A stretch of 64,000 nucleotides of DNA from an uncultured delta proteobacterium (GCA_963827685.1 CAWHBU010000002.1:960001-1024000), one strand, 5' to 3'. Positions 1-64,000 are shown, numbered from the stretch's first letter. Notes: generated by a model from the sequence alone, not told the origin. Numbers and translations are program-made.

Positions 1-195
1 CCCCTGAAGAAGCGGCAGCCATGCAAGACACCGTAAGAAGATTACGGCAAGAAAATTACAGCAACTATTAAACGAAACGAGAGAAAAAGGAATAGTTATA
101 CAAGAGGAAGTGAAGGAAATTTCTTAAAGATCTCTCGTAGATTTAAAAAATGGAATCACCTTTACGTCCTTTTGTTGACTACAAAAGGAGTCTTC

Positions 196-230
196 GAAGC
201 CCATTCTATTCAATGGGCTTCATCTTTTTT
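196..230 (+). terminator. Rho-independent terminator-like hairpin
   Basis: Perfect 10-bp stem GAAGCCCATT/AATGGGCTTC with a 6-nt loop, followed by ATCTTTTTT. Confidence 0.65.
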
Positions 231-292
231 ATGTTATCGAAGGCTACTGATCCCCTGAGGGTCAACGACTGATCTATATATCCTTTCCCTCT

Positions 293-724
293 TTACCGGC
301 TATGTATTTCACCCACCTCTTTCAGTAACTTGCTCAATTTCTGGACGTCTCCTTCCTGGAACGATTTAAATTCCAATCCATATCTATACTCTCCCCAAAT
401 TTCCTTAGGGGCTAAATCAGACCAAACTACTTTTGCACTCGCTCTGATCGCATTTAATTCCGATCCCTTCACAAAAAGAATCTCAATTGTCAATAAAGTC
501 CCTACCAAGATAGCTTCGGGTAGATAGACAAGGAGCCCTCCTTTGCTTGCATTGGCTGCAACGCCCCCATAGCGCTCCACACTCTCGATGGAATAATCCA
601 AAGGAAGCTCAAGACTAAATCTCGGGTGTTTTCTTCTCTCGACTATAAAAATGCCTTCTTTGGATTTTGATTTTCCCTTTCCTCTCCTCCTTTTCACTGT
701 TGTAAGATACTTCCGAGGACTCAT
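293..724 (-). CDS. PilZ domain protein (putative c-di-GMP receptor)
   Basis: ERRKHPRF (RxxxR) and NASKGG ([DN]xSxxG) motifs, AKVVW and YGLEF strands; AGGAGG upstream. Confidence 0.88.
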   Translation of the reverse strand: MSPRKYLTTVKRRRGKGKSKSKEGIFIVERRKHPRFSLELPLDYSIESVERYGGVAANASKGGLLVYLPEAILVGTLLTIEILFVKGSELNAIRASAKVVWSDLAPKEIWGEYRYGLEFKSFQEGDVQKLSKLLKEVGEIHSR

Positions 725-908
725 TGGAGCTTCCTCCTTAATGAAATGTATTAAACTTCCTACAAAGAAGTCAATGAGAATCTTCGTCCATTATTTTCAA
801 TAAATTCGCACAGGAGATACAATTTTGGGCAACCTAATAAATCTTCTGGTCAAGAGATTATTTTAAAAATGTCATATTTTTCAATGAGTTATTGATTTTT
901 TGACAGGC

Positions 909-924
909 TGGCATCATCTTTGTA
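909..924 (+). promoter_or_regulatory. Possible sigma54 (-24/-12) promoter for the second PilZ gene
   Basis: TGGCATCATCTTTGTA is GG-N10-GT, one mismatch at -12; IHF-like TTTCAATGAGTTA about 30 bp upstream. Confidence 0.35.
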
Positions 925-1008
925 TACCTGTATACAAGAAATAACAAGAAGCAGCTCCAAAAGAGTGGAAGAAAAGCTTACGGGTGGAATGAAAGGAGGG
1001 GTCTCACG

Positions 1009-1404
1009 ATGACCGTATCGACCAACCTACATCGGACGGAATTGACGCAGGAATCAGATTCAATAGGAGAAAAGAGAAGGCATCCACGGTTCTATTTGAA
1101 TTTGCCCATTGAATTTAGAGTGAAGGATGCTCCATCTGTCCATGGAGCAATGGTCGTCAATGCCAGTGAAACGGGCCTTCTTATGCAATCCTCTAACAAC
1201 ATGCCTGTCGGCACGAAATTAAATATTGCGGTTTTATTCTCTAAAGGATTTGAATTGGCAAACTTTGAGGTATTAGCCGAGGTGGTTTGGACAAAAATCC
1301 ATTCGGATGAAGGTCGGAAGGTGTACCAATCAGGGTTAAGATTCATCAAGGTATTGGCGGAGGACCATCAGAAACTGAAGCATCTTCTTGGTGAAGGGCA
1401 ATAA
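1009..1404 (+). CDS. PilZ domain protein, paralog of 293-724
   Basis: EKRRHPRF and NASETG motifs, AEVVW and SGLRF; RBS AGGAGG. Confidence 0.88.
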   Translation: MTVSTNLHRTELTQESDSIGEKRRHPRFYLNLPIEFRVKDAPSVHGAMVVNASETGLLMQSSNNMPVGTKLNIAVLFSKGFELANFEVLAEVVWTKIHSDEGRKVYQSGLRFIKVLAEDHQKLKHLLGEGQ

Positions 1405-1614
1405 GCGCTAAAGGGCCAATTCAAGGGTCTTTGAATAGGCATAGCATTTCCTTTTATTACCTCAGAACGCCGGTCACCTGCGCGTCAGCGACTCATCGAC
1501 AAAATTCACTTGAAGGCAAAATTCTGAATTTTTACTACTCAAATTGTCTTTATAACCAAGTTGTATTATAAACCACCTCAAGCATCACGTAGAGTTAATC
1601 GCTGTGGTGAAGGT

Positions 1615-3044
1615 TGTCAAGCCAAAATAGAAATGTCCTCTTCTTACCAAAATAGAAATGTCCTATTCTTCAGATTTGAGATTCTAAGAGTTTTTCTCTG
1701 TTATAGGGATGTTTCCTAATCTTGAACTTCCTCCAAGGATGATCAGCCGGAGGAATGTAAGTCTTCCTCCTTCTCACAATAGCCGGCTGTTTCTTCTCTC
1801 TTAGTGGTCTCTCAGTGATCTCTTTAAATCTCAAAGCTCGACCTTTATGGGTCATGACCATTGATCCGTCGATTCGATCCTGAACCATCACCTTGGAGGC
1901 CTTGATCGTATCCTCAACCTGATAGAGCTTCCTGTTATGAGCCACCGTAAAGTCATTTCTCAGTGCTCGCTCTGTCTTAATGCATAAGATCGCATCCAGA
2001 TCCACCCCCTTAGGTAAGGGCCTGTGGAAATCGTCTTTCTCCTGGGGCCAAACAGAGAACCTCTTGTTATAGAGAGGAAGATATTCCTCTAAGAACTGAT
2101 TGCCTTCCTCAATCGTCCTGATCCCTCTTAAACGCATCTCCTTGACCAGCCTGTCCTGAAGGGTCCGAAAGAGTCGTTCAATCCGCCCCTTGGCCTGCGG
2201 CGAATGGGCATGACTGACCTCTACCCCCAACTCTTTTAAGGCCCTCTCAAACTCACTTAACGGCCCCACGTCATTTAACTCGTCCTCGATCGTTGGCTTG
2301 GCCGTCGACTTATAGGTCGAATGCTTATCCAAATACACCTTCATCGGTAAACCGTTTTTCTTGATATAACGCTTGAAGCTATCCATCGCCGGGATCGTCC
2401 CCTCATACTCATAGAACCTCCCAAAGGCTTCCCCGGTAGCATCGTCAATATAGCTCATCAGAACACAGGGGCCACCTCTGTCCTCAAACCAAGCGTGATG
2501 GGACCCGTCCATCTGTACCATCTCGCCGTAATGATGCTTCCGCTCCCTCCACTGACGATGCCTCCCTCTCTTGCGGCTCTTCTTCCAATCCCCCGCCTCG
2601 ATGAGCCACCTCCGTAAGGTCTCATCACTGATCTCTATCCTACCCCTTTCCAGAAGCTTCTCCGAGGCCAGGGTCGGCCCAAAACCCTTGTACTGTGCCC
2701 GGTAAAGTCGGATCACCCTGTCCTTAATCTTATAGGGTATCCTCCGGTTTGATGGCCTCCCTCTCGATTTGTGTATGACTCCCCTGTTCCCTTCATTCCT
2801 GATCCGCTTCACGATCCTCCGAATTTGCCTACCACTCAAGGAAAGAATCTCTGCTGCCTCTACCCGCTTGATGACCCTCTCCAGGACCTTCTGGATGACA
2901 TGTAACCGCTTTAACTCTCCCTGACGTACCATGATCATGTCCTCTCCTGCCATCATGCCCTCCTCTGAAAAAGGGCATCTTAGCATGTCGAAAAGAGGAC
3001 ATTTCTAAATTGGTCAATTAGGACATTATCATTTTGGGATTACA
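1615..3044 (-). mobile_element. IS1202-family (ISNCY) insertion sequence, 1430 bp
   Basis: Ends TGT...ACA; repeated AAATGTCC-type boxes in both ends; exact 16-bp direct repeat TCGCTGTGGTGAAGGT at 1599-1614 and 3045-3060. Confidence 0.92.
1670..2956 (-). CDS. IS1202/ISNCY-family DDE transposase
   Basis: N-terminal HTH (EAAEILSLSGRQIRR...RGRPSNR), VQMDGSHH, YIDDATG, YLDKHS, SPQAKGRIERLFRTLQDRL; start placed after AGAGGAGG. Confidence 0.93.
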   Translation of the reverse strand: MMAGEDMIMVRQGELKRLHVIQKVLERVIKRVEAAEILSLSGRQIRRIVKRIRNEGNRGVIHKSRGRPSNRRIPYKIKDRVIRLYRAQYKGFGPTLASEKLLERGRIEISDETLRRWLIEAGDWKKSRKRGRHRQWRERKHHYGEMVQMDGSHHAWFEDRGGPCVLMSYIDDATGEAFGRFYEYEGTIPAMDSFKRYIKKNGLPMKVYLDKHSTYKSTAKPTIEDELNDVGPLSEFERALKELGVEVSHAHSPQAKGRIERLFRTLQDRLVKEMRLRGIRTIEEGNQFLEEYLPLYNKRFSVWPQEKDDFHRPLPKGVDLDAILCIKTERALRNDFTVAHNRKLYQVEDTIKASKVMVQDRIDGSMVMTHKGRALRFKEITERPLREKKQPAIVRRRKTYIPPADHPWRKFKIRKHPYNREKLLESQI

Positions 3045-3223
3045 TCGCTGTGGTGAAGGTTGAATATGAACTCCGCTCCCTTCAAATCTCCATTCTTCCA
3101 TAGACATGGCATTCAATTTTTCTTATTCATGGCTGCATGAAATGTAGCCCTTACCGAATAAATTCAAAAATGACGATCAGCAAGGAACCGTTTAATAAAG
3201 GAATATTCCTTTCCCTTGCGAAA

Positions 3224-3337
3224 TGTGAAGACGAATTTCTATCATAGGGCTTGATTTTTGATCAAAAGAGAGCCTAAATCTTGCTTGAGGGGATAGTCAA
3301 AGAGGGGAGAGAAAATTATGAGCGTGGTATCGCAGCC
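3224..3337 (+). repeat. Diverged copy of the AI-2E gene upstream region and first 7 codons (other copy 5168-5281)
   Basis: Both copies share TGTGAAG...TCTATCAT...TTGATTTTTG..CAAAAGAGAGC...GTCAAAGAGGGGAGAGAAAATTATGAGC(G/A)TGGTATCGCAGCC. Confidence 0.85.
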
Positions 3338-4722
3338 GCTTCCATGGCCCGCCGACGTTGGGCGTGCACCCTGTGGTTCTTCGCCACGGACCAGGCGAGG
3401 CTCGGAAGCTGCGGCAGTACTCGGGGAAGAAACCTGAGAACCCCATGCCGGATCCCTTTCCTTGCAATCCGGAACAGTTGGCCAAGCGTGTAGAACTCGC
3501 GGTAGATCCGATGGTGCAGATCCCTGAGCTGCCTGACGGAGCAGTGGTCCGAGTAGATCTTCCCGTTGTGGGCGATGTGGTAGCCAGGGCTCTCCGCCAC
3601 CAGCTCATCCAGTCCCGAGTACGGACTTGACCTCAGGATCGAGATAGCGATGGAGTCCAGGCCCAGTTCCCGCGAAAAAGGGCCAATCTGGAGCATCTCC
3701 TCTACGCTCTCGCCAATGTTCCCGAGGATGAAATACCCGTTGAGGATCATGCTCGAGTGGCCAAGCACCTTGAAGCACTCCCGGATCCGCGCGGTGTCGA
3801 AGCCCTTTCTCATGGAACGAAGCGTTTTGTCCTGGGTGGACTCGATCCCTAACATAAGCATGAGGAACCCGGCCTTCTCCATCTTGAGCAACACCTCCGG
3901 ACGCTGGGCGATTTCCAGCCTCGCGTTGATGATGTACTTCTTCCGGATGCCGCGGGCCAGAATCAGGTCGCAGATCCGCTCCACCCTGTCCATATCGAAG
4001 GTGAAGAGGTCGTCGGTGAAAGCAACGATGGGGGCCTTGATCCGGGCGAGCTCATCGACCACTGACTCCGGAGAGCGGGCCGACCACTGTCGCTTGTTGC
4101 CCCAGGGATTCCGGCTGAAGGAGCAGAAGCTACAGTTAAACGGGCAACCCCGCGAGGAAGACACCATGTCGACCGGGATGCTTGCCTCTACCCCCTCGAG
4201 GCCGAGCCGGTAGGGCTCTTTTCTCAAGTGGCGGGCGGGAAGGAGATCCTCTCGGAGGGGACCGGGGCTCCGGTTAGAATTGTGAAGGATCTGACCATTT
4301 CTCCGGAAGCTGAGGCCCGCGATTGCCTCGAGCGGTTCACCTTGGCACAGTTCCTCTACCGCCTCCTCGCCGTCGCCACGCACGATGGCATTCACGCTGG
4401 GGCAGGCGGCGAACCAGTCGTCTGGATTCTCCGTCACGTGCCGGCCGCCCAGGAGGATGAAGGCTCCCGGCGGCACGGATCGGATCTCCCCACGGATGAA
4501 TTCGACATCGCGTTTCCAGTTGACAGAGAAGCAGACTAGGTCGGTCTCGGGACGGCAGAAATCGATGGTGCGGCCGGGCCTCTTGCGGAGATCCACGATC
4601 TCCAGCGACCGGCAGCTCGGCTCCAGAACGGACGTGATCAGCTCAAGCCCTAAGGGCGGGAGGAACCCCGCGTGGAACCCATCACTGCGGTAAGGGTAGA
4701 CACAGAGAACATGGTTATACAT
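3316..4722 (-). CDS. B12-binding domain radical SAM protein
   Basis: PPLGL and LGGRHVT in the cobalamin-binding domain, SRGCPFNCSFC (CxxxCxxC), FTDDLF, LGIES; visibly GC-rich relative to flanks. Confidence 0.9.
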   Translation of the reverse strand: MYNHVLCVYPYRSDGFHAGFLPPLGLELITSVLEPSCRSLEIVDLRKRPGRTIDFCRPETDLVCFSVNWKRDVEFIRGEIRSVPPGAFILLGGRHVTENPDDWFAACPSVNAIVRGDGEEAVEELCQGEPLEAIAGLSFRRNGQILHNSNRSPGPLREDLLPARHLRKEPYRLGLEGVEASIPVDMVSSSRGCPFNCSFCSFSRNPWGNKRQWSARSPESVVDELARIKAPIVAFTDDLFTFDMDRVERICDLILARGIRKKYIINARLEIAQRPEVLLKMEKAGFLMLMLGIESTQDKTLRSMRKGFDTARIRECFKVLGHSSMILNGYFILGNIGESVEEMLQIGPFSRELGLDSIAISILRSSPYSGLDELVAESPGYHIAHNGKIYSDHCSVRQLRDLHHRIYREFYTLGQLFRIARKGIRHGVLRFLPRVLPQLPSLAWSVAKNHRVHAQRRRAMEAAAIPRS

Positions 4723-5261
4723 CGGTGAATCTCACCTCTTCAGTTGTTTTTTTAACTCGTTTGTTGCCCTGCCAATGTTCTAGGCTAACCACGGAAGTCT
4801 TCTGGGCCCAGAAACAATCAAGGCTACGGTTTTCGGATTTTATGCCGTGTCAGATAATAAATGCAACCACTTTCTTTACCTTCGTAAATCTGAAAGAAAC
4901 ATAACCAAACGAAGATTAAACGGCCATTAAATGTTGATGAAAATTTCTTAACCTTGAAAAATAGAATCTTAGGTTATTAAAAAGATCCATTACATGCGTA
5001 ATGTATAATTTTAACTTAACTTAACGCAAACCTCAATTCTTCCATACAAATGGGATTCAATACTCCTTATTGATTGGTGTTCAATATGTAGCACTCAGGA
5101 TAAGATTCATACCTCACAACTTCAGAAAGCGACAGTTAAAAAAGGATTATTTCATTCAACTCCGGAGTGTGAAGAGCATTTTCTATCATGGGGGTTGATT
5201 TTTGGTCAAAAGAGAGCTTTAATTTTGTTTGAAGGGGCAGTCAAAGAGGGGAGAGAAAATT

Positions 5262-6386
5262 ATGAGCATGGTATCGCAGCCAAAGGATATACAAAAGCGG
5301 GAAACGGACAAAACGAATGCCACAATGCCCCGTGAGATAGACAAAACCCACATAGAGTTTAAATCGGTCGCACTCAAAGGGCTTTTTATCATCGCTTTTT
5401 TCTACACCCTTTATTTCGCTCGCGCTTTGATCCTGCCATTCACTTTGGCCTTACTGCTTAATTTTCTGCTGAGGCCTGTGGTTCGTGCCCTAAAGAAGAT
5501 CAAAATACCGGAGTTAGCAGGAGCTGCTTTAGTGCTCATCGCGCTACTCGGAAGTGCAGGCTATGGGGTGATTCGGCTTTCCGGACCCGCCGCCGAATGG
5601 ATCAATAAGGCACCAGAGAGTTTGCACCAAATTGAGCTAAAGGTAGGCTTTTTCCGCAAACCCTTAGAAGGGGTAAATAATGCGGTTGAAGAGTTGAAAG
5701 GGATCGCGAGAATGGGTACGGAAAAGAAACCGGAAGTTGAGATAAAGCCCCCGGGCATCACCGATGCCGTTTTGACCGGCACAAGGGAAGTTATTGTGAA
5801 AAGTTCGGTGATGTTTATCCTTCTCTATTTCCTGCTTGCCTCGGGAGACTTATTTCTGCGCAAGCTTATTAAACTCTTCCCCAAGCTTCACAAGAAAAAG
5901 CAGATCGTGAAAATCACCCGAGAAGTCGAACATCTTACCTCTCGCTACCTTTATACCGTGACAGTGATTAATATCTTTATGGGGATTTCCATCGGCCTTG
6001 GCATGTACCTAATCGGTATGCCTAACCCTTTGCTCTGGGGGGTGATGGCTGGATTTCTTGTTTTCCTTCCTTATATCGGACCTCTGATTGGCATCTCTGT
6101 TGTCACTACTGTAGCTTTCTTAAGTTTTGACAGCATTGGCCAGATACTCCTGGCACCTGCAATCTATATCGCCTTGGAAACAATTCAGGGCCAAATTGTC
6201 ACTCCTGTGGTACTCGGCTTGCGTTTCACGCTTAATCCTGTCGTGATCTTCATTTGGCTGATTTTTTGGGGATGGATGTGGGGCATCGTGGGCGCCATGC
6301 TGGCATTTCCCATGTTAACTATTTTCAAGATACTTTGCGATCGTATCCAGCCCCTCGCACCTATTGGTGAGTTCCTCGGAAGGTAA
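5262..6386 (+). CDS. AI-2E family transporter
   Basis: Multi-TM protein with LYFARALILPFTLA, GMPNPLLWG, PYIGP, LNPVVIF and WGIVGAMLAFP motifs. Confidence 0.88.
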   Translation: MSMVSQPKDIQKRETDKTNATMPREIDKTHIEFKSVALKGLFIIAFFYTLYFARALILPFTLALLLNFLLRPVVRALKKIKIPELAGAALVLIALLGSAGYGVIRLSGPAAEWINKAPESLHQIELKVGFFRKPLEGVNNAVEELKGIARMGTEKKPEVEIKPPGITDAVLTGTREVIVKSSVMFILLYFLLASGDLFLRKLIKLFPKLHKKKQIVKITREVEHLTSRYLYTVTVINIFMGISIGLGMYLIGMPNPLLWGVMAGFLVFLPYIGPLIGISVVTTVAFLSFDSIGQILLAPAIYIALETIQGQIVTPVVLGLRFTLNPVVIFIWLIFWGWMWGIVGAMLAFPMLTIFKILCDRIQPLAPIGEFLGR

Positions 6387-8112
6387 CCCTGGTTGGGAGT
6401 CCCATCCGTCTACCCGCAGCTTCCGCTTCGCGGCCAGCAACTGCTGCGGAGACAAGTAAGAGGTATCTTTTCTCAAAGTCAAAGCTTGCTTCGATCTGGA
6501 GATCTCTTCCCGCAGAGTGTGCGGCCTTATCTAACTGGAACGGAAGTGCATCTCTGTCGATCCAGTAAAACAGTGCTACTGCCTCATTGTGATCCTCTGT
6601 AAGCCGGGCGACAAGCATGTCTGGTGATGTGATTTCCTGCGCTGTCCGGTTCCGATAGAAACCGGCCGCTCCACGGAGTCCATCCGTTGGGTTGTAAAGT
6701 ACGATGTCCCGGCTACCCGCACGGCTAAGAGCTTCCGCCATGGGTCGGTGCATGCTACGCCTTGCCACATCAGCTTCTGCCATTGGCCCGGTAAACCAGA
6801 GGCTCCATCCCAGGGCAAAGAGGACAGCAATGCAGGCAGTGGTCCAACGCAGGTTATTGCGCCGAATAGACAATAAGCATCCCGCAACGGCAAGCACAAA
6901 AACAGCACTTGCTGTTGCCACGGAGAGAGCTGATCCTCCCCGGATACCCGTCATCCCCAGCATGCTGCAGGCGACAACGATAGCCGCCGTTGCCGTTATC
7001 CACGTGAGAATCTTGACCCTGCGCCCCGACAACGTCCATCCTCTCACGATGCTCCAAGCTACAAGAATCGCCAGCCCTGGGTGACCCGGCAAAAAATAGA
7101 CAGAAGCTTTGGCTACGGAAGCCGAGAGAATTGCTAACGGACCAAGATACAGGGAGAGGAAGAAGATTCCGGCTCGATTCTCCCATTCTTTTCGAGTCTT
7201 CCAGGCCATCCAGATAGCCAAAGGGAGGAAGATCGACCCAGGTGCGAATTCCGGCCAGATGTTGAGGAGGTAGAAGTAGATAGGCCCGCCGTGACTATCG
7301 TATCCGTGCATGAAGCGGCCGAAATGGTTCATGATGAAGAATTCCCGGACAAGGTGCGACGGAGCACTTAAGAGGAATGGGACGATCCATGTCAGGATTG
7401 GAACCAGAAAAGCAATGACCGGAAACGGTCGGAGAATGTGCCGAAGCTCACCGAACCGCCTGCTCAGGATAAGATAGAGAAGGAATCCTGAACCGAAGAT
7501 GGCCGGGCCGACAAACCCCTTGAAAAGGAAGCTTACTCCGAGTGAGAAGCCCGCTGCCGCGTAAGTCAGATGTTTTTTACGTGGTGTGTCGGCTTGGAGA
7601 GCGATCCAGGTGAAGAGGACAGTAAAGGCAATCGCGGCGGTCAGGGCATTGTCAAGGAGGACATTGTGTGCCGTCCGGCAGAACCGCTGGGAGAACGCCA
7701 GGAGGGCCGCTGCGAGAGCGCCTCCTTCGATCCCCAAGACGCGCCATCCGAGAAGGAAAACGGCAGTAAGGGATGCGAGAGCGAAAGCCGCCGCTACAAT
7801 ACGTGCAGCCGCGGCACTTGGACCGCCAGCAATTCGGTATGCCAAGGCTACTGCGGCAGGGAAACCAGATGGCTTTTCAACAAACGGAAGCCCCGCGAGG
7901 CGCGGCACGATATAGTCTCCTTCCTTGTACATCTCACGTGCAACCTCCGCCTCCCGAAGGTCATCAGGGGGCACAAGTTCGCGCCCTATCTGTCCAATCA
8001 GGATAACGATCGCGCCCGCCAGAAGAAAGAAGGCTACACGAACCCGCATTCCAACCGCTGAAGCCGGCGTTTCAAGCTCCTTTTTCCTCGTTATCTCCAT
8101 TATAGACGCCAT
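6361..8112 (-). CDS. ArnT-like GT-C glycosyltransferase (family 39/83)
   Basis: PDDLREAEVAREM, VPRLAGLPFVEKP, FLFKGFVG, NHFGRF, YFYL; many TM helices; exact start uncertain (8100-8136). Confidence 0.85.
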   Translation of the reverse strand: MASIMEITRKKELETPASAVGMRVRVAFFLLAGAIVILIGQIGRELVPPDDLREAEVAREMYKEGDYIVPRLAGLPFVEKPSGFPAAVALAYRIAGGPSAAAARIVAAAFALASLTAVFLLGWRVLGIEGGALAAALLAFSQRFCRTAHNVLLDNALTAAIAFTVLFTWIALQADTPRKKHLTYAAAGFSLGVSFLFKGFVGPAIFGSGFLLYLILSRRFGELRHILRPFPVIAFLVPILTWIVPFLLSAPSHLVREFFIMNHFGRFMHGYDSHGGPIYFYLLNIWPEFAPGSIFLPLAIWMAWKTRKEWENRAGIFFLSLYLGPLAILSASVAKASVYFLPGHPGLAILVAWSIVRGWTLSGRRVKILTWITATAAIVVACSMLGMTGIRGGSALSVATASAVFVLAVAGCLLSIRRNNLRWTTACIAVLFALGWSLWFTGPMAEADVARRSMHRPMAEALSRAGSRDIVLYNPTDGLRGAAGFYRNRTAQEITSPDMLVARLTEDHNEAVALFYWIDRDALPFQLDKAAHSAGRDLQIEASFDFEKRYLLLVSAAVAGREAEAAGRRMGLPTRVTFRGTHQ

Positions 8113-8216
8113 CTTATTATCAAGAGTATTATGCAAAGATTAAAATTAAGTTAAGATTTCTTAATTCTCTGGATTGAATTATTACTCGATTAAGTTTATC
8201 AATTACCGGTAGGAGG

Positions 8217-8291
8217 AAGGAAGTGTTCTCTGACTTGACGGTGTCTGCAAGGTGAGATCCTGACCTCCACACAAATCGATAGACATACTAT
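8217..8291. repeat. 75-bp diverged direct repeat, copy 1 (copy 2 at 10182-10256)
   Basis: Ungapped manual alignment gives about 57/75 identities, with cores TCTGAC(T/C)TGACGGTGTCTG and ACACAAATC. Confidence 0.8.
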
Positions 8292-8306
8292 TTCCCCTGA
8301 TCTTTC

Positions 8307-8459
8307 TTAGGATGGAGATCCCATGCGTGTCAATGAATTGTCGACATATTTGATGAAGAGAGGGATAAAAAATCGATCACCCGTTTTAATCTCTGCCGCC
8401 ACGGCCATCGCGGGCGCGATGGGAGATTCCTTGTCTTTGTCACCAACGGTAAGACGTTT
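8307..8459 (-). pseudogene. C-terminal remnant of an HlyD-family type I secretion adaptor gene
   Basis: Translates KRLTVGDKDKESPIAPAMAVAAEIKTGDRFFIPLFIKYVDNSLTR, resembling the HlyD tail PGM.V.AEIKTG.R...P..KY...SL; no N-terminal part. Confidence 0.6.
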
Positions 8460-8642
8460 GGGCCTATGAATTAAGCATCCCACCTACAAAGCTCCAGTTT
8501 TGTCAAACCGAAGCAACTGAGGATTATTGGTTAAAAGTGAGTACAGGAACCGAATTCAGTGGCGTGCGTCAGAGAGTCCTTCGCCATGGCGCCAATTCGT
8601 ATTCCCTCCGTATTTTATGCGAGATCATCCAGATATTTTTTA

Positions 8643-9431
8643 TTAACGTACTATCGTCATCATAATAACCAGGGCACCCAATATAAACCGATACCAGGCG
8701 AATGGTAAGAAATTCTTAGTCTGAACATATCGAAGCAAAAAGCCAATACTGACTATACCAGTAACACAAGAGACCAGCATACCTATCGTAAAGCTTACAG
8801 TGATCATAGACGAATTCGATATGACGTGCGGCAGTTTAACCATCGCAGCGCCGAAGATGATCGGAGTTGACAATAAGAACGAAAACCTGGCTGCTCCTTC
8901 TCTGGTCACCCCCATCAACAATCCTGCAGTCATAGTAATACCCGAACGCGAAACTCCCGGAATAATCGCCAGTGCTTGGGATATCCCAATGAATATACTT
9001 GTTCCAAAAGTGATATTGTTTATCTCCGTATTCTTAGCACTTCTACGATCCGCCCAATACAGAAGAATGCCCATCAATATCAACATCACGGCGATTAGAA
9101 TAGGGGATCTGAATATGGTCTCGGCTTTTTTTTCTAAGAGGAATCCTCCAATTGCTCCCGGCACACTGGCCGCAACCAAATACCAAAACAATCGGCCTTT
9201 TACGCTTCGAACATCTGTAAAGCCCCCTATAATCATTTGCCACCAGTCTTTCCAGAAATAGATTACCACCGCGACAAGCGTACCGATATGTAGGGCAACA
9301 TCGAAAGTAAGTCCAGGATCTGTCCACCTGAAAAACCAGGGAACCAGAACTAAATGTGCTGAACTCGATATGGGCAAGAACTCTCCCAAACCTTGAGCTA
9401 ATCCGAGTATTACTGCCTGCAATAGAGTCAA
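8643..9431 (-). CDS. uppP: Undecaprenyl-diphosphatase (BacA/UppP)
   Basis: QGLGEFLPISSSAHL and PGVSRSGIT signature motifs; TTG start with GGAGG RBS. Confidence 0.95.
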   Translation of the reverse strand: MTLLQAVILGLAQGLGEFLPISSSAHLVLVPWFFRWTDPGLTFDVALHIGTLVAVVIYFWKDWWQMIIGGFTDVRSVKGRLFWYLVAASVPGAIGGFLLEKKAETIFRSPILIAVMLILMGILLYWADRRSAKNTEINNITFGTSIFIGISQALAIIPGVSRSGITMTAGLLMGVTREGAARFSFLLSTPIIFGAAMVKLPHVISNSSMITVSFTIGMLVSCVTGIVSIGFLLRYVQTKNFLPFAWYRFILGALVIMMTIVR

Positions 9432-9559
9432 ATTCTACCTCCCAATTTAGGATTATCCAAAGAAATCCACTGAAGCTTTGTGAAAGGTGAAATCTCCAAC
9501 CAGCGACCCGCCGGAAAACTACTACGGTCGAAAGTTCTCTGCAGCGGCCTATCCAACAT

Positions 9560-10117
9560 TTAATAATCAATCCCGGGCTGCGGCTCAATCCCTTTGTTAT
9601 AGGCGTGCTTCACTTCCTTAATTTCACTCACTGTGTCCGCCAACTCAATCACCCGAGGGTGGGCGTCCCGTCCCGTCAAAACGAGATGCATCAAAGGGGG
9701 TTTGCGTCGAATGATTTCTAAAACCTGTTCCAAATCCCCTAATCGAAGATGCAGAGCATTGTTGATTTCATCCAATATGAGGATATCGTGCTAACCTGAT
9801 TCCATCTTCTGATGCGTTAATTGGATTGCCCCCTGAGCATTCATTCTGTGTTCCTTATAAGGATACGGGTTTCCCTGAATACCGCAGAATCCTTTCCCAG
9901 TGGGAATCAGCTCCACCTCGCAACCCATCTTCTTCACTCCATCCCATTCGCCTGCATAGATATCACCCTTCATGAACTGGATGATACAGACCCTCATGTT
10001 GTGGCCGCATGCCCGAACCGCAATACCGAGGGCGGTTGTCGTCTTTCCTTTGCCATGACCAGTAATCACAACGACAAGTCCTTTCCTTTCTTTGGGAATC
10101 AATCGAGTTATTTCCAC
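9560..10117 (-). CDS. cobO: Cob(I)alamin adenosyltransferase CobO/BtuR with in-frame TAG (readthrough or pseudogene)
   Basis: TGHGKGKTTTALG, IQFMKG, then MESG-TAG(9791-9793)-HDILILDEINNAL in the same frame, LVLTGR, ADTVSE, KHAY...GIDY; GTG start 8 nt after GGAGG. Confidence 0.88.
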
Positions 10118-10181
10118 GACCCTAACCTCCTTCAATAATAATATCACATTTTTCCAAATGCTTTCACTCAATTAATTAACA

Positions 10182-10256
10182 AAGGAAGCGTTGTCTGACC
10201 TGACGGTGTCTGTCACGCATAATTCTGACTTCTACACAAATCAATGCGCATAATAT
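10182..10256. repeat. 75-bp diverged direct repeat, copy 2
   Basis: Matches 8217-8291; its right end abuts the truncated nucleotidyltransferase. Confidence 0.8.
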
Positions 10257-10259
10257 CAA

Positions 10260-10655
10260 GTGATTGGGGGTATCGCCTCTATCCTCTATGGAGTGCCAAG
10301 AGTTACCTTTGATTTAGATATCCTCATCGAACCCACCCCAGACAATGCACAACGGTTACTTGATTCACTCCTGGGTGCCGGGCTCGGGACTGCCTCTCTA
10401 ACGAATGCTAAAGAACTTCTTTCTAATGAGATCACTGTTTTTAAGGACTGGGTACGCATTGATGTCCAGACAGTCACTCCACGACTAAATTTCCAAGAGG
10501 CATGGGAACGGCGAGAAACGATGACCTTTCAAGGCCAGATATTTCACGTGCTTTCAAAAAAAGATTTGATCTCGTCCGAAAGAGCATCAGGCCGTGATGT
10601 TGATCTTGAAGATGTAAGGTTGCTTGAGCTGCCAGAAACCAAAGAAGAATTATAA
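10260..10655 (+). pseudogene. Nucleotidyltransferase-fold protein (AbiEii/MNT-like), probably 5'-truncated
   Basis: VIGGIA...PRVTFDLDIL and C-terminal GR..DLED motifs; an in-frame TAA lies three codons upstream and there is no RBS, so the usual N-terminal helix is missing. Confidence 0.65.
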
Positions 10656-10911
10656 CCAAAAAAGTGAAACAGCAGGGTTTGGGTGTCTTGAATCTTCTCA
10701 CTATTCGACGCTCCCCTACCCTGACAGGCCTACCCTACCGGACGCACCTTTATCCAAACCACCGGTTACTCTCAGGAACAGGTAGTCCGTACTTTGTTCT
10801 AAAAAATGTAGCTGCCTGTTTAGAGAAAATAAGTAATAGAATTCGACAATGTCTCCGGGACGTTCGATGCTATTAACACGGGTCCACCATTTCAAGACTA
10901 AACGTATTGTT

Positions 10912-11409
10912 CTATGAACGTATGTTATGCTTTGCCAGCCAATCGCGCACAGCATGACCGGTTCCGAATGGCCACGGCTTCAATTTATCTACGGGAATCC
11001 ATTTGATTTCCGCTAATTCATCTCCCAACTTAATTTCCCCAGCAATAGAGAGTTGATAGGCGATAATCAATTGGTTCTTTTCAAAAAAAGAATAAATGCC
11101 TACCAATTCCATAATCTCGGAATCAAGCCCCAGTTCCTCCTTCACTTCTCTCTTGACGGCCGTTTCCGGTGTCTCCCCTTTTTCCAGAAATCCTGTGATG
11201 AGTCCGAATACCTTTTCAGGCCATTCTTTATTCCGCGCAAGAAGGACTTTGCCGTCCCTTTCGATGATGGCCGCAACGACCGGCAAAGGATTGTCCCAGA
11301 ACACATAACCGCAGTTATTCGATATACAGCAAAGGAGATCCTTCCCGTTCACAGTGTTCTTCGTTAAACACTCTCCACACAATGGACAATATTTAAATTC
11401 AGTCATCAC
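10912..11409 (-). CDS. NUDIX hydrolase with N-terminal zinc ribbon
   Basis: KYCPLCG...CGYVFWDNP and Nudix box GFLEKGETPETAVKREVKEELG. Confidence 0.9.
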   Translation of the reverse strand: MMTEFKYCPLCGECLTKNTVNGKDLLCCISNNCGYVFWDNPLPVVAAIIERDGKVLLARNKEWPEKVFGLITGFLEKGETPETAVKREVKEELGLDSEIMELVGIYSFFEKNQLIIAYQLSIAGEIKLGDELAEIKWIPVDKLKPWPFGTGHAVRDWLAKHNIRS

Positions 11410-11625
11410 ATCCTCATCTTAAAAAAAGTGATTTACACTGGAAAATAAAAAGAGGAAATAACGTCGTTCGATTGGTAAAATCTTCCTACAACCCCATTTT
11501 CCAAAAGGCAAAATTAAAAGTCTCCTTTAATCAAGTGAAATTCAGCGGGATCTTTACAATCCTGCTTAATGCCCCTTTGACGAGGCTCCAAATCTCACTG
11601 ATATCTCATTGTCTCGGTTGTTTTC

Positions 11626-12891
11626 CTAAAACGCTCTCCCTTTCCCCGGTATCCATTTCCCGGTCTTTGGGTCCAACTCGACACAGACAGGGATGTGGCA
11701 GACGCCAAGGTGGGCATGGCAGTTGTTCGTGCAATCCTGAGCAGTCTCGTACTTCTGCTGATCGCATCTGCAAAGCCAACGACACTTCGCCTCGGCCTTT
11801 TTCAGGAGAACGCGTAGTAGCTGTATTTCCTGCCCGTAGGCTGCAAGCTCTTCTTTTGCCTCACCCCACACGGTGAGGAGGAGGACTTTTTTTGTCCGCA
11901 ATCGTTCAAGACATCTCGAGGCGTGATACGTTTCATGGATATAGGCATATTCTGACAGTTCCTTGCACGGCACCGCCTGATCCATAGATTTTTTGCTTGC
12001 TTCGTCTATTTTGCACGACAATGGATCGGTATGAATTTCCAGAACCCCGGAGCCCGCAAATTTACAGTTGTCCTTGACATCTGATTCGATTTGAGAGGGT
12101 ATCTTTGCAAGGATATCGCTCCACAATGTCTTCTTATCGTCATCGTTGGCCTGAATAGCCTCTAGTCTGTCCTCCTGACTTGGCAGTTCTCCCAGATCGA
12201 TATAGTCAGTCCCCTGCTTCTCGATGTTGCCCCAGTTCCTCTCAGCTGCTACCTTCTTAATTGCCTGGATGATGGCCTCTTTCTCTTTGATAAGGCTTTT
12301 GATGCACTTAACGTACTTGCATTGCTCACAACTCTCCTTCGCATCCTGGCCGCCACCCGACGCTCCTGGCTTATCAGGCTTTCCTTCGCCCGTAGTGTCT
12401 TTTTTAGAATCACTTTTCGCGGGTGGCGTGGCAGCCTTCTTCGTAGAAGTCGTGAGTGCTTGACTTTTGGAGCTGAATTGCTGCCGGTCGCATGCGGGGT
12501 CTTTCTTAAGCCAGGTCGAGCTGCCGGGGCCGGGGCTTCCGCTCAGGGCCTTGAAGGGCAAAACCAGCGTGCAGCCGTCAAACTGGAGCGGCTGGTTATC
12601 CGCTCACCACTCCATTTCCTTGAAGCGCACCGTGATGCGGTTGTTGCCGATCGAGTAGTTGCCGCTATCTTCGACCGTCTCGCCCGGTTGGGTTGCAAGC
12701 AAACGCAGAGACCCTTTCTTCGAGCCTTCGAAAGTAAGCGTTACCGTTGCAGCGGACTTGGGCTTCGTGCCATCAGAGTCGCCGATGAGTGTATAGCTGC
12801 CCGCAATTTCCGGGACAGATGCCAATGCCGACCCGGCCACCAACAGGATGACCACCATTGTTAACCATACTATGTGTTTTCTGGTATCCAT
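11626..12891 (-). CDS. Secreted Cys-rich hypothetical protein with HExxH motif and in-frame TGA at codon 96
   Basis: GGAGGAGG RBS and signal peptide MDTRKHIVWLTMVVILLVAGSALA; the two track ORFs are in one frame, joined by TGA at 12604-12606; HETYH...EELAAY; C-terminal Cys cluster. Confidence 0.7.
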
Positions 12892-13235
12892 TTCGACCCT
12901 CCTCCTCCGAAATTCCAGCATAATATATCGCAGACCTTTTACTATTACCACTAAAAGCTCGATTGAAAGAGAGTGCCTTATCAATGAAACGGCACGTGGG
13001 TTCTAAAACATTTTAATAAGCTGTGGGTAGTTGCTGAGTTCTATCACTATTTTTTCTAAACATCGAAGTATATTTCTTAGGTTAAAGGGAAAGGAGGGCA
13101 AAGACATCATTGTTTCAGATAACATTATCTCTCCCCATGTCCATTCAGTGCAGAGAATATGCCCCAATCAAATTCATGTCAAGATTGAAATATGACGAAA
13201 TCGCGGATGTCGGGTTCGATGTGGCGAGGGCCTAC

Positions 13236-14794
13236 CTACGGCAATAGCATCTCGATCAGATGGGGCCCTGGTTCGGCAAGGGCCTTGCTCAGTTCCCGCC
13301 CAAGATCTTCTGCTGTGCTGACCATAACCCCTGGAATCCCAAACCCTTGAGCAATTTTTACCCAATCGATCGGAGGGTTTTTCAGTTCTGTCAGTGCCTG
13401 AGTATTAGGGCCATCGGACGTAATACCTGCACGTTTTAGCTCTATCTGCAGAATCCGGTAGCTCCGGTTGGAGCAGATCAGGGTGGTAACGTTTAACCCT
13501 TCACGGGCCTGCGTCCACAGGGCCTGTATCGTGTACATGGCGCTCCCATCTCCCTGCAAATCGATCACCGGTCGGTCAGGACAGGCGATTGCAGCACCGG
13601 TCGCGCAGGGAATGCCTTGCCCGAGCGCCCCGCCCGCCAGCGTCATAAGGCTGTAGGGGAGCAGCCAAGCAGGCGGAGCGAAATAAAGAAATCCCGTTGT
13701 GCCGGATTCATCGACAATGATGGCATTCTCCGGCTGAATTGCCGCTATCACGAGAGAGGCCTTGTCGGCCGTCAGCTTGCCATCCGGTATTGCTGCCTGC
13801 TGCCGTCCCGCGAAGAAATTGTCGTCAATAGTGAGGTGCGAAGGGGCCCCAGAGCATCGGCGAGATATTCGAGCGCCTCCACAACATTCTGCCGATCCGT
13901 GCACAGAGTGATTCTCTCTTGCTCATCAGCCAAAATCTTACTCGTAAAACCAGGGTACCCAAAGAAGGCAACCGGTTCCGGAGCTCCCGCGAATACTACT
14001 ACCTCATAGCGCGAAATCATGGCAGTCGCCTGCTTCGGAAAATAAGGGAGCCGTTCCACGATTGGCAATCCCGAACCACGCTCCATGTATCCGGGAAACG
14101 TTTTGGTCAGAAGATCACATCCGATCTTCTTTTGGATGCGTCCGGCTGCATCCAGGCCAGGCTTTCGCAACGCTCTCCCACCGAGCAGGAGTGCCATCTT
14201 GTGAGAGGTTCGCAATCGGGAGGCAGCCGCTTCAATGGTAGCGTGCTCGAGAGGATCAAAGGGTGCACCAGGTGTCTTCACTCTATAGTCATCACATTCG
14301 GCCAGTTGATAATCATGGGGCACGATCAGGGTGGCCACTTGACCCAGCCGAGTCGCACTAACAGCATCCGCAATATCCACCGCAATGTCGCGAGCCGACT
14401 TGCTCGTCCGCTGCCATCCTGAGACCGTCCTGGCCAGGCCCTCAATATCCATGGCGAGTGGAGGATCTGCATCCCGATGCCACGTTGCATGCTCGCCAAC
14501 CACGTTCAGCACGGGCGATTTGGCGCGCCGTGCATTATGTAGGTTGGAAATCCCATTGGCGAGACCAGGGCCCAGGTGTAGCAGCACCATTGCTGGTTTG
14601 TCCAGCATCCGTCCGTAACCATCGGCAGCACCGGTACAGACACCCTCGAAGAGACCCAGAAAAGCCTTGATACCGGGCGTTGTGTCGAGCGCCGTAACGA
14701 TCGGCAGTTCAGTGGTACCAGGATTCGCAAAACAGACCTCCACACCCGCCCCGATGGCAGCCTTTACAATCAGTTCAGCACCGTTCATGGTCAT
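13236..14794 (-). pseudogene. Acetolactate synthase large subunit-like TPP enzyme, frameshifted
   Basis: MNGAE...FANPGTTE, EGVCTGAADGY, GDGSAMYTIQALWT (TPP motif); frame change at a G4 run (13847-13850) that one extra G would repair. Confidence 0.85.
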
Positions 14795-14836
14795 CTCCCT
14801 TTATTAGGCGTAGATACTTACTCATTGAAATCTGAG

Positions 14837-15008
14837 AATTTATCTCCAACATTTAGAACAATTTCCCTAAAGGCCTCCCCTCCCCACCGTGGGAGGGGAT
14901 CAAGGGGAGGGGGAACCAATCGATTTTGTCCACCCCCACCCTGACCCTCCCCCATCTAAGGGGGAGGGAATATACAGGGAAAATTTCAAATATCTTTGGT
15001 TAGAATTT
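14837..15008. repeat. Composite palindromic REP/MITE-like element (C-rich/G-rich hairpins)
   Basis: CCCCTCCCCACCGTGGGAGGGG and CCCTCCCCCATCTAAGGGGGAGGG hairpins in imperfect inverted flanks; relatives near 20797, 32032, 41160, 42379, 50188, 51319, 59003 and 61860. Confidence 0.7.
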
Positions 15009-15128
15009 CAATCATCGGGATCTCAGTCATTGTTTGGTTATTAGCCTGCCTGCCCTGTACCAGTACGGTTCAGGGCCTGGGCGTAGTCCCGCCTTGCGGG
15101 AGTGGAATTTGGTGCTTCTATTTCGGAT

Positions 15129-16100
15129 TTATAACCTATCGAGATCAACGTTATCTTCGCCCTTTGCAAACTCAATAAAGACATCCTCTAAATCTATCTG
15201 TCCTAAAGTGACTTTTTTGATCTGGGCACCTCCTTGGGAGAGCAAGGCGATGATGTTTCCCAATCTTCTCTCCCCATCATCCACAATGATTTCACAAAGG
15301 CCTCCAGAGATACCATAGTTAATGACCCCGTCGGCACGGAGCAATTCGTCTTCCAAAATCGTCCCTTTAAATTCAATCTTCACCGTATCTCCGATTCGGA
15401 CCATCCGTTTCAGGGCCTCTGCAGTCCCGGTGGTGAGGATCCTTCCCTCTTTCAAAAAAGCAATACGACCGCAGAGATATTCTGCCTCCTTCATATTGTG
15501 GGTGGTGAGGAGGACGGTCATTCCCCTTTTCCTATGAATTGAAAGAATCTCCTCTCGAATTCGGATGGAGACATCCGGATCGAGGCCGACCGTGGGTTCG
15601 TCGAGGAAAAGAACCTCTGGATCGTTCATAAGGGATTTCGCAAGGGAGAGTCGCTGTTTCATGCCGGTGGACAGCTCATCAAAAGGAATATTTCGGTGCT
15701 CTTTCAGCTTGAAAAGGTCGATCAATGTTTCAACCTTTTTCTCACGCTCCTTCCCCGTCAGTCCGTAAAGCATGCCGTAGTAGTGAAGGTTCTCCTTTAC
15801 GGTCAGGCTCCAGAGGAAGTTGGCATTTCCACTTACGATGTTCACTTTCTTCCTAATTTGACGGACGTCGTGGAGGCCATCCATACCCAAAATATAGACA
15901 TTGCCGCGATCAGGAAGGAGTAATGTGCAGAGAATCGACAAAAGAGTGGTCTTCCCTGCGCCATTGGGCCCGAGGATGCCGAAGATCTCCCTTTCTTCGA
16001 TCTGAAGGTCAACCCCTTTAAGAGCTTCCTTCTCTCGCTTCTTCCACCAACCTGATCGAAAGGTCTTGAATATTCCTTCTGCTTTAATTGCTAAAGACAT
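15129..16100 (-). CDS. ABC transporter ATP-binding protein (DrrA/ABC-2 type)
   Basis: GPNGAGKTT, LSTGMKQR, LFLDEPT, TTHNM; the track N-terminal extension runs through a REP element. Confidence 0.9.
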   Translation of the reverse strand: MSLAIKAEGIFKTFRSGWWKKREKEALKGVDLQIEEREIFGILGPNGAGKTTLLSILCTLLLPDRGNVYILGMDGLHDVRQIRKKVNIVSGNANFLWSLTVKENLHYYGMLYGLTGKEREKKVETLIDLFKLKEHRNIPFDELSTGMKQRLSLAKSLMNDPEVLFLDEPTVGLDPDVSIRIREEILSIHRKRGMTVLLTTHNMKEAEYLCGRIAFLKEGRILTTGTAEALKRMVRIGDTVKIEFKGTILEDELLRADGVINYGISGGLCEIIVDDGERRLGNIIALLSQGGAQIKKVTLGQIDLEDVFIEFAKGEDNVDLDRL

Positions 16101-16158
16101 TATGCGTCCCCGTGATTCGTGTCTGTGGTGTCCGTAAATCCAAAATCGTGTGAGAAAT

Positions 16159-16218
16159 GTAGCGTCGGCATTTACTGCCGACGAATTCTCTTTCGCCCCC
16201 ATTAAATGGGGGCGCTAC
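16159..16218. repeat. GTAG-type REP doublet (inverted relative at 46511-46571)
   Basis: GTAG-CGTCGGCA..TGCCGACG, spacer, CGCCCCCA..TGGGGGCG-CTAC; single units at about 51725 and 62503. Confidence 0.8.
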
Positions 16219-16257
16219 AGAATCTTACTTCGTGTTTTCACTCCGCAATCCGCATTC

Positions 16258-16291
16258 CCTGCCTGCGCGAAGCCGCTTCGGCGAAGGCAGG
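16258..16291. repeat. 34-bp CCTGCC...GGCAGG miniature palindromic element
   Basis: Exact reverse-complement copy at 59080-59113; shorter relatives near 15046, 27594, 45665 and 50083. Confidence 0.8.
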
Positions 16292-16326
16292 CGAATTCCG
16301 CAATAGAAAAAAGTAGTCATTCCCCC

Positions 16327-16764
16327 TCACTCTGGCATTGTCCATAGAAACAAGCCGGTCGTCTCATCAAAATCCCTCTGTAACATTGGCCCGTCAAAGA
16401 CTTCCAGCATGAACTCACATGCAAAAACCACCGTTCCCGATGCGAGATGGCCTCCATAGGCATTTCCTCTCTTGTCCGTCAGTGTGATGTGTGCATGGAC
16501 AAAGGGACTGTTATCCTTGAGTGAGACATTGCCTACGAGCTTAGTGATTTCAAGCGGCTGATCTATTACAAAGAATTGATACTCATGCGTTTCCTGGTTG
16601 TAGAATGCAAGGCGGGCCCTCTGAACTGCACCCAGCGCCTCGAAACGCGCAAGCTGGATATTTTCCCTTAGGCAAATATCAGTCATCTCTTCCAGCAAGT
16701 CACCCCCGTGACTTAGTTTTCCAATGAATACTTCCTTTGGTTTGATCTTCTTCATAATTGCCAT
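16327..16764 (-). CDS. PPC/DUF296 domain protein
   Basis: ALGAVQRA, LEITKLVGNVS, HAHITL and AYGGHL motifs. Confidence 0.88.
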   Translation of the reverse strand: MAIMKKIKPKEVFIGKLSHGGDLLEEMTDICLRENIQLARFEALGAVQRARLAFYNQETHEYQFFVIDQPLEITKLVGNVSLKDNSPFVHAHITLTDKRGNAYGGHLASGTVVFACEFMLEVFDGPMLQRDFDETTGLFLWTMPE

Positions 16765-16920
16765 ATCTGTCTCCGCTTTCTATTTTATGCGGACATTATT
16801 TTACATGCTGTTTTCTATACTTTCGTAAAATTATGCCCCAAAGTCAAGGCCCAAAGCCAAGGATTGATTCATAGAAAGTATTATGGTAGTATTTATTCAT
16901 ACCAGGAAAGGAGGTCCAAA

Positions 16921-17157
16921 ATGGGAATGGCGGTTAAGAAGACGATATCTCTTCCACCAGACCTCGCAAGAGAGGTTGAAGAAATAGCTCGTGAAGAAAA
17001 GAAACCCGTTAGCGCGGTCATTCAAGATGCTCTTAGATCTGCGAGAAAGGAAAGACTCAAAGAGGAATTCTATCAGATTCAGAATTATTGGAGTCGCAAG
17101 GCAAAAGAGAAAGGGGTTCTCACTGAAAAAGACCTCGAAAGATATCTGAAACCATGA
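16921..17157 (+). CDS. Ribbon-helix-helix (CopG-like) antitoxin
   Basis: KKTISLPPDLAREVEEIAREE..VSAVIQDAL; AGGAGG RBS; ATGA overlap with the PIN gene. Confidence 0.8.
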   Translation: MGMAVKKTISLPPDLAREVEEIAREEKKPVSAVIQDALRSARKERLKEEFYQIQNYWSRKAKEKGVLTEKDLERYLKP

Positions 17158-17525
17158 GAGTCGTATTTGACACGAACATTTTCATTTCTGCACTTGTGAT
17201 CCCCAGGAGCTTGGCCGAAAAGGCAATTCTTAAGATCATCGGAGGTGCGGACATTTTAGTCATATCCAAGGATATCATTAATGAGGTTTTATCCGTTCTT
17301 TCATCGAAGTTCAATCGTGACAAAGAAGGTCTTAGCCATGTCGCTGTTATGCTTTCAGAACTTGCCGAGTTGGTAAAGCCGATTAAAAAAATCAGCATTT
17401 TCAAAGATGACCCTGATAACAGAATTCTCGAATGTGCAATACATGGCAAAGCTGATGTTTTGGTTACAGGCGATAAAGAGATGCTTCAGCTAAGAGACTG
17501 TACACGCTACCTATTCATGAGCTAA
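17154..17525 (+). pseudogene. PIN-domain toxin (VapC-like), C-terminus replaced by the inserted element
   Basis: MRVVFDTNIFISAL, DDPDNRILECA, LVTGDKE; last 8 residues (CTRYLFMS) are read from the element end starting at 17499. Confidence 0.8.
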
Positions 17526-18548
17526 AAAAAGGGGTAAAATTGGGTGACACTTTTTATTGATGTGAACCCTGATATGTCCACTGGATTGGAGCCAGGATTC
17601 CACCGCGATCCTCCAGGCTGATTCTCTGACAGCCAGTCCAGATTGATTCATTGCCAACAAAATCCTTTCCACCCTTTCCATTACCCAATCATAGATTCCC
17701 CTCCTTTGCCGTTTCGTAAAAGCCGGTCTGTTGCCAGATTCAAAGAATGCCTGACAGGATGTCTTCCCATTCAGGCAAGGCCGGATCCGATGGTTCAGAT
17801 CATTGACCGCAGCTTCCGCATACGCAGCGATATGATCCCGGTAGCCATGCAAACCCAACATAATTTTCTTCCGTAGAGTTGTCTTCACCTCTCGTTGTGA
17901 CTCTTCGATTGCTCCATTGTAGGGTGCATAATACTCCGGATTGTTCAAAGGTAGAACAAATGATTCGGCTAATACATCGTTGATGGCGGTGTGGTTCATA
18001 TTCCCTTCATTATCCCGCTTCAACACCAGAGGCGTGCCATACCGATCAAACTTCTCGCTCAGATATCCAGCCACCTCTTCTCCAACCGGATACTCTCCGG
18101 CCATCGGCAAAAACTTGTACCGCGAGCCCAGATCCTGCGTATTGTGCAAATAGATTTTACCGGCTATCCCCAGGTCATATGCCGTGAAGTCCATAGCCCA
18201 CACTACCCCTGGCGTCAGCCATTCGATCCAGCGAAGATGGGCACGGCGATCCGACTCCAGGTCGTGCCGTACCCGCTCCACCATTCGCCCCAGCTCCCGC
18301 CGTGACACACTAAACCGGTACCGTTGATATAAGCCGGTTGTTCCTACACTCCGCTTCACCCCATGATCTAACGATTGAACCTCCGTGTCAAGAACCGAAG
18401 GATCAAACGGTTGTACCTTCTTCGGACCCGGACGATTGATTAAAACAACGTTTTCCTTGATCCTGAAGCGCCACCGGTTAAAACTCGCTAAAGGGAGCTG
18501 AAGCGTCTTGCAAATCATCCCATAAGGCATCCCTGTCCGTTCCTTCAT
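17511..18548 (-). CDS. DDE integrase-core transposase 2 (OrfB-like)
   Basis: VWAMDFT, LKRDNEG and NGAIEES triad; frame stays open upstream to the A9 run at 18599-18607. Confidence 0.82.
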   Translation of the reverse strand: MKERTGMPYGMICKTLQLPLASFNRWRFRIKENVVLINRPGPKKVQPFDPSVLDTEVQSLDHGVKRSVGTTGLYQRYRFSVSRRELGRMVERVRHDLESDRRAHLRWIEWLTPGVVWAMDFTAYDLGIAGKIYLHNTQDLGSRYKFLPMAGEYPVGEEVAGYLSEKFDRYGTPLVLKRDNEGNMNHTAINDVLAESFVLPLNNPEYYAPYNGAIEESQREVKTTLRKKIMLGLHGYRDHIAAYAEAAVNDLNHRIRPCLNGKTSCQAFFESGNRPAFTKRQRRGIYDWVMERVERILLAMNQSGLAVRESAWRIAVESWLQSSGHIRVHINKKCHPILPLFLAHE

Positions 18549-18592
18549 ACTCTCAATCGTCTCTACAACCTTTCTGATCGCTTCTTGCCGAT

Positions 18593-18961
18593 CTATTGTT
18601 TTTTTTTAGCGCCGCCGCGGTCCCGAAACTCCTCATACACCCCCAGGAACTCTTTCACCTTGGTGGTCTGCTTCGCGACATCCAGCTTCTTCTCCAATTC
18701 CTGGATCCGCTCCAGAAGCGTCTCCTTCTCTTCGTCCACAGGCACAGGCGGTCTTCCCGCAGGATGATTCTCCAACGCCAGGGCCATGGCTTTGAGCGAC
18801 TTCTCCTCCCACTCGTAATACGTCTTGCGCGACACCCCCAGCCGCTGCGCTCCCTCCTTTGCAGTTAAGGCTCCACTGCGCACCTGGAGAATCACCAGCG
18901 CCCGCTCCCGTGCAAGTTTCTGTTCCTTCTCCCTCTCGTGCCGCCGTTTCCTTTCCTCCAT
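18593..18961 (-). CDS. HTH protein (OrfA-like), probably fused to OrfB by -1 slippage
   Basis: TAKEGAQRLGVSRKTYYEWE HTH, GRP motif, coiled coil; ends GCT AAA AAA AAA CAA TAG; GGGAG RBS. Confidence 0.78.
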   Translation of the reverse strand: MEERKRRHEREKEQKLARERALVILQVRSGALTAKEGAQRLGVSRKTYYEWEEKSLKAMALALENHPAGRPPVPVDEEKETLLERIQELEKKLDVAKQTTKVKEFLGVYEEFRDRGGAKKKQ

Positions 18962-20579
18962 CCAAAATCTCCCTGTAGATTGTCAGACCTTCTTCTCTGC
19001 CCCAACCTCCTTCAACTCTCCTGGCTTGGCCACCGGACTTCCCTGCAGTCTCGCCAAACGCCGCTCCAATCCTTTCATCGCTCCTCCCTTGCTCTTCCGC
19101 TCCAACAATACCGCAAGACGCGAGTTCAATGCCACTCTCTTCTCCATCACCGCAACCCGTGACTGCAATGCCAAGAGCATCCCCTCCATCGCCCGCTCCT
19201 GCCACTGGTTCAATAAACTCCACGCGACTCCCAACTCCTGGCAAACCTCTCCGGGTTTGCGTCTCTCCGTCCATACCGACAACACCGCCCGGCACTTCTC
19301 CTCCGCCGTGTGCCCCGAAACCTTCCTCCCTCTCTTGTCCTCTATCCCTGACCTCTCTACCTTCGGCTTCTCTACCTTGTCCATCGCTCTCCTCCCTCTT
19401 AATAGAACGATCTTTCTCTTCTCCTTTGGCGCCAACTTCATAGATCATCTCCTGCTTTCCACCGCCCTCTTCATCATCCACCATCAAACGCAGCTTTCCC
19501 TTCTCCGCCCGTAAGACCACCGACTGCCCCTCCATCCGCCCTACCATGTAAAACGGCTCCCGCGGCTTCCCCCGCAAGGCCATCTCCAGCACATTCTCTG
19601 CGATCCCTTGCTCCATCGTCTTTCGCAGCTCTGCCTGGATCTCAAAGTACCGATCCGCAGGACACAGCCCTCCAATCCCCTGGTGAGGCCGCTTGTAATT
19701 GTAATACTGCACCCACTGCCGAATCCTCTCTCTCGCCTCCTCAAAACTCCCAAACTGCGCCCGTACCAAGAACTCCTCATAGATCGTCTTCCAAAACCGC
19801 TCCACCTTCCCCAGCGTCATCGGATGATGGGCCTGGGACTTAATGTGTCTGACTCGGTCCTTCCGTAACTCCCGCTCAAACCGAGTCGATCCCCGCCAGT
19901 TCGTATATTGCCGTCCCCGATCTGTCAACACCTCCTTCGGTACCCCATACTCCCCAACTGCCCGACAATACACCTCCAGTACCTGATCCGCCGTCTGGCT
20001 CCGGTATAACTCCAAACCCGCCATGTACCGCGAGTAATCGTCGATAAACCCGATCAAATAGGCATACCGACCCCCCAGGCGAAAGGTGAAGATGTCCGAC
20101 TGCCACAATTGATTCGGTGTCGACCGCTCAAAAAACCGAGGACGGGTGATGTTGCGATGGTGTTTCTTTCTGAAAGGAACAATCAACGATTCTGCCCGCA
20201 GCGTCCGACGGACTGTCTCCGGGCTCGCGCTGAGGAAGAACGCACGCTTTAAAAGATGGGAAATCCGCTTGACACCAAAGAGAGGCTCACGCTTCTTGAT
20301 CTCGACGATCTTCTCGCGTACTGGTCCGGGAAGCTTCCGTCGTCTCCCCGAGGATATAATACGATTCCGTAACCCCGCTTCTCCCCGTTCCTGATATGCC
20401 TTCACCCAACGACAAATGACATCTTTACTGGCTCCTGCCTCCTCGGACAACAAAGAAACTGGTAACCCTTCTTCTAATCGTAACTTCACACACCGAAGCT
20501 TGAACTCAACCCCATACCGCTTCCCATACCGACTTCCTTTCCTCTTGCCCTTCTTCTTAACTCCTGCTACATTCTCCAT
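18633..20579 (-). CDS. DDE transposase 1 (IS481/IS3-like) with long low-complexity tail overprinting two ORFs
   Basis: N-terminal HTHs, LWQSDIF, FIDDYSR, LTDRGRQY, GKVERFWKT, YNYKRPHQGI; AAAGGAG RBS. Confidence 0.88.
   Translation of the reverse strand: MENVAGVKKKGKRKGSRYGKRYGVEFKLRCVKLRLEEGLPVSLLSEEAGASKDVICRWVKAYQERGEAGLRNRIISSGRRRKLPGPVREKIVEIKKREPLFGVKRISHLLKRAFFLSASPETVRRTLRAESLIVPFRKKHHRNITRPRFFERSTPNQLWQSDIFTFRLGGRYAYLIGFIDDYSRYMAGLELYRSQTADQVLEVYCRAVGEYGVPKEVLTDRGRQYTNWRGSTRFERELRKDRVRHIKSQAHHPMTLGKVERFWKTIYEEFLVRAQFGSFEEARERIRQWVQYYNYKRPHQGIGGLCPADRYFEIQAELRKTMEQGIAENVLEMALRGKPREPFYMVGRMEGQSVVLRAEKGKLRLMVDDEEGGGKQEMIYEVGAKGEEKDRSIKREESDGQGREAEGREVRDRGQEREEGFGAHGGGEVPGGVVGMDGETQTRRGLPGVGSRVEFIEPVAGAGDGGDALGIAVTGCGDGEESGIELASCGIVGAEEQGRSDERIGAAFGETAGKSGGQARRVEGGWGREEGLTIYREILDGGKETAAREGEGTETCTGAGAGDSPGAQWSLNCKGGSAAAGGVAQDVLRVGGEVAQSHGPGVGESSCGKTACACGRREGDASGADPGIGEEAGCREADHQGERVPGGV
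18983..19384 (-). CDS. Small HTH protein of the element
   Basis: HTAEEKCRAVL...EVCQELGVAWSLLNQWQE transposase-type HTH; GGGAGGAG RBS before ATG 19384. Confidence 0.7.
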   Translation of the reverse strand: MDKVEKPKVERSGIEDKRGRKVSGHTAEEKCRAVLSVWTERRKPGEVCQELGVAWSLLNQWQERAMEGMLLALQSRVAVMEKRVALNSRLAVLLERKSKGGAMKGLERRLARLQGSPVAKPGELKEVGAEKKV

Positions 20580-20903
20580 GGGTACACTCCTTTCTCCTTC
20601 TCAGGAGTGTCACCCATTTCTCCCTTCTTCTTTAGCTTACGATCTGGTAGTTAGCTCATTTTTTTCCCTGATAAATAGATTCATGAAATAGATGCCAAAG
20701 GAATTCTTTCCTTTCAAAAAGTGAATTTGAAGAAATGATGGACTTATGTATTATAATTACTAAGGTGTCCATAATTGAGCAGGCATATTGTTCTGAAAAT
20801 CTCCCCTAACCCCTCTTTTCCAAAGAGGGGGAGTTCTTCCTTTTTCTAAGAGGAGGCAGGGATTTAATCTTCAATGTCTACGTAATTATTGAGTAATCAT
20901 TCG

Positions 20904-23666
20904 ATGGAAAAGTTTATCGAGATTATTGGAGCGAAGTCTCACAACCTCAAGAATATCAACTGTCGAATTCCAAGAGGAAAGATCACGGTCATCACAGGTG
21001 TCTCCGGGTCGGGCAAATCAACTCTTGCTTTTGACACCCTCTTCGCGGAGGGGCAGAGACGTTACATTGAATCCCTCTCCACTTATGCCCGGCAATTTTT
21101 AGAGAAGATGGACCGGCCTGATGTAGAGGCTATCCATGGAATCCCCCCTGCCATTGCGATTGAGCAGAAGAATAGTGTAAAGAATGCCCGTTCCACGGTT
21201 GGAACAGCTTCTGAGATTTATGACTACCTCAGGCTCCTCTTCGCCAAGATCGGTGAAGTCTTCTGCCCGGAGTGCCATATCAAAGTCTCAGGAGATACTG
21301 TGGAGAGCGTTGTCGAACAGATCCTGATTCAATTTAAAGGAGTAAAGATTTTCATCCTCAGCCCGGTTTCTCTCGGCGACGGCCAGGAAAGAGAGCTTAA
21401 GGTAAAAGATCTCATCAAAAATGGTTATTACCGAATCTGGGAGAAAGGGCAGATTCTTGATCTCACCAGCCTCCCTCTTCCTGAAATTGTACGTCGGAAG
21501 ACGCTCTCCGTTCTTATCGACCGGCTTATCTCCGAAGATAAGGAAAGATCAAGGCTATCCGAAGCCATTCAGAGAGGGTTTCAAATAGGGAATGGTAAAA
21601 TTGAAGTGCTTACTGAGCACGGTAAGAGAATGACCTTCAACAGGAGTTTCTCCTGTAATCGCTGTGGACGAAACTTTTCAGAGCCTGAGCCCCTTCTCTT
21701 CTCGTTTAACAGCCCTCTCGGGGCCTGCCGTGTGTGCCAGGGTTTTGGCAGGATCATCGGGATTGATTGGCAGAAGGTCATCCCGGACCCGAAAAAAACA
21801 TTGAAAGAAAAACCCTTTGCCCCCTGGAACACGCCTGCCTATCAAGACCTGTATGAATACCTATGGGAGGCCTGTCGGAGGCACAAAATTCCAATCCAAA
21901 AACCGTTTGAAGAACTTCTCCCTCATCAGAAAGAGATCTTGATTAATGGGAAAGGGGAGTTCATCGGTCTAAAAGGATTCTTTGAATGGATGGAGGGAAA
22001 GCGATACAAGGTTCACTACCGAGTCTTCCTCAGCAAATACCGAGCCTACACCCCCTGCCCTGTTTGCCACAATACCCGACTCAAAGAGGAAGCACTTTAT
22101 GTGTTCCTGGCGGGAAAGAACATTGCTGAGCTTTGCGAGATGCCCATTTCAGATCTTCGAATGTTCTTTAAAGATTTGCCAATTAGAGATTTTCAAAAGA
22201 AAGTTGGGGAACGTCTCCTTAAAGAGATTAACGATCGAATCGGATTCATGGTGGATGTTGGATTAGGGTACTTAACTCTCTCCCGTCAAACCAGAACTCT
22301 CTCCAGCGGCGAATATCAACGGATCACATTGGCAAGATCGCTCGGTTCGGCTCTAACTGAAACTCTCTATGTCTTAGATGAGCCGAGTATTGGCCTCCAT
22401 GCGAGGGATACCCATCGTCTCCTTCGGTCCCTTCGGAAATTACGAGAAGGAGGAAACACGGTGGTCGTAGTAGAACACGATCCGGATGTGATACGAGCAG
22501 CCGATGAAGTCATTGACCTTGGCCCTGGCGCCGGAAGATGGGGAGGTTCTATGGTCTTTCAAGGGGGATTAGAATCCCTTCTGAAAAACCAGGATTCGAT
22601 TACAGCCCGCTACTTGAGGGATGGAACGATTTCTGCTCTAACCAGGTCTCTTAGAAAACCGCAGGGATGGATCTCCATTCGCAACGCACGGGAGCACAAT
22701 CTTAAAGGAATCGATGTCAGGATTCCATTGGGCGTGATGGTTTGTATCACTGGCGTCTCCGGAGCCGGAAAGACTACCTTGGTTCACAACATTCTATACG
22801 CAGGAGCAAAGGGAAATGGAAACTCAGGCTTTGAAAAAGGGGCTTTTGATTCCATCAAAGGTCTTGAACAGGTCGATGATCTCATCCTGGTCGATCAATC
22901 TCCCATCGGGAAAAGCCTTCGATCCAACCCGGCCACTTATGTCAAAGTATTCAGTGAGATTCGGGATCTCTTTGCTCTCACCCGGGAGGCCAAAAGATTA
23001 GGGTTCAAACCCCGCCACTTCTCTTTTAATACAGAAGGGGGCCGATGTGAAACCTGCCAGGGCGCAGGATTTCAAGTTCTGGACATGCAATTCTTGGAGG
23101 ATGTCACGATCACCTGCGAAACGTGCGAAGGGAAAAGATTTCGACCCGAGATTCTCAAAGTGAAGTATCGAGATAAGAATATTTCAGAAGTATTAAATAT
23201 GACGGTTGATGAGGCCGTCACTTTCTTTCAAACCCACAGACGGATTCTTTCAAAACTTCAAATCTTTAAAGATGTCGGCTTAGGCTATCTCAGCCTCGGC
23301 CAGTCCACCAATACGCTGAGCGGAGGAGAATCACAGCGCTTAAAACTGGCTCAGCATATCGGCCAAAGCAAAACAGGAAAAAATCTCTTCATCTTTGACG
23401 AACCCACAACAGGTCTCCATATGGCCGATGTCGAACTCCTTCTTATGACCTTCCAGCAGCTTCTTTCCCAAGGCCATTCGATCATCGTGATCGAACACAA
23501 CTTAGACCTCATCCAACGTGCAGACTATATCATTGATTTGGGACCGGAAGGAGGGGAAGAAGGAGGAAGGATTATTGCGGAAGGCGATCTCAAAACGATC
23601 ATTGCTTCGCAACAATCCTACACTGGGGAGTTTTTGAGGCAACGCCTGAACGAAACAAAGGTTTAG
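20904..23666 (+). CDS. uvrA: Excinuclease ABC subunit A
   Basis: GVSGSGKSTLAFDTLFAEGQRRYIESLS, zinc fingers, LFSFNSP, second Walker A GVSGAGKTT, LSGGESQRLKLA. Confidence 0.96.
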   Translation: MEKFIEIIGAKSHNLKNINCRIPRGKITVITGVSGSGKSTLAFDTLFAEGQRRYIESLSTYARQFLEKMDRPDVEAIHGIPPAIAIEQKNSVKNARSTVGTASEIYDYLRLLFAKIGEVFCPECHIKVSGDTVESVVEQILIQFKGVKIFILSPVSLGDGQERELKVKDLIKNGYYRIWEKGQILDLTSLPLPEIVRRKTLSVLIDRLISEDKERSRLSEAIQRGFQIGNGKIEVLTEHGKRMTFNRSFSCNRCGRNFSEPEPLLFSFNSPLGACRVCQGFGRIIGIDWQKVIPDPKKTLKEKPFAPWNTPAYQDLYEYLWEACRRHKIPIQKPFEELLPHQKEILINGKGEFIGLKGFFEWMEGKRYKVHYRVFLSKYRAYTPCPVCHNTRLKEEALYVFLAGKNIAELCEMPISDLRMFFKDLPIRDFQKKVGERLLKEINDRIGFMVDVGLGYLTLSRQTRTLSSGEYQRITLARSLGSALTETLYVLDEPSIGLHARDTHRLLRSLRKLREGGNTVVVVEHDPDVIRAADEVIDLGPGAGRWGGSMVFQGGLESLLKNQDSITARYLRDGTISALTRSLRKPQGWISIRNAREHNLKGIDVRIPLGVMVCITGVSGAGKTTLVHNILYAGAKGNGNSGFEKGAFDSIKGLEQVDDLILVDQSPIGKSLRSNPATYVKVFSEIRDLFALTREAKRLGFKPRHFSFNTEGGRCETCQGAGFQVLDMQFLEDVTITCETCEGKRFRPEILKVKYRDKNISEVLNMTVDEAVTFFQTHRRILSKLQIFKDVGLGYLSLGQSTNTLSGGESQRLKLAQHIGQSKTGKNLFIFDEPTTGLHMADVELLLMTFQQLLSQGHSIIVIEHNLDLIQRADYIIDLGPEGGEEGGRIIAEGDLKTIIASQQSYTGEFLRQRLNETKV

Positions 23667-23725
23667 GTTAAGGCTAAGGCTAAGATTAAAACCTGAGATC
23701 CCTCAATCTCAACCTCAGCCTCAAC

Positions 23726-23986
23726 CTAAATCTCTGTTCTCTGTTTCATGCAGCTGAGCATCTGTTCGAGGCGGTTCCGTTCAAATCCCACCATCACCTC
23801 GTTGCATGCCGTAATGACCGGAACGCTTCGTGCGCCCGAAATCTTTACCATCTCGTCTAATGCAGCCCGGTCTTTGGTCACATCATATTCCGTAAATTTG
23901 TAGCCTTTTTGCGAAAGAAACTCTTTCGCCATCTTACAATAGGGTCAAGTCGGTGTGGAATAAACCTTGATTTCGTCTTCTGCCAT
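23726..23986 (-). CDS. Selenocysteine-containing glutaredoxin-like protein (UPYC)
   Basis: AGGAGG RBS; MAEDEIKVYSTPT-TGA(23945-23947)-PYCKMAKEFL...SGARSVPVI...VGF; UGA sits at the first Cys of the CPYC motif. Confidence 0.9.
23911..23929 (-). promoter_or_regulatory. Bacterial SECIS element
   Basis: GCGAAAGA-GUU-UCUUUCGC perfect 8-bp stem; loop G follows 23 nt after the UGA. Confidence 0.8.
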
Positions 23987-23999
23987 GATCGGTCCTCCT

Positions 24000-24446
24000 T
24001 TACAGATAATCTTTTAAAACTAGCACCTTTATATCTTTTATCTGTTTAAGCTTATTATCATTGGTAAGAAATGCATCTGCACCCACATTAATAGCTACGG
24101 AAATCTGTATAGCATCAATGGCTTTGAGGTATGGATAATTCCCTCTCAACATACCAGCTCTTTCAGCCATGTCTTGAGATATTTCTATCAATCTAAGATT
24201 TTTGCCATACTTGAGAAACTCTGCAAATCTCCTTGCTAGCTTTTCATCCCCAATCTCAGTTGGTTTCGGGAGAACTTCAGTCAGGGTTATAACAGAAGAA
24301 AACGCATTCAATTTTCCCGATTGAAAGAAATCAACAACTTTTTTGGCAAGAGGCCCAAAAATAGGGTTTGCCTCAATGTAATAGATGATAGGCGCTGTAT
24401 CTATAAAAATAGAATCGATCCGGCCAAGCTCTTCGTCAAGGGTCAT
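24000..24446 (-). CDS. PIN-domain toxin (VapC family)
   Basis: IFIDTAPIIY, SVITLTEVL, LKAIDAIQ, FLTND. Confidence 0.88.
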   Translation of the reverse strand: MTLDEELGRIDSIFIDTAPIIYYIEANPIFGPLAKKVVDFFQSGKLNAFSSVITLTEVLPKPTEIGDEKLARRFAEFLKYGKNLRLIEISQDMAERAGMLRGNYPYLKAIDAIQISVAINVGADAFLTNDNKLKQIKDIKVLVLKDYL

Positions 24447-24682
24447 ACCCTATCCTCTCTCAAACGATTGACATGTTCTTGGGCATCTTCTCCTTTCCAT
24501 AAACCTTTCCCAAGTCCATAAAGTTTATTCCAGTCAAGTTCCTTTTTCATCGCAAGTCCATTCTTCCTTAACTGGTTAGCAAGCTTTTCAAGCAGTTTTA
24601 ACTGCTCCTTGGCCGAAAGCTTCTCTATCTCTTTCTCAATTATCTCTAAGGTAACTGCCCTGCGCATCTTTGCCTCCTTCAT
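24443..24682 (-). CDS. Putative antitoxin of the VapC toxin
   Basis: Small ORF with ATGA overlap; LYGLGKGLWKGEDAQEHVNRLRE tail typical of these antitoxins. Confidence 0.75.
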   Translation of the reverse strand: MKEAKMRRAVTLEIIEKEIEKLSAKEQLKLLEKLANQLRKNGLAMKKELDWNKLYGLGKGLWKGEDAQEHVNRLREDRV

Positions 24683-25126
24683 TGCCCTGCATTTAATTTA
24701 TTTATAATTAACTCCCTTTACTCTATTTACACTCATCTCGTTCCAATTGTCAACCAATGTTTTTCTTGTTATTCCAAATTTCAATTGTTGCGTTTTCCCA
24801 AGTTTGAATTGTCACATTGTTTTTCACAAATATCTAAAACCATATGATATTATTTCAAGACACTTATATCACGCATAGCATCAGAATTAACTCATCCAGT
24901 GGCCTCCCAGGAGAAATCTTGGAATTCTATTTTTCTTCGGGCAATAATCAAATTACACCTGTTCTTCATTACAAAAGGGCGACAATTCAAACTTGGAATT
25001 CTACGACATCTCAAACTTGGGATCACATTTTCCTAAATCTCCCATTCACTGGCTCCACCCTCACCCCTGCCCTTTCCACTGCCTAGCGGACTTGTTTATT
25101 GATATTACGATTGTGCACGTTATTGC

Positions 25127-25465
25127 TTACTCTTGGCTGGTTGCTTGAACAAAGAACTGTCCACCATCTTTAGGATACAAGTCGTTAAATTCTTTCTTGC
25201 GCTTCTCGATATATCCCAAGAGATATTCCTTCAAATCTGATGGAGGAAGGGAGGTTATATCAAGGTATGGATCTCCTCCCCAGCCCGAACTGTAATATAT
25301 TTTGAGCTTTTTCGCGGCTAATAGGTTCAGAATTGGATCAATGATATCTTTTGGGTCTTGGCATAAGCCATTTTTGAGGAATCCATGTATGATTCCATGC
25401 ACCGATTCTTCTTCATAGGCCGCCTCTTCAAGAAGTAATTTTTCTATTCCTTCTAACGTTTCCAT
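25127..25465 (-). CDS. Hypothetical acidic protein
   Basis: 112-aa ORF with ATG and AGGGG RBS; no recognised motif. Confidence 0.55.
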   Translation of the reverse strand: METLEGIEKLLLEEAAYEEESVHGIIHGFLKNGLCQDPKDIIDPILNLLAAKKLKIYYSSGWGGDPYLDITSLPPSDLKEYLLGYIEKRKKEFNDLYPKDGGQFFVQATSQE

Positions 25466-25620
25466 TCTAACCCCTATCTTTATTTCTTAGACTCCGAATA
25501 ATTTCGAGTTTGAGGTCCCAGACCTGCAATAATCACTTCGAATGCACCCGTCATTGGTAGGGAAGCTACTTGCTATTATACCCCATTTTTCAGATTTCCT
25601 TTACTAAATTTTAGGCTATA

Positions 25621-26343
25621 ATGTCCTTCATGAATTCTGGGGGAGGCAAATCAACCTCGATTAGAACGGCCAATTTCAAAGATCTTCAAAATGCTGCAGA
25701 AGACTTCCGTTACCTCCTCAACCGGAGATACCCCAGGAAAGCTGCGCTGGAACTGGTGGGGAATCGATACGGATTAACTTTTGAAGAGCGGCACCTTCTT
25801 CATCGGGGAGTTTTTTCAAATTCCGATTCTAAATCGAGGAAAAAGAAAATGATCCCCATCACAGGCATCCGGAATAAAGATCTGGCTATTGACGGTCACA
25901 ACGTCCTAATCACAATTGAAGCGGCCCTCTCTGGCCGTCCTCTGGTATTAGCGGATGACGGGTTTATCAGGGATATCTCCGGCCTCTCTGGAAGTTTTGC
26001 GAAATCAGAAATAACAGAAGCAGCCATCCAATTGATTCTCAATGTCTTGAAGAAATGGAAGCCCCCAAAAACCCTCTTCCTCTTCGATGCACCGATAAGT
26101 ATGAGCGGTAAATTGGCTGAGGAGATCAGAGATCGATTAAAGCGAGAGAATCTTTTAGGCGATGCCATGGCTGTGAAGGTTCCGGAAAAGATTCTGATCG
26201 GGTACCCTGGAGTGATCGCTACGAGTGACACGGCCATCATTAACCCATCCAAAAAGGTGCTGGATTTAGCCGGTTATATCATAACGAAGAGAATTGGGTT
26301 AAGATCGTTTCTGCAATGGAAGAAAAAACCATCGAGGGGCTAA
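25621..26343 (+). CDS. DUF434 domain protein (PIN/NYN-like)
   Basis: RYLLNRRYP...LVGNRY, IDGHNVLITIE, DGFIRDIS, LFDAPISMSG, ATSD. Confidence 0.8.
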   Translation: MSFMNSGGGKSTSIRTANFKDLQNAAEDFRYLLNRRYPRKAALELVGNRYGLTFEERHLLHRGVFSNSDSKSRKKKMIPITGIRNKDLAIDGHNVLITIEAALSGRPLVLADDGFIRDISGLSGSFAKSEITEAAIQLILNVLKKWKPPKTLFLFDAPISMSGKLAEEIRDRLKRENLLGDAMAVKVPEKILIGYPGVIATSDTAIINPSKKVLDLAGYIITKRIGLRSFLQWKKKPSRG

Positions 26344-26373
26344 AGTCCCCTGCCTAAAGGAGAGAAACCCCAT

Positions 26374-27564
26374 TTGGAAAGCGCTGAAAGGATTGAAAGC
26401 TATCGCTGGGTGATCCTGGCCGTAGTCTATCTATCCATCCTTGCTTTTACACTCATCTTCCAATCCATCCCACCCCTCCTTCCTTTAATCATTGCTGAAC
26501 TCCATTTAACTTACGCCCAATCCGGCCTCCTCATGAGCCTTTTCTCGCTCCCCGGCCTTTTCATCTCCCTCTTAGGTGGATTTCTCTCAGACCGTTATAG
26601 AATGAGGCCTTTAGCAGCAGGTTGCTTTTTATTAATGATCGGGGGAACCTTGCTCGTGGGATTAGGGATGAATCTCCAGATCCTATGGGTAGGAAGAGTC
26701 ATCGCCGGAATCGGCGGCATCACCCTTTCCATTTTCCTTCCCAAACTGCTTTCTCAATGGTTTAAAGACAGGGAGTTAGGTCTTGCCATGGGTATCTACA
26801 ATACCGGCGTCCCCCTTGGTTCGGTTATTTGCTTCGGGTTCTTTGGAAAAATGGGAAGCCTATGGGGATGGCGCATCCCTATTTTATTCACTGGGATGTA
26901 TTTGCTCATCACCTTCATCCTTTTCTTGAGCCTTTACCGATTGCCCCCTTCGCCAGTGCCCAGAGAAGGCAGACCGCTAAGTATTTATAAGTCGTTAAAA
27001 GAGGCGGGATGGCCCATTTGGTTAGCGGGCTTTTCGTGGCTCTGGTTCAATGCTGCCTTCAGCTCTTTCGCTACTTTTGCACCCAACTTCTTTCTCCAGA
27101 AGGGCTATACGATTGAAGAGAGCGGCCTCCTCATCGGAATCCCCCTTTTGGGTTCTCTTCTCTTTAGTGCCCCCATAGGATATTTGGTGGACCGATTTAG
27201 ACATCAGGAATGGTTCATTGGAACGGGGGCCGTTGCATTGGCCGTCCTGGCATTATTTTTCAATTTTAGCTCTTCGTTTCTACTGCTCGTCATCTTGATG
27301 GGAATCTTTTCAGCAATGATTCCCGCTCCAATTTATTCCCTTCCCCCGGAAATGTTAAAACCAGAAAATGTTGGATTGGGATTCGGAGTCATCTCCACCT
27401 GCTCGAGCGTCGGCCTATTTGTTGCACCCTATCTCGTTGGAAAGGCCAGAGATTTAACAGGCTCTTACAACTGGAGTTTCGTCTTAATCTCAGTCTTCTT
27501 CTTTCTCATCACGATCTTCATCGGCTTCACCCACCGCTCCCAAAACAGAATAAAAACGTTTTGA
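26374..27564 (+). CDS. MFS transporter
   Basis: About 12 TM segments; GGFLSDRY and GYLVDRF motif A copies. Confidence 0.9.
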   Translation: MESAERIESYRWVILAVVYLSILAFTLIFQSIPPLLPLIIAELHLTYAQSGLLMSLFSLPGLFISLLGGFLSDRYRMRPLAAGCFLLMIGGTLLVGLGMNLQILWVGRVIAGIGGITLSIFLPKLLSQWFKDRELGLAMGIYNTGVPLGSVICFGFFGKMGSLWGWRIPILFTGMYLLITFILFLSLYRLPPSPVPREGRPLSIYKSLKEAGWPIWLAGFSWLWFNAAFSSFATFAPNFFLQKGYTIEESGLLIGIPLLGSLLFSAPIGYLVDRFRHQEWFIGTGAVALAVLALFFNFSSSFLLLVILMGIFSAMIPAPIYSLPPEMLKPENVGLGFGVISTCSSVGLFVAPYLVGKARDLTGSYNWSFVLISVFFFLITIFIGFTHRSQNRIKTF

Positions 27565-27954
27565 CCGGAACGTGCCCCGCAAGCCCCGTCTTGCCTGCCT
27601 GCCGGTAGGCAGGTAGGCTGGGTTAAGGGGCACGATATGAATGATATTACAATGCCGGGAAGCCCCGCCCTGTGGGCGGGGAGCTTCGCTTATAAGTTAG
27701 GAGTTCGGAGTTAAAAACCTAAAATAAGATAAGAAAAGACTTCCAAAAAGAAATTAAAGCGGAAAGAATGGCCCATTTTTCCCCTCCTTTACAAAATTGT
27801 CCTCTTCTGAGTAAATTTTTCATAAATTGTCCATCTTGTCCTATTCAACTCCTCTCGCTCACATCTATACATCTTACCTTCAAAAATCTTAAAAGACCTT
27901 AAAAAATAGGATGTTAGGGGAAAATCCATATTCTTTATGAAAATTTGGAGCATC

Positions 27955-27971
27955 TTGGAACAAAACTTGCT
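27955..27971 (+). promoter_or_regulatory. Sigma54 promoter upstream of the PAS kinase/pilus cluster
   Basis: TTGGAACAAAACTTGCT is GG-N10-GC; two AAATTGTCC boxes about 130-160 bp upstream. Confidence 0.65.
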
Positions 27972-28017
27972 TTTTTGCTAATCCTTAGGAAAATCTATGC
28001 CCATAGTAGACTGAATC

Positions 28018-31000
28018 ATGATGGCGAAAAAACCTAATAGAGCCATTTCCGAACAACCTAAAGGAACACCTATACTAACCCAAAACATTAATAGAAAAAA
28101 AATAACTACCCATTTATCAGATCGGAAAACAACTGGATCCCTCAAAAACTTAGCTATCACCAAACTCTTCCCTGCTGAACGGACAGAGGAGGCGCTGCGG
28201 GAAGCCGAACGTTTTCTAAACAGCATCTTTACAAGTATCCAGGACGGCATCAGTATTCTTGACAAGGATATGAATATTATTCGCGTCAACCAGACCATCG
28301 AACGCTGGTATTCCCACGCCATGCCGCTTGTTGGCAGGAAATGTTATGAAGCCTACCATGGCCGAAAGGAACGATGCGATACATGCCCTACCCATCAAAC
28401 GATTCTTACAGGAAAAGGTGCTTATGAGACTGTCCCGAAGACGGGAGCAAATGGAGAAATTGTTGGATGGCTTGATCTCTATAGTTTTCCTCTAATTGAT
28501 ACAACAACTGGAAAGATGAAAGGTGTAATCGAATATGTCCGCGACGTCACCGAGCGCAAGCGGGCGGAGGAGGCATTGCGCCAAAGTGAGGAGAAATACC
28601 GAACCATTCTTGAAAGCATCCAGGACGGCTATTTTGAGGTTGACCTTGCCGGGAATCTTACCTTCGTTAATGACGTAGTCTGCAGATATCTCGGATATAC
28701 CAAAAAGGAATTGATCGGGGAGAACTACCGGCAGTACACGGATGAAGAAACTGCAAGAAGATTGCGTGAACTCTACATCGAACTCTACAGAACAGGGACA
28801 CCGATTGAGGCAATGGAACAAGAAGTCTTCAGAAAAGACGGGACGAAAGGTACTGTCGAAGTTTCGGTATCTCTTATCAAGGATTCAGAGGGCAAACCGA
28901 TCGGATTTCGGGCTGTTTCTCGGGATATCACCAAGCGCAAGCGTGCAGAGGAGGCGCTGCAGGAGAGCGAAAAATACTTTAAGGAGATTACAGAAAACTC
29001 TTCAGATATCATTATCATTACGGATAAAAACGGAGACATAAAATATTGCAGCCGTTCTATCGAGCGTTTTACCGGATACAAGCCTGAGGAACTAATCGGT
29101 AGAAGTACGCTCACACTTATTCATCCGGATGACAAAAAACGTGCTGTCGGTGATTTCGGCAAGGCTATTCTGGCAATAGATCCCGCGATCCCCAATGCAT
29201 TCCGCATAGTGCATAAAGATGGTTCAGAACGCTATTTTGAGGGGCTGGGAAAAAATCTCTTAGATAATCCAGCTGTTGCAGGTTTTATCATGAATGTCCG
29301 TGATATCACCGAGCGCAAGCAGGCGGAAGAGGCCCTGCACGAAAACGAGAAAAGACTCCAGTCCCTCATGGATGCCTCGCCGATAGGTATTTCCTGGGCA
29401 GACATGGACGGAAACATCAAATACAACAACCGCAAGTTCCGTCAGCTCTTCGGCTATACCGTTGACGACATTCCAACCATCGCTGAGTGGCGCCGTCTGG
29501 CCTATCCAGACCCGGCCTACCGTGAGACGGTCCCTTCCCTTGTCGCCATGCTCACCGAGGCACAGAAGCAAGGGAAAGAGATGAAGCCTATAGAAGTGAC
29601 CGTCACGTGCAAAGACGGTTCCACTCGCAACGTGGAGCAGATGGGAGCCTTCGCCTCTAAGCAAATCCTGGCCATTTACAACGATCTCACCGAACACAAA
29701 TTGGCTGAAGAAGCACTGCGCCAGAGTGAGGAGAGATACCGGACCATTCTTGAGAACATCCAAGACGGCTATTTTGAGGTTGACCTTGCCGGCAACCTTA
29801 CCTTCGTTAATGATGCGGAGTGCGTCAGTCTCGGATATTCCAGAGATGAATTGATCGGAATGAACAACCGCCAGTATACAGATAAAGAGAACGCAAAGAA
29901 ATTGTTTCAAGCTTTTAATAAACTCTACAGAACAGGGGAACCGGTTAAGGGATTAGATTTGGAAGTTATCAGAAAGGACGGGACGAAAGCGTTTGACGAA
30001 CTTTCAGTATCTCTTATAAGGGGTTCAGAAGGCAAACCGGTCGGATTCCGGGGTATTTCTCGAGACATCACCGAGCGCAAGCGGGCAGAGGAGGCACTGC
30101 GCCACAGTGAGGAGAGATATCGAAATATTCTTGAGAGCATCCTGGAGGGCTATTACGAAGAAGACCTTGCCGGTAACTTTGTCTTCTTTAACGAAGCGAT
30201 GTGCCGAATATATGGGTACCCCAAAGAAGAATTGTTGGGCTTAAATTACAAAAAATATACAAGTGAAGAAACTGCGAAAAGACTGTTTCAAATATTCAAC
30301 GAAATGTACAGAACAGGGAACCCCTGTAAAGAATATAGCTATGAGCTTATAAGAAAAGACGGGGTTAAGAGATACATTGAGGCATCTGCATCTTTAAGAA
30401 GAGATTCATCGGGTAAACCGACAGGGTTTAGAGGGGTTGTACGGGACGCCACCGAGCGCAAGCGTGCAGAGGAGGCACTGCGCCAGAGTGAGGAGAGATA
30501 CCGAACCATTATTGAAAACATCCAGGACGGCTATTTCGAGGTTAACCTTGCTGGAAATTTTACCTTCGTTAATGACGCGGAGTGCGTCATTCACGGATAT
30601 TCCAGAGATGAATTGATCGGCATGAACAACCGGCAGTATACGGATAAAGAGAACGCAAAGAAGGTGTTTGAAGCTTTTAATAAACTCTACAGAACAGGGG
30701 AGCTTGGTAGAGTACTGGATTATGAAATTATAAGAAAAGACGGGACTAAAGCGTTTACTGAACTTTCCGTATCTCTTATAAGGAATTCAGAAGACAAACC
30801 GATCGGATTCCGGGGTATTTCTCGGGACATCACCGAGCGCAAGCAGGCTGAAGAAGAGAAGTCATTTCTTCAAGAGCAACTTCGGCAGTCGCAGAAAATG
30901 GAGGCCATTGGTCAGTTGGCAGGGGGTGTTGCCCATGATTTCAATAACCTCCTGACCGTCATCAAGGGCTACAGTCAACTTTCCCTTTTCGACCTTAAAG

Positions 31001-32019
31001 AAAACGATCCTCTCCGAGGCAACATCCAAGAGATTGAAAAAGCCACCCAGCGGGCAACAGATTTAACCCGTCAACTTTTAGCCTTCAGCCGTCGCCAGAT
31101 CTTAGACCTCAAAGTGCTCGATCTGAATGTCCTTTTAAAAGATATGGAAAAGATGCTGCGCCGGATCATTGGCGAGGACATCGAACTGGTCATTCTCTTA
31201 TCCGAAGATATAGGAAAGGTGAAAGTAGATCCGAGTCAAATTGAACAAGTGATCTTCAATTTAGCCGTAAACGCCAGAGATGCCATGCCTTCTGGCGGGA
31301 GACTCGCCATCGAAACGGCGAATGCAGAGTTGGATGAAGAGTATGCCCATGCGCATGTCAGTGTGGCCCCAGGTCGATATGTGAGGCTTTCCGTCAGCGA
31401 CACAGGGGTCGGGATGACGCAGGAGGTGAAAGAGAGAGTCTTCGAACCCTTCTTTACGACTAAAGAAAAAGGAAAGGGCACCGGATTGGGTCTTTCCATG
31501 GTCTATGGAATCGTGAAGCAGAGTAATGGGAATATCTGGGTTTATAGTGAACCGGGACGTGGGACGACCTTTAGGATTTATTTTCCAAGGACGGAGGAAG
31601 AGGCAGATACACTTCGCGAGCGAGAAGAAGCGGATTTCTTTCCGAGGGGGAGCGAGACAATCCTCCTGGTGGAGGATGATGAGTTGGTGCGAGATCTGGC
31701 AAACCGACTTTTAGAACAACAGGGCTACAGAGTTTTGAAGGCAGCCAATGGCCAAGAGGCGCTGCTTGTCGCGAAGGAACATGTTGGAGAAACGATCCAC
31801 CTCCTGCTGGCTGATATTGTGATGCCCCAGATGGGTGGAAAAGAGTTAGCCGATTGGCTTAAAATTTCCCGGCCCAACGTCAAAGTTCTCTTTACATCAG
31901 GCTACGCGGACAATGCGATTGTCCACCACGGTGTGCTGAACCCGGGAACCCACTTCCTCCAAAAACCTTTCTCTCTCAAAACTTTATCAAACAAAGTGCG
32001 CGAGGTATTGGACGGATAA
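28018..32019 (+). CDS. Cytoplasmic hybrid histidine kinase: 7 PAS, HisKA, HATPase, receiver (CckA-like)
   Basis: Seven PAS units ending in RDITERK-like motifs; AHDFNNLL, NARDAM, GTGLGL; receiver ILLVEDD...DIVMP...KPF. Confidence 0.93.
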   Translation: MMAKKPNRAISEQPKGTPILTQNINRKKITTHLSDRKTTGSLKNLAITKLFPAERTEEALREAERFLNSIFTSIQDGISILDKDMNIIRVNQTIERWYSHAMPLVGRKCYEAYHGRKERCDTCPTHQTILTGKGAYETVPKTGANGEIVGWLDLYSFPLIDTTTGKMKGVIEYVRDVTERKRAEEALRQSEEKYRTILESIQDGYFEVDLAGNLTFVNDVVCRYLGYTKKELIGENYRQYTDEETARRLRELYIELYRTGTPIEAMEQEVFRKDGTKGTVEVSVSLIKDSEGKPIGFRAVSRDITKRKRAEEALQESEKYFKEITENSSDIIIITDKNGDIKYCSRSIERFTGYKPEELIGRSTLTLIHPDDKKRAVGDFGKAILAIDPAIPNAFRIVHKDGSERYFEGLGKNLLDNPAVAGFIMNVRDITERKQAEEALHENEKRLQSLMDASPIGISWADMDGNIKYNNRKFRQLFGYTVDDIPTIAEWRRLAYPDPAYRETVPSLVAMLTEAQKQGKEMKPIEVTVTCKDGSTRNVEQMGAFASKQILAIYNDLTEHKLAEEALRQSEERYRTILENIQDGYFEVDLAGNLTFVNDAECVSLGYSRDELIGMNNRQYTDKENAKKLFQAFNKLYRTGEPVKGLDLEVIRKDGTKAFDELSVSLIRGSEGKPVGFRGISRDITERKRAEEALRHSEERYRNILESILEGYYEEDLAGNFVFFNEAMCRIYGYPKEELLGLNYKKYTSEETAKRLFQIFNEMYRTGNPCKEYSYELIRKDGVKRYIEASASLRRDSSGKPTGFRGVVRDATERKRAEEALRQSEERYRTIIENIQDGYFEVNLAGNFTFVNDAECVIHGYSRDELIGMNNRQYTDKENAKKVFEAFNKLYRTGELGRVLDYEIIRKDGTKAFTELSVSLIRNSEDKPIGFRGISRDITERKQAEEEKSFLQEQLRQSQKMEAIGQLAGGVAHDFNNLLTVIKGYSQLSLFDLKENDPLRGNIQEIEKATQRATDLTRQLLAFSRRQILDLKVLDLNVLLKDMEKMLRRIIGEDIELVILLSEDIGKVKVDPSQIEQVIFNLAVNARDAMPSGGRLAIETANAELDEEYAHAHVSVAPGRYVRLSVSDTGVGMTQEVKERVFEPFFTTKEKGKGTGLGLSMVYGIVKQSNGNIWVYSEPGRGTTFRIYFPRTEEEADTLREREEADFFPRGSETILLVEDDELVRDLANRLLEQQGYRVLKAANGQEALLVAKEHVGETIHLLLADIVMPQMGGKELADWLKISRPNVKVLFTSGYADNAIVHHGVLNPGTHFLQKPFSLKTLSNKVREVLDG

Positions 32020-32156
32020 ATCAAGATGAGGTAACCCCCCTCTATTCCCCCCTTAAGTTAAGGGGGGATGAAGGGGGGGTTAGAAGAAAAGAAACTTTTG
32101 GGGACACATCGGGACATAGAATCAAATAACTTTGAGACCAGAATTGGAGCGAATCG

Positions 32157-32372
32157 ATGAAAGAGATTATGACACCCCGTGAGGCAGCAGAATATTTGAG
32201 TGTCCATGTTCGAACCATTTATCGCCTAGCCAAGAACGGAGACATCCCTGGCCGCAAGGTAGGTGGAAGTTGGAGGTTCAAAAAGAATGCTCTGGATGAA
32301 TGGCTTTCGTGGAGAGAAAACCCCTCTTCTATTGAAAAAGGACAAAAAGAGAGGATTCAAGGGAGCAGGTGA
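32157..32372 (+). CDS. Excisionase-like HTH DNA-binding protein
   Basis: MTPREAAEYLSVHVRTIYRLAKNGDIPGRKVGGSWRF. Confidence 0.88.
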   Translation: MKEIMTPREAAEYLSVHVRTIYRLAKNGDIPGRKVGGSWRFKKNALDEWLSWRENPSSIEKGQKERIQGSR

Positions 32373-32373
32373 A

Positions 32374-32421
32374 ATGCTTGATAGTCACAGGAGATTGAGA
32401 GTTTGGCAGAAAGGACATCAA
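32374..32421 (+). pseudogene. N-terminal remnant of a four-helix-bundle protein gene
   Basis: MLDSHRRLRVWQKGHQ resembles the family start (..Y.DL.VWQK...L); similarity ends after 16 codons. Confidence 0.5.
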
Positions 32422-32501
32422 CCAAGGGCCTATGAACCTCTGGCCTCCTGGCACGCGGGCTTGAACTCTCATGGGGAACTCTTTACCAAGAGGACTTAAT
32501 C

Positions 32502-34049
32502 ATGGAAAACAGAATCTTAGTCGTGGATGACGAAAAAGAAATCAGGGGCTTTCTCACCAAGGCGCTTAGCCGCATGGGTGGATTCCACGTAGAACTTGCG
32601 GAGTCGGGAAAAGAAGCACTCCAAAAAATTGAGAAAGAACCCTTCGATCTCATTCTGACAGATCTGAAGATGCCGGAGATGGATGGACTTCAATTGATCA
32701 CAGAGATTGCTAAGTCAAGACCCGAAACCCTTACGATGATGATGACGGGCCATGGAACCATCGACTCCGCATTGGAGGCGATGAAACGGGGAGCGAGTGA
32801 TTATCTCATGAAGCCCCTCAACCTCGATGAGTTGATTGTTCGCATCCGAAAGGTCCTGGAAGAGAAACAACGCTTTACCAGGCTCAGGGACTTCGCCGAC
32901 CAACTGGAAATGGCCAATCAGGAGTTGAGAAGGATTGATGGCATGAAATCTGAGTTTGTCTCGGTAGCTTCTCATGAGTTAAGAACGCCGCTCGCTGCTA
33001 TTAAGAATGCAGTCCAATTGGTCCTGAAGGGAACAACCGGAAAGATCAATGAAAATCAAGTGAAGTTTCTTTCCATGGCAGAGAGAAATATCAATCGCCT
33101 GACCAATATCCTCAACGATCTTCTGAACCTCTCAAGAATTGAGTCCGGAAGGATTGAATTGAATTTTGAGAATACCCGATTGAAAGGGCTCATCGAATTA
33201 ACGGCATCCTCTCTCAGACCTCACGCTGATGGAAAGTCCATCCAGATCGACGTGGAAGTCAGTGAAGAACTTCCAGCGGTCTATGGAGATCCGGAAAAAA
33301 TTGAACAGATCCTGACGAACCTCATCGGCAACGCCATCAAATTCACACCGGATCGTGGAAAAATTCTGATCACCGCCAAACCCCTATCCAAGGACCAAAA
33401 GGGAGGTTATGGAGACAGGGTTGCCGTCTCTGTAAAAGATACGGGAATCGGAATCCCACCCGAACACTTGGATGCTATCTTTCAAAAATTTCATCAGGTG
33501 GAAGGCTCCCTCCACCGATCGGTGAGCGGGACAGGATTAGGTCTCGCCATCACAAAAGGGTTGGTCGAGGCCCACCAAGGAAGAATCTGGGTGGACAGCG
33601 AGGTGGGAAAAGGGACCACATTTACATTCACCTTGCCCTGTTCAGAAGGCGAGAGAAGAGACCCTCATTTCCGTTTCATCCTCGATAAGGAGTTTTACCG
33701 GGCCCAGCAAAATGATTCTCCTCTCACCCTCTTTCTGATTCAGGTGTTGGAGGAAAAAGGGGAGGTCAAAGAGGCTTTATTAGACCGGTTGGAAATGAAG
33801 GTGAAACAATGTCTTTGTAGGAAGGCCGATATTTTATTGAGACGGGAGAAAGAAAAAATACTGGCCGCCCTATGTGAGGCGAATCTTAAAGGAGCTCAGG
33901 TGATCCGCCAACGCATAGAGATGGAAATCAAAAGGTACCCTATCGAGGGTCATGAGGCAGTCATCAAAGTGGGAACAGCCACTTACCCTGAAGAGGCACT
34001 TTCCAAGGCAGAACTTTTCAGGCTGGCAAAAGAACGACTGGGAGGTTGA
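32502..34049 (+). CDS. Receiver-histidine kinase with C-terminal degenerate GGDEF domain
   Basis: ILVVDD..DLKMP receiver, SHELRTPL, NAIKF, GTGLGL; tail RKADILLRREKEKI aligns to RxxD-x5-GGDEF. Confidence 0.88.
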   Translation: MENRILVVDDEKEIRGFLTKALSRMGGFHVELAESGKEALQKIEKEPFDLILTDLKMPEMDGLQLITEIAKSRPETLTMMMTGHGTIDSALEAMKRGASDYLMKPLNLDELIVRIRKVLEEKQRFTRLRDFADQLEMANQELRRIDGMKSEFVSVASHELRTPLAAIKNAVQLVLKGTTGKINENQVKFLSMAERNINRLTNILNDLLNLSRIESGRIELNFENTRLKGLIELTASSLRPHADGKSIQIDVEVSEELPAVYGDPEKIEQILTNLIGNAIKFTPDRGKILITAKPLSKDQKGGYGDRVAVSVKDTGIGIPPEHLDAIFQKFHQVEGSLHRSVSGTGLGLAITKGLVEAHQGRIWVDSEVGKGTTFTFTLPCSEGERRDPHFRFILDKEFYRAQQNDSPLTLFLIQVLEEKGEVKEALLDRLEMKVKQCLCRKADILLRREKEKILAALCEANLKGAQVIRQRIEMEIKRYPIEGHEAVIKVGTATYPEEALSKAELFRLAKERLGG

Positions 34050-34052
34050 AAC

Positions 34053-34424
34053 ATGAACCCGAAGAAGATTTTGATTGTTGACGATGAGGTCGACTTAGTG
34101 GAAACCGTCCGTTTCCCCCTGGAGATGGAAGGATATCATGTCCTGGTCTCTTATAATGGTGAGGATGCCCTGAATCAAGCCCGCAAAGAGAACCCGGACC
34201 TGATCCTCCTGGATCTCATGCTGCCAAAATTGGATGGGTATAAAGTATGTCGGCTATTGAAATTCGACGAGAGGTACAAACATATTCCCATTTTAATGCT
34301 GACCGCCAAGACCCAGGAAAAAGATAAAGTCCTCGGAATGGAGACCGGGGCGGATGAGTATATCACCAAACCGTTTGAGATGGATTATTTGCTGAAGAAG
34401 GTGAAGGAGTATCTGTCCAAATGA
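34053..34424 (+). CDS. Single-domain response regulator
   Basis: ILIVDDE, LLDLMLP, MLTA, KPF. Confidence 0.92.
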   Translation: MNPKKILIVDDEVDLVETVRFPLEMEGYHVLVSYNGEDALNQARKENPDLILLDLMLPKLDGYKVCRLLKFDERYKHIPILMLTAKTQEKDKVLGMETGADEYITKPFEMDYLLKKVKEYLSK

Positions 34425-34531
34425 GTAAGATGGTCGAGGAGGCGATTTGATTTCGGAATGCAGAATGCGGAATGCGGAGTAACATTCCGAAATCCGCAAT
34501 CCGAATTCCGCAATTTTAAAAGGAATGATTC

Positions 34532-35758
34532 ATGCCGACCTTTAAATATCGAGTGAGGGACAGATTAGGGAAAGCGATGACCGGGACGATTGAGGCTCCG
34601 ACGGTCGAGGTGGCAGGAAATCATCTCTATGAGAAGGGATACTTGCCCATCGCCGTTGAAGAGGAGTCGGCTTCCGTCTCCATCGATTTGTCAGACTTTT
34701 GGAAACGATTCCAAAAAGTGAAGCCGGAAGAAATTATTGTCTTCAGTCAGCAGCTCTCCACTTTGTATAAAGCAGGATTACCCTTGCTTTCGGGGCTAAA
34801 GGGTTTGAGAGACCAGACATTGAATCGACAATTTAAAGAAATACTGGAGGAGATCAATCTCCAGGTTGAAGGAGGAGATACACTTTTCGAGGCTATGTCC
34901 AGACATCCGGATGTCTTTTCCGTGGTTTTTCTCAATATGATCCGGGCCGGTGAAACTTCAGGGAGGCTGGGGGAATCGCTCGATCGCTTCGTCATTCTTG
35001 CAGATCGAGAATTGAGGAGTCGACAAAAAGTGAAAGAGGCAACCCGTTATCCGAAGATTGTCGTCTTTGCAGTGATCATGGCATTTATCGTTTTGCTTAC
35101 TTTTGTCATACCGAGGTTTGCTCAGGTCTTTGCTCAGTTTAATACGACCCTACCCTTGCCGACCCGAATAATGATTGGGGTTAATAACCTCTTTAACCTC
35201 TTTATTCATTACTGGTATCTCACTTTACCAGTACTTCTGCTCATTCCGATCCTGTTAAAACGCTATATGAATACAGAAGAAGGAAAGTTCTTCTGGGATA
35301 AGCTCAAAACGAGAATCCCTGGATTCGGTCGTCTTTTTGTAATTGCTGCCCTGTCTCGATTTGCCCACACTTTTGTCATGCTAAACAAAAGCGGTATTCC
35401 TATCCTTCAGACCCTTGAGATCACCTCTACCACCATCAACAACGTTGTTATTTCTCAATCGATAGGAAAAATTAGCCAACAGATAAGAGAAGGGAGAAGT
35501 CTGGCGGACTCGATGAAGGAGAGTGGAAGGTTCACCCCCCTCGTCATCCAGATGATAGGGGTAGGAGAAACGACAGGAACATTGGACGAGATGTTGATAA
35601 GAATAACGGAATATTATGATATCGAATTAGAAAATTCGATCAAACAAATGACTACTTACATTGAACCTGCTTTGACACTCTTTATGGGAGTCGTTGTTCT
35701 GTTTCTGGCATTGGCCGTTTTTTTGCCGTGGTGGAACATGGCCAAAGTGTTTCGATAA
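34532..35758 (+). CDS. Pilus platform protein (MshG/PilC/GspF family)
   Basis: MPTFKYR, QLSTLYKAGLP, AGETSGRL, YP, LPLPTR, GETTGTLD, IEP. Confidence 0.92.
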   Translation: MPTFKYRVRDRLGKAMTGTIEAPTVEVAGNHLYEKGYLPIAVEEESASVSIDLSDFWKRFQKVKPEEIIVFSQQLSTLYKAGLPLLSGLKGLRDQTLNRQFKEILEEINLQVEGGDTLFEAMSRHPDVFSVVFLNMIRAGETSGRLGESLDRFVILADRELRSRQKVKEATRYPKIVVFAVIMAFIVLLTFVIPRFAQVFAQFNTTLPLPTRIMIGVNNLFNLFIHYWYLTLPVLLLIPILLKRYMNTEEGKFFWDKLKTRIPGFGRLFVIAALSRFAHTFVMLNKSGIPILQTLEITSTTINNVVISQSIGKISQQIREGRSLADSMKESGRFTPLVIQMIGVGETTGTLDEMLIRITEYYDIELENSIKQMTTYIEPALTLFMGVVVLFLALAVFLPWWNMAKVFR

Positions 35759-35987
35759 GTCCAGGAGGAAAGATGTTCAAGAAAATGCAAATGAATGTTG
35801 TAGCAGTAGCCTTCAGGTTGCTCCGGTTGTTATTAGCCGTAACTATTTGGTCGTGCCATGCTTGGGTAGCCCCAACCTATAGGCTATGCCATGTTTTGGC
35901 AGCCGCAACCTTTGGGTTGCGTAGTCTTCGTATTGATAGAAACAGGATTGCTGCAGTAATTTCGCTGGTTAAAGCCTTACCTAATTG

Positions 35988-36116
35988 GTCATTGCGAGGA
36001 GTGAAGCGGTTGCGAGGCGCAGCCGAAGCAAACTCGGAGATTCCTCGCTTTGCTCGGAACAAGCTCCGCAATCTCAAGAAAAACGAGATTGCCACGCCCT
36101 CTGGGCTCGCAATGAC
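35988..36116. repeat. GTCATTGCGAG...CTCGCAATGAC palindromic element with nested hairpins
   Basis: Perfect 11-bp terminal inverted repeat enclosing GAGATT/AATCTC hairpins. Confidence 0.75.
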
Positions 36117-36222
36117 GTGTCAGAAGAGTAAATGCGCTTGTATTAATTGCTCCAAACTTGGTGACTCACGAGAGCGAGTCATTCCCATAACATCGATCCC
36201 AAAAATCTGGAGTCATGGAGTC

Positions 36223-36717
36223 ATGGGCACACGGGTTCAAGAAAAAATAATAAAAAATAAACCCTCGGACCCTCGAACCCTTGAACCCTTGAACCCTTCG
36301 GGGTTCACCCTAATCGAACTCATCGTTGTCATGATCATCATCGGAATCCTGGCTGCCACTGTGTTACCCAGGATCGATTTTGGTGGTACCTCCTCCACAG
36401 CTTCGGCGGGCGGAGCGGCCTATATGATTGCCTCGGATATTCGATATACCCAGGAATGCGCCATGGCCAATAGGATTTCAAAGAGTATCGTTTTCACGAA
36501 TGGTTCTTCTACTTATACATTCAGCCCGGTGAGCACTGGGATGGATCCTTCAGGCCAACTGCAGTCCATCGGAGCAACCATTGGCACAACAGTGACCTTC
36601 ACCTTTAACTCACTGGGAGAACCAATAGCGGGTGGAGGCAGTTCGGTTACAGTCTCCGCAGGAGGAATAACAAGACCGATCACTGTAACGCAATATACAG
36701 GAAAGGTAAGCTATTGA
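36223..36717 (+). CDS. Minor pilin (MshC/GspH-like)
   Basis: G|FTLIELIVVMIIIGILA; C-terminal FNSLGEP and TGKV; start uncertain because the track ORF extends through repeats. Confidence 0.85.
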   Translation: MGTRVQEKIIKNKPSDPRTLEPLNPSGFTLIELIVVMIIIGILAATVLPRIDFGGTSSTASAGGAAYMIASDIRYTQECAMANRISKSIVFTNGSSTYTFSPVSTGMDPSGQLQSIGATIGTTVTFTFNSLGEPIAGGGSSVTVSAGGITRPITVTQYTGKVSY

Positions 36718-36764
36718 TTGCGGATTTCGGAATAAAAAATAGTTGAGACAAAGAAAGAATATTT

Positions 36765-36863
36765 ATGGAAAAGAGACATCTGAAAGAAAGAACAAAAAGT
36801 TTCGCTTTGAAGGTTATTAAAACCGTTTCTTCAATAAGGGCAGCAAGGAAGGGTAAGGAATGA
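36765..36863 (+). pseudogene. Internally deleted four-helix-bundle protein gene
   Basis: MEKRHLKERTKSFALKVIK (family-like N-terminus) joined to VSSIRAARK (family-like C-terminus); stop overlaps next ATG. Confidence 0.6.
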
Positions 36864-37339
36864 GTAGTAATTCCGAAATCCACGGGGCGTGTGTGATGAA
36901 AAACTTGATTTCAGGGTTAAAATATTCCGCATTCCGCATTCCGCAATCCGCATTCGGTAAAAGGGGCTTTACACTCATGGAAATCATCGTCCTGATCGTT
37001 ATGGCGGGAATCATCATTCCTGCTATTGTCGTCCCTTTTGCAACAGGGATTCGAGGGAGTAATAAGCCAGAAATGGTAACAACAGCAATGTACCTCGCCC
37101 ATCAGAAGATGGAGGAATTGATGAAATTTAATTATTGCCGGGCACCCGATTTGACTCCTGGTACATATACACTGCCGGCGCCACCTATTGCCGGCTACAC
37201 GTGGCAATGGGTAATTTCCTATGTGACCAATACTTTTGCCGCTTCAGGATCAGATGTTGGCTATAAGATGATCCAGGTTACTGTAACAGACCCACAAGGC
37301 AGTACTTATAATGTCTATTCGGTTGTTACAAGATTTTAG
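36860..37339 (+). CDS. Minor pilin (MshD/PilV-like)
   Basis: G|FTLMEIIVLIV, AMYLAHQKMEEL, YKMIQVTV. Confidence 0.85.
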   Translation: MSSNSEIHGACVMKNLISGLKYSAFRIPQSAFGKRGFTLMEIIVLIVMAGIIIPAIVVPFATGIRGSNKPEMVTTAMYLAHQKMEELMKFNYCRAPDLTPGTYTLPAPPIAGYTWQWVISYVTNTFAASGSDVGYKMIQVTVTDPQGSTYNVYSVVTRF

Positions 37340-37385
37340 TAATTGAAAGGGTCGGAGGGGCCCAGGGTTCAAGGGGTCAGGTGAT

Positions 37386-38024
37386 ATGCTGAGAAAAAGC
37401 AAAAAAATGAAGACTCTGGGAACGATAAATCGGCACGGATTTGTTAAACCGATCGCAGAATCACTCGAATCCTTGACCCCTCGAATCCTTGAACCCCGGT
37501 CTAAAGGTTTCACCTTGATGGAAATTATCGTTGTGATTGTCATCTTAGCCATTGTCTCAGCGATTAGTATTAAGTTCTTAGTCGATAGTCTGAGGATCTA
37601 TACAATGACAGTGAATCAAAAGACCCTGTTTGACGAAGGGAAATTAGCGTTGGAGAGAATGTGCAGAGATATCCGGGATGGAAGGAGCATTACAGGGGTT
37701 ACTGCCAGTTCCGTCACTTTTGTGAGAGACGATGCGACGGCCCAAGACATTGCTGGTGAAACGATCATTTTTCAACGAAACGCCGCCGCAAACACTCTTG
37801 AAAAGGTCAAAGCTTCACCTGTCGCTACCAGTACAATGGCCAGCAATGTCACTACATTTACCGTGGCAAACGCGACAAATGAGATCCAGCTTACATTGAC
37901 ACTCAGTCTAACAAGCGGAGAGAATGTGACCTTGCAGACAAAGGTCTATCCCAAAAACCTTGCAAGAGACACGACGTATACATATAAAAACTTTATTCAA
38001 AACTGGCAGGAGGCCTATCAATAA
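37386..38024 (+). CDS. Minor pilin (MshO/PilW-like)
   Basis: G|FTLMEIIVVIVILAI, LALERMCRDIR. Confidence 0.85.
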   Translation: MLRKSKKMKTLGTINRHGFVKPIAESLESLTPRILEPRSKGFTLMEIIVVIVILAIVSAISIKFLVDSLRIYTMTVNQKTLFDEGKLALERMCRDIRDGRSITGVTASSVTFVRDDATAQDIAGETIIFQRNAAANTLEKVKASPVATSTMASNVTTFTVANATNEIQLTLTLSLTSGENVTLQTKVYPKNLARDTTYTYKNFIQNWQEAYQ

Positions 38025-38025
38025 A

Positions 38026-39438
38026 TTGAGAAAGCTTAAGCTTAACAATTCAAAAGGTATTTCAGTCATCTTCCTGATTATGGCCATGTTGCTGATGGTC
38101 ATCATCGGATATGTATTTTCTTATTTGATTCCCACAAAACAGAAATCCGTGGTCTTCCCAATCCAGTCCACCCAGGCTTTCTTTCTTGCCCAATCCGGCG
38201 TGGAATTCGCTGTCCGTTTTGCCAAGGATCAACGTTGGACAACGCCGACTTTGCTTACTAATCTTAATACCCCTCCTAACAACACAAGAACTCTTGGGAG
38301 CGGAAGCTTTTCCCTTGCCTATACTGCTGCCACAGATACTCTTACCTCTTCTGGGCAAGTTCCCACTGGCACTACAAGAAGGAGCGTTACCGTTTCCAAT
38401 TTTACCAGTTTCTTGTACTACTTCTCCTACCGTAGGCCGATTACGGTACAGGCGGGGCAGGTCACTGGTGGCCCTCTTATTAGTTTCCCCATGCTCGTAA
38501 GTGTGACAAACGCTAATCTTTCAAACGTCGCACCCAATGGACGTATTGCCAGCTACAATGCGACGACGAACGATCCCCAGGACCTTATGTTCGAAGCTCT
38601 GGACCCCACCACTTGCGGGACGACCGCGCCCTGTAGGTTGGATCATGAAATTGAATACTATAATCCAGCGACAGGGCAACTCATTGCATGGGTAAGGGTC
38701 CCTTCTATTACTAACGGCACAATCATTTACATGTATTATGGAAATGGCTGCTCAGCTTCCGCGCAGAATCCGAGCGGGGTATGGGCTGACTACAGGGGGG
38801 TGTGGCATAGCGACGAAGCAGTCACGCCGCTTACAGACTCCACCGGCAACAATAATCTGGCTACCAATTCCACGCAGGTCGCAGGACAGATACGGTACGC
38901 ACAATCCTACAATGGCACCAACCAACTGGCGAGTAAGACCGCGGGTGTCGTGAACATACCGGCGAGTAACCTCAGTCAGACGATTTCTGTCTGGTTCACC
39001 ATTGGGGTTGCCGATAATGGCACGCGGTCCGGAGTCTCATTTGTCAACCCAACCAGCACCTCCGGCTTGCAATTCGGACAGAGGAATAGCGCAGTATGCT
39101 TCTGGCAGTGGGGCGGCGGTGTTTTAGGCGGCACTCAACCGAACCCAGCGATCAATACATGGCATTATATGGTTTATACCTTTGATGGCACGACTATTCG
39201 CCCGTATTATGACCTCACAACGCTTGGTACGGTGAACACGACCCCAGTGGCCGGCACTCCCTCACAAATTTATTTTTCAACCTGGAACGGCACCGATGAA
39301 CCTTGGAATGGGAGAATTGATGAAGTACGAATCTCAAACGCAGGCATCGTGCGTTCCGCAGGCTGGATCGCGACCGAATACCGCAACCAGAACGCTCCTG
39401 GTGCTTTTTCTGTCCTAGGGGCCGAGCAAAATAATTGA
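38026..39438 (+). CDS. PilX/MshP-like pilin fused to DUF2341- and LamG-like domains (candidate tip adhesin)
   Basis: KG|ISVIFLIM without Glu5, QAFFLAQSGVE, LDHEIE..AWVRVP..IYMYYGN, WHY..TFDG, GRIDEVRIS..RSAGWIATEYRNQ; TTG start after AGGAGG. Confidence 0.8.
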   Translation: MRKLKLNNSKGISVIFLIMAMLLMVIIGYVFSYLIPTKQKSVVFPIQSTQAFFLAQSGVEFAVRFAKDQRWTTPTLLTNLNTPPNNTRTLGSGSFSLAYTAATDTLTSSGQVPTGTTRRSVTVSNFTSFLYYFSYRRPITVQAGQVTGGPLISFPMLVSVTNANLSNVAPNGRIASYNATTNDPQDLMFEALDPTTCGTTAPCRLDHEIEYYNPATGQLIAWVRVPSITNGTIIYMYYGNGCSASAQNPSGVWADYRGVWHSDEAVTPLTDSTGNNNLATNSTQVAGQIRYAQSYNGTNQLASKTAGVVNIPASNLSQTISVWFTIGVADNGTRSGVSFVNPTSTSGLQFGQRNSAVCFWQWGGGVLGGTQPNPAINTWHYMVYTFDGTTIRPYYDLTTLGTVNTTPVAGTPSQIYFSTWNGTDEPWNGRIDEVRISNAGIVRSAGWIATEYRNQNAPGAFSVLGAEQNN

Positions 39439-39464
39439 GGCAGGGGCTCTTTAAGGAGTAATAT

Positions 39465-41267
39465 ATGACAGAAACGATCGGTTTAGACATTGGTTCTCAT
39501 TCGATTAAGTTGGTCGGTCTTAAGATGACTTCCAAGGGGCCTTTCCTGACCTGTGTGGGAATGAAGGAAATTCCTCCTGACAAGGACAAAGAGGATGTGA
39601 GCGCTCTTTCCGAGATCCTCAAGGCCCTTGTTGCGGAAGTTGGTCTTAAAACGAAAAGGGTGAATCTGACCGTTTCGGGTTCTGGAGTTCAGGTCAAGCG
39701 AATCTCCGTTCCATCTCTCCCCAAAGCCGAATTGAAGGAAGCGGTTCGCTGGGAGATGAAGAAATACCTCCCCTTCCCTATTGAAACAGCCGAAATTGAT
39801 TTCCATATCCTGAATGAATACGTGGAAGATAACGTTAAGAAATTGAAACTGATCGCGGTGGCTTGCCCGAAACACCTCATCGACCGAACTCTCTCCATCG
39901 CCGAGAGGGCTGGACTTCAACCGATTCATCTCGATGTGGCTCCTTTTGCTCTCTGGAATACTCTATCGGTTTGGAATCAGCTTAAAAAGGAAGAAACTGT
40001 TGCTTTGATTGACCTCGGGGCTGAAAAAACAGGCATTTACGTTTTCAAAGATGGGATCTTGCAATTTAGTCGAGAAGTCACTCCTGCCGGAGCCGACATT
40101 ACCAGAGCGATCATGGAGGGAATCGGTCCTGAGGGAGAGCCTGAACGCATCTTTGAACGAGCAGAGGGAATAAAGCAAGAGATGGGAATACCTTCAGAAC
40201 CTTATCAGGAAAGGACAAGCGATACATCGACATCTTTATCGAAGATATCCTTCCTCGTCAGACCTGTGTCGGAGAGACTATCCGCAGAGATAGGGCGGTC
40301 TTTTGACTATTATAAGGCCCAATTTAATGAGGAACGAATTGACAAACTGCTTCTGACCGGTGGAGGCGCCAATTTAAGGAATATTGTCTCCTATCTTGCA
40401 GGTGAACTCCGGCTGCCTATAGAACATTTTAATCCGCTAAGCGATATTCTTTTTGATCCAAGGAGAATTGGCACTCAATTTCTTAATCAGATGGGTTCAC
40501 GCTTCGCCGTTGTGGTGGGCGTAGCAATCTCTGAACCCGAACGAATCGAACTGCTTCCTGCTAAAGAACCATTTTTATCTAAGGTTCAAGTAGTAAAGTC
40601 GATTCCTGTCCTGGCACCTGGAATCGCATTGCTCATCTTTTTAGGAATCGCCTTATATATGAACGCGCATGTGAACGCTATACAAAAAGAGATCAATATG
40701 AAGAAGGCGAAGCTGGCGGACCTGGATGCCCGTCAGGCAAAACTGAAAATGTTAAAGGAAAAAGACATACAACTCAAAGAGAAGCTCTCTCAATTCCCCT
40801 CCTCAATTCTTGTTCCTGTCCCTCACCGAGACATATTGAGAGAGGTCAGTCAAATTGTTCCGGATAATATTACATTGACGCTTCTCTCGGTTCAAAACAA
40901 AGGAAAACCTCTAACAAAAGGAGCTCAACCCCAAAGGCCCCAGGAAGGAGAGTCCCAAAGGGGCGTAGGGAGGGAACTTCATATTACAGGTGTTGCTTTC
41001 GGAAGCGATGCTCGCTGCCTCACAGCGTTGGCCCAGATCATCGAGCGTCTTGAGAGAACACCTTTATTTAATAATGTAAGACTGGTGTCAGCCGATGAAA
41101 ATAAACTATACACTCAACCAGGAGCAGAATTCGGGATCGTCTGCGACATCAATCTGGATAATCCTCCTTCTCCCGTCGTGAATCCCCCCACCCCCCCTTT
41201 TGCAAAGGGGGGAGAAGGGGGGATTACCAAAGGGGGGTTGGGGGGATTAAGAGAGGAAAAACGATAA
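39465..41267 (+). CDS. pilM: PilM-PilN fusion (MshI-like)
   Basis: GLDIGSHSIK, IDLGA, LTGGGANL actin fold, then IELLP, TM helix, coiled coil and VPDNITLT PilN domain. Confidence 0.88.
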   Translation: MTETIGLDIGSHSIKLVGLKMTSKGPFLTCVGMKEIPPDKDKEDVSALSEILKALVAEVGLKTKRVNLTVSGSGVQVKRISVPSLPKAELKEAVRWEMKKYLPFPIETAEIDFHILNEYVEDNVKKLKLIAVACPKHLIDRTLSIAERAGLQPIHLDVAPFALWNTLSVWNQLKKEETVALIDLGAEKTGIYVFKDGILQFSREVTPAGADITRAIMEGIGPEGEPERIFERAEGIKQEMGIPSEPYQERTSDTSTSLSKISFLVRPVSERLSAEIGRSFDYYKAQFNEERIDKLLLTGGGANLRNIVSYLAGELRLPIEHFNPLSDILFDPRRIGTQFLNQMGSRFAVVVGVAISEPERIELLPAKEPFLSKVQVVKSIPVLAPGIALLIFLGIALYMNAHVNAIQKEINMKKAKLADLDARQAKLKMLKEKDIQLKEKLSQFPSSILVPVPHRDILREVSQIVPDNITLTLLSVQNKGKPLTKGAQPQRPQEGESQRGVGRELHITGVAFGSDARCLTALAQIIERLERTPLFNNVRLVSADENKLYTQPGAEFGIVCDINLDNPPSPVVNPPTPPFAKGGEGGITKGGLGGLREEKR

Positions 41268-41270
41268 ACC

Positions 41271-41876
41271 ATGGTGCTAAAAAGTAGAGAAAAGATATTG
41301 ATTATTTTGGCGGTCATTGCTATTGCTCTTTGGGCCTTCGTCACCTTTTATTACGCTCCACAGAGTCGCAAAATTAAAGCGCTGAAGGCGGAGCTGAAAG
41401 CAGCTGATCTAAAATCGGAGGAATCCCTGCTGGTGACAAAGGGAGTAGAAACGTTAGAGGCTGAAGTCCTCCGCCAGGAGGAAGCGCTAAAGAGGTTAAG
41501 TGAAAGAACCCTGAGAGGTGAAGAATTCAGAGCCTTTTTGAGGCACTTAGCCAAAGAGAGCGACTCTCCTCAGATGAAGGTCGTTTCTCTGGCCCCCCAA
41601 GAAGAAAATCTTCCTCCCCCCGAGGGCAAGAAAGAAGGTTCACCTTCTCAATACCGGAGGGTTTTTGTTCAGATGGTTCTTCTTTCAACCTATGCAAAAC
41701 TGGGGACTTATTTGAAGGGGATTGAGGAACTTCCTTTTCTTATCAATGTGGACAATGTCCAGATGGAAAGGACCGAAGAGGTTCAACCCTTTTTGAAGGT
41801 CAGCATCGGGTTAAGTATGTACATCACAGGCGAATCGGAAGGAGTGAAGGGGTCAAGGGGTCCAGGGGTCCCGTAA
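41271..41876 (+). CDS. PilO/MshJ-like alignment protein
   Basis: REK-TM-P-coiled coil; TYAKLGTYLKGIEELP. Confidence 0.8.
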   Translation: MVLKSREKILIILAVIAIALWAFVTFYYAPQSRKIKALKAELKAADLKSEESLLVTKGVETLEAEVLRQEEALKRLSERTLRGEEFRAFLRHLAKESDSPQMKVVSLAPQEENLPPPEGKKEGSPSQYRRVFVQMVLLSTYAKLGTYLKGIEELPFLINVDNVQMERTEEVQPFLKVSIGLSMYITGESEGVKGSRGPGVP

Positions 41877-41880
41877 AAAG

Positions 41881-42330
41881 ATGTTAGGAGGAAATTCAGT
41901 GAACGGACAAAAAATAATCATCTTAGTTCTTATCCTTGCCAATGTTTTTGGCGCGGTCGGGGTCACCTTGATCGATCCGATCATGGTGAGCGGACAAACC
42001 AAAGAGAAGATAATCTTTTCTCAAGAAAGTGGAAGGGATCCATTTCTCCTGCCCCCGGGGGTTCATCTCCTCTCCAAGATCGGAGCGTCTTTAGGAGTGA
42101 AGGAAGGTCCTTCGAGAACGGAACCGGATATGCGAGTCAAGGCCATTTTGATCGGTGATCACATTCGATTGGCATCGATCGGTCGCCATATTGTAACGGT
42201 TGGAGATTCGATTCAGGGTGAAAAGGTTTTAGAAATCAAAACAGACCGGGTTATTTTGGGAAAAGGAGACCAAAAGAGGACCCTTCTTTTGGCTCAGAGT
42301 CCTGTTCTATTAACCGTCGAGGAAAAATAA
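41881..42330 (+). CDS. MshK/PilP-like protein
   Basis: GRDPF motif; AIL...ASIG..VTVGDSI.G.KVLEI beta domain; position before the secretin. Confidence 0.72.
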   Translation: MLGGNSVNGQKIIILVLILANVFGAVGVTLIDPIMVSGQTKEKIIFSQESGRDPFLLPPGVHLLSKIGASLGVKEGPSRTEPDMRVKAILIGDHIRLASIGRHIVTVGDSIQGEKVLEIKTDRVILGKGDQKRTLLLAQSPVLLTVEEK

Positions 42331-42439
42331 CCCCAACCGCGCCGTTGCCAAAGCGGCTATGGCGCGTCGGCGACCTTATCCTCCCCCACAAGCGGGGAGG
42401 GAAGGAGGGGGCTAAAGGAGAATGACAAGGAGAATAGCA

Positions 42440-44152
42440 ATGAAAACGAAAACGGGCTTTATATCCTTTCTAATTCCATTATTGATTTTGGGGTGCGCCT
42501 CTCTCCCGAATAAGGAGCGAGCCAAGTTACCTTCCCAAAAGGTGGAGGCCGTCAAACCTCAACCTCCTCCTGAAGAAAAATTAAAGGAACTGGTGATTCC
42601 CCAAATGGAGGAGGCGAAAAAAGTACCCGACAAACTCTTCTCCATCTACGCCAGAGATTCGAGTATCCAGGATGTTCTTCTGGCCTTCTCAAAGGAGAGC
42701 GAACTCAACATTGTTATCGATCCTGAAATGAATGGCAAAGTGACCATTGATCTAAAGCGCGTAACCCTAAAAGAAGCTCTGGATACCCTTCTCTCTCGAA
42801 TGGGTTGGACTTATCGAATCGACGGAAAATTTATCAAAGTATCAAGACCTCAGATGGAGACCCGTTTCTTCACACTGAATTATATCGCCACCAAACGGAG
42901 CGGAAAAAGGGAGGTCTATGCTACCACCAGCACAACGCAAGGCCAACAAACTATTACGAGCACTGGCATTTCAGGAATTTCAGGCACTCCGGATCAGCAG
43001 ACTACCTTCAATCCGGCGGGAGGGACAAGAACCGGGTATACCGGCCTCCTCAGTGAGGATGACGTGGATTTGTGGAAGGAAATTCAAAAAGGATTAGAGG
43101 CTCTCGTTTTTGGATCCGTTGAAGAGAAGGGAAAAGAGGAGGCTTCTTCCGGGAAAGAAAAAGTGACCTGGACCAGAGTGGACGAAAAAGGGAAGAGGTT
43201 GGTGATCAACAAATCGACAGGGGTGATCATGGTTACCGATTACCCTGTCAATTTGAATAAGGTCGCCTCCTACATTGAGACTGTAGAGGCAAGTTCCCAG
43301 AGACAGGTTAGCATCCAGGCAAAGATCATGGAAGTCATCCTCTCCGATGACCACAAGGAGGGGATTAACTGGCAGGTGATCGAAGGACTTCCCCGCTCCG
43401 TTAACGTCGCTTGGGGGCTCACCGATAAAACCAAGACGAAAGGATATCCGGGGAGCACCTCAGGTTATCTGGGCGGAGCTTCTACAACAGGGGGAACTTC
43501 GACTTCAACATCAACCGTCGACATTCCGGGTGTCTTTAAAATCGCACCTTACGGAGGCATTTTTCAACTTGGTGCGGCAGGGACAGAGGTGGCCCTTTCA
43601 GATATCATGCAGGCGATCGCACTGCAGGGGGATGTGAAGATCCTCTCCAGTCCAACTATCTCCACCCTCAATAATCAGAAAGCGATTATCCGAGTTGGAA
43701 ATCAGGGTGTCTTCTTTATTACCGGGGCGGTGGCTACACAAACGACTGTGACCCAGTTCATTCAACCCATGACCATTGATATTGGGATCATCCTGGATGT
43801 GACTCCCCAAATTGCTGAAGATGGCACCATCATCATGAACATTCATCCCAGTATCACCGACCAGACCGGGAGTGTGACGGCACCCGATGGAAAGTCAACT
43901 TTTCCCCTCCTGAGCGTCAGGGAGACCGATACAACAGTGAGGGTCAGAGACGGCCAGACGATTATCATTGCTGGCCTAATGCAGGAGAAGACTCAGGAGA
44001 ATTATACCGGTATGCCTGTCTTACAGTCCATTCCTCTCCTGGGGGGTCTGTTCCGATACAAGAGTGGAACGAAGACAAATTCAGAACTGGTGATCATGAT
44101 CACCCCCACACTTCAAGTGGGTAAAAAGGTGGAAGACTTTACGAATAAATAA
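42440..44152 (+). CDS. mshL: MshL-type outer membrane secretin (lipoprotein)
   Basis: LILGC lipobox, METRFFTLNY, Ser/Thr/Gly-rich loop, QVSIQAKIMEV, LNNQKAIIRVG, IPLLGGLF, ELVIMITP. Confidence 0.88.
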   Translation: MKTKTGFISFLIPLLILGCASLPNKERAKLPSQKVEAVKPQPPPEEKLKELVIPQMEEAKKVPDKLFSIYARDSSIQDVLLAFSKESELNIVIDPEMNGKVTIDLKRVTLKEALDTLLSRMGWTYRIDGKFIKVSRPQMETRFFTLNYIATKRSGKREVYATTSTTQGQQTITSTGISGISGTPDQQTTFNPAGGTRTGYTGLLSEDDVDLWKEIQKGLEALVFGSVEEKGKEEASSGKEKVTWTRVDEKGKRLVINKSTGVIMVTDYPVNLNKVASYIETVEASSQRQVSIQAKIMEVILSDDHKEGINWQVIEGLPRSVNVAWGLTDKTKTKGYPGSTSGYLGGASTTGGTSTSTSTVDIPGVFKIAPYGGIFQLGAAGTEVALSDIMQAIALQGDVKILSSPTISTLNNQKAIIRVGNQGVFFITGAVATQTTVTQFIQPMTIDIGIILDVTPQIAEDGTIIMNIHPSITDQTGSVTAPDGKSTFPLLSVRETDTTVRVRDGQTIIIAGLMQEKTQENYTGMPVLQSIPLLGGLFRYKSGTKTNSELVIMITPTLQVGKKVEDFTNK

Positions 44153-44232
44153 TCTGCAGGAGAAAGAAGTAGCTCAGCCCTTCAGGGCTGAAAACCAGGG
44201 CCAACGCCCTGAATGACATTCAAGAGGGAGCC

Positions 44233-45345
44233 ATGTATCAAGAATTTTATAGCCTAAGGGAAAAACCATTTGTCTTAACCCCTGACCCTCAATTTCTCTT
44301 CTTAAGCGAGAGCCATCGGACGGCGATCGAATCTCTTCTTTATGGGATTCAGCAGAAGGAAGGTTTTATGGTCATTACCGGAGATATCGGAACCGGGAAG
44401 ACGACCATCTGCCGGGCCTTTTTGGAGAGATTGGACAAGAATGTGAAGACCGCCGTGATCTTCAATTCCTTTCTCACCGAAGAAGAATTGTTAGAATCGA
44501 TCCTCCTCGATTTCGGATTCTCCTCAAAGGGAAGAACAAAGAAAGAGCGGATCGATGGATTGAACAAATTACTCATCTACTTCTTGTCTCATGGAAAGAA
44601 TGCTGTCCTGATCATCGACGAGGCCCAGAATTTATCCACTCCTGTTCTGGAACAGATTCGCATGCTCTCCAATTTAGAGACGGAAAAGGAGAAATTACTT
44701 CAGATCATATTATTTGGCCAATTAGAGCTGGACCAAAAACTCCGATCCGCCGAATTGAAACAATTGAACCAACGGATTGCCGTCCGGCATCATCTCCTGC
44801 CCCTCACCCAAACGGAAACGGAGTCTTATATCTACCAACGTCTAATGGTGGCGGGTTCCCAGGGAAGCATCACCTTCTCAAAATCAGGTCTCCACGACAT
44901 CTATAAATTTTCAAAAGGAGCCCCCAGGCTGATCAATCTTCTCTGCGATCGAGCCTTGCTGGGCGGATTCATCGAACAAACTCGCTATATCGACAGGGGA
45001 ATCATCAAACTGGCGAAGGATAGCCTTTTGGGAGAGGAGGAATGCCCAAAACCATTTTATTCTTTTGCCTTACCCAAAAGCATAGCCTCATTGCGTATCC
45101 CCTTCCTGACCATTTTCATTTTCCTACTGGCGGGGATGATCCTATCGAGCCGAGGCCATTTCTCTTCGCCCCAAAATGCCAAAACCTTTATTCGAGGAAG
45201 AATTCAAAACATCTATTCTCAGATTCCTGGTACGACTCCCCCCTCCGTTGCGGCCCTTCTCTTGGATAAACGCGAAGCCGATAATGCTTCGAAGAGTGAA
45301 TTAACAAGAAATGCAGAAGGCGCATCCCAGGAGGTTTCAAAATGA
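44233..45345 (+). CDS. ExeA/MshM-family AAA ATPase
   Basis: MYQEFYSLREKPF..TPDP, GDIGTGKTT, IIDEAQNL, G.PRLINLLCDRALL. Confidence 0.9.
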   Translation: MYQEFYSLREKPFVLTPDPQFLFLSESHRTAIESLLYGIQQKEGFMVITGDIGTGKTTICRAFLERLDKNVKTAVIFNSFLTEEELLESILLDFGFSSKGRTKKERIDGLNKLLIYFLSHGKNAVLIIDEAQNLSTPVLEQIRMLSNLETEKEKLLQIILFGQLELDQKLRSAELKQLNQRIAVRHHLLPLTQTETESYIYQRLMVAGSQGSITFSKSGLHDIYKFSKGAPRLINLLCDRALLGGFIEQTRYIDRGIIKLAKDSLLGEEECPKPFYSFALPKSIASLRIPFLTIFIFLLAGMILSSRGHFSSPQNAKTFIRGRIQNIYSQIPGTTPPSVAALLLDKREADNASKSELTRNAEGASQEVSK

Positions 45346-46514
45346 GCCTAATCATCGATGCCCTCAAAAAGGCGCAACAGCTTCGATTGAACGGGTCCGA
45401 AGGGTCTCCCCTTTTAAAGGGTCCATACCCAAACAAGAAAAGGAGAGGAAGCTTTAAAAAACAATGGATTCTTATCGGCGCTGGTCTCATCAGCCTCAGT
45501 CTCCTTTTATTCGTTTTTTTGAAACCCGCTTCTTCACCCTCAGCCACCCAAACCAATCGAGCTGTTGTTCCCATGGAAAGGAAACCTTCCGTCTCTGTGG
45601 CAGAGAAGACATCTTCAGAACCTCCAAAGGAAGTGGCGAGTCTGCCGAAGCGCGAGGAGCCCTTGCCTATTGACCAGACCCTGAACCGCGCTGGTTCAGG
45701 GCAGGTAGGCACTCAGGGGCCTTCCAACGTTGGGGCGGCCCTCAGCGACCGCCCCTCTCACCTACAGGGAGAAAAGAAATCCCCTGACACCAAGACGCTT
45801 CTTAAAGAAAAGAAGGAAAAATCTCTGTCAAAACAGGTGCCTCCTCCTCTTCCTCCGGCGACTCAGAAAGAAGAGGCTACTCCCAAGTCTATCGGAGTGG
45901 AGCAGGAGGGAGGAAAGGATCGCGCATTGGTTTCGGAGGTCCTCTACCATTTCAATTCGGGGGTCACTTTCTATAATCAGAAAGATTTTTCAAAGGCGAT
46001 CCAAGCGTACCAGAAAGTCATTGAGCTTGATCCGACGTATGTAGAGGCCTATAACAATCTGGGAATCATCTATCAAATGGTGGGGGATGTGGACAGGGCC
46101 CTTGGAGCTTATCAGAAGTCAACGGAGATCAACCCAAGGTATGAGAAAGGATATAATAATCTTGGAATCCTCCTTCTACTCAGAGGCCGTTACGAAGAGG
46201 CGTCGGAGGCTTTCCAAAAAGCCCTGGCCATCAATTCCAATAACATCGAAAGTCATATCCACCTCGGGATCCTTTTTAAGAAAAAGGGCCAGTGGCAGGA
46301 GGCGATCGACTCTTATCAGAAGGCTCTTGCCATCGATCCACTTCACAAGGAAACCCACTACAATATTGCCCTGCTCTACGAACAATTAGAAAACTTTGAA
46401 TTGGCCATCGGCCACTATCAACAGTTTATCCAGCTCTCCTCAAAGTCCCATCCGGAATTGGTCACGAGGGTGCAACGGCATTTAAATGGTCTAATGAAGG
46501 CCAAAAATAAGTAG
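45342..46514 (+). CDS. MshN-like TPR protein
   Basis: MSLIIDALKKA, TM helix, Pro-rich linker, about 5 TPR repeats. Confidence 0.85.
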   Translation: MSLIIDALKKAQQLRLNGSEGSPLLKGPYPNKKRRGSFKKQWILIGAGLISLSLLLFVFLKPASSPSATQTNRAVVPMERKPSVSVAEKTSSEPPKEVASLPKREEPLPIDQTLNRAGSGQVGTQGPSNVGAALSDRPSHLQGEKKSPDTKTLLKEKKEKSLSKQVPPPLPPATQKEEATPKSIGVEQEGGKDRALVSEVLYHFNSGVTFYNQKDFSKAIQAYQKVIELDPTYVEAYNNLGIIYQMVGDVDRALGAYQKSTEINPRYEKGYNNLGILLLLRGRYEEASEAFQKALAINSNNIESHIHLGILFKKKGQWQEAIDSYQKALAIDPLHKETHYNIALLYEQLENFELAIGHYQQFIQLSSKSHPELVTRVQRHLNGLMKAKNK

Positions 46515-46571
46515 CGCCCTCATTGATTGAGGGCGAAAAGGAATTACGTCGGCAATTAATGCCGACGCTAC
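46511..46571. repeat. GTAG-type REP doublet
   Basis: Inverted, diverged copy of 16159-16218 with both hairpins preserved. Confidence 0.8.
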
Positions 46572-46606
46572 CATGGTGATTGGTCGTTGATATTCGGAGG
46601 TATCAT

Positions 46607-48334
46607 ATGGTCGAAGAGAAAAAAAGTTTTGGAGATTTTCTGGTGGGACTGGGGGTCCTCAGCGCCGATCAAATCAAAAAGACCCTCCAGGAACAGAAAC
46701 AGAGAGGGGAGCGTTTGGAACAGACGATTGTCCGGCTGGGTTACGCCAAAGAAGAACTGATCCTCCAGTGCCTGGCCGATTACTTTAATCTCCCCTATGT
46801 CGATCTGGACACCTATCTGATTGATGAAAAAATCGTAAAGACGATCCCGGAAGAAACGGCGCGGCGCCATACATTAATCCCCATATTCAAAATTGGAAAC
46901 GCCTTGACAATCGCCATGACCAATCCCCTCAATCTCCTTGCATTGGATGAGGTGCGAAACAAGGTGAAGACCGATGTGGAGATAGCCATCGGTACCGAAA
47001 AGAAGATTAAAAAGGCGATTGAACAACACTACGGAGCCGTAGCGACGGCCTTTGAAAGTACCCTCCAGCAAATGACAGAGGGCAACGCGGGCGGGCTGTC
47101 CCAGGAACCTGCCGATTACAGAAAGACCTATGACCTCGTTGTCAAAAACCTTCCCACCGGCCCAATGGAAGATGCCTCCGCTGCCCGCATGCTCGATTTG
47201 GTCATGATTCAAGCCATCCGAGATCGTGCCAGCGATATTCACTTCGAACCCGATGAAAAGACTCTGGGGGTCCGGTTCCGAATTGATGGTTTTTTATATG
47301 AAACCATCACACTTCCTAAGCAAATCCAGCCCGCCGTCACCTCAAGAATTAAGATCCTGGCTGAAATGGATATTGCGGAGACCAGGCTTCCTCAAGATGG
47401 AAACTTCAATGTCAAACTTGAGAGGCGGGGATTTGAAATCAGGGTTTCCACTTTTCCCACGATCCACGGTGAAAATGTGGTGCTCCGAATTCTTGACCAA
47501 ACCAGTCCTCTCTTCAAGTTAGAGGAATTGGGATTCTCTGAAGAGACGCTAAACCAATTCAAACAATTAGTTCGAAAAACAAATGGGATCATTCTGGTCA
47601 CGGGGCCCACGGGAAGTGGAAAAACGACCACCCTCTATGCCCTTCTCAATATGATTAATTCAACGGATAAAAATATTATCACCATTGAGGACCCTGTGGA
47701 GTATCGGTTGGCTTTGATCAGACAGACACAGATCAATCCCAAAGCAGGAATTACCTTTGCTACAGGGTTGAGGTCTATTCTGCGTCAAGACCCTGACATC
47801 ATTATGATCGGAGAGATCAGGGATTTGGAAACCTCAGAAATTGCCATGCAGGCAGCCCTGACAGGCCACCTGGTATTAAGCACGTTACATACGAACGACG
47901 CCCCAGAGGCTATTTCTCGACTGATGGATATCGGCGTGGAACCCTATCTCATCTCTTCATGTGTCATCGGAGTCTTGGCCCAACGATTGGTTCGCACCAC
48001 CTGCCCGGATTGCAAAGTCTCTTATCAGGTGGACCCGAAGAATATGGGTGATCTCGGTGAGGATGTTACAAGGTTAAAAGAACCCTTAACGCTTTATCGA
48101 GGAAAGGGCTGCAAAAATTGTAAGCAATCCGGATACCGGGGAAGGTCTGGAATCTATGAACTCCTCTTGGTCAATGAGGAGGTCAAAAAACTCATTTCCG
48201 AAAGAGCCTCAACCCAGGTGATTCGAGAGGTAGCAAAGAAAACGGCAGGGATGGTTCCTTTGAGGGGGGACGGTCTGAGAAAGGTTTTAAAAGGAATCAC
48301 CACCATTGAAGAGGTAGATCGGGTAGCCTATTAA
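46607..48334 (+). CDS. Pilus assembly ATPase (MshE/PilB/GspE)
   Basis: ASDIHFEP, GPTGSGKTT, TIEDPVE, LRQDPD, GEIRD, STLHTN, CPDC/CKNC. Confidence 0.94.
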   Translation: MVEEKKSFGDFLVGLGVLSADQIKKTLQEQKQRGERLEQTIVRLGYAKEELILQCLADYFNLPYVDLDTYLIDEKIVKTIPEETARRHTLIPIFKIGNALTIAMTNPLNLLALDEVRNKVKTDVEIAIGTEKKIKKAIEQHYGAVATAFESTLQQMTEGNAGGLSQEPADYRKTYDLVVKNLPTGPMEDASAARMLDLVMIQAIRDRASDIHFEPDEKTLGVRFRIDGFLYETITLPKQIQPAVTSRIKILAEMDIAETRLPQDGNFNVKLERRGFEIRVSTFPTIHGENVVLRILDQTSPLFKLEELGFSEETLNQFKQLVRKTNGIILVTGPTGSGKTTTLYALLNMINSTDKNIITIEDPVEYRLALIRQTQINPKAGITFATGLRSILRQDPDIIMIGEIRDLETSEIAMQAALTGHLVLSTLHTNDAPEAISRLMDIGVEPYLISSCVIGVLAQRLVRTTCPDCKVSYQVDPKNMGDLGEDVTRLKEPLTLYRGKGCKNCKQSGYRGRSGIYELLLVNEEVKKLISERASTQVIREVAKKTAGMVPLRGDGLRKVLKGITTIEEVDRVAY

Positions 48335-48365
48335 ACCAAGCCATTGTCTTTAGGCAAATAATATT

Positions 48366-49052
48366 TTATTTGAATAAGTTATACTTGATAATCCAGTAAA
48401 GGGCTGCCAGTCCATCCTTCCAACTAATTTTTTTACCCTCGCTATAATCCCGCCCCCAGTAGGAGATAGGGACTTCATAAATGCGGCAGCCCATTTTAGC
48501 AATCTTGGCGGTAATTTCTGGTTCAAAGCCAAAGCGGTTACTTTTGATTTCTACTTTCTTAAGTATTTCGGATCGAAAAACCTTATAACCCGTCTCCATA
48601 TCAGAGAGATTTAAATCGGTGAGAATATTCGATAAGATGGTGATGATCCGGTTTCCTAAGGCATGCCAGAAAAAAAGAACCCGATGGGGTCCTCCCAAAA
48701 ATCGGGAGCCATAGACAACATCAGCCTTTCCCTCAAGGAGAGGGGTGAGCAGCCGAGGGTATTCAGAGGGATTATACTCTAAATCAGCGTCCTGAATAAT
48801 CACAAAATCTCCGGTGATCCGAGTAATGGCTGTGCGAATGGAAGCTCCCTTCCCCTGATTAAATTTATGGGAAAGCACAATAATCCCATCTCCCTCGATT
48901 TTTTTAAGGACCTCAAAGGTCCCATCGGTAGAACAATCATCCACAACGATGATCTCTTTATCATAAGGAGTTTCCTGAACCCTTTTAACCACCTCAAGGA
49001 TGGTACCCGCCTCATTATAGACCGGAATGATGATTGAGACCTTCATATTCAT
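48366..49052 (-). CDS. GT2 glycosyltransferase (polyprenol-phosphate sugar synthase-like)
   Basis: IIPVYNE, VDDCSTDGT, NQGKG, QDADLEY, VYGSRF, DMETGYK, FGFEPE. Confidence 0.92.
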   Translation of the reverse strand: MNMKVSIIIPVYNEAGTILEVVKRVQETPYDKEIIVVDDCSTDGTFEVLKKIEGDGIIVLSHKFNQGKGASIRTAITRITGDFVIIQDADLEYNPSEYPRLLTPLLEGKADVVYGSRFLGGPHRVLFFWHALGNRIITILSNILTDLNLSDMETGYKVFRSEILKKVEIKSNRFGFEPEITAKIAKMGCRIYEVPISYWGRDYSEGKKISWKDGLAALYWIIKYNLFK

Positions 49053-49058
49053 TTTCTT

Positions 49059-49766
49059 CTAACCTTTCTCTCCGACGACAATGAGGGATTGTCCCACCAG
49101 GGTGGGAATAATTCTTTCCATCAAGATAAAGAGAGGGACCAGTTTGTTAAATATCCCGATTTGCCTTGCTGGCAAAAGGCGCCTTCTCAAGAGGGTCCCA
49201 TTGACAAACCATCCCAATATACCAAAAAAATTGAAATATTTTGAGGAACAGATCCTGAAACCATTCCGCGTGAGCTTTTGGGCCAGTTCTGATCTACTGT
49301 ATCGCCGAAAGTGGCCGAGTTCCTTATCCAGAAGATTGTAAAGAACCTTTAAGGCAGGGGCCAATAGAATGAGTCTTCCCCCTTCGGGGAGTAACTGAAA
49401 AAACTTCTTTAATACAGTATCATCTTTCTCTATATGTTCAAGAACATTGGAGCAGAGGATGGTATCGATTGGTATACTAAAATTCTTGGGAGGGTCCTGC
49501 TCAATATCCCAGAGAAGAACCCCCTTCAGATTAGGATTGTGTCGAAATTTGTTTTCAACCGTTTGAAGGTAGCCTTCATTCACATCGGCTGCAATCACCC
49601 TCCCCTGACTCAACAGCAATTCCGTCAAATTACCAATTCCACACCCCATTTCAAGGATATCTTCGCCTAAGTAGGGCCTGATTTTCTCGAAGATCCATTG
49701 ATGATAGGCGTCAGCCCCTTCCAAGATGAACAAGGTTAATGTATTCGTTTTTTCGGTATTTTTCAT
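49059..49766 (-). CDS. Class I SAM-dependent methyltransferase
   Basis: ILEMGCGIG, NVLEHI, GHFRRY. Confidence 0.9.
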   Translation of the reverse strand: MKNTEKTNTLTLFILEGADAYHQWIFEKIRPYLGEDILEMGCGIGNLTELLLSQGRVIAADVNEGYLQTVENKFRHNPNLKGVLLWDIEQDPPKNFSIPIDTILCSNVLEHIEKDDTVLKKFFQLLPEGGRLILLAPALKVLYNLLDKELGHFRRYSRSELAQKLTRNGFRICSSKYFNFFGILGWFVNGTLLRRRLLPARQIGIFNKLVPLFILMERIIPTLVGQSLIVVGEKG

Positions 49767-52411
49767 TCCAACTTAGTATTGGGTTTTCGGGGGATCAGAT
49801 AAATGACAGCACAACCTATGATTCCCAGAAGAGTTACCGCAGCACCTAGTTTAAAGCTCAAGGGGTCATAAACAAACTCAACCCGGTGTGTCCCGGCATT
49901 TAGAGGTATTGCTCTGAATGTATAATCAGCCCTATATATCTTTGTTTTTTTACCATCCACAAAGGCCTTCCACCCGGGATAGTAAGTCTTGCTTAATACC
50001 AATAAGCTATCTTCCGGAGCCTTCACCTGAAGGCCTAATCCGTTATTGCTCTCTGAAATGATTTCGACCTTTTGAGAGAGCTCCTGCTTACCGTAGGCAG
50101 GCACTGGCGGCTCTCCTACGTCATTTGTTCTTCGTAGGGGCGGCCCTCTGTGGCCGCCTTTGTTTTGAGTGCCAGAGAGGGGTTCCTTTAATCCCCCCAA
50201 CGTCCCTTTGGCAAGGGGGGGTCGAGGGGGATTTATCCATTTGGGTTTTTCTTCAAGAAAAACCTCCCGACCGGGACGAAATTCTTTCTGAATCATCATC
50301 AAAAGCATTGTCTGTGGGTCCATGACCTTGAATTTCTTCACAAGCCACGCTCTCGGGAAGGGTCTGCGATTTTTGTATAATTTAATTGTATTTTCTTTGA
50401 GAAGGACCTTCCTTTTCCCTTCAAGTCCCTCAAGCCTTGCGTAGATCAATTCAAATCGAGGGTCTCCCTCTAAAGGCGTGACTGAGACAACATATTTTAT
50501 CCCATAGAGGTCAATGATATTAGTAGCAGAGATTGATGAAGCACCGGTAAATGCTCTATAAAGATCATCCACTCTTTTTACTCGAATCACATCAATTCCC
50601 CATATATTATTCAATCGGTATGGCAGATTCATGGATGGGAGATGTTTTTCTTTCATATGATCAAGAGGTGAGGTGCTGTCGATTTTTATAACCGTATCCA
50701 TTGAAATAGTCTTTTCTGTCGTAAATATCCTGAAATGCCCTTTATCGGAAGAGATTGTTTCTAAAATCTTTGTCTTCTGGAAGTAGTCCAAAGTTTTTTC
50801 CTTCCCATAAAAACCCATATTCCCGAAGAGGTCTGTCATTAGAAAGATAAGCAACAAAACCTTCACCCAGCCTTTCCATCTTACCTCGTAACCGACTCTC
50901 AGCAAGAGAAAGAAAAGGGCAAGGTAGAAAAGAAATCTCTGCGCATGATGAAGGTTAAAAGCGAGGGGGTTGAAGTCAGGAAAATCGATCCCCTTCAATC
51001 TCAGAAAATCTTCCACTTCTTTGTGCCCAAGGGCAGAAAAAAGAAGAAGTGAGCCAGATATGAGGGAAAATATGATGAGAAGGTGTTTTAACCTTTTTTT
51101 CTCGTTATCCTTTGAATATTCTGATAATTTCTGGAACCCCAGACCTGCCGTGATGGAGAGGACAAGAATAAAAATGTAGAGAAATTTGGCAGGATACCGG
51201 ATCCCATTAAAAAACGGCACATACCTAAATACAAAGGTGTATAAAGGGTTATATTTCCCGAGAGACAAAAGAAGTGAAAAGAGCATTAAAGCAAGATAGA
51301 GCTTTCGATCTTTCCCAAATCCCCTCGCCTCATCCCTCTCCCCAGAGGAAGAGCGGGGCCACTCCTTAATCCCCTCTCCTCTTTGGGCGAGAAGGGCAGG
51401 GTGAGGGACGAGAAAGAAGATTAGGCTTAAAATAAAAGGAAGCCCTCCTGTATAGAGGGTTTTGAACCAGCATTGGGATATCCAATATTTTTTCATGTCC
51501 AAAAAATAACCATAGACATCGGGGAGGAAGAATAAGAGAACATCTTTAGGCGCAAAACTCCATATCGTCGCTTCCAGATAGGATATCCCGTTTCCTCTGA
51601 TGGAATGATGAAATAATTCAACAAAAGGGAAGAGTTGAATAGCAGAAAGAGATAAGAATAGAATGGATACGATAAAGAGACTTCTTATTCGTCTCCAACA
51701 AATGGGAAAGATATAAAGGAATTTGTAGCGTCGGGGTTTATCCCCGACGAATTTAGTATATGGAAAAGGTGAAAAAATCACCATGATGAAGAGAACCAAA
51801 AAATTACCATAGACAATTTCTATTCCTCCGCCTAAGAAAGAAAGCGTAATCAAAAGAGCGGTAAAAATTTCGTTTTTGAAACCCCGCCCATTGATCGCCC
51901 TCCTGAAAAACATCATGATCAAAGGCGTCCAGATACTCGAAAGAAGAATGGTGAGAAGGCTGTGAACCGACAAGAGGTAACCGCTGAGCATGAAGATCAA
52001 ACCGGAAATGAGAGCCCCTGCTGAATTGACCTTTAAGTCTTTAAGAAAAAGATAGGTGAATAATCCTCCCAGAAAGAAGTGAAGAATGATGATGGCATTG
52101 AAGGCTATATCAAACGGAAAAAGGAAGAAAAGGCTGTTTAAGGGGTAGAGCATTCCATGCTGAGGATTTGCAAGGAAGGGTTGGCCGGAGAATTGATAGG
52201 GATTCCATAGAGGGAAACTTCCATGCTTGATGCTTTCGACCCAGAAGAATCGCGGTGGAATGAAATAGGGACCTAAATCCCTTTCTATGAGGAGAAACCT
52301 TTTCTCAAGGAGGTCATAAAAAAAGAACAGGGATAAAAAGAAAAGGGCCAGAACAGCCAAGAAATCTGGTGATCTGACCCATTTTATTTTCCCTTTTAAC
52401 GTTTCTATCAC
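49763..52411 (-). CDS. YfhO-family GT-C membrane glycosyltransferase
   Basis: PLWNPYQFSGQPFLANPQ, YP, RYP.KF, C-terminal YYPGWKAFVDG...FRAI...H.V.F.Y.P. Confidence 0.87.
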   Translation of the reverse strand: MIETLKGKIKWVRSPDFLAVLALFFLSLFFFYDLLEKRFLLIERDLGPYFIPPRFFWVESIKHGSFPLWNPYQFSGQPFLANPQHGMLYPLNSLFFLFPFDIAFNAIIILHFFLGGLFTYLFLKDLKVNSAGALISGLIFMLSGYLLSVHSLLTILLSSIWTPLIMMFFRRAINGRGFKNEIFTALLITLSFLGGGIEIVYGNFLVLFIMVIFSPFPYTKFVGDKPRRYKFLYIFPICWRRIRSLFIVSILFLSLSAIQLFPFVELFHHSIRGNGISYLEATIWSFAPKDVLLFFLPDVYGYFLDMKKYWISQCWFKTLYTGGLPFILSLIFFLVPHPALLAQRGEGIKEWPRSSSGERDEARGFGKDRKLYLALMLFSLLLSLGKYNPLYTFVFRYVPFFNGIRYPAKFLYIFILVLSITAGLGFQKLSEYSKDNEKKRLKHLLIIFSLISGSLLLFSALGHKEVEDFLRLKGIDFPDFNPLAFNLHHAQRFLFYLALFFLLLRVGYEVRWKGWVKVLLLIFLMTDLFGNMGFYGKEKTLDYFQKTKILETISSDKGHFRIFTTEKTISMDTVIKIDSTSPLDHMKEKHLPSMNLPYRLNNIWGIDVIRVKRVDDLYRAFTGASSISATNIIDLYGIKYVVSVTPLEGDPRFELIYARLEGLEGKRKVLLKENTIKLYKNRRPFPRAWLVKKFKVMDPQTMLLMMIQKEFRPGREVFLEEKPKWINPPRPPLAKGTLGGLKEPLSGTQNKGGHRGPPLRRTNDVGEPPVPAYGKQELSQKVEIISESNNGLGLQVKAPEDSLLVLSKTYYPGWKAFVDGKKTKIYRADYTFRAIPLNAGTHRVEFVYDPLSFKLGAAVTLLGIIGCAVIYLIPRKPNTKLE

Positions 52412-52473
52412 AGGGAACTGATCTTACTCATTCCTTCCCAAGAAATCTCAATGACTGATTCCAAATGGTCTTG

Positions 52474-52875
52474 TCACCATGTTGCGAATGTCCCGGTGCC
52501 AGCGGTGATTCTGCCAAGGGTAGTCGGAGCACCGGGTGTGGGAGTGAGTGTAAACGTGTAAACATTCCCCCCTGCCGTCATGGTAAAGCGCGTTACGGCT
52601 GCAGTCCAGCTGATCCCTCTTAAACCAGCCGACATACTGTTGGCAATAACACGCATGGTGTATGTAGCAGTAGTCCGTCCCAAGACGCGTTGACTGAACA
52701 GTAAGGTATTTTGGCTTCTGAGTGCGCCAAGCACCCCTCTTGCTACCCCATCCGAAGCCCTCCGCTTTAAATCCACATACCTTGGGATGGCCACCCCCGC
52801 CAAAATACCAAGAACTACAATGATAATGATCAACTCAATTGTTGTAAACCCTATCTGGATTCTCGCTATCCTCAC
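52474..52875 (-). CDS. MshA/MshB-like pilin 3 (basic paralog)
   Basis: G|FTTIELIIIIVVLGILAGVAIPRYVDL; homologous over full length to pilins 1 and 2. Confidence 0.88.
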   Translation of the reverse strand: MRIARIQIGFTTIELIIIIVVLGILAGVAIPRYVDLKRRASDGVARGVLGALRSQNTLLFSQRVLGRTTATYTMRVIANSMSAGLRGISWTAAVTRFTMTAGGNVYTFTLTPTPGAPTTLGRITAGTGTFATW

Positions 52876-52957
52876 TGCTCAAAATAATCCTCTGCTTTTC
52901 CCAATGTAGGGTATCATACAGCAGCACCTTTTAACAAAATAAGCCTACATTCTTCTA

Positions 52958-53350
52958 TTACCAGGTAACTGTTGCTGGACAGTATATGGTTGCCGGAGTA
53001 GTAGGCGCCCCAGGGTTACTCGGGTTAAGCGAAAAAAGATAATTATTGCCCCCGACCGTCACTGTAATGCTCGTAGCACCTATGGCATACGTAACACCTT
53101 GAAGTTGGGCAGAAGCAACGATAGAAGTCCAATCATAAGCAGTTCCCGTACCTCCAATTAAACGGGATGCAAACAAGAGGCTGTTCGCGCCTCTAAGCCC
53201 ACCCAGCACACCCCTCGCCGTAGCATTGGACGCAGCTGTTGTCAAATCTACGTATGTCGGAATGGCCACGGCTGCCAAGATTCCGATGATCACGATGATT
53301 ACGATCAACTCAATCAACGTAAAACCTTTCTGATTTCTCAGCATTTTCAA
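52958..53350 (-). CDS. MshA-like major pilin 2
   Basis: NQKG|FTLIELIVIIVIIGILAAVAIPTYVDL; AGGAGG RBS. Confidence 0.92.
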   Translation of the reverse strand: MKMLRNQKGFTLIELIVIIVIIGILAAVAIPTYVDLTTAASNATARGVLGGLRGANSLLFASRLIGGTGTAYDWTSIVASAQLQGVTYAIGATSITVTVGGNNYLFSLNPSNPGAPTTPATIYCPATVTW

Positions 53351-53374
53351 ATCCTCCTGTCAATCAATCTTTCG

Positions 53375-53764
53375 CTACCACGTAACTGTTGCTGGACAGT
53401 ATATGGTTGCCGGAGTAGTAGGCGCCCCAGGGTTATTCGGGTTAAGCGAAAAAAGATAATTATTGGCCCCAACCGTCACTGTAATGCTCGTAGCACCGGC
53501 TATGACATACGTAACACCTTGAAGTTGGGCAGAAGCAAGGATAGAAGTCCAATCATAAGCAGTTCCCGTACCTCCAATTAAACGGGATGCAAACAAGAGG
53601 CTGTTTGCGCCTCTCAGGCCACCCAGGATTCCTCTTGCTGTTCCATTGGAGGCTGCCGTGGTCAAGTCTACATATGTTGGAATAGCCACGGCTGCCAAGA
53701 TTCCGATAATAACGATAATTACAATCAACTCAATTAATGTAAAGCCCTTCTGATTTTTAAGCAT
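53375..53764 (-). CDS. MshA-like major pilin 1
   Basis: NQKG|FTLIEL...AIPTYVDL; AAGGAG RBS; first gene after the sigma54 promoter. Confidence 0.92.
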   Translation of the reverse strand: MLKNQKGFTLIELIVIIVIIGILAAVAIPTYVDLTTAASNGTARGILGGLRGANSLLFASRLIGGTGTAYDWTSILASAQLQGVTYVIAGATSITVTVGANNYLFSLNPNNPGAPTTPATIYCPATVTW

Positions 53765-53863
53765 TTTTTTTCTCCTTTCAAGACGTTATCTTAATTCATA
53801 AAATTTAATACTTATTAATTTAATAGCAGCCGGAAAATACTTTGTCAAGTAAATTTATTTATG

Positions 53864-53879
53864 AGCAATATCTATGCCA
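53864..53879 (-). promoter_or_regulatory. Sigma54 promoter of the pilin operon
   Basis: TGGCATAGATATTGCT is GG-N10-GC about 100 bp upstream of pilin 1; palindrome GACAATTTTTGTC near 53993-54005 is a candidate activator site. Confidence 0.8.
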
Positions 53880-54042
53880 CTAAACTAAATATTCTTAAAA
53901 TCATTAGACTCAAAAAAACTAATAACTTTAAATAGTTAATCAACGATGCGTGTACGATTTGCAGTTCTTGAATGATTAGAATCCCAAGAATAGACAATTT
54001 TTGTCAGATATTTTAAAAAAATGTCCGTTTTCTTCTCTCCCA

Positions 54043-55107
54043 TCAGTAGACATGCTCGCCCCTCACTTTAATTAACTGTGCAACAATGCTGACTGCGATC
54101 TCTTCGGGAGTTTCGGAATTGATGTCAAGTCCGATGGGCGCATGAACTCGATTCAATGCCTCTTTGGAGATTCCCTTTTTCCTCAAATTCTGATAAAGAG
54201 TCTTGATTTTCTTCTTTGAACCGATCATTCCAATATAGGGGGCGTTCGTTTTGACTGCCTGTTCCAGTACGAAACCATCAAAGAGATGTCCCCGAGTGAC
54301 GATGACCATATAAGAGGAATCATCAATGTTAAGTCGGTCGAAACAGCTCTCAAATTCTGATACGATGACTTCATCAGCCTCTGGAAAACGCTCCCGATTA
54401 GCAAACATCTCCCGATCATCAATGACGACAACTTTGAAATGAACTCTCTTCACAAGGGGAGCCAATTGCTCAGAAATATGACCTCCTCCAAAGATATAAA
54501 CAGTGGACTCAGAAAAAACGGGCTCCAAGAGTATTTCCGCCTTTCTATTTTCAGAACTTAGAACCAACACCTTCGGTTTCTTCTCTCTTACCATTAACTC
54601 GCCTTCACCTAAAATCTTCTTCTCCAATTCCACTCCACCTAACAAGGAACCGACTTTTTCTCCAGAGGTCTTCATCAATATCTTCCAACCTCCCTCCTTG
54701 GGAAAATCACCCTCCACCGAGACCAGCGTGGCCAGGATGGCTGATCCTCCTTTCTGTCTTATCCTTGCCACTTCCTGATAGATATTTAAAAAACCTTCTT
54801 TAAGAGGTTCCAAAAAGATATCAATATTCCCTCCGCAGATCAGCCCACCTTCTGCCAATTGCTCAGACGTCAGCTCAAAATGGAGGATCCTTCCTCCACC
54901 TTTCTCCATCACCTTTTGAGCCTCTTGCCAGACTTCTGCCTCAACGCATCCTCCTCCAATAGAGCCGACAGAGGATCCGTCTGCCTTGATTAAATATTTC
55001 GCACCTACTGCCCTGGGAGCAGAACCCACGCGGGTGACGAGTGTGGCAAGTGCCAACTTCTCCTTCTTCCCAAGAGATTTCACAATTTCAGAATAGACGT
55101 CCTGCAC
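54043..55107 (-). CDS. xdhC: XdhC/CoxI family Mo-hydroxylase maturation protein
   Basis: GSAPR, GSIGGGCVE, ICGG, FGGGHI, VTRGH, YIGMIGS, APIGLDI..ETPEEIAVSI. Confidence 0.9.
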   Translation of the reverse strand: MQDVYSEIVKSLGKKEKLALATLVTRVGSAPRAVGAKYLIKADGSSVGSIGGGCVEAEVWQEAQKVMEKGGGRILHFELTSEQLAEGGLICGGNIDIFLEPLKEGFLNIYQEVARIRQKGGSAILATLVSVEGDFPKEGGWKILMKTSGEKVGSLLGGVELEKKILGEGELMVREKKPKVLVLSSENRKAEILLEPVFSESTVYIFGGGHISEQLAPLVKRVHFKVVVIDDREMFANRERFPEADEVIVSEFESCFDRLNIDDSSYMVIVTRGHLFDGFVLEQAVKTNAPYIGMIGSKKKIKTLYQNLRKKGISKEALNRVHAPIGLDINSETPEEIAVSIVAQLIKVRGEHVY

Positions 55108-55356
55108 AATCCTAATCCCCTAATCTTCGAGGTCTTGCGGAGGCTTCGCTTGTGGAGGAATCCCCCGCCTGTTGATACGAAAAAAGCATTCCCATTATAA
55201 CAGCTTCTCCCAATATTTTGAAGGGTATTTCCGATCAAGATTTCTTTACTTATTCCCTCTTTTTCTAAGGGCCTGCCCTTTTCCAGAACTTAATTGGGAC
55301 AAGAGTGATACCAAACACAAGCTTATACAGATAGCGAATATTTCTCTTCATCATGC

Positions 55357-56058
55357 CTATCGCCAGTAAACAGTCTCGGCAATAACCTGCGCCATATAGC
55401 CCAGTCCCCACCGGATGACCTGAAGTTTTCGTTCGCCACCAATTCTTTTCGGCTCATCACCGGGGATTTCCGTTACTTTCAATTTGCGTTTTGCACATCT
55501 CACCGACAAGATCGGTTCCCAGCTCAGATTGGTCCAAAAAACATTCTCCGGCCAATATGTCTCGTTTCTGTGTAAATCCAATGTCTTGATGAGATCCTTT
55601 TTGTACGCACGGAATATGACCATCGCATCAGTGTAAGAACTGCCATGGAGTATATTAATTGTTTTGGTGAAAAGCCAGTTCCCAAATCGTGTAATAGAAT
55701 TATCGTCTTTGCTGGTTGCATCCCCGAGATACCGGGAAGCAATGACCATATCGTATCCTTCTTCCATTTTTTCTCTTAATTGAGGAATCAGCTCAGGTAT
55801 GGAGTTCCCGTCAGGGCTGAAGGTCATCACGATATCCCCTTCAATGAGATCATAAATCTCCATATAGGCGTTTCGCATGCCCTTTTTCTTTTGAAGATAT
55901 ACGGGATAGCCGTTCTCCCGAAGGTATTCTATTGTCCCATCCGTCGAATTTCCATCGACAATAATCAATTGGTCATACCATTCATCTCTGATTTTCGGCA
56001 TTATTTCTCGAACACCGTCGATCTCGTTTAGCGTTGGGACGATCAACGTATACTTCAT
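55357..56058 (-). CDS. GT2 glycosyltransferase
   Basis: IVPTLNE, VDGNSTDGT, SPDGN, VIASRY, EIPGDEP.RIGG. Confidence 0.88.
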   Translation of the reverse strand: MKYTLIVPTLNEIDGVREIMPKIRDEWYDQLIIVDGNSTDGTIEYLRENGYPVYLQKKKGMRNAYMEIYDLIEGDIVMTFSPDGNSIPELIPQLREKMEEGYDMVIASRYLGDATSKDDNSITRFGNWLFTKTINILHGSSYTDAMVIFRAYKKDLIKTLDLHRNETYWPENVFWTNLSWEPILSVRCAKRKLKVTEIPGDEPKRIGGERKLQVIRWGLGYMAQVIAETVYWR

Positions 56059-56340
56059 ATCATCACACCCTGAGTGCCATGCTCATTATCGTACTTTTTT
56101 TCATGAAACATCATTATATGAATGGAGAGCAGAATTTCCAGTATCGTAAAAGCAAGCCCCCAGTAGAATGAAGCAGGGATGTATCAGAATGCTATCCTGT
56201 GAATGTCTTTTGGAACTTAAACCGCTCGAAAGGCAAGATTTGCTCGGTAAATTTTGGTTTCCTTCCAATCGACATAGGCACGCCATCCTCGATACCATGT
56301 ATCGGCCATATGAGACCCGGACAGGGATCCCGCAAACCTG
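56055..56340 (-). pseudogene. 3' remnant of a YfhO-family gene
   Basis: ADTWYRGWRAYVDWKETKIYRANLAFRAV*VPKDIHRIAF*YIPASFYWGL aligns to the C-terminus of 49763-52411; two internal stops; ends in ATGA overlap with GT2. Confidence 0.8.
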
Positions 56341-56398
56341 CTCGACGCCCTTTCAGGAATTCTCTGTCGATTCCCTTTTTCCTTATGGCCATTGATGC

Positions 56399-58285
56399 TC
56401 ACGGCCATATCTTCCAGGCATTGCTGTCGGGTGTACCGCGTTTTGCAATAATGACACCTCCGCACAATGGAGAGTCCTGGAAGGGTATATTTCCGATAGT
56501 GTAAATGGGGACATAGTTTTTTGTCACCCATCCCGATATTTTTGTTCCTGTATCAACCCCAAATTTTTTAAAACCCCACTCACCGACACCTCTATCCATA
56601 AGGATCACATAATCGGGCAATCGTCTGCTCAGTCTTTCCACCATTTTTTCTTCATGATGCATGACCAGGTCTCCCAGCAAAAAAGAAGTATATGGCGATG
56701 GGTTTTCCCGTCCTGTCAGGTAATTCAATAGTATGCCTTCAGGTATAACGAGGAAGTTTTCATTCGGCTTGATCGTTTCATTGATCTTTTTAAGCGTTGC
56801 GTCAATGACAGGGCCTTCGATGTTCAGCACAGCATCAAATGTAATGATTCTTTCTTTGCCGGTATCTATCGGGTAGTTTCTGATCAAATAAGTATCGCTT
56901 ACCGCACCTATTTCCATCACCAGGAACATTGCAACCAAGATAATGCTTAAAGCTCTGATAAACGTGGTACTCTGAGCGTTTTTCGCTACAAGCCTTGGAA
57001 CATGGTATACAAGCCCTGCAACCACAACTAAGGTCGCCGGCATGGTGAGGGCAAAACCATAGACATTGATTGTCACACGGAGTATCATCTTCAATACCAT
57101 GACAAAGGCAAATATTATGAATACGAGCATGGGGAGAGCAGATAATGCCTTTCCTTTATCTTTTCTCGATTTCCAAATCGTTATGCCATAGAAGATTCCC
57201 ATGACAGCTACGACAACCTGAAAAGCGAAAGGTATTCTAAGGTCGAGCCAATTCCATGGCACACCGTTCATAAAATATAACAAGAAAAGGGCAGATGCTG
57301 CCACGATCATGATGATCATTCTGTAGTACGTGCTGCTTATTCTCTCGACCAGACGAGCAACAGACCATACCAGGCAGAGCAATAACACATACCAGCCCGT
57401 GACGAGTAATATCTTCCCTAAATAGAACAAAGAGGCATCTCTCCCAGTCGCTCTAAGATAGAAAACATTGGAAGTCACCGCTGTCTCAAATAACTGCCTA
57501 TATTGCGTGAGAATTGAGAGAAGGGCCTCCTGAAAGGGCATAAAAAAAGAAAAATATACAGTAAAAACAGCGGTAGGAAGCAGGAGCGAAAAGAACAGTA
57601 TGGCAGACACTCTTATGATTTTTCGTAAGGAAAATTGCTCAACATGCCATAGAACAATAAAGCCCGTTCCGATTGCAGCAATACTTGCAAAAAAAACCTC
57701 CAGTTTTGTAAGGAAAATCGTTCCTATTAATAAACCGATGATAACCACCCAGAAGGTGTTTTGTTTCTTTATGTATCGATAAAAGGCGAGTATTGAAAAG
57801 AATGATAATGCAATCCCATGCGTCAATGCATGGGCATAAGGGGTTATATAGTTGTAGTTTGGAAACTTGAATGCAAAGATGGAGAGAAATGTTGCTGCCG
57901 TCATCAGTGCCGTAACGGAATTCGCGGTATGGCGAAAAAGACGATAGATGCAATAGGTGATGATGATCACGACACCCATATTAAAAAATGCAAGCGTCAT
58001 GATGTTTACGCCGAACATCTTAAAAAGGAATGCATTCAGATAAGGAGAGAATGGCCCATAATGATCAACATAGATATCCCTATACAGGACGCCTCCCATG
58101 CTTAATCTCCATGGGATATAGAGCTCTCTTCCAAAGTCGAGAATAATTAACGACCATCTCCTCCAGCTTACAAAGAGCATGAAAAATCCTATTGCCGATA
58201 ATATGCACAAACTTGAGACATTCATAATAATCTGACGGAAACCCTTATTTATAGCAGCCTCTTTCTCCATACCTTCTCCATACAC
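56399..58285 (-). CDS. GT-C-like multi-pass membrane protein (putative glycosyltransferase)
   Basis: DFGRELY, GGVLYRD..YGP, LTKLE; more than 10 TM helices and a soluble C-terminal domain (PDYVI). Confidence 0.72.
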   Translation of the reverse strand: MYGEGMEKEAAINKGFRQIIMNVSSLCILSAIGFFMLFVSWRRWSLIILDFGRELYIPWRLSMGGVLYRDIYVDHYGPFSPYLNAFLFKMFGVNIMTLAFFNMGVVIIITYCIYRLFRHTANSVTALMTAATFLSIFAFKFPNYNYITPYAHALTHGIALSFFSILAFYRYIKKQNTFWVVIIGLLIGTIFLTKLEVFFASIAAIGTGFIVLWHVEQFSLRKIIRVSAILFFSLLLPTAVFTVYFSFFMPFQEALLSILTQYRQLFETAVTSNVFYLRATGRDASLFYLGKILLVTGWYVLLLCLVWSVARLVERISSTYYRMIIMIVAASALFLLYFMNGVPWNWLDLRIPFAFQVVVAVMGIFYGITIWKSRKDKGKALSALPMLVFIIFAFVMVLKMILRVTINVYGFALTMPATLVVVAGLVYHVPRLVAKNAQSTTFIRALSIILVAMFLVMEIGAVSDTYLIRNYPIDTGKERIITFDAVLNIEGPVIDATLKKINETIKPNENFLVIPEGILLNYLTGRENPSPYTSFLLGDLVMHHEEKMVERLSRRLPDYVILMDRGVGEWGFKKFGVDTGTKISGWVTKNYVPIYTIGNIPFQDSPLCGGVIIAKRGTPDSNAWKIWP

Positions 58286-58401
58286 TTAACTTCATTAACC
58301 TCACAAAAATATTTACCTGATGGCTTCAAGGGAAAATTTTTCAAAAGGAAGATAAGTAAATGGTTGGCAAACCCATTACTAATAATCCGAACCGGGATAG
58401 G

Positions 58402-58980
58402 CTATGGTTTCTTCCCTTTTGAGATTGGTTTTTGCTCCTTCTGTAGAGGCACCTTTTCCACGTCCTTTAAACGAGCAAGGGGCAATAGATAAAGTTTATA
58501 AAAGATCGGATCAGCCCATAATTCCATTTCAGGTGCCAAATCCCCTACTAAAGCGGAGAAGGAAGGCAAATTGTTATAGGCATTAAAATTCTCCGAGAGG
58601 TCTTTCAAAGATTTATAAAGTTTGATCGAGGCGACGAGATGGGTTGGTTTCTCCTTCAATAATTTAATTTGTTGAATCCCCGTTTCGATCAATCCCTGGT
58701 CCTCCTCCAATTTGGACATCCAAAATTTCCCTTCCTGATATCGGACATCTGTCTCCCCTGTTTGAATGGCCTGTATTAATTCCGTGCGAATTCTTTGAGC
58801 CTTTTTCATTATTCCATCCAATTGATTGAACAATTCAATTTTTTCCTTCTTGGAAAGTTCTATGGTCTTGGATGAAGACTTAGATAAAAAATATTGCAGA
58901 TTGTAATCCTCGGCGAAACTAAGAGAAGTCAAACCGAAACAAAAAACCATTCCTGCTAAAAAAAACCTTCGATATCCCAT
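58402..58980 (-). CDS. Exported hypothetical helical protein
   Basis: Signal peptide ending SFA|ED; GGAGG RBS; no recognised motif. Confidence 0.7.
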   Translation of the reverse strand: MGYRRFFLAGMVFCFGLTSLSFAEDYNLQYFLSKSSSKTIELSKKEKIELFNQLDGIMKKAQRIRTELIQAIQTGETDVRYQEGKFWMSKLEEDQGLIETGIQQIKLLKEKPTHLVASIKLYKSLKDLSENFNAYNNLPSFSALVGDLAPEMELWADPIFYKLYLLPLARLKDVEKVPLQKEQKPISKGKKP

Positions 58981-59183
58981 TCCATGCCTCCCGCATCCCT
59001 CAAAATCTCCCCTCCCCGAGCGGGAGGGGATAAAGGAGAGGGGGACCCTAATCTTAACACCCCCACCCCGGCCCTCCCCCCTGCCTTCGCCGAAGCGGCT
59101 TCGCGCAGGCAGGCATTAAGAGGGAGGGGGCTATTGTTATGACTTCCATTGTAATATGACGCAGTCTCTTTCATGACAAATTC

Positions 59184-60035
59184 CTATGGAAACATCACCT
59201 CTATTACAGGTGGCTCTTTCTTTAGTTGTCCCAAAACGATCCTTTCGATCTGGCGGTGTTTTTTGTCAAGGATTTTTTGGGCAATACTCTTTGCCTTGGC
59301 TACTCCATTCGGAATATCCACCTTATTAAGAAAGGCAACGACTCTCGACGAAGATGGGATTCCTTTGAAGATGCCTTCGGGATGGGTCATCAAGAGTGCC
59401 ATCGCCTCATCCGTCAGCCTTTCTCCAACAGGAATTCCTGTTATTTTTGAAACCCTTTCTGGCTGAAAAACATTTTCCTCGCTTAACCCCATCTCCATTC
59501 CGTCTACCCCCAACATGGCCACGACTAAAGTCGTGCTCGCTGGGATGACAGGTTCATTCTCTCTCGGTGCTTTAACGGGTCGGCCTGCTGCACCATCCGC
59601 TTCTATAATGATCGTGTCAATTCCGTGTGAATGCCAAAGTCCATCGACCAGATTGGGAGAAATTCCTTTCAATTTTCCTGATTCAAGTCTCTCCCGAGCA
59701 ACGGTGATATGATGGTATTGATCGAGATGGTGCCTCACAAAATCCTTAATTTTCTCCTCATCTGGATCAACAAAAAGAGAACTCGTTTTCCCTGGAGTGG
59801 GCGTTAGTATCTTTGTCGTCGAAGTCGTCACCACTTTCTTCCCACTGACAAACAACTCTTGCGCAAGGCGAAACATCAATGTGGTCTTTCCCCCTGCCCC
59901 GACCAAACTGATCACTTCCTTTGCCTTGATGCCCAAAGCTCCGGTCAGAAAACCAATCAGCCCTTCCTCTTTTTGTATTTTCTTCACAAACCTCTCGATG
60001 ATGGGACAAATGATCTCTTGATTTGGATCGATCAT
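59184..60035 (-). CDS. yqeC: Selenium cofactor biosynthesis protein YqeC
   Basis: SLVGAGGKTTLM, TTSTTKI, IEADGA..RPVKAP..EPVIP, FLNKVD; start uncertain. Confidence 0.88.
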   Translation of the reverse strand: MIDPNQEIICPIIERFVKKIQKEEGLIGFLTGALGIKAKEVISLVGAGGKTTLMFRLAQELFVSGKKVVTTSTTKILTPTPGKTSSLFVDPDEEKIKDFVRHHLDQYHHITVARERLESGKLKGISPNLVDGLWHSHGIDTIIIEADGAAGRPVKAPRENEPVIPASTTLVVAMLGVDGMEMGLSEENVFQPERVSKITGIPVGERLTDEAMALLMTHPEGIFKGIPSSSRVVAFLNKVDIPNGVAKAKSIAQKILDKKHRQIERIVLGQLKKEPPVIEVMFP

Positions 60036-60266
60036 GACGCATCTTAATACGAAATGAGTTGATTTTTCAATAAAAGAGATTTGGATATTCTGGAGTAACA
60101 CCAAATGACAAGTCCTGTATTCAGCATGGTGCAGCACAAGTACCCAACAATAAACCCCAACCTCCAAAATTCTAAATTTCGAATAGAATCGTTTTTGTCA
60201 TTGTAATTTGGGATTTGTTTGGGATTTGGGATTTGTAATTTGGAATTTGCTATTTGAAATTGAAGA

Positions 60267-61082
60267 TTATTTATTAAACTGGTAAAGGATGGCTTCCAGC
60301 ACTCCGCCTCCAATGGCCCTCGCCTTATCTGAAATGGTAAAGCATATTTCCTTTTTACCCCTCGGATCGATATCGCCTACCTTCATCCCTTTCCTTACTT
60401 CTACCCCTTCTCGGAGAAGTCCCCTCACAACGCCGCTGATTTTGGCGATGACCGGAAAATCGTCTACCACAGCCACCACTGCCCCTTTGTTCACTCTATC
60501 TCCAATTGATTTTTGTGGATGGAAGATTCCCTTCTTCATTGTCCGAAGAAGCCTCTCCATCGTATACCCACCGATCTCACCGGGAATACTTGTGTCAGGT
60601 TCTGCTGTACTGTTCAGAATCACCTTGCCCAGATGATGTCCTCGATTCGTTTCGATCACGATATGGACATCTTTCCCTGCCGTAAAGCCTGGACCAAGAC
60701 CGATCACCAAAGGGGCATCGTGAACCTGGGTTCCCAAATTCTGTTTCGCCATAATGGCATCCAACAGGACATCAGGTTTTAAAAAATGTCTCATCTTCTT
60801 CCCATCGGTATCCACAAGAATTGGGATATCCCCTTTCTTCCATACGGATTCAATTTCCTCCGGCTTGGAAATGAATTTCGCCCGAATTCCCTCCACTTCT
60901 TTCTCGCCTTCATAGATCGCTTCGCTGAAGGCCACGCCTCTTCTCACGGCAAGGGGATGGGCAATCTCCGTCATACAGATCTTAAAATGGGACTGGTGGA
61001 GTCGGTGAGCAACCCCGCTGGCTACATCGCCGGCCCCCCGGATTAAAACGACTAACTCATCCATATTTATTTTCGATGTCAT
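60267..61082 (-). CDS. yqeB: Selenium-dependent molybdenum cofactor biosynthesis protein YqeB
   Basis: IRGAGDVASGVA, AVRR.VAF, DAIMAK.NLGT, GLGPGF, ETNRGH.LG, KVGDIDPR, SDKARAIGGGVLEA. Confidence 0.92.
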   Translation of the reverse strand: MTSKINMDELVVLIRGAGDVASGVAHRLHQSHFKICMTEIAHPLAVRRGVAFSEAIYEGEKEVEGIRAKFISKPEEIESVWKKGDIPILVDTDGKKMRHFLKPDVLLDAIMAKQNLGTQVHDAPLVIGLGPGFTAGKDVHIVIETNRGHHLGKVILNSTAEPDTSIPGEIGGYTMERLLRTMKKGIFHPQKSIGDRVNKGAVVAVVDDFPVIAKISGVVRGLLREGVEVRKGMKVGDIDPRGKKEICFTISDKARAIGGGVLEAILYQFNK

Positions 61083-61151
61083 CGGAGTCCTCTATTGCCT
61101 TTCTCCCCCCATCCCATTCTCCCTATCTCTTCTCATTCTTGACTCTTTATT

Positions 61152-61733
61152 CTAAGCTCTTGACTGGTTTTTATAATCTTGCCATGTATCGACATCCTTT
61201 ACAACTCCTATTGACTTTACAGGAACCACTCGTACATCTTCAGGATACCTCTCAATAATGGATCGTCCCCCCACATCGCCCCTTAAATCTAACAGCTCCT
61301 TTTTGTATCTTCTATGGAAAATAACGGGGTGCCCTCTCCTGCCCTGAAAAGAAGGAACGATGATTCCAGCTTTTTCCTTTTCAAATGCATGGATCAAAAC
61401 ATTGATAGTTCTTGTTTTGAGAAGAGGCTGATCCCCCAGAGCGATGAGAATCCCATGACAACTGGGACGAATAATCTGAAGGCCTCTTCGGATAGAAGTG
61501 CTCATGCCCCTATTAGAATAGGGGTTTACGACAACTTTTATTTTTCGTCCCTGAAATAGATTTTTTATCCTCTCATTCCGAATGCCAAGGACAACGACTA
61601 ACTCCTGCACTTCAGATCGCAAAAGAGTTTCAAAACAACGGTCTAAAACAGTCTTTCTTCCCCAAGGGAGCGATAATTTGTCAACCCTCATGCGTCTTGA
61701 TTCACCCGCTCCAAGGAGAATGGCAGAAATCAT
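61152..61733 (-). CDS. mocA: Molybdenum cofactor cytidylyltransferase (MocA/YgfJ-like)
   Basis: ILLGAGESRRM..KL, GMSTSI, LGDQP, RGHPVIF, GDVGGR, DVDT..DY. Confidence 0.85.
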   Translation of the reverse strand: MISAILLGAGESRRMRVDKLSLPWGRKTVLDRCFETLLRSEVQELVVVLGIRNERIKNLFQGRKIKVVVNPYSNRGMSTSIRRGLQIIRPSCHGILIALGDQPLLKTRTINVLIHAFEKEKAGIIVPSFQGRRGHPVIFHRRYKKELLDLRGDVGGRSIIERYPEDVRVVPVKSIGVVKDVDTWQDYKNQSRA

Positions 61734-61957
61734 TATCTTCCTCTATTTTTTGGAACTCTTACAAATTTAATCTGCATTCTCAATTTCTGTCAAGGTTTCG
61801 CGGTGGAATTCGCGGTGGAATATCGGCTTTTAACTCAGGTGGATACTTGCAAGAATAAATAATCCCCCGTAGTCCCCCTTTAGCAAAGGGGAATTCAGGG
61901 GGATTTATTGGGAAAGGGGACTATTGGATTCAACATCCATCAGGATAATAGGCCTTC

Positions 61958-62416
61958 TCAGCCTACAAGAGTGGCCAGGTAAGAAGCGCCGAGCTTATCA
62001 AGATGGTCTTTCACATTTTCAAAATAGTTGAAATGGTCTTCTTCGTCTTTGAGGAGGTCTTCAAACAGTTCTTTTGAAATCTGGTCCTTTTCAGCAGCAC
62101 AAACCATGGCTGCTTCGTTATACATTTTCATGGCTGCTGACTCAAGAGCCATATTCGTGGTTAACATCTCAGCGATTTTCTGCCCCTTTTTGGCTACCCC
62201 ATCCGGTTTTGAAGTGGGCTCTCCCTTCAAAAATAAGATCCTCTCTGCTAATTTTTCAGCATGTTTCATTTCAGCAATAGCAATTTCCTTAAACTTGGAA
62301 GCTAACTTGCTGAAATCGCTGTCCTCCAGTTCATAATGTTGGGCCATATACTGAGAAATGGCTGTCAATTCTCTGGATCGGGCCTTGTTTAATAGATCGA
62401 TGACCTTCTGACTCAT
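61958..62416 (-). CDS. bfr: Bacterioferritin
   Basis: ELTAISQY, EMKHAE.LAERILFL.G.P, LE, DEEDH ferroxidase ligands; heme Met retained. Confidence 0.88.
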   Translation of the reverse strand: MSQKVIDLLNKARSRELTAISQYMAQHYELEDSDFSKLASKFKEIAIAEMKHAEKLAERILFLKGEPTSKPDGVAKKGQKIAEMLTTNMALESAAMKMYNEAAMVCAAEKDQISKELFEDLLKDEEDHFNYFENVKDHLDKLGASYLATLVG

Positions 62417-62672
62417 AATTTCTCCTTTCTATAGGTTTTCTAAAATCATATATACAAAAGACCCAATAGTCAAGAACAAAGAAAATGTGATAAGACTGAG
62501 TCCGCCCTCAATAAATGAGGGCGCTACGACTATTATAAGAATCTTTCCCATAAGGAATTACTTTGATAACTTGTCAAAAAACCACTGAAATGTTAGAAAA
62601 AATGATTAAAGAAGAACGGAAAGACCTCGAATTTCCAGCGCTTTGTTTGGCGTTTGACAGATTCGGTTCGAT

Positions 62673-63845
62673 ATGGTATCGATACTTCAAAAGATGGGAA
62701 CTGCGTTTCGAAAAACTTTTCTTATATTCCTCATCGGATTTTTAATAATCTTTTTTCAATCCATCACTGTTCTGGCTGCAATGATTACGGATGTCAGGGT
62801 CTGGTCTGCTCCGGATCACACCCGAATCGTCCTCGACCTCACCGAACCGATTCAGTATGAAAGTTCCTCACAAGAAAATCCTCCCGAATTTTATGTGGAG
62901 TTGAAGGGAATTTCCTTTCCTCGACTTAAGAGAATGATGGAGGTCAAAGACCCATTTCTCACCAAAATTAGTCTGACCGAACTGGGGGAGGGTAAAGTCA
63001 AATTGACCCTCTATCAGAAAAAGCCTTTAAGTGCCAATGTCTTCCTTTTAAAGCCTTACCAAGATAAACCCCATCGCCTTGTCGTTGACCTGATTGACGT
63101 ATCGCTGGAGAAAAAGGAAATAGAAGAAAGGCAGAAGCAAAAAGAGATCAGACCGAAGGGAACCAAGATCGTCGTCGTTGATCCTGGTCACGGTGGGGAA
63201 GATCCAGGCGCCATTGGTCCGAAAAAGACGATGGAAAAGGATATTGTATTAAAGGTAGGAGAGAAATTGGTTCGTCTCCTCAATCAGAACAGGGAGATTC
63301 AGGCTTTTCTCACCAGAAGGGGAGACTATTTTGTTCGCCTGCAAGACAGACCGAAGATAGCGAAGGATTACGGTGCAGATCTCTTTGTCAGCCTTCACAT
63401 GGATGGGAGTTTCAATCCTCAGGCCAGGGGTTCTTCTGTCTATTGCCTCTCCCTCTCCGGAGCGACGGATGAAGCAGCCAAGATCTTGGCTGACAAAGAA
63501 AATTTGTCAGACGTTTTGGGTGGTGTGATTTCAAAGCCTATTACCAACAGAAAAGATGAATTGGAGCCAATTTTATTAGACCTCACGCAGAACAATACGA
63601 TGAGGGAGAGCTTTCAATTTGCCGAAACCCTTCTCAAAGATATCAAAGCTGTCAATCCATTAAAATACTCTTCCTATCGGCAGGCTAATTTCATTGTATT
63701 AAAAGCCCCGACCATCCCCTCTGTGCTGGTGGAGATGGCTTATATCACCAATAAGGAAGATGAACGCTTGCTCAATCGTAACGAATTTCAAGAAAAAATA
63801 GCCAAAACCCTTAACACCTCCATTAAAAAATATTTCAGACCCTAA
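62673..63845 (+). CDS. N-acetylmuramoyl-L-alanine amidase (AMIN + Amidase_3)
   Basis: VRVWSAPDHTRIVLDL, DPGHGGEDPGA, EKDIVL, SLH, F.VLKAP.IPSVLVE. Confidence 0.92.
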   Translation: MVSILQKMGTAFRKTFLIFLIGFLIIFFQSITVLAAMITDVRVWSAPDHTRIVLDLTEPIQYESSSQENPPEFYVELKGISFPRLKRMMEVKDPFLTKISLTELGEGKVKLTLYQKKPLSANVFLLKPYQDKPHRLVVDLIDVSLEKKEIEERQKQKEIRPKGTKIVVVDPGHGGEDPGAIGPKKTMEKDIVLKVGEKLVRLLNQNREIQAFLTRRGDYFVRLQDRPKIAKDYGADLFVSLHMDGSFNPQARGSSVYCLSLSGATDEAAKILADKENLSDVLGGVISKPITNRKDELEPILLDLTQNNTMRESFQFAETLLKDIKAVNPLKYSSYRQANFIVLKAPTIPSVLVEMAYITNKEDERLLNRNEFQEKIAKTLNTSIKKYFRP

Positions 63846-63860
63846 TGGGTTAAATAACTG

Positions 63861-63889
63861 TTGACAAATTAGTCCATTGCTGTTTAAAT
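63861..63889 (+). promoter_or_regulatory. Sigma70-type promoter
   Basis: TTGACA-N17-TTAAAT with TG at the extended -10 position. Confidence 0.55.
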
Positions 63890-63961
63890 AGTATTAGCCA
63901 CGAAGGTGAAGCTCCGACGAAAGGTGCGGCCAGAAGTGGCTTTTTTATTGATGGAATAAGG

Positions 63962-64000
63962 ATGGAAAAGAGAAAAAAGTCTATCGCAGTGATCGATGGT
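63962..64000 (+). CDS. Start of a CDS running off the window
   Basis: ATG after GGA-rich RBS, MEKRKKSIAVIDG; too short to identify. Confidence 0.4.
   Translation, partial: MEKRKKSIAVIDG

Follow-up and report, generated by a model that had tools for sequence, protein, structure and literature searches.

Textbook bacterial insertion sequences (ISs) encode one catalytic transposase and leave a short target duplication at each insertion. The locus described here raises the question of whether two different DDE enzymes can belong to a single mobile unit. The window, a stretch of 64,000 nucleotides from an uncultured delta proteobacterium, had been read in a first-pass annotation as holding a compact transposon with four tightly packed, co-oriented open reading frames (ORFs). 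These were an IS481/IS3-like transposase with a complete DDE triad, two helix-turn-helix (HTH) proteins and a second, dissimilar integrase-core protein with its own D-D-E. In our analysis, the best explanation, to which we assign a probability of roughly 70%, is an autonomous IS of a widespread and apparently undescribed family, with two different DDE enzymes in its transposition module.

The mobile unit and its ends

We found five copies of the element in the genome: four are 99.9-100% identical, and the fifth has 83% identity. All five share the same TG...CA boundaries, and inter-copy identity begins at 17499 and ceases at 20658, so that the annotated coordinates proved exact. The element reads TGTACA... 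at 17499 and ...AGCTCA at 20658 (TGAGC... / ...GTGTACA on the opposite strand), which bore out the proposed TG...CA termini at both ends. The inverted repeats (IRs), annotated as subterminal and about 45 bp, are instead terminal and about 52 bp: the two 52-nt ends pair at 35/52 positions, ungapped. An automated repeat search passed over this IR because it is imperfect. Each end consists of a terminal and an inner block, a plan found in 46 copies, in clade 2 and in the distant relative L171, and the terminal blocks of the left and right ends are dissimilar. The inner IRR block doubles as coding sequence for the C-terminus of ORF1, whose stop codon (17511-17513) falls within IRR.

The four genes follow the order T481, ORF3, ORF2, ORF1, all on the minus strand, within one pair of ends, as annotated. 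In this genome the genes and these ends travel as a set, and they do so elsewhere too: among 16 loci in other MAGs there are nine full units, and 34 of 80 metagenome contigs span the complete unit. The 3160-bp unit moves whole between one pair of 52-bp IRs. Co-orientation stood; as a correction to the earlier description, the IS481-like frame continues into the HTH genes, running for 648 codons without interruption and overlapping both. Purifying selection acts on all four genes, with a median dN/dS over 378 pairs from 28 lineages of 0.094 for T481, 0.26 for ORF3, 0.216 for ORF2 and 0.155 for ORF1. Third-codon-position variation peaks in the T481 core, ORF3, ORF2 and ORF1. Contigs of an RNA run aligned with portions of the element (90-99% identity), such contigs being no measure of transcription. 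Among contigs of four runs mapped to the region, we detected none bridging the element and no circle junction. In current annotation the element is broken up, its pieces being labelled "InsO family transposase" or "hypothetical proteins".

Table 1. Positions of the element, its parts and the interrupted host gene in the window
Feature	Position	Strand	Description and basis
Whole mobile unit	17499..20658	-	3160 bp; genomic copies with identical boundaries, recurrence elsewhere
IRL (upstream of T481)	20607..20658	-	Terminal block TGAGCTAACTACCAGAT and inner block GGGTGACAC; pairs with IRR at 35/52
Predicted hairpin	20577..20617	-	Inner IRL block paired with T481 Shine-Dalgarno and ATG; RNAfold -21.4 kcal/mol
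T481 full frame	20579..18633	-	IS481-like DDE transposase; Pfam and NCBIfam
T481 core	19380..20579	-	About 400 residues, HTH and rve; domain matches, triad, third-position variation peak
T481 tail	18633..19379	-	Frame open across ORF3 and ORF2; amino-acid sequence not conserved
ORF3	18983..19441	-	152 aa; Pfam HTH_Tnp_1 E=3.2e-5; paralogue of ORF2
ORF2	18593..18961	-	122 aa; Pfam HTH_28 E=3.3e-5, HTH_Tnp_1; IS3 orfA role; terminates in A9 run
A9 slippery run	18599..18607	-	Junction of ORF2 with the ORF1 frame (-1; alternatively one A added in the mRNA)
ORF1	17511..18548	-	345 aa; divergent integrase-fold DDE protein, -1 frame after A run
IRR (downstream of ORF1)	17499..17550	-	Terminal ...GGTAGCGTGTACA and inner block GTGTCACCC
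Host PIN-domain (vapC-like) gene	17154..17498	+	Cut by the element, last codons missing; PIN_3 model positions 1-114 of 115

Two DDE proteins and two HTH proteins

T481 matched the Pfam models rve (E=2.5e-15), rve_3 (E=4.8e-17) and HTH_32. It covered positions 2-284 of the 284 in the NCBIfam IS481 model NF033577, with 214.3 bits (E=2.4e-63), just below the cut-off of 224. Its scores also lay below the cut-offs of the IS3 model NF033516 (152 bits; cut-off 160) and the IS6 model NF033587 (21.1 bits; cut-off 125). Across 13 sequences, D220 and E260 were invariant and D162 was at least 90% conserved; with the rve and rve_3 matches, this confirmed the complete DDE triad of the annotated transposase. 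In 32 out of 36 distinct copies, the T481 frame had no stop over at least 598 codons, and database homologues are mostly 630-660 aa long. Synonymous shuffles predicted 7-11 stops in the tail frame, the non-overlap control for this comparison covering 2 out of 13 lineages. Variation in the tail is at its maximum at the first codon position. The predicted hairpin at the start of the gene recurs in L171 (-23.8 kcal/mol, RNAfold) with both arms altered (GGGTAACAC / GTGTTACC). Pairing of the inner IRL block with the T481 ribosome-binding site may block translation of read-through transcripts.

Both annotated HTH partners were upheld by Pfam (HTH_Tnp_1 in ORF3, HTH_28 in ORF2) and by their dN/dS values (0.26 and, rounded, 0.22). 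In L018, ORF2 aligned to the ORF3 region with 32% identity. ORF3 is missing in the relatives that are most distant, which have one HTH gene. The A run comprises 7-9 A in all 36 copies (36/36). In the 50 nt from the run to the ORF1 ATG, variation falls chiefly on third codon positions in the ORF1 frame, and the window copy has no in-frame start codon there. Given this IS3 orfA/orfB-style A9 junction with ORF2, ORF1 is probably not translated from its own start only. It would be made chiefly as an ORF2-ORF1 fusion (HTH plus DDE, similar to IS3 OrfAB) through slippage at the conserved A8-A9 run. The distant relatives L171 and L174 keep the run yet require the opposite frame shift, so transcriptional slippage would be likelier than ribosomal. 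Other IS elements are reported to make use of A runs (PMC1088944, PMC6211511).

ORF1 gave only a weak match to Pfam rve (E=1e-3). Nevertheless, 42 sequences with identities of 30-44% all keep D120, D179 and E215, and likewise an NG-x-x-E motif and the K at +7. The second D and the E are separated by 35 residues, and K222 at E+7 is K in the consensus too. An AlphaFold model of ORF1 (pLDDT 91.5) aligned by Foldseek with retroviral integrase catalytic cores at TM 0.86-0.88 and an rmsd of about 2 Å. The annotated second, dissimilar integrase-core protein with its own D-D-E was thus sustained by the invariant triad and the modelled core. Conservation of both triads and dN/dS in both enzymes, proposed as a check in the first-pass annotation, came out in favour of that reading, both genes being under purifying selection. 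Against the IS3 model (cut-off 160 bits), ORF1 scored 27.2 bits and ORF2 27.1 bits, and the IS6 model gave no match to ORF1. By BLASTP, T481 and ORF1 show a remote likeness (E=0.021). A tblastn search of PLSDB plasmids with ORF1 returned no match. Complex prediction for T481 residues 1-400 with ORF1 scored 0.00, which we weighed neither for nor against an interaction.

In 401 genomes of the phylum, ORF1-like genes (profile E<1e-30) and T481-like genes (E<=1e-50) occurred in an identical set of 12 genomes. In all 12, the two genes share contig and strand and lie 0.5-0.9 kb apart. Neither enzyme of this clade was therefore met singly, whereas the first-pass annotation had named separate occurrence, each transposase having its own IRs, as what would refute it. 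The co-occurrence it had proposed to look for, of the four ORFs in order with these ends, was seen in MAGs and metagenome contigs. In a second phylum, 13 out of 13 loci with sufficient sequence carry the four genes in order, with about 48% identity for ORF1 and about 80% for T481. Relatives with 29-38% ORF1 identity retain T481 upstream and the same end architecture. Judged from these gene neighbourhoods, the T481-ORF1 pairing is old and reciprocal. The family is abundant, with 1657 ORF1 relatives in a protein search and 475 encoding stretches in metagenome contigs, from at least two phyla. We found no published description of such a two-DDE element in the full-text literature, ISfinder lying outside the scope of this search.

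Two sets of relatives bear on how closely the enzymes are tied. In L149, T481 is 73% identical and ORF1 38%; better conservation of T481 is what T481 as the main enzyme would predict, and it counts against the two-enzyme explanation. The distant ORF1 relative L155 (E=7e-27) lies behind an HTH gene, and T481 is absent from the 540 nt available upstream; therefore, the ORF1 lineage can occur in a plain orfA/orfB format. We also considered L115 and L142 as a shorter autonomous form starting at ORF3 and rejected it: L142, like L025, adjoins a TniA/TniB-type transposon, and L115 has just 45 nt of sequence upstream.

The two enzymes might have come together by nesting or fusion of an IS481-type and an IS3-type element whose inner ends decayed, with one transposase moving the composite and the other set a passenger. 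Each half does resemble a full IS coding set (T481 alone; HTH, A run and DDE), L155 is without T481, and the likeness between T481 and ORF1 is remote. Fusion is plausible as the origin of the element. As a reading of the present element we consider it improbable, since the interior lacks relic ends: the best end-versus-interior match, 28/52, equals the maximum in shuffled interiors, in agreement with the annotated absence of internal IS ends. Moreover, each outer end is the pairing partner of the other; one bears the predicted translation-control hairpin of T481, and the other encodes the ORF1 C-terminus. A passenger transposase should decay, yet both triads and low dN/dS persist, and the pairing is reciprocal in 12/12 genomes and lasts to 29% ORF1 identity. 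Linkage, whole-unit movement, conservation of both enzymes and the lack of relic ends together favour the earlier view that one IS is not nested in another. Even less probable, in our judgement, is that ORF1 (or ORF2-ORF1) is a regulator, that is, a DDE-fold protein that binds the ends or inhibits T481 and is not a second catalyst. Truncated transposase products regulate other ISs, and inhibitor forms are frequent among IS elements; ORF1 also evolves faster than T481 and is scarcely detected by Pfam rve. However, the invariant D120, D179, E215, NG-x-x-E motif and K at +7 would be needless for a pure DNA binder, and the modelled ORF1 fold is that of a complete integrase core.

Flanking repeats and host DNA

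The best flanking repeat at 39 insertions was 0 nt in 27, 1 nt in 6, 2 nt in 3 and 3 nt in 3. This spread was near that of mismatched-pair controls, but 3-nt repeats were somewhat commoner (3/39 vs 1.5%). A repeat of at least 4 nt was absent from these 39 insertions, from 7 clade-2 insertions and from the one in L171, which come from many genomes and samples. The insertions without duplication include copies that are 99.9-100% identical and hence recent. A different IS of this genome, used as positive control, had 3-bp direct repeats in 4 out of 4 resolved copies. A further control IS of about 1.13 kb, present in five copies and with CTAG at both ends, gave an ambiguous result on duplication. 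In G646, the left flank of L209 matched the right flank of L210 over 6 nt, without a reciprocal partner; this cross-copy match may be a sign of duplications whose halves come apart.

An intact allele of the vapC-like host gene beside the window copy is present in the relative L034 and on one contig from run X4; the remainder of the interrupted gene was not found across the element on the other side. Such a gap was seen in all six cases examined, in which a host gene was cut at one end and its remainder was not found beyond the other end: the window vapC, L003, a peptidase in L022, a serine recombinase in L209, DUF6930 in L024 and hsdS beside an hsdR tail in L021. These calls are non-detections by Pfam or BLAST, and L024 and L209 are suggestive only. 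Searches with left flanks (window copy, L002, L003 and L004; up to 40 relatives) and with a flank of a G041 copy (20 relatives) yielded no filled/empty pair. In these empty-site searches, the opposite flank never adjoined in any relative. The L004 copy lies 6 nt past the end of another repeat, so intact paralogous copies could not define its target site. In-frame ORFs across the junction had made L068, L136 and L209 candidates for clean insertions, for which Pfam gave no support: the downstream piece in L068 is already a complete integrase, L136 is domain-free and L209 is without its Resolvase domain.

It is also conceivable, though we think it rather unlikely, that the element makes an ordinary short duplication that is later lost by recombination of identical copies and IS-mediated adjacent deletions. 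Secondary loss of target duplications by both inter-copy recombination and adjacent deletion is documented (PMC11708052). The cross-copy match in G646, the slight excess of 3-nt repeats and the host DNA missing beside the six examined copies are in keeping with such loss. Yet repeats of at least 4 nt are absent from every insertion in the three groups, recent copies included, the G646 match is without a reciprocal partner, and the other IS in the same genome retains its 3-bp repeats in every resolved copy.

Known systems and possible modes of transposition

The element resembles the IS481 family (IS481 of Bordetella, ISKpn28) in that T481 spans the full IS481 model with HTH_32, rve and rve_3, and in its TG(T)...(A)CA termini. 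IS481 elements are about 1-1.3 kb long, with one transposase gene and duplications of 4-15 bp. By contrast, the present element is 3.16 kb, carries a second DDE gene, two HTH genes and a long, non-conserved, overlapping T481 tail, and shows no duplication. Likeness to the IS3 family (IS911, IS3, IS150) lies in ORF2 as orfA (HTH), the A run, ORF1 as orfB in the -1 frame and the TG...CA ends. The IS3 signature is DD(35)E with K/R seven residues past E, and the target duplication is 3-5 bp. ORF1 has DD(35)E with K at +7, whereas ORF1 and ORF2 reach about 27 bits against the IS3 cut-off of 160, the same pair of ends encloses an additional IS481-like transposase and an additional HTH gene upstream, and the 3-5 bp duplication is lacking. 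Transcriptional slippage at a homopolymer run is reportedly used by IS1447 (PMC6211511).

The flank pattern, with duplication absent and host DNA missing, is similar to that of IS26, the IS6 family and other replicative elements, although there is no sequence kinship with the IS6 family (T481 21 bits vs 125). IS26 copies are often without their own target duplication and beside deletions, the duplication can be split between two copies, and a single transposase is used. In Tn7, one DDE enzyme works with a restriction-like endonuclease, TnsC (an ATPase) and target selectors are required, and the target duplication is 5 bp. Unlike Tn7-like elements, the present one encodes a pair of DDE enzymes and neither an ATPase nor a TnsA-like domain, its four ORFs matching HTH and rve-type Pfam models only. 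TnsA and TnsB of Tn7 provide a precedent for two different nucleases sharing end breakage and joining (PMC4678854 and others).

From anatomy and selection, movement of the two-DDE element would require both enzymes, and different DNA-binding partners would recognise the two-block ends with their unlike terminal blocks. The absence of duplication together with missing host DNA fits strand transfer other than the usual tightly coupled staggered attack. The two ends might integrate in an uncoupled manner, or transposition might proceed by replicative or intramolecular events. Tentatively, and as a possibility that we hold to be less than probable, T481 and the ORF2-ORF1 fusion might serve different ends (or strands), with joining that has no fixed stagger or takes place at separate points, and with insertion removing target DNA.

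The element family departs from both textbook rules, the single transposase and the target duplication, and IS finders that depend on target duplications will overlook its boundaries. If both enzymes are required, it would offer a compact natural system for learning how the tasks at transposon ends are shared between two DDE active sites. If insertion truly deletes host DNA, these elements would reshape genomes more aggressively than ordinary ISs do. If the tentative reading above is true, it would constitute a new mode of DDE transposition in bacteria, a DDE-DDE counterpart of the division of labour between TnsA and TnsB in Tn7.

A compact element with two DDE enzymes between one pair of ends

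When the assembly containing the window was searched at the DNA level, a discrete repeat of 3160 bp came up five times at full length. Four of the five copies (three on contig C2 and one on contig C3) were 99.9-100% identical, and the fifth, at 83% identity, retained all four reading frames intact. Identity among the copies started and stopped at identical bases; one end reads TGTACACGCTACC... and the other ...GGTAGTTAGCTCA. When the 52-nt ends were compared as inverted repeats, 35 of the 52 positions agreed. Inside the element, the best match to either end was 28 out of 52 and did not exceed that of shuffled sequence, indicating one pair of ends without a relic of a second. The shared boundaries and the inverted repeat thus bear out the first-pass annotation, which had described a compact unit with two DDE transposases and two helix-turn-helix (HTH) genes between one pair of ends, and the interior matches support its view that this is not one insertion sequence (IS) nested in another.

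Features of the element and its surroundings (window coordinates)
Feature	Coordinates	Strand	Description
Element	17499-20658		discrete repeat
Predicted hairpin	20577-20617		inner block of IRL with start region of T481
T481	20579..18633	minus	HTH_32, rve and rve_3 domains
T481 tail	18633-19380	minus	~250 codons past the core; overlaps both HTH genes
ORF3	19441..18983	minus	small HTH protein, same frame as ORF2
ORF2	18961..18593	minus	small HTH protein, same frame as ORF3
ORF1	18548..17511	minus	Pfam rve match at E=1e-3 only
RHH / PIN pair	16921-17498		vapBC-like toxin-antitoxin pair
PIN gene	17154-17498		loses its last codons to the element
MITE-like repeat	20754-20892		~140 bp, dispersed; just upstream of uvrA-like gene

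The IS481-like transposase, T481, spans the entire NCBIfam IS481 model at 214 bits, just below the cut-off of 224. ORF2 and ORF3 are paralogues, with 32% identity between ORF2 and the ORF3 region in locus L018. In ORF1, the divergent integrase-fold protein, D120, D179 and E215 were invariant in an alignment of 42 cluster representatives (30-44% identity), and 35 residues separate the second D from the E; both the window protein and the consensus have a K at +7 after the E. The AlphaFold model of ORF1 built on this alignment had a mean pLDDT of 91.5, and its best PDB matches in Foldseek were retroviral integrase catalytic cores (HTLV-2, TM 0.86-0.88, rmsd ~2 Å). The two enzymes are barely alike (BLASTP E=0.021, 32% over 72 residues around the first aspartate). 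Names found in annotations were "InsO family transposase" or "hypothetical protein".

The inner block of IRL, the element end upstream of T481, pairs with the T481 Shine-Dalgarno sequence and ATG in a predicted hairpin of -21.4 kcal/mol (RNAfold). Locus L171, a distant relative, keeps the two-block ends with the inner block altered on both sides, and its hairpin has both arms changed and a predicted energy of -23.8 kcal/mol. Pairing of this kind between an end and a ribosome site is a classic device that silences read-through translation of a transposase.

Linkage and spread of the two enzymes

Close relatives of ORF1 gave 1657 matches in a search of 5.8 billion proteins, many of them on contigs of ~3.1-3.5 kb. 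The full unit was present at 9 out of 16 loci from species-representative genomes, the remaining loci being contig-cut or visibly damaged, and 34 out of 80 metagenome contigs covered the whole unit in a single alignment. For most other metagenome contigs, the alignment started or stopped within a few bases of the contig end; on L094, L115 and L142, unrelated DNA precedes the part of the element present. Damage took several forms. At L031:2993-4530, an internal deletion fuses T481 (to ~residue 312) to ORF1 (from ~residue 162), and at L032:1326-5213, ~1.55 kb of foreign DNA lies within T481. The same Tn552/Tn5053-like transposon end, from a transposon encoding a TniA-like DDE protein and a TniB-like ATPase, abuts truncated copies at L142:1-2640 and L025:670-3334, at two different internal positions.

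We then examined linkage in 401 genomes drawn evenly from the window's phylum, using thresholds of E<1e-30 for the ORF1 profile and E<=1e-50 for the T481 core. The ORF1 profile matched in 12 out of 401 genomes and the T481 core also in 12 out of 401, and these were the identical 12 genomes. In all of them the two genes shared contig and strand, with T481 upstream of ORF1 at a distance of 0.5-0.9 kb. A second phylum, the one to which L023 (a record titled Thermodesulfovibrionia) belongs, was likewise sampled; 9 out of 401 genomes contained the family, and the four genes stood in order at 13 out of 13 loci with enough sequence, at ~80% T481 and ~48% ORF1 identity. The first-pass annotation had proposed a search for co-occurrence of the four ORFs; the two enzymes were found together in both phyla, and the T481-ORF1 pairing is not accidental.

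The two enzymes were still paired in distant forms, which carry a single HTH gene instead of two: at L149/L171, identity was 73% for T481 and 38% for ORF1, and at L151-L153 the values were 44-51% and 29-33%. At L155, a remote ORF1-like gene (E=7e-27) comes after an HTH gene, and the available upstream sequence (540 nt) contains no T481; the ORF1 lineage therefore probably derives from a plain orfA/orfB element. An origin by fusion with an IS481-type element would be reasonable, but ancient.

Slippage, overlapping frames and selection

ORF2 ends in GCT AAA AAA AAA CAA TAG, with ORF1 in the -1 frame, and a run of 7-9 A residues was present at this position in 36 out of 36 distinct aligned copies. 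In the ~50 nt between the A run and the ORF1 ATG, most differences between lineages fall on the third codon position as read in the ORF1 frame, and in-frame ATG, GTG and TTG codons are absent from this stretch in the window copy. The stretch is thus apparently translated, and its translation would require a shift out of ORF2. ORF2, the A run and ORF1 together match the orfA/orfB plan of IS3. Two distant relatives, L171 and L174, keep the A run, yet their ORF1 is in the +1 frame, and a homopolymer serving both shift directions suggests that RNA polymerase slips here, rather than the ribosome. IS elements using A runs for slippage are on record (in excerpts of PMC1088944 and PMC6211511).

To assess selection, we aligned 36 distinct full-length copies with MAFFT. 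They came from the window's genome, other MAGs and metagenome contigs, and were 80-89% identical to the window copy except for the three other copies of the window's genome (99.8-99.9%). Column entropy peaked at the third codon position of T481 up to element position ~1280, of the ORF3/ORF2 frame from ~1280 to ~2030, and then of the ORF1 frame. With eight near-duplicate rows removed, median Nei-Gojobori dN/dS (378 pairs, 28 lineages) was 0.094 for the T481 core, 0.26 for ORF3, 0.216 for ORF2 and 0.155 for ORF1. DDE conservation and dN/dS had been put forward as checks on the two-enzyme reading, and the invariant ORF1 triad and the low ratios for both enzymes speak in its favor. Between the window copy and L005, another locus of the same assembly (G000:C2:8693-11848), dS was 0.51 in T481 and 1.08 in ORF1, with protein identities of 91% and 74%, respectively; this divergence suggests that lineages may have swapped modules.

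The T481 frame remains open well past the conserved core, reaching at least 598 codons in 32 out of 36 copies; among the 120 best homologues in the database, the majority are 630-660 aa long. Over ORF3/ORF2, we counted 1-5 stops in this frame, most at the very end, versus 7-11 expected from synonymous-codon permutation; the stop count in the other off-frame agreed with expectation, and non-overlapping genes showed a milder depletion (0.55-0.8 of expectation in two lineages). The amino-acid sequence of the tail was without conservation. The T481 frame terminates at the A-run slippage site or a little ahead of it, and in some lineages a single stop separates the T481 and ORF1 frames. One idea is that T481 termination is coupled to the slippery site, which might account for the open tail.

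Insertion footprint and relation to known systems

The footprint was described from 39 distinct insertions for which both flanks were available over 12 nt or more. In 27 of them the junction showed no direct repeat at all (0 nt); the longest repeat was 1 nt in six, 2 nt in three and 3 nt in three, and none of the 39 had a repeat of 4 nt or more. Mismatched pairs, in which the left and the right flank came from different insertions, gave 73%, 18.5%, 6.5%, 1.5% and 0.6% for 0, 1, 2, 3 and 4 nt, respectively. Shifting the assumed boundaries inward by 1-4 nt brought no improvement, and flanking repeats were absent from seven copies of the second group of elements (clade 2) and from L171. As a positive control, another IS of the same genome (~1.8 kb) showed 3-bp direct repeats in all four resolved copies (AAC in three, AAT in one; a fifth copy was unresolved), so the method is able to detect duplications.

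Where duplications are missing, the usual explanation is that copies have recombined or that adjacent DNA has been deleted. There is also a report (in an excerpt of PMC11708052) of IS elements moving with large deletions and leaving no duplication. We found no cleanly split host gene, and no recognisable cut gene had its other part across the element; the missing parts are cases of non-detection, with the firmest evidence at the window copy, L003, L022 and L021. At L003, the cut gene is without its signal-peptide end; at L022, an S15 peptidase is without its N-terminal part, and the left flank is unrelated to the N-termini of homologues; at L021, hsdS lies on one side and hsdR on the other, from position 208 of 329 of the C-terminal domain model. 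A large serine recombinase at L209 is without its Resolvase domain, and DUF6930 at L024 ends at model position 60 of 123. Joined flanks had frames open for at least 40 codons on both sides in 9 out of 27 cases, no more often than mismatched pairs (31%), versus 60% at uninterrupted control positions. Duplication was absent throughout, even among near-identical copies, and its lack is therefore probably a property of the insertion reaction itself, a reading to which we would give about three chances in four. In genome G646 (loci L207-L211), an identical hexanucleotide (CTTATT) stands at the end of the left flank of L209 and at the start of the right flank of L210; the reciprocal flanks of these two copies did not match. 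The shared 6 nt could be due to chance, or could be a target duplication of which each copy kept one half, the trace that replicative events (cointegrate or inversion) would leave.

Around the window copy, the genes further out on both sides are syntenic in genomes G010 and G004, and the DNA between the PIN gene and the uvrA-like gene varies within the genus, measuring 2.7 kb in G010 and 6.8 kb in G004. A contig of run X4 carries an intact PIN (vapC-like) allele with 2 differences in 414 nt, and its further 255 nt beyond the gene were found nowhere in window 16900-21300. The MITE-like repeat has many copies in the window's genome (L006-L016) as well as in G010 and G004; three runs contain contigs that lack it (joints 20759 to 20899-20902), indicating an insertion polymorphism. 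Another copy of the two-enzyme element, L004, has a further mobile element on each side (flanks G000:C2:594112-594505 and C2:597729-598854). At a distance of 6 nt lies a ~310-bp deletion derivative of an IS that is 1.8 kb long and, in its full copies, has 3-bp direct repeats; on the other side, ~57 nt away, lies a 1.13-kb IS that is bounded by CTAG at either end and is present in five near-identical copies.

IS481 elements have one gene, are ~1 kb long and make 4-15 bp duplications, and IS3 elements make 3-5 bp duplications. Set against these general descriptions, the element departs from IS481 in all three features and from IS3 in duplication as well as in model score, in agreement with the first-pass opinion that a two-DDE system fits no family it could name. 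Tn7, with TnsA/TnsB, is a precedent for two nucleases on one element; it differs in pairing a different enzyme type and in needing an ATPase. Full-text literature searches turned up no description of an IS with two DDE transposases. The component parts, an IS481-like enzyme and a slippage-using orfA/orfB pair like that of IS3, are each of a known kind; the whole is not. Taken together, these results describe one genuine mobile element, a member of a large family; it has two conserved DDE enzymes and a duplication-free footprint. The family is apparently undescribed in the literature, the IS families being compared by their general descriptions, and the conservation of the two enzymes suggests that they may cooperate.
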